11,930 bases of DNA from a virus (lineage: Duplodnaviria > Heunggongvirae > Uroviricota > Caudoviricetes). Numbering within the stretch: the stretch's first letter is position 1; every line of letters begins with the position of its first letter. The notes below the pieces were generated by a model. It was not told the origin of the DNA. It made no database searches and was given only the letters and a program-made list of their open reading frames with translations. Location of the stretch: the IMG/VR virus record IMGVR_UViG_2548876944_000002; one strand, given 5' to 3'. The position numbers and the translations under genes were made by a program. This document shows, in pieces, positions 1-11,930 of this stretch.

Positions 1-1382
1 ACCTTCACGCCGGACTGTTTCGGCTTTTTCAGCGTCGCTTCATAGTCCTTTTTCGCTGCCGCCATCAGCGTGTTGTAATCTGCCTGCAGGATTTTCCCGT
101 CCTTCAGTGCCTTGTTCAGTTCTTCCTGACGGGCGGTATATTTCTCCAGCGGCGTCTGCAGGCGTTCGTAAGCCTTCTGTGCCTCTTCGGTATATTTCAG
201 CCGTGACGCTTCGGTATCGCTCTGCTGCTGCGCATTTTTGTCCTGTTGACTCTGCTGTTCAGCCTTCTTTCGGGTGGCTTCAAGCGCAAGACGGGCCTTT
301 TCACGATCATCCCAGTAACGCGCCCGTGCTTCATCGTTAACAAAATAATCATCCTTGCGCAGATTCCAGATATCGTCTGCTTTCTTAAACGCAGCCTCTG
401 CCTTAATCAGCATCTCCTGCGCGGTATCAGGACGACCAATATCCAGCACCGCATCCCACATGGATTTAAATGCCCGTGCTGTCCTGTCTGCCCAGGTCTC
501 CAGCGTGCCCATGTTATCTTTCAGGCGGCGGGTCTGGTCATCAAACCCTTTCGTTGCGGCCTCGTTCGCCGCCTGCAATGCCCCGGCTTCATCGCCGGAA
601 CGCTGCAACTGAGCAACATACGCAATCTGCTCCGCCGTCACGTTATGGAACTGGCGCGCCATCGCCGTCAGCCCCGACGTCGGGTCAGTGGTCAGCTTCC
701 CGAAGGCTTCAGCGACCTTGTCCACCTCCACGCCGGATACGGAGGAAAAACGCGCCACACTCTGGCTGATGGATGCAATCTGAGCCTCACCGCTTACTCC
801 CGCCTTAACCAGTGCGCTGAGTGACTCGCTGGTCTGGTTAAACGTCAGCCCTGCCGCCTGCCCGGCTCTGGACAGGACCAGCATACGATCTGCCGTCAGT
901 CCCGCCTGATTACCGGAAAGGACCAGCGTTTTGTTGAAATCGGACAGGGTTGAGTCACCCTGATACCAGGCATACACCAGCGCACTGGTTGCCACCGCCA
1001 GCGAGGTGACCCCGACCATTGGCAGGGTGACTGCACCGGCAAGCCCCCTGAACATGGGGATCATCCCGCCGAAGGAGTCCTTAACCTGACCGCCCTGTTG
1101 CAGCAGAATCAGCCAGGGATTCTGCCCCCCTGCAAGCTGTGTGGCCACGTCGGTGAACTGTGCAGGCAGCATACGCATGGCGGCTTTATACTGCCCGACG
1201 GAAATCCCCGCTTTCTGTGCAGCCAGCGCCTGTCGGTTCATCGACTGCTCAACAACTGCCGCTGTTTTTTTCGCATCACTTTCCGTACCGGAAAAATGAC
1301 GCCTGACTCTGGCCATCTGCTCGTCAAATCTGGCTGCATCCAGACTTAAATCAACGACCAGATCGCCTACAGGTTCAGCCAT
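1..1382 (-). CDS. H: Tail tape measure protein gpH, N-terminal ~460 codons; the gene continues beyond the left window edge (partial)
   Basis: Minus-strand ATG at 1382 (plus-strand 'cat' 1380-1382). I translated the first ~40 codons by hand: MAEPVGDLVVDLSLDAARFDEQMARVRRHFSGTESDAKKTA, which matches the lambda gpH N-terminus from memory. No minus-strand ORF in any other frame is listed for 1-1375, consistent with one long frame leaving the window. Overlaps the T stop by 8 nt as in lambda. Confidence 0.92.
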   Translation of the reverse strand, partial: MAEPVGDLVVDLSLDAARFDEQMARVRRHFSGTESDAKKTAAVVEQSMNRQALAAQKAGISVGQYKAAMRMLPAQFTDVATQLAGGQNPWLILLQQGGQVKDSFGGMIPMFRGLAGAVTLPMVGVTSLAVATSALVYAWYQGDSTLSDFNKTLVLSGNQAGLTADRMLVLSRAGQAAGLTFNQTSESLSALVKAGVSGEAQIASISQSVARFSSVSGVEVDKVAEAFGKLTTDPTSGLTAMARQFHNVTAEQIAYVAQLQRSGDEAGALQAANEAATKGFDDQTRRLKDNMGTLETWADRTARAFKSMWDAVLDIGRPDTAQEMLIKAEAAFKKADDIWNLRKDDYFVNDEARARYWDDREKARLALEATRKKAEQQSQQDKNAQQQSDTEASRLKYTEEAQKAYERLQTPLEKYTARQEELNKALKDGKILQADYNTLMAAAKKDYEATLKKPKQSGVK

Positions 1383-2213
1383 ACCGGACTCCTCCTGCGA
1401 TCCCTTCTGATACTGTCATCAGCATTACGTCATCCTCCGTCATGTCCGCCACATCCGGGGAAGTAGGGATAACTTCATTCCCGTCCGGGCCAAAGCGGAC
1501 ACCTCCGGCAAGCCCTGCCGCTTTCTGCATCAGCACATCATCTTCAGGCTCTTCGTCAGCCTCGCGCCGGTTCAGCAGACTGAAATCCAGCGGATGCATC
1601 TCCGGATCGCTGAAAAACAGGCTGAGCACGGTGTACGTCAGCCCGGAAAAGTGCATATCCAGCAGAACATCATGAAAATAATGGGTACTGTAAAAGCGGT
1701 GCCAGTCGGCATACTCCGTGGATGACATCCCGGCAAGCATGGCGCGCCAGTCGGGTCGCCCCATCTCACGCGCCAGTTTCAGGGCAAAACTCAGCTCACC
1801 GTCGAACACTTTCCCGCAGAAACAGGCTCTGCGGGCCCGGCGTCCTCTGTCTGTTCAGGGGCATTATTCACCACAAACTCATACATACCAGACAGCCGGT
1901 ACACCACGTTTTCAGCATGAGAAATTGCCTCCGTGGGCCAGGTGGTAAGCACTTCCTGCTCAATCTGTTTAACGGCTTCATTCATGGACGGCATCTGCGT
2001 CTTCTGCGGATGGTTATGCCACAGGGACATCGCCACCAGAAACGCGCCGGTTCTGATGGCGTCTTCCACAGTAAACTTCCGGTTGCTGTCTGACTCCGCC
2101 TGTTCTGCCTGCCGTTTCATCAGGGCGAGATGCTCAATGCGCTGCAGGGCTGACAGTTCAGAAAGCGTGACGGTCACACCGTTATGTTCAAATGATTCGG
2201 TTTTCAGGAACAT
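1375..2213 (-). CDS. Tail assembly chaperone G-T fusion, made by programmed -1 ribosomal frameshift from the G frame (1791-2213) into the T frame (1375-1809)
   Basis: The T-frame ORF (144 aa, MFDGELSFALKLAREMGRPDWRAML... in the track, with a non-ATG GTG at its head) has no plausible independent start and overlaps the 3' end of G in the -1 frame. The slip site GGGAAAG lies exactly in the overlap. This is the known lambda gpG/gpGT arrangement. Confidence 0.85.
1791..2213 (-). CDS. G: Tail assembly chaperone gpG (140 aa)
   Basis: ORF track 1791..2213, MFLKTESFEHNGVTVTLSELSALQRIEHLALMKRQAEQ...; recognised as lambda gpG. Position between V and T/H is as in lambda. Confidence 0.93.
   Translation of the reverse strand: MFLKTESFEHNGVTVTLSELSALQRIEHLALMKRQAEQAESDSNRKFTVEDAIRTGAFLVAMSLWHNHPQKTQMPSMNEAVKQIEQEVLTTWPTEAISHAENVVYRLSGMYEFVVNNAPEQTEDAGPAEPVSAGKCSTVS
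1809..1815 (-). other. Programmed -1 frameshift slippery heptamer G GGA AAG (plus strand reads ctttccc)
   Basis: I phased the G frame by hand: codons GCG-GGA-AAG-TGT-TCG give ...AGKCS, matching the G C-terminus ...SAGKCSTVS. The heptamer is therefore in X XXY YYZ register in the zero frame, 6 codons before the G stop. Confidence 0.85.
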
Positions 2214-2228
2214 CGCTGACTCTCCGGA

Positions 2229-2969
2229 TTAACTGGCGGTGACGGTAATTTCTGCAACCGCAGCAAACTCACCATTACCGGATACAACCGGAATGTTGAC
2301 CTTACCTGCAGCAACACCCTTCACGGTGATGGTCATACCACTGACCGACACCGTGGCTTTTGTTTTATCCGCTGACACCGCACGGAAGCTCTTGTCGGTT
2401 GCGCCTTCCGGCTGGAATGCCACGGTCAGCGTGGTGCTCTGCCCTTTCACTACGGAAGCACTGGCGGGTGTCACCGTCATGCCGGTTGCCGCCGTCACCG
2501 TGCTGCGATCTTCTGCCATTGACGGACGGCCCACATTGGTGACCTTCACCGTGCGGGTGATCACTTCCTTCGCCGTCACCGCCTTACCGATACTGCTGAC
2601 CCAGCCACGGAACACATCGACCGTGCCGTTCGGGAAGCGGATTTTATAGGCCCGGACATCCCCTTCATTAAACCACGCCAGCAGCGCCTGCTGCCCCTGC
2701 TCTCCGGGCATCCACGCCAGCGTAAAGCTGGTATCTCCGGCTGACTTCTGCCCCTGTCCGGTCGCGGTCCAGTCCGCATCTTCATCATCGAGATAACTGT
2801 CGTCATAGGACTCAGCGGTCAGTTCGCCGGGCGTCAGGTCTTTAACTTTAGCCAGACGCGACCAGTCAACGTCTGAAAGCGGGTTCGCATAAGGGTCACC
2901 GTTCCCCTTATAAACCCACAGGGTGGTCCCGGCCCCTTTCACCGGCATTGTAGGATTTGGTACAGGCAT
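2229..2969 (-). CDS. V: Major tail tube protein gpV (246 aa) with C-terminal Ig-like domain
   Basis: The track ORF 2229..2999 starts 10 codons upstream, but the lambda-matching start is [22 protein letters not shown] at 2969, preceded by a GAGGA Shine-Dalgarno (minus strand ...tgaggacgatATG). The C-terminal ~90 aa ([14 protein letters not shown]...ITVTAS) look like the Ig-like (Big_2-type) domain of gpV. Confidence 0.93.
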
Positions 2970-2976
2970 ATCGTCC

Positions 2977-3372
2977 TCACATTTCATAGGTAATGACATA
3001 AGTCAGATCGGCTGAACTCCACAGGCCCGCATCATCGTCGCGCCGGTAGTCATAGCCACTGGCCACCATACTGGTGATCAAATCTGACAGTGCCGGGATA
3101 TCGCTCATCACCGGATAAATCCGGGACTCCATCCACGCATCCAGCTCTGAATCCGGCACCTGAGCAGGCAGGAAAACTTCAATATGCAGCTCCGCCTGCC
3201 AGGTATCGCTGTCCAGCTCTTCGCCCGTGTATTCAGCGCCGGTGAGATAAACGGCAATTGCCGGAAAATCCGCCTCATCAAAAACAGCAGGGCGACCATC
3301 AAAAAGCGTCGCCCCGGTGTTATGCTTCTCCAGTGCATCCAGTACGGCTGCACGGATATCCGTATGTTTCAT
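2977..3372 (-). CDS. U: Tail terminator protein gpU (131 aa)
   Basis: ORF track 2977..3372, [43 protein letters not shown]...; recognised as lambda gpU. Start overlaps the Z stop in ATGA (plus-strand tcat at 3369-3372). Confidence 0.94.
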
Positions 3373-3947
3373 CGCTTTATCGCAATCCTCAGTTGTTGTT
3401 TCAGGGCGTATTCCAGTTCTTTCGGCAAACGTTCACGCCGTATCTGTTCAATATTCTGTTTAAATGCCGTGGTCAGCGGCACCGCCATCGGAATTTTCAC
3501 CACATCAATGGGGTAACGATTTTTCCCGGCCACACGCTGCATGACATGCCACCGGCCATTTTTCAGTTGCTGAATAAACGCGCCGGGAATACGACGGTTA
3601 CCCACCACAAGCAAGCTGCCGCCACCTTTCAGGGATGAACGCAGCCCCTTTTTACGACGCCTGCGGCGGGACAGGACAACCCGCGCATTACCCAGCCTGA
3701 TTACGGGCAAATCCCCCCGGTTAACTTTGATTCTGGCCTGCGGATTTTTGACCGTGGCCCTTTTCAGCCTGGCCCTTTCCTTTACCAGTTTCCGGCGTAC
3801 CTTTGTCTCACGGGCAACCTGTGACGCCGACTGCGATATCGCGGATGAAGCAACGCGGTTAATGGCCATTGCGGCGGCACCGGGCACCGCCGTTTTGCTG
3901 ATACGGCTGAGGTTTTCAACGGCCTGCTCAAGACCTTTTATGGGCAT
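3369..3947 (-). CDS. Z: Tail completion protein gpZ (192 aa)
   Basis: ORF track 3369..3947, MPIKGLEQAVENLSRISKTAVPGAAAMAINRVASSAISQ...; recognised as lambda gpZ. Sits between FII and U as in lambda. Confidence 0.93.
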   Translation of the reverse strand: MPIKGLEQAVENLSRISKTAVPGAAAMAINRVASSAISQSASQVARETKVRRKLVKERARLKRATVKNPQARIKVNRGDLPVIRLGNARVVLSRRRRRKKGLRSSLKGGGSLLVVGNRRIPGAFIQQLKNGRWHVMQRVAGKNRYPIDVVKIPMAVPLTTAFKQNIEQIRRERLPKELEYALKQQLRIAIKR

Positions 3948-3958
3948 ACCTCCCCCTT

Positions 3959-4312
3959 TCAGCGGCGACGGTTAACGGCAGGCGGCACGCCACGCCCGAG
4001 CCAGAGATGACAGCTTCCGCCATCATCCGGCGAAACACGGTCTATCCAGAAGTTTTCCTCACCGATGGTCAGCGTGTCGCCGCGCCGCAGCTGCCGCACA
4101 TCATCAGTCCGGACAAACAGGGACGGGCTGGAGCCTTCAACGCGCACGCCCTGTCCGGCATAGCTGATATTTTCAGGGTCATCAAAAACACCACGTATCA
4201 CAGCACCGGACTGCTCACCGGATGTCATGGTGGCTGACGTTCCCATGTACCCGCGTATCGTTTCATCGGCGCGGGCAATGGCAGCATCGAACAGGTTATC
4301 GAAATCAGCCAC
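3959..4312 (-). CDS. FII: Head-tail joining protein gpFII (117 aa)
   Basis: ORF track 3959..4312, MADFDNLFDAAIARADETIRGYMGTSATMTSGEQSGAVIRGVFDDPENISYAGQG...; recognised as lambda gpFII. Confidence 0.93.
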   Translation of the reverse strand: MADFDNLFDAAIARADETIRGYMGTSATMTSGEQSGAVIRGVFDDPENISYAGQGVRVEGSSPSLFVRTDDVRQLRRGDTLTIGEENFWIDRVSPDDGGSCHLWLGRGVPPAVNRRR

Positions 4313-4323
4313 AGCGCCTCCCG

Positions 4324-4719
4324 CTATTGCATTCTGGCCAGGCCACGTTCCGTCATTTCGGCTGCCACACCGGCAGAGACACGAAACGCCGTTCCCGGCA
4401 GCACAAATGCCACAGGTTCATCCCGCGTGGCGTGAAGTGCATCGGTATGCAGCGTCACCAGTGCCACGACCGTGACCAGAGCAGCCGTATCAGTCACGGT
4501 ATCCGGCTGCACTGATACCACCTCATTTTCATGTCCGGTCAGCGCATTTTCCGAGTTGACAGATGTATCCTGACCGGCAGCCTCATCCGTGTCATCAAGC
4601 TCCTCTTCCAGCTCTGCCACACGGAGCGCCAGTTCTTCTTTCGTCCCCGTCAGGCTGACATCACGGTTCAGTTGTTCACCCAGCGAACGGAGACGGGCAA
4701 TCAGTTCATCTTTCGTCAT
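4324..4719 (-). CDS. FI: DNA packaging accessory protein gpFI (131 aa here)
   Basis: The track ORF 4324..4758 is an upstream extension. The lambda-matching start is MTKDELIARLRSLGEQLNRDVSLTGTKEELALRVAEL at 4719, preceded by GGAGG (minus strand ...tgtggaggagttcATG). The C-terminal third matches lambda FI; the central linker appears to differ from lambda and the ORF is one codon shorter than I expect. Confidence 0.88.
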   Translation of the reverse strand: MTKDELIARLRSLGEQLNRDVSLTGTKEELALRVAELEEELDDTDEAAGQDTSVNSENALTGHENEVVSVQPDTVTDTAALVTVVALVTLHTDALHATRDEPVAFVLPGTAFRVSAGVAAEMTERGLARMQ

Positions 4720-4740
4720 GAACTCCTCCACAGAGAAACA

Positions 4741-4758
4741 ATGGCCCCGAAGGGCCAT
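4741..4758 (-). other. Stem-loop immediately 3' of the E stop codon: 7-bp perfect stem with a UUCG tetraloop on the mRNA
   Basis: Plus strand atggccc-cgaa-gggccat at 4741-4758; the transcribed strand reads AUGGCCC-UUCG-GGGCCAU. It lies in the 41-nt E-FI intergenic gap, directly upstream of the FI Shine-Dalgarno. Confidence 0.6.
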
Positions 4759-4760
4759 GA

Positions 4761-5786
4761 TTACGCCAGTTGTACGGACACGAACTCATCAGGGTCAGCC
4801 AGCAGCATCAGCGGTGCTGACTGAATCATGGTGAACTCACGCGCCGGATCGCCGGTGGTCACCCAGTTTTTCGGGTAACGAGCAGAGGCGTTAATGCCTT
4901 CGCGCTGTGCGTCCGCATCCTGAATACAGCCATAGGTGCGCAGACCGCGTGCCTGAGTGTTCCCCAGCACCATCGTGTTGTCCGGCAGGAAGTTCTTTTT
5001 GACGCCGTTTTCCACGTACTGTCCGGAATACACGACGATGGCCACATCGCCATACATCCCCTTGTAGGACACCGCTTTGCCCAGGTCTTTTACCGCTGTC
5101 TCCAGCTCGGAATGAGAGCCGCGACGGGTATCCAGCTTCTCCCTGACGGCCTTGAAGGAACGGAACAGCGCCCAGCCTTTCGGATCAAACACGATGATAT
5201 TCACCACGCCGCTGGCGTTCAGCGCGTAGGCTTCGATATCGTCGGTCGGGTCATACGTGGACTTGTCACGCTTGCTCCACTCCGTGCCGCCGGACTGCGT
5301 GATGTTATTCGCCGCACTGCGGCCCATATCCACCTCAACCGGATCGAAGGCTTCACCGGTCATGGTGTATTTGCCCCTGAGCACGGCAGAAACGGCCTGC
5401 ATCTCTTCGACCTGGGCAATGGCCAGCTCCTCGTCACGCATGTTCTGCATGATGATGCGACGGCGGCGGTAAGCCGGGTCCGCCAGATTCTGCGGATCTT
5501 CATCAGGCATTCGGCGCAGGGTCATCTGCGGATTCACCTCATGCTTCGGCTTGACATATCCCGGCGTAAATTCAGAGGTGGAGCCGCCACGGGAGCGGAT
5601 AACTTCACCGGAAACAATCGGCGAAACGTACAGCGCCATGTTTACCAGTCCCGGAATTTGTGAGAGATAGACTTTCTCCGTGGTGAAGGGATAGCTCTCA
5701 CGGAAAAAGAGACGCAGAAACAGCGGATCAAACTTAAATTTCTGCTCATTTGCCGCCAGCAGCTGGGCGGTTGTGTACATTGACAT
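4761..5786 (-). CDS. E: Major capsid protein gpE (341 aa)
   Basis: The track ORF 4761..5813 is an upstream extension. The lambda-matching start is MSMYTTAQLLAANEQKFKFDPLFLRLFFRESYPFTTEKVYLSQIPG at 5786 (plus-strand cat 5784-5786). Recognised as lambda gpE, with a few substitutions relative to my recollection. Confidence 0.95.
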   Translation of the reverse strand: MSMYTTAQLLAANEQKFKFDPLFLRLFFRESYPFTTEKVYLSQIPGLVNMALYVSPIVSGEVIRSRGGSTSEFTPGYVKPKHEVNPQMTLRRMPDEDPQNLADPAYRRRRIIMQNMRDEELAIAQVEEMQAVSAVLRGKYTMTGEAFDPVEVDMGRSAANNITQSGGTEWSKRDKSTYDPTDDIEAYALNASGVVNIIVFDPKGWALFRSFKAVREKLDTRRGSHSELETAVKDLGKAVSYKGMYGDVAIVVYSGQYVENGVKKNFLPDNTMVLGNTQARGLRTYGCIQDADAQREGINASARYPKNWVTTGDPAREFTMIQSAPLMLLADPDEFVSVQLA

Positions 5787-5799
5787 AAAAAAATCCCGT

Positions 5800-5824
5800 A
5801 AAAAAAGCCGCACAGGCGGCCTTT
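5800..5824 (-). terminator. Intrinsic-terminator-like hairpin plus U7 tract in the D-E intergenic region (mRNA sense)
   Basis: Transcribed strand reads AAAG-GCCGC-CUGU-GCGGC-UUUUUUU, then ACGGGAUUUUUUU-AUG (E start). A GC-rich 5-bp core stem, extendable to ~9 bp with A-U pairs and one G-U, is followed by 7 U. Plus-strand core gccgcacaggcggc at 5807-5820, A-run at 5800-5806. Confidence 0.5.
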
Positions 5825-5841
5825 AGTGATGAAGGGTCAGG

Positions 5842-6174
5842 TTAAACGATGCTGATTGCTGTTCCGGCAAACGCGGTCCGTTTTTTCGTCTCGTCGCTGG
5901 CAGCCTCCGGCCAGAGCACATCCTCATAACGGAACGTGCCGGACTTGTAGAACGTCAGCGTGGTGCTGGTCTGGTCAGCAGCAACAGCAAGAATGCCAAC
6001 AGCAGCACCATCGGTGGTGCCATCCCACGCAACCAGCTTACGGGTGGAGGTGTCCGGCATCAGCGGGGTCATTGCAGGCGCTTTCGCACTCAATCCGCCG
6101 GGCGCGGTTGCCGTATGTGCCGGGTCACTGCCGCCCAGCGGCTGGTAATGAGTAAAGGTTTCTTTGCTCGTCAT
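5842..6174 (-). CDS. D: Head decoration protein gpD (110 aa)
   Basis: The track ORF 5842..6180 begins [14 protein letters not shown]...; the lambda-matching start is the second ATG ([12 protein letters not shown]..., plus-strand cat at 6172-6174). The 3' two-thirds ([63 protein letters not shown]) match lambda gpD. Confidence 0.9.
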
Positions 6175-6183
6175 AAACATCCC

Positions 6184-6789
6184 TTACACTGGTGTGTTCA
6201 GCAAATCGTTAACGGCATCAGATGCCGGGTTATCTGCAGCCAGCGGTGCCGGTGCACCCTGCATCAGACGATCCAGCGCAGTGTCACTGCGCGCCTGTGC
6301 ACTCTGTGGTGCTGCGGCCAGAATGCGGCGGGCCGTTTCCACGGTCATTCCGGGGGTTTCTGCCAGTACGCGTGCCTGTTCTTCGCGTCCGTGGGCCTCC
6401 TCACAGTTGAGGATCCCCATAATGCGGCTGTTTTCTGCCGCAACCGCTGCGGTGATCTGCGCGTTCACGTCCGGCTGCGCCGCGCTGGCGTTTTCGCCCT
6501 CCTTCGCAGGCTCCACGGTGGTGATGTCAGCCTGCGAAGCAGTGGCTGAAACAGTTGTTGATTGGGTCTCTTTGGTCATTCGCCCTCCTGAGAGACGGGA
6601 TTTACGTGCATCCAGTGCATCACGCATGATGGTGATCGCATCGGTGCTGTTAACAAGTTCATCAGCCAGTCCGGCATCAATGGCCTCCTGACCGCTGTAC
6701 ACTGCAGCCTCGGTATCCTGAACAGCCTGCACGGACAGGCCGGTATATGCCGACACCTTCTGTGCAAACATCCGGCGGGTTGCATCCAT
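6184..6789 (-). CDS. Nu3: Scaffolding protein gpNu3 (201 aa), translated from an internal in-frame start within C and sharing its stop
   Basis: In-frame ATG at 6789 (plus-strand cat 6787-6789); (7503-6789) is divisible by 3. Hand translation gives MDATRR-MFAQKVSAYTGLSVQ..., matching the lambda Nu3 N-terminus. Confidence 0.85.
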   Translation of the reverse strand: MDATRRMFAQKVSAYTGLSVQAVQDTEAAVYSGQEAIDAGLADELVNSTDAITIMRDALDARKSRLSGGRMTKETQSTTVSATASQADITTVEPAKEGENASAAQPDVNAQITAAVAAENSRIMGILNCEEAHGREEQARVLAETPGMTVETARRILAAAPQSAQARSDTALDRLMQGAPAPLAADNPASDAVNDLLNTPV

Positions 6790-7483
6790 CCGGGACTGCA
6801 GTGTCTCCCGGACGTCATCCGGAAGATGGCTGTAGGGGTTGCCATCCACCTTATGGCTGCCGCTGTAAATCAGCGTGATTTCCACGCCCTGTTTCTCCAG
6901 CGCAGCGCCGTAATTACTGTGAGCCATCATGACGCCGATGGAGCCTGTCCGGGCGGTCTGCGTGACCAGACGCCGGGAAGCGGCGCTGGCAAGCAGCTGA
7001 CCTGCACTGCAGTTCATGTCATTGGCCAGCGCCCATACCGGTTTTATGTCACGCACACGGGCGATGATGTCAGCGCAGTCAAATGCCCCCGCCACCATCC
7101 CGCCGGGCGTGTCCATATCGAGCAGAATGCCGTCCACCATCGGATCGCTGGCAGCCTGTTGCAGACGGGCGATAATGCCGTTGTAACCGGTCATCCCCGA
7201 ATACGGCTGCAGCGCCCGCGTCCGGCTGACCAGCGTGCCGGACACCGGCAGCACGGCGATGCCGTTCATGACCTGATAACTGCGGGCCTGTCGTGGTCCG
7301 TCATCATTACCAGATAACGCCAGCGTCGCGGGTGCCTCTCCGACGGTCAGGCTGTCGCCGGACACCGCATCCGTCAGGCGGCTGATCCCAAGCTGGCCGG
7401 CAAGCGCACAAAAGAAAACCCGCGCATAGGCGGGTTCAAGCATCAGCGGCTCATTAAAGGCCATGCTGGCAATATGCGGGAGA

Positions 7484-7503
<20 letters not shown>
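6184..7503 (-). CDS. C: Prohead protease / head maturation protein gpC (439 aa, S49 SppA-like peptidase family), GTG start
   Basis: The track ORF 6184..7638 is a long upstream extension. The lambda-matching start is GTG at 7503 (plus-strand cac 7501-7503), giving (M)TAELRNLPHIASMAFNEPLMLEPAYARVFFCALAGQLGI..., preceded by a strong AGGAGG Shine-Dalgarno (minus strand aacagaggaggagaagaGTG). Overlaps the B 3' end by 20 nt, as in lambda. Confidence 0.93.
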
Positions 7504-11184
<3,681 letters not shown>

Positions 11185-11210
<26 letters not shown>

Positions 11211-11730
11211 TCAGCAACCCCGGTATCAGTTCATCCAGCGCGGCTGCTTTGTTCATGGCTTTGATGATATCCCGTTTCAGGAAATCAACATGTCGGTTTT
11301 CCAGTTCCGGAAAACGCCGCTGCACCGACAGGGGGAGCCCGTCGAGAATACTGGCAATTTCACCTGCGATCCGCGACAACACGAAAGTACAGAATGCGGT
11401 TTCCACCACTTCAGCGGAGTCTCTGGCATTCTTCAGTTCCTGTGCGTCGGCCTGCGCACGCGTAAGTCGATGGCGTTCGTACTCAATAGTTCCTGGCTGG
11501 AGATCTGCCTCGCTGGCCTGCCGCAGTTCTTCAACCTCCCGGCGCAGCTTTTCGTTCTCAATTTCAGCATCCCTTTCGGCATACCATTTTATGACGGCGG
11601 CAGAGTCATAAAGCACCTCATTACCCTTGCCACCGCCTCGCAGAACGGGCATTCCCTGTTCCTGCCAGTTCTGAATGGTACGGATACTCGCACCGAAAAT
11701 GTCAGCCAGCTGCTTTTTGTTGACTTCCAT
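11185..11730 (-). CDS. Nu1: Terminase small subunit gpNu1 (181 aa; N-terminal winged-HTH that binds the cosB R elements)
   Basis: ORF track 11185..11730, MEVNKKQLADIFGASIRTIQNWQEQGMPVLRGGGKGNEVLYDSAAVIKWYAERDAEIENEKLRREVEEL...; recognised as lambda gpNu1. It is the first gene after cos. Confidence 0.97.
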
Positions 11731-11754
11731 TGTTCATTCCACGGCCAAAAACAG

Positions 11755-11770
11755 AGAAAGGAAACGACAA
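11755..11770 (-). repeat. cosB R1 element (gpNu1 binding site), 16 bp
   Basis: Plus strand agaaaggaaacgacaa; its reverse complement ttgtcgtttcctttct matches the R2 copy at 15/16 and shares the cgtttcc core with R3. Position just upstream of Nu1 fits lambda R1. Confidence 0.75.
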
Positions 11771-11795
11771 AGGCCCAAAAGTTCGTTTTCAGCAC

Positions 11796-11811
11796 CTGTC
11801 GTTTCCTTTCT
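11796..11811 (-). repeat. cosB R2 element (gpNu1 binding site), 16 bp, inverted relative to R1
   Basis: Plus strand ctgtcgtttcctttct at 11796-11811, a near-perfect inverted repeat of R1 about 25 bp away. Confidence 0.75.
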
Positions 11812-11820
11812 TTTCAGGGG

Positions 11821-11850
11821 GTATTTTAAATAAAAACATTAAGTTACGAC
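11821..11850. promoter_or_regulatory. AT-rich segment between R3 and R2, in the position of the lambda cosB IHF site I1
   Basis: gtattttaaataaaaacattaagttacgac is ~80% A+T and is flanked by R2 and R3. Assignment as an IHF bend site is by position and analogy to lambda; I did not confirm a clean WATCAANNNNTTR match. Confidence 0.45.
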
Positions 11851-11852
11851 GA

Positions 11853-11868
11853 AGAAGAACGGAAACGC
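11853..11868 (-). repeat. cosB R3 element (gpNu1 binding site), 16 bp
   Basis: Plus strand agaagaacggaaacgc; the reverse complement gcgtttccgttcttct carries the cgtttcc core shared with R1 and R2. Confidence 0.7.
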
Positions 11869-11907
11869 CTTAAACCGGAAAATTTTCATAAATAGCGAAA
11901 ACCCGCG

Positions 11908-11919
11908 AGGTCGCCGCCC
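11908..11919 (-). other. cosN: the 12-nt cohesive-end sequence (lambda left end 5'-GGGCGGCGACCT-3'), present here in joined form
   Basis: Plus strand aggtcgccgccc at 11908-11919 is the reverse complement of GGGCGGCGACCT. The following 11 nt (11920-11930, cgtaacctgtc) are the reverse complement of the lambda right terminus ...gacaggttacg, so the two genome ends are contiguous in this molecule. Confidence 0.9.
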
Positions 11920-11930
11920 CGTAACCTGTC

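Follow-up and report, generated by a model that had tools for sequence, protein, structure and literature searches.

A conserved, probably selected RNA hairpin between the capsid gene E and FI of a lambda-type phage

A perfect GC-rich hairpin lies directly after the major capsid gene E of a lambda-type phage, and comparison with its relatives indicates that selection maintains it as an RNA structure of the late transcript; it is neither a DNA palindrome nor a chance repeat. Its structure, strand, position and conservation are direct observations. Its role is assigned tentatively to protection of mRNA 3' ends, by which E-containing fragments of the late message would be prolonged. The window, i.e. 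the whole stretch of DNA that was analysed, comprises 11,930 nucleotides of a Caudoviricetes record (IMGVR_UViG_2548876944_000002).

The minus strand of the window carries a lambda-type head and tail block, which runs in the ORF list as Nu1, A, W, B, C/Nu3, D, E, FI, FII, Z, U, V, G and T. The D-E-FI stretch displays 96.5% identity with lambda (J02459, 6021-7599) and 97.3% with Stx1a-converting phages. Pfam matches were obtained for E (Phage_cap_E, 5.4e-72), FI (Packaging_FI, 2.1e-51), D (HDPD) and FII (Phage_attach). Junctions above 15 nt number only two in the Nu1-to-T block, one of 55 nt between D and E and one of 41 nt between E and FI, and each of them is occupied by a GC-rich hairpin. 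The genes that follow FI (FII, Z, U, V, G and T) lie on the same strand with gaps of at most 15 nt and without a promoter-like site, and the survey of the Nu1-to-T junctions found no hairpin after the major tail gene V. D and E are the roughly 400-copy head genes; in lambda, about 400 capsid subunits per particle are made from a single 26-kb transcript. The features of the E-FI junction and the element of the D-E gap are as follows.

5824-5800, minus strand: D-E gap element AAAGGCCGC-CUGU-GCGGCUUU followed by a U7 run (fold −14.5 kcal/mol, z = −2.1)
5786-4761, minus strand: major capsid gene E (ORF list, Pfam Phage_cap_E)
4763-4761, minus strand: E stop codon UAA (ORF list, sequence)
4760-4720, minus strand: E-FI intergenic gap of 41 nt, reading UC-AUGGCCC-UUCG-GGGCCAU-UGUUUCUCUGUGGAGGAGUUC and then the AUG of FI
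4758-4752, minus strand: hairpin 5' arm AUGGCCC (sequence, fold)
4751-4748, minus strand: UUCG tetraloop with a C-G closing pair (fold)
4747-4741, minus strand: hairpin 3' arm GGGCCAU (sequence, fold, covariation counts)
4740-4731, minus strand: pyrimidine-rich tail UGUUUCUCUG, a weak, interrupted U-tract (terminator-like scan, intergenic fold, tail statistics)
4729-4723, minus strand: FI Shine-Dalgarno sequence GGAGGAG (sequence, fold)
4719-4717, minus strand: FI start codon AUG (sequence, Pfam Packaging_FI)
4719-4324, minus strand: FI gene (Pfam Packaging_FI; matches lambda Fi at 7202-7600)

The two genes flanking the junction differ in their ribosome-binding regions, FI having a perfect 7-nt GGAGGAG (4723-4729, minus strand) as compared to a weak GGGA followed by a U7 spacer for E (5787-5800, minus strand). 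The E protein is presumably far more abundant than FI.

The sequence-only reading had described a perfect 7-bp inverted repeat with a UUCG loop within 3 nt of the E stop and about 20 nt before FI, and this description is exact: the stem begins 2 nt past the stop codon (UC, 4760-4759), and 21 nt separate its end from the FI start. The folding check that it had proposed also bears it out. The isolated hairpin folds with −12.9 kcal/mol (z = −3.23), a value equalled by none of 200 shuffles, so that a stable hairpin stands directly 3' of the more highly expressed cistron. Its loop, C-UUCG-G, is of the C(UNCG)G type with the C-G closing pair. In a 91-nt context the hairpin dominates the centroid structure, the context as a whole being not unusually stable (z = −0.8). 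An Rfam covariance-model search with E-values up to 10 gave no match at 4720-4760. The hairpin displays no REP consensus, and it is not a multi-copy dispersed palindrome, as evident from the single occurrence of the core motif in the window and the one copy after the capsid stop in each relative examined.

Taken as a single sequence, the hairpin is only modestly beyond chance and statistically unremarkable. It ranks only in the top 12% of the 50-nt windows of its own locus by energy, and perfect hairpins are not enriched in the window over shuffles: a count of perfect stems that reach 7 bp or more and have a loop of 3-8 nt gives 7 against 5.2 ± 2.4 expected, and 4 against 2.6 ± 1.8 when at least 5 GC pairs are demanded. 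The core motif with one mismatch is likewise expected about once by chance. These counts would suit a functionless inverted repeat arisen by chance, but that explanation is refuted by positional conservation across clades, covariation of the outer pairs and an invariant core amid diverging flanks, and is barely credible. What marks the hairpin as non-random is that it occupies one of the two junctions above 15 nt and is conserved across relatives. Another perfect 7-bp GC-rich inverted repeat, GCGCAGU-GUC-ACUGCGC, lies within the C/Nu3 coding region at 6276-6292.

Conservation was followed in 281 loci that were drawn from genome and viral contig collections and encode E-family capsid proteins; they gave 110 unique downstream sequences. 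Viral-contig scans that started from lambda E, alone or at the head of a profile, retrieved only relatives of 97-99%; divergent queries reached further. A GC-rich hairpin was observed about 0-36 nt from the capsid stop in nearly all 110 sequences, down to about 40% protein identity. The post-stop hairpin falls in the top 5% of the 50-nt windows of its own locus in 16 of 32 representatives (binomial P about 4e-13), and the same rank is held by 12 of the 22 representatives with distinct stems (P about 1e-10). A clear hairpin is absent in about six representatives; among them are L068, L043 (whose hairpin escaped the 50-nt window) and the group at 30% identity. Dozens of lambda E copies of 98-100% identity were also encountered on tiny contigs of about 1x coverage from unrelated taxa (Chromatium, Bradyrhizobium, Paenibacillus, Kitasatospora, Akkermansia and others; L007-L022, L039-L077), and these copies are almost certainly lambda DNA contamination of the assemblies.

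Within the enteric clade (86-100% protein identity), the five-pair core GGCCC-N4-GGGCC is invariant in 36 distinct sequences while its flanks vary. Pair 6 is U-A in 22 and C-G in 6 of these sequences, and pair 7 is G.U in 13, A-U in 10 and G-C in 4. The covariation score of the 36 sequences is 0.142 as compared to 0.102 for shuffled ones, a value reached by 4 of 500 shuffles, and pairing holds in 87% of the cells, as compared to 55% once the partner is shifted by one column. The wobble cells comprise 14 G.U and no A.C on the late-mRNA strand, which indicates an RNA structure rather than a DNA palindrome. The sequence-only reading had asked whether base pairing would be maintained by compensatory changes in relatives of divergent sequence; it is, both through the exchanges at pairs 6 and 7 and through wholesale turnover of the stem. 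Pairing, and not sequence, is therefore conserved on the mRNA strand, as evident from the covariation, the stem turnover and the confinement of G.U pairs to the sense strand.

A DNA-level palindrome, acting as the binding site of a dimeric protein or as a hot spot of recombination or transposition at a mosaic boundary, could account for the invariant 10-nt GGCCC/GGGCC core among variable flanks. It could also account for the end of the nucleotide homology between lambda and N15/phi80 at the E stop, and for an IS4 element inserted exactly in the hairpin of the phage PhiR70_1. However, the 14 G.U pairs of the mRNA strand would be A.C mismatches in the DNA palindrome, distant clades share the hairpin but no sequence, and a preference for UNCG loops is a property of RNA. 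This explanation is accordingly regarded as highly unlikely.

UNCG-type loops (UUCG, UGCG or UCCG) close the hairpin in 66 of 80 unique enteric-clade sequences, and the extra stability of such loops is RNA-specific. The UUCG loop emphasised by the sequence-only reading is thus present here and typical of the enteric relatives, but it is not conserved outside the close clade, the loop being AUUC in N15 and UGUC in phi80. In clades of about 40% identity (Pseudomonas-type and marine), the stems are wholly different, for example AGGCGCGC-UGCG-GCGCGCCU, GGCCCGGC-UCU-GCCGGGCC and CGCCGGGG-CCCG-CCCCGGCG, with further stems of the form AGGCGCAC/GUGCGCCU, GGGUGCCC/GGGCACCC and AAAAAGGGGCGC/GCGCCCCUUUUU. 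The fraction of unique sequences with at least 5 T in the 8 nt past the stem is 96% in the clade of at least 95% identity, 39% at 85-95% and 5% at 36-45%. The hairpin likewise survives beside downstream genes that are not FI-like. Its retention without a U-tract and without an FI-like neighbour suggests that it belongs to the 3' end of the capsid cistron and that terminator features are not needed.

Orthologous stem-loops are present in N15 (NC_001901, 7053-7073) and phi80 (FN582354, 7221-7245), both of them annotated as putative rho-independent terminators. Like the hairpin of the window, they lie between an E-type capsid gene and an FI gene and have a 7-bp stem with the GGCCC...GGGCC core (theirs being GUGGCCC/GGGCCAC). 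They differ from it in a G-C rather than an A-U closing pair, in a start at least 9 nt rather than 2 nt past the stop, and in the loops given above. In the lambda reference, HK629 and mEp237 records the E-FI hairpin carries no annotation, and a search of the open-access literature found nothing on the hairpin or mentioning its sequence. In phi80 (FN582354; L004 2320-2365), a tandem duplication before the hairpin repeats the final ~16 nt of the capsid gene with its stop (CGTCAAACTGGCATAA) and has lengthened the intergenic gap to 70 nt.

These annotations bear upon partial intrinsic (rho-independent) termination, whereby a fraction of the polymerases would stop after E and reduce the transcription of FI, FII and the tail genes, or polymerases lacking Q modification would be halted so that the late genes stay silent without Q. 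A consensus terminator scan flags the hairpin for its 7-bp stem with 5 GC pairs, its 4-nt loop and its tail UGUUUCUCUG. Strong U-tracts stand right after the stem in some relatives (L277, L269 and L070), one further relative (L062) has a perfect A5-stem-U5 terminator, and a terminator right after the capsid gene is recognised in T7-like phages (PMC10134795). The U-tract of the window is, however, broken by a G at position 2 (U-G-UUU-C-U-C-U) and passes only a loose scan with 5 U in 8 nt, and the distant clades keep the hairpin with the rarity of T-rich tails noted above. The hairpin does not end a transcription unit but lies within the late operon, where all downstream essential genes need read-through and where, in lambda, late transcription is Q-antiterminated. 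The same operon tolerates a much stronger D-E terminator and an IS4-borne one, and in HK629 and mEp237 it is the D-E hairpin, not the E-FI hairpin, that was annotated as a terminator. Partial termination as the main role is possible on this evidence and the strongest rival to a decay barrier, though on the whole unlikely; decay barrier and (partial) termination are not mutually exclusive.

Situated in mid-operon among essential genes, the D-E hairpin has the canonical build of an intrinsic terminator (A-tract, 6-bp GC stem, U7), and the HK629, N15 and mEp237 records list it as a rho-independent terminator. The phi80 record has a promoter and a transcription start annotated in the equivalent gap instead. 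The D-E and E-FI hairpins belong to the same operon and the same class, each following a roughly 400-copy head gene, but the full U7 and A-tract of the former contrast with the lack of a proper U-tract in the latter. The sequence-only reading held that the two hairpins bracket the D-E block. This is wrong, since the other hairpin lies between D and E (5824-5800); the pair flanks E alone, or each member follows one high-copy gene.

Two more hairpins were noted on the minus strand of the window. A perfect 8-bp hairpin, CCCGCAGA-GCCUGUU-UCUGCGGG, is located near the end of gene G (1813-1835), and its 3' arm overlaps the slippery sequence GGGAAAG of the G-T programmed frameshift, the structure being upstream of and overlapping the slip site and not downstream of it. 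A terminator-like hairpin, GAACCCGCC-UAUGCG-CGGGUUU followed by UCUUUUG, is located at 7416-7437, about 47 nt past the stop of the portal gene B and inside the opening ~30 codons of gene C.

The IS4 insertion (transposase InsG) of PhiR70_1 (PV340577.1) lies inside the E-FI hairpin and is accompanied by a 12-bp target-site duplication, GGCCCTTCGGGG.

L311 2340-2440 and L312 50-160 / 1480-1540: IS4-disrupted E-FI junction of PhiR70_1

The hairpin copy beside E is destroyed, its remnant (−7.2 kcal/mol) being no better than shuffles, and a 5-bp core copy is left upstream of FI. Between E and FI, some 65 nt past the E stop, IS4 contributes a hairpin of its own (−21 kcal/mol) with a U7 run. PhiR70_1 comes from a panel of lambda relatives that form plaques, so FI and all the tail genes must still be expressed. 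Together with the D-E terminator, the IS4-borne hairpin indicates that transcription of this operon passes through hairpins of the terminator kind. The E-FI site is moreover a tolerated insertion point, which may interest phage engineers.

A further rival is a translational device, in which hairpin and pyrimidine tract would shape the FI ribosome-binding region, either by masking the Shine-Dalgarno sequence until a ribosome terminating at E melts the structure (coupling) or by insulating FI initiation from E termination. In the intergenic fold, UUUCUC (4738-4733) pairs weakly with GAGGAG (4728-4723) of the FI Shine-Dalgarno sequence, and in N15-type relatives an outer helix pairs the post-stop CUUCC with its GGAG. 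Hairpin and FI start keep a spacing of 17-28 nt, and in the lambda clade the stem is near enough to the E stop to be reached by a ribosome that terminates there. However, the predicted unpaired probability of the Shine-Dalgarno sequence is inconsistent, ranging from 0.02 to 0.77 (0.22 in the window, 0.56 in canonical lambda), and a pyrimidine tract pairs with any purine-rich Shine-Dalgarno sequence, so that this pairing carries little weight. The hairpin also persists beside a different downstream gene, and it may begin anywhere from 0 to about 36 nt past the stop, a latitude more in keeping with a 3' barrier than with a device positioned by the ribosome. Conserved masking of the FI Shine-Dalgarno sequence was given up because of the variable pairing probabilities and kept as a minor rival only, and a translational device is improbable as a whole.

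It is more improbable still that the invariant GGCCC-UNCG-GGGCC core actively sets the E:FI ratio, either as an operator recognised in a sequence-specific way by an RNA-binding factor of phage or host (e.g. in feedback by gpE or gpFI) or as a coupler of E termination to FI initiation. An N-terminal extension of FI from the AUG of the 5' arm (ORF 4324..4758, 144 codons) was also considered, this AUG being in frame with FI here and in several length classes. The frame is a coincidence, since the hairpin-to-FI-start distance in this comparison takes all values from 31 to 42 nt and all residue classes modulo 3; many relatives, besides, have no start codon in the 5' arm.

A 3'-to-5' exonuclease barrier that prolongs E-containing mRNA fragments is preferred over termination as the role of the E-FI hairpin, and the preference is a tentative one. 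Barrier and partial terminator, the roles proposed by the sequence-only reading, are the natural class for such a hairpin on the late-mRNA strand. Lambdoid late transcription is carried out by a Q-modified, terminator-resistant RNA polymerase. Because of this polymerase, and because all the downstream head-completion and tail genes are on the same transcript, the hairpin would mostly be read through. The long late mRNA would then be cut, in the manner of RNase E, in the single-stranded U-rich stretch downstream of the hairpin, which would stop 3'-to-5' exonucleases after the cut. E-containing fragments may consequently outlive the downstream message and yield some extra capsid protein. Termination of non-antiterminated polymerases, or of a small fraction of late ones, would be secondary.

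A post-transcriptional role is favoured because the U-tract is not conserved and the downstream essential genes need read-through. The build of the hairpin, an all-GC core with a UNCG tetraloop, is that of E. coli intrinsic-terminator hairpins but with a degenerate U-tract. Counting against the exonuclease barrier are the 5 T in the 8 nt of the tail and the relatives with UUUUCUUUCU and UUUUUUCUUU, which look like terminators too. In lambda, moreover, the stem begins so close to the stop that every terminating ribosome must melt it, and PhiR70_1 forms plaques with its E-side hairpin destroyed, although IS4 gives a substitute 65 nt downstream.

The sequence-only reading went further and supposed that tuning at the RNA level sets head-protein stoichiometry, with FI acting in small amounts. 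The relative expression of the lambda late genes is reportedly attributed to translation initiation, to judge from the title of Sampson et al. 1988; this speaks against the supposition and limits how much an RNA-level effect can matter. A low level of FI also fits poorly with its perfect, strong Shine-Dalgarno sequence GGAGGAG. The size of the protection effect, and of any effect on stoichiometry, is probably modest. If the decay barrier is real, it would add a small post-transcriptional layer to lambda capsid production, atop the established control by translation initiation, and it would explain why hairpins persist after capsid genes even where termination is impossible.

Among known systems, T7 has the T-phi terminator after gene 10. 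In T7-like phages, e.g. LUZ100, a terminator just 3' of the major capsid gene is a recognised motif (PMC10134795). The likeness to T7 and LUZ100 lies in a stable hairpin that ends the most highly expressed structural gene, with partial read-through serving the downstream virion genes. The difference is that theirs are proven terminators with mapped 3' ends, facing a phage-type single-subunit RNA polymerase, whereas the E-FI hairpin faces the Q-modified host polymerase, has a weak U-tract and is at most a putative terminator. A hairpin after a major capsid gene being a familiar motif, no new question is opened by it; the E-FI hairpin is already known in kind, and in instance through its annotated orthologues.

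The malE-malF REP, Rhodobacter puf and E. coli papBA elements are intercistronic, mRNA-stabilising stem-loops of polycistronic operons. They are thought to stop 3' exonucleases after endonucleolytic cleavage and so to create segment-specific stabilities within one transcript, and it is this mechanism that is proposed for the E-FI hairpin. Unlike the malE-malF REP, the E-FI hairpin is present in a single copy and lacks the REP consensus; like the elements of all three operons, it is a GC-rich hairpin that follows the more abundant upstream product.

Follow-up and report, generated by a model that had tools for sequence, protein, structure and literature searches.

A conserved predicted Rho-independent terminator at the D-E head-gene junction of a lambda-type late operon

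The junction between the head genes D and E of the late operon analysed here carries, on the strand of the late mRNA, a short GC-rich hairpin followed immediately by a run of seven uridines, which by its form is predicted to be a canonical Rho-independent terminator, and purifying selection acts on its sense-strand RNA structure and on the U-run. As a predicted terminator the element has been described before. All physiological roles considered below are ones that we infer; the one that we put first, tentatively and with somewhat less than even confidence, is that of a terminator overridden by Q, whose hairpin acts as a barrier to mRNA decay and which, as a fail-safe, also halts unmodified polymerase.

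The window, by which we mean the whole analysed stretch of 11,930 nucleotides, encodes on its minus strand a lambda-type late operon, as the original prediction had recognized, and is 98% identical to phages lambda and 434 and to Stx1a phages; around the D-E site the identity to lambda, 434, DE3 and a set of Stx1a-converting phages is 98-99%. The genes on either side of the site are annotated in those phages as D (head decoration) and E (major capsid), and the translations are concordant. All features described here lie on the minus strand unless stated otherwise. Gene D encodes a head decoration protein of 110 aa (5842..6174; translation and homology to lambda D) and ends with the stop codon UAA at 5844-5842. 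The ORF caller begins D two codons early (MFM...). Gene E, which encodes the major capsid protein of 341 aa, occupies 4761..5786 with its AUG at 5786-5784, and its identity is supported by translation, by annotation and by the presence of Pfam family PF03864 in homologues.

The spacer between the two genes is 55 nt long, is the sole sizeable non-coding gap within the head-gene block, and reads on the mRNA strand, together with the start codon, CCUGACCCUUCAUCACU-AAAG-GCCGC-CUGU-GCGGC-UUUUUUU-AC-GGGA-UUUUUUU-AUG. It opens with a variable, poorly conserved stretch (5825..5841), which keeps the hairpin 17-21 nt clear of the ribosome terminating on D, the distance from the D stop in the window being 17 nt to the extended stem and 21 nt to the core stem. 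The tetranucleotide AAAG (5821..5824) is the 5' extension of the stem and pairs, in the predicted fold, with the first four U of the U-run; the sequence and the fold both define the core stem, with its 5' arm GCCGC (5816..5820), the loop CUGU (5812..5815) and the 3' arm GCGGC (5807..5811). Immediately 3' of the stem follows the first U7 (5800..5806), the terminator tail, with a tail score of 4.73. Two nucleotides (AC) past the U-run lies GGGA (5794..5797), the Shine-Dalgarno sequence of E, an RBS being annotated at the homologous place in phage 434, and a second U7 (5787..5793) fills the distance between it and the AUG. An N-terminally extended E, starting from an in-frame GUG at 5811-5813 (350 aa, 4761-5813), was rejected as an ORF-calling artefact, because this GUG begins with the last two loop bases, which are not conserved (CUGC in N15), and ends on the base that opens the 3' arm. 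Of 5,426 complete E. coli genomes, 3,136 (58%) contain the D-E junction (window 5740-5900), in up to 5 copies each and at 4,441 places altogether. EHEC-type genomes have it too, O26 and Stx1a phages being examples; in the RefSeq (PGAP) annotations of E. coli the spacer is without any feature.

A hairpin with an adjoining U7 between D and E had been proposed from the sequence with exact coordinates and description, and the suggested extension of its stem is confirmed by folding. The 25-nt element forms a 9-bp stem with a 4-nt loop at -11.8 kcal/mol (z = -2.6; 2 of 200 shuffles equal this value), the five G-C pairs of the core stem giving -7.7 kcal/mol and the A-U extension bringing the energy to the full figure, and folding of the whole 55-nt spacer (5787-5841), suggested at the outset as a check, yielded -14.5 kcal/mol (z = -2.0). 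Both strands of the 11.9-kb window were then scored with a function of the d'Aubenton-Carafa type, which combines the hairpin energy per nucleotide with a position-weighted U-tail. On this scale, which is approximate, as the energies were taken from modern parameters, the D-E site has d = 22.2, the highest value in the window on either strand, which was not reached when the whole window was shuffled 100 times with its dinucleotides preserved (maximum 15.4, mean per-shuffle maximum -3.3). Sites with d > 0 number six, five of them independent and one nested in the D-E element, and all are located on the mRNA strand, compared with 0.42 expected for both strands.

The proposed intrinsic-terminator form is borne out by this top score and by a GC stem, a short loop and an adjoining U7 on the mRNA strand. 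The element has the stem of at least about 5 bp with a loop of 3-8 nt that defines an intrinsic terminator (GCCGC/GCGGC, CUGU), a U-tract within the usual range of about 7-9 nt and located 0-2 nt from the stem (U7, 5806-5800), and a suitable position, on the same strand as D and E and past the D stop, with room behind the ribosome. A standard terminator scan omits the site, which is a scanner artefact, as the stem is extended into the U-run and too few U are left for the tail; a cruder scan that used energy only did not resolve canonical terminators from other hairpins and was discarded. On the opposite strand the tail of the element is CUUUAGUG and the score is poor, and a bidirectional terminator was rejected, since antisense d > 0 was found in only 3 of 14 loci and is not conserved. 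A search of the whole window against Rfam 15 at E <= 1 returned no match, generic terminators not being modelled by Rfam. Another hairpin-plus-U site with d > 0 is found on the minus strand at 7437-7416, inside C and 47 nt past the stop of B, with a U-rich tail from 7418. Further sites with d > 0 lie in coding sequence of the same strand, with tails starting at 3284 (inside U) and at 1617 (inside the T/H region); the site in U is also present in the lambda-like locus L024 and in L045 (E protein 61% identical).

Homologous elements have been annotated in several relatives. In N15 (AF064539, 5980-6004) the element at the same junction is labelled 'putative rho-indep. transcription terminator', and in phage 434 (OL657226, 6100-6120), where the sequence is identical to the window copy, in HK225 (JQ086371, 5938-5958), and in mEp237 and HK629 it is annotated as a rho-independent terminator. 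Relative to the window, the copies of N15 and HK225 have one other base in the loop and A-U in place of G.U at the stem base. These annotations are predictions and not experiments, and the elements they describe have no structural difference from the window element. The classic lambda record J02459 has no feature at the D-E junction. In the literature that we searched, this site is not the subject of any experiment, be it on RNA 3' ends, on half-life or on termination in vitro, and PMC5737525 contains no per-gene RNA data.

About 200 loci were gathered by E-protein homology from genome contigs and viral contigs; a first scan of the viral contigs returned near-identical lambda-like loci only, which served for the analysis of polymorphism, and the scan was rerun from a divergent sequence. 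The loci yielded 72 unique junction sequences of 103 nt, of which 69 have the element and three (L042, L045 and L047) are without the U-run. In the lambda/N15 clade, which comprises loci with E proteins about 67-99% identical, the hairpin and the U-run form a conserved island within a rapidly diverging spacer. Among the 69 variants there are six versions of the stem, all fully paired, and the first U-run has 6-9 residues in every one and is never shorter; the loops take 26 forms of 3-4 nt, and the upstream spacers take 41, those of lambda and N15 being set apart by a 12-nt indel. U-run and Shine-Dalgarno sequence are separated by 1-3 nt in all variants, including those in which the Shine-Dalgarno sequence itself differs (GGGA vs GAGGA). 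When 11 diverse loci of the clade were scanned, the D-E site was in all of them the single consistent sense-strand terminator in a 4-kb region, positioned about 20 nt upstream of the E AUG (L038 reads -29).

The substitutions observed in the core stem are exclusively C to U and result in G.U wobbles (L080, L092, L035/L062): the 5' arm GCCGC is nearly invariant, with C to U changes that give U.G pairs, and the sole variant of the 3' arm is GUGGC, which again pairs as G.U. Such substitutions keep the pairing in the sense-strand RNA only, as the other strand would acquire A.C mismatches. The outer pairs of the stem covary between A-U, G.U and G-C. When 43 variants of the element were aligned with MAFFT, 93.8% of the cells were paired, vs 43-72% for partners shifted by 1-3 columns; the covariation is modest, the core stem being nearly invariant. 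The four rows that break the pairing belong to one sub-lineage (L145-L150), which has another stem, CCGCGC/GCGCGG, at this same site, in a shifted register and again followed by U7. The wobbles, the free loop, the covarying outer pairs and the replaced stem that keeps its U7 therefore point to selection on RNA structure and not on DNA sequence. Judged by these comparisons, selection acts on the stem pairing and on the U-run, but not on the loop, the upstream spacer or the second U-run.

The second U7 had been regarded initially as part of the element, and this view has to be given up. The run is present in only 18 of the 69 variants (lambda-like genomes and one Erwinia prophage) and is absent from N15, HK225 and Perceval. 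Most relatives, including Perceval, which is 90% identical to the window in this region, have GGGAAAAAUCUAUG or a similar sequence instead, and among the other spacers between the Shine-Dalgarno sequence and the AUG we found AAAAAUCU, AAACAUCU, AAUAAUUU and similar ones, always rich in A/U. From this comparison the second U7 is a lineage-specific version of an A/U-rich Shine-Dalgarno-AUG spacer, outside the conserved terminator. The lengths of both T-runs vary among near-identical prophages (loci L072, L076, L091, L095, L099, L124, L136 and L184), from 6 to 9 in the first (5800-5806) and from 6 to 8 in the second (5787-5793), and both look like slippage hot spots. A change in the length of the second run alters the spacing between the Shine-Dalgarno sequence and the AUG of E.

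Lambda-type D-E junctions with E proteins 95-99% identical to the query were also encountered in assemblies of unrelated organisms, on contigs that are short and often of low coverage; the organisms include Chromatium, Kitasatospora, Paenibacillus, Bradyrhizobium, Akkermansia, Prevotella and Bacillus thuringiensis (loci L008-L023, L026, L041, L046, L048, L051-L055, L058, L059 and L063; protein P0001), and they are almost certainly contamination with lambda DNA.

The three loci without the U-run (L042, L045 and L047), in which E is about 60% identical, have an unrelated D-E hairpin about 40-70 nt before the E start, with no usable U-tract and with d < 0. In L045 this hairpin is UCAGGCCACC-AU-GGUGGCCUGA, and the stems of L042 and L045 are related by compensatory changes; in L042 a terminator-grade site is located after E instead. 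In the Pseudoalteromonas relatives (about 45% identical) the D-E hairpin is absent, and in the lambda/N15 clade it is never found without its U-run.

A companion hairpin is located on the other side of E, in the spacer between E and FI (AUGGCCC-UUCG-GGGCCAU, 4741..4758; d = 9.7 in the terminator scan). It contains the extra-stable C(UUCG)G tetraloop motif and is followed by a weak U-rich tail (4740-4731). A stable GC-rich hairpin is found at the E-FI junction of every relative examined, with stems and loops that differ, and its U-tract is often useless, with d < 0 in N15, L148, L151, L038 and L039. Among the intergenic terminator-like sites of the window, those at D-E and E-FI score best; they flank the same gene, and E thus stands between two conserved hairpins. 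The common denominator across lineages is one hairpin following D and another following E, and terminator-grade U-tracts are clade-specific. Retention of a hairpin independently of termination is seen at E-FI and at the D-E junction of the relatives with E about 60% identical, but not at the D-E junction of the lambda/N15 clade.

[quoted passage not shown] The window includes neither Q nor pR', and it is by homology to lambda that Q would be expected to read through the D-E site. In a polymerase without Q, the GC stem would fold in the exit channel over the rU7:dA hybrid, with release predicted at about 5800-5803. During lytic growth, Q-loaded polymerase would prevent the folding of the exit-channel hairpin and read through, allowing E and the tail genes to be made. 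Once transcribed in this way, the D-E hairpin would fold in the free mRNA and, together with the hairpin after E, bracket the E cistron. The most likely selected role would be post-transcriptional, with the hairpin blocking 3'-to-5' exonucleases and protecting the upstream D message once the 26-kb transcript has been cut; fail-safe termination of unmodified polymerase would be the second role. The U-run, which abuts the Shine-Dalgarno sequence of E, would in addition be part of an unstructured, U-rich ribosome-loading region of this gene.

We favour the dual role because hairpins are kept at both flanks of E even in relatives that have lost termination capacity, and because the lambda/N15 clade keeps all terminator features. 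Several observations weigh against the stabilizing part of it. In the lambda/N15 clade the U-run is never lost, and the D-E element thus gives no direct sign of termination-independent selection. The virion needs roughly as much D as E, and favouring D has no obvious stoichiometric rationale. The core stem, with only five G-C pairs, would be a modest barrier to exonucleases. Besides, Sampson et al. reportedly found in 1988 (PNAS 85:5439) that differences in the yield of late proteins result mainly from translation initiation and not from mRNA level, which would argue against a large effect of stability.

If the post-transcriptional part is dropped altogether, the element would be purely a fail-safe barrier to polymerase without Q, which arrives by read-through of tR' or by spurious initiation in the prophage. 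We consider this explanation doubtful, although it accounts well for the conservation of all terminator features, including the U-run, in 69 of 69 junction variants, and the mRNA strand, which holds every one of the six sites with d > 0 (0.42 expected for both strands), looks like that of an operon studded with sense-strand stops, passable for antiterminated polymerase only. It leaves unexplained, however, why hairpins devoid of a usable U-tract are kept at E-FI and at the D-E junction of the relatives with E about 60% identical. By an estimate based on the lambda map, roughly 10 kb also separate the site from pR', a distance that few unmodified polymerases should cover, and we know of no harm caused by stray expression of E. 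A barrier of this kind has been proposed for P22-like phages (PMC8022706), and internal terminators are described as insulators in other antiterminated mobile elements (PMC11658703, PMC8191782).

The element could alternatively be a partial attenuator in lytic growth, at which, as at E-FI, some of the Q-modified polymerases stop, so that transcript abundance is graded along the operon. The location of the two best intergenic terminator-like sites of the window on both sides of E is in keeping with such a role, and partial termination is one of two options considered for phage L (PMC8022706); inefficient terminators that balance expression are described in T7 and in Pseudomonas phages (PMC9163698). 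We find this unlikely, as E, the most abundant protein of the virion, and all the tail genes are encoded downstream, and attenuation at this place would be counter-productive.

Quite unlikely in our opinion is a further possibility, according to which the terminator shape is incidental and the whole belongs to the translation-initiation region of E, with the U-run acting as a U-rich, S1-binding enhancer and the hairpin insulating this region from pairing with the D coding sequence. U-rich leaders enhance translation, and the U-run keeps its distance of 1-3 nt to the Shine-Dalgarno sequence in all variants, even where the latter differs, and is followed by a Shine-Dalgarno-AUG spacer that is always A/U-rich. 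However, modulation of E translation by the hairpin, one of the roles suggested at the outset, finds no support in the predicted accessibility of the Shine-Dalgarno-AUG region, which is 0.59 in the wild type vs 0.52-0.58 in hairpin mutants or the deletion, and thus nearly unchanged, and neither the invariant GC stem nor the hairpin after E, with no comparably placed U-run, would be explained. For the U-run itself, the fixed distance of 1-3 nt leaves room for a role as a U-rich enhancer, which it may have.

A neutral relic, either the leftover terminator of a moron-like acquisition of D or a DNA 'linker' for module recombination, is very unlikely. Terminators flank morons in lambdoid late operons, and the element is indeed an island of identity within a divergent spacer. 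Yet a moron cassette would have its own promoter upstream of D, and the promoter scan near the D start was empty, with only about 9 nt separating Nu3 from D; the substitutions that preserve pairing in the sense-strand RNA, and the pattern of conservation in general, speak against a relic.

One more class of site has been discussed in the literature. Yin et al. 2022 (PMC9388147) hypothesised 'Q-dependent' terminators, composed of a hairpin, a spacer fitted to the lengthened exit channel, whose length is unstated, and a U-tract of 7-9 nt. The lambda-type layout (window 5787-5820) corresponds to this order, with the hairpin, 13 nt (U7 + ACGGGA), and the second U7, which ends at the E start codon and 20 nt from the base of the hairpin. 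If the site belonged to this class, the exit channel lengthened by the Q nozzle would cause termination, a fraction of the Q-loaded polymerases would stop just before E, and this would be the first natural example of the class; we regard it as scarcely credible, because the second run is not conserved among the relatives that keep the hairpin and because termination at the E start would be costly.

Other candidates at or near the junction were considered and rejected. An sRNA released from the 3' end of D would need a promoter, and the scan found no promoter-like site inside D. HnrS, an sRNA from prophage late genes (PMC13502914), is encoded at another locus, being 99% restricted to EHEC/EPEC vs the presence of the junction in 58% of complete E. 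coli genomes. An antisense promoter was suggested by TTGACA on the plus strand (5780-5785, the complement of the E start region), which has no acceptable -10 and was not called in the scan.

Returning to the preferred explanation, a terminator overridden by Q whose hairpin delays decay, the D-E site is a test case for the role of intrinsic terminators inside processively antiterminated late operons of phages. As the site is intergenic, separate mutations in its stem, its loop or its U-run would leave all proteins unaltered, and the bracketing of E by two hairpins provides a concrete post-transcriptional hypothesis.

GC-rich intercistronic hairpins, such as the REP elements at malE-malF and the hairpins of the puf operon, can shield the upstream message from 3' exonucleases. 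The window resembles these systems in having stable hairpins of the same kind, one after each of the two most abundant head-protein genes. They differ from the D-E site in that they have no terminator-grade U-tract, and in that their effect on decay has been measured, whereas here it is predicted. The lambda terminator tR' is similar to the D-E site in its hairpin followed by a U-tract of 7-9 nt, in its location on the pR' transcript and in the expected override by Q (PMC9388147, PMC4914094), but it is a promoter-proximal regulatory switch, whereas the D-E site is located about 10 kb downstream, between structural genes. The P22-like phage L also has a predicted intrinsic terminator near the capsid genes, where its procapsid module ends, inside an antiterminated late operon with a single promoter (PMC8022706). 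Its authors stated in 2020 that the 'roles are not known' of such an intra-operon terminator, and offered as options partial termination and the blocking of transcription that is not antiterminated (PMC8022706); however, the coat module of phage L is of the unrelated P22 type, and its terminator follows the major capsid gene and does not precede it. In T7 a terminator is likewise situated amid the late structural genes and must be partially read through (cited in PMC9163698), but T7 uses its own RNA polymerase with no processive antiterminator, and its terminator follows the capsid gene, whereas that of the lambda-type operon precedes it.
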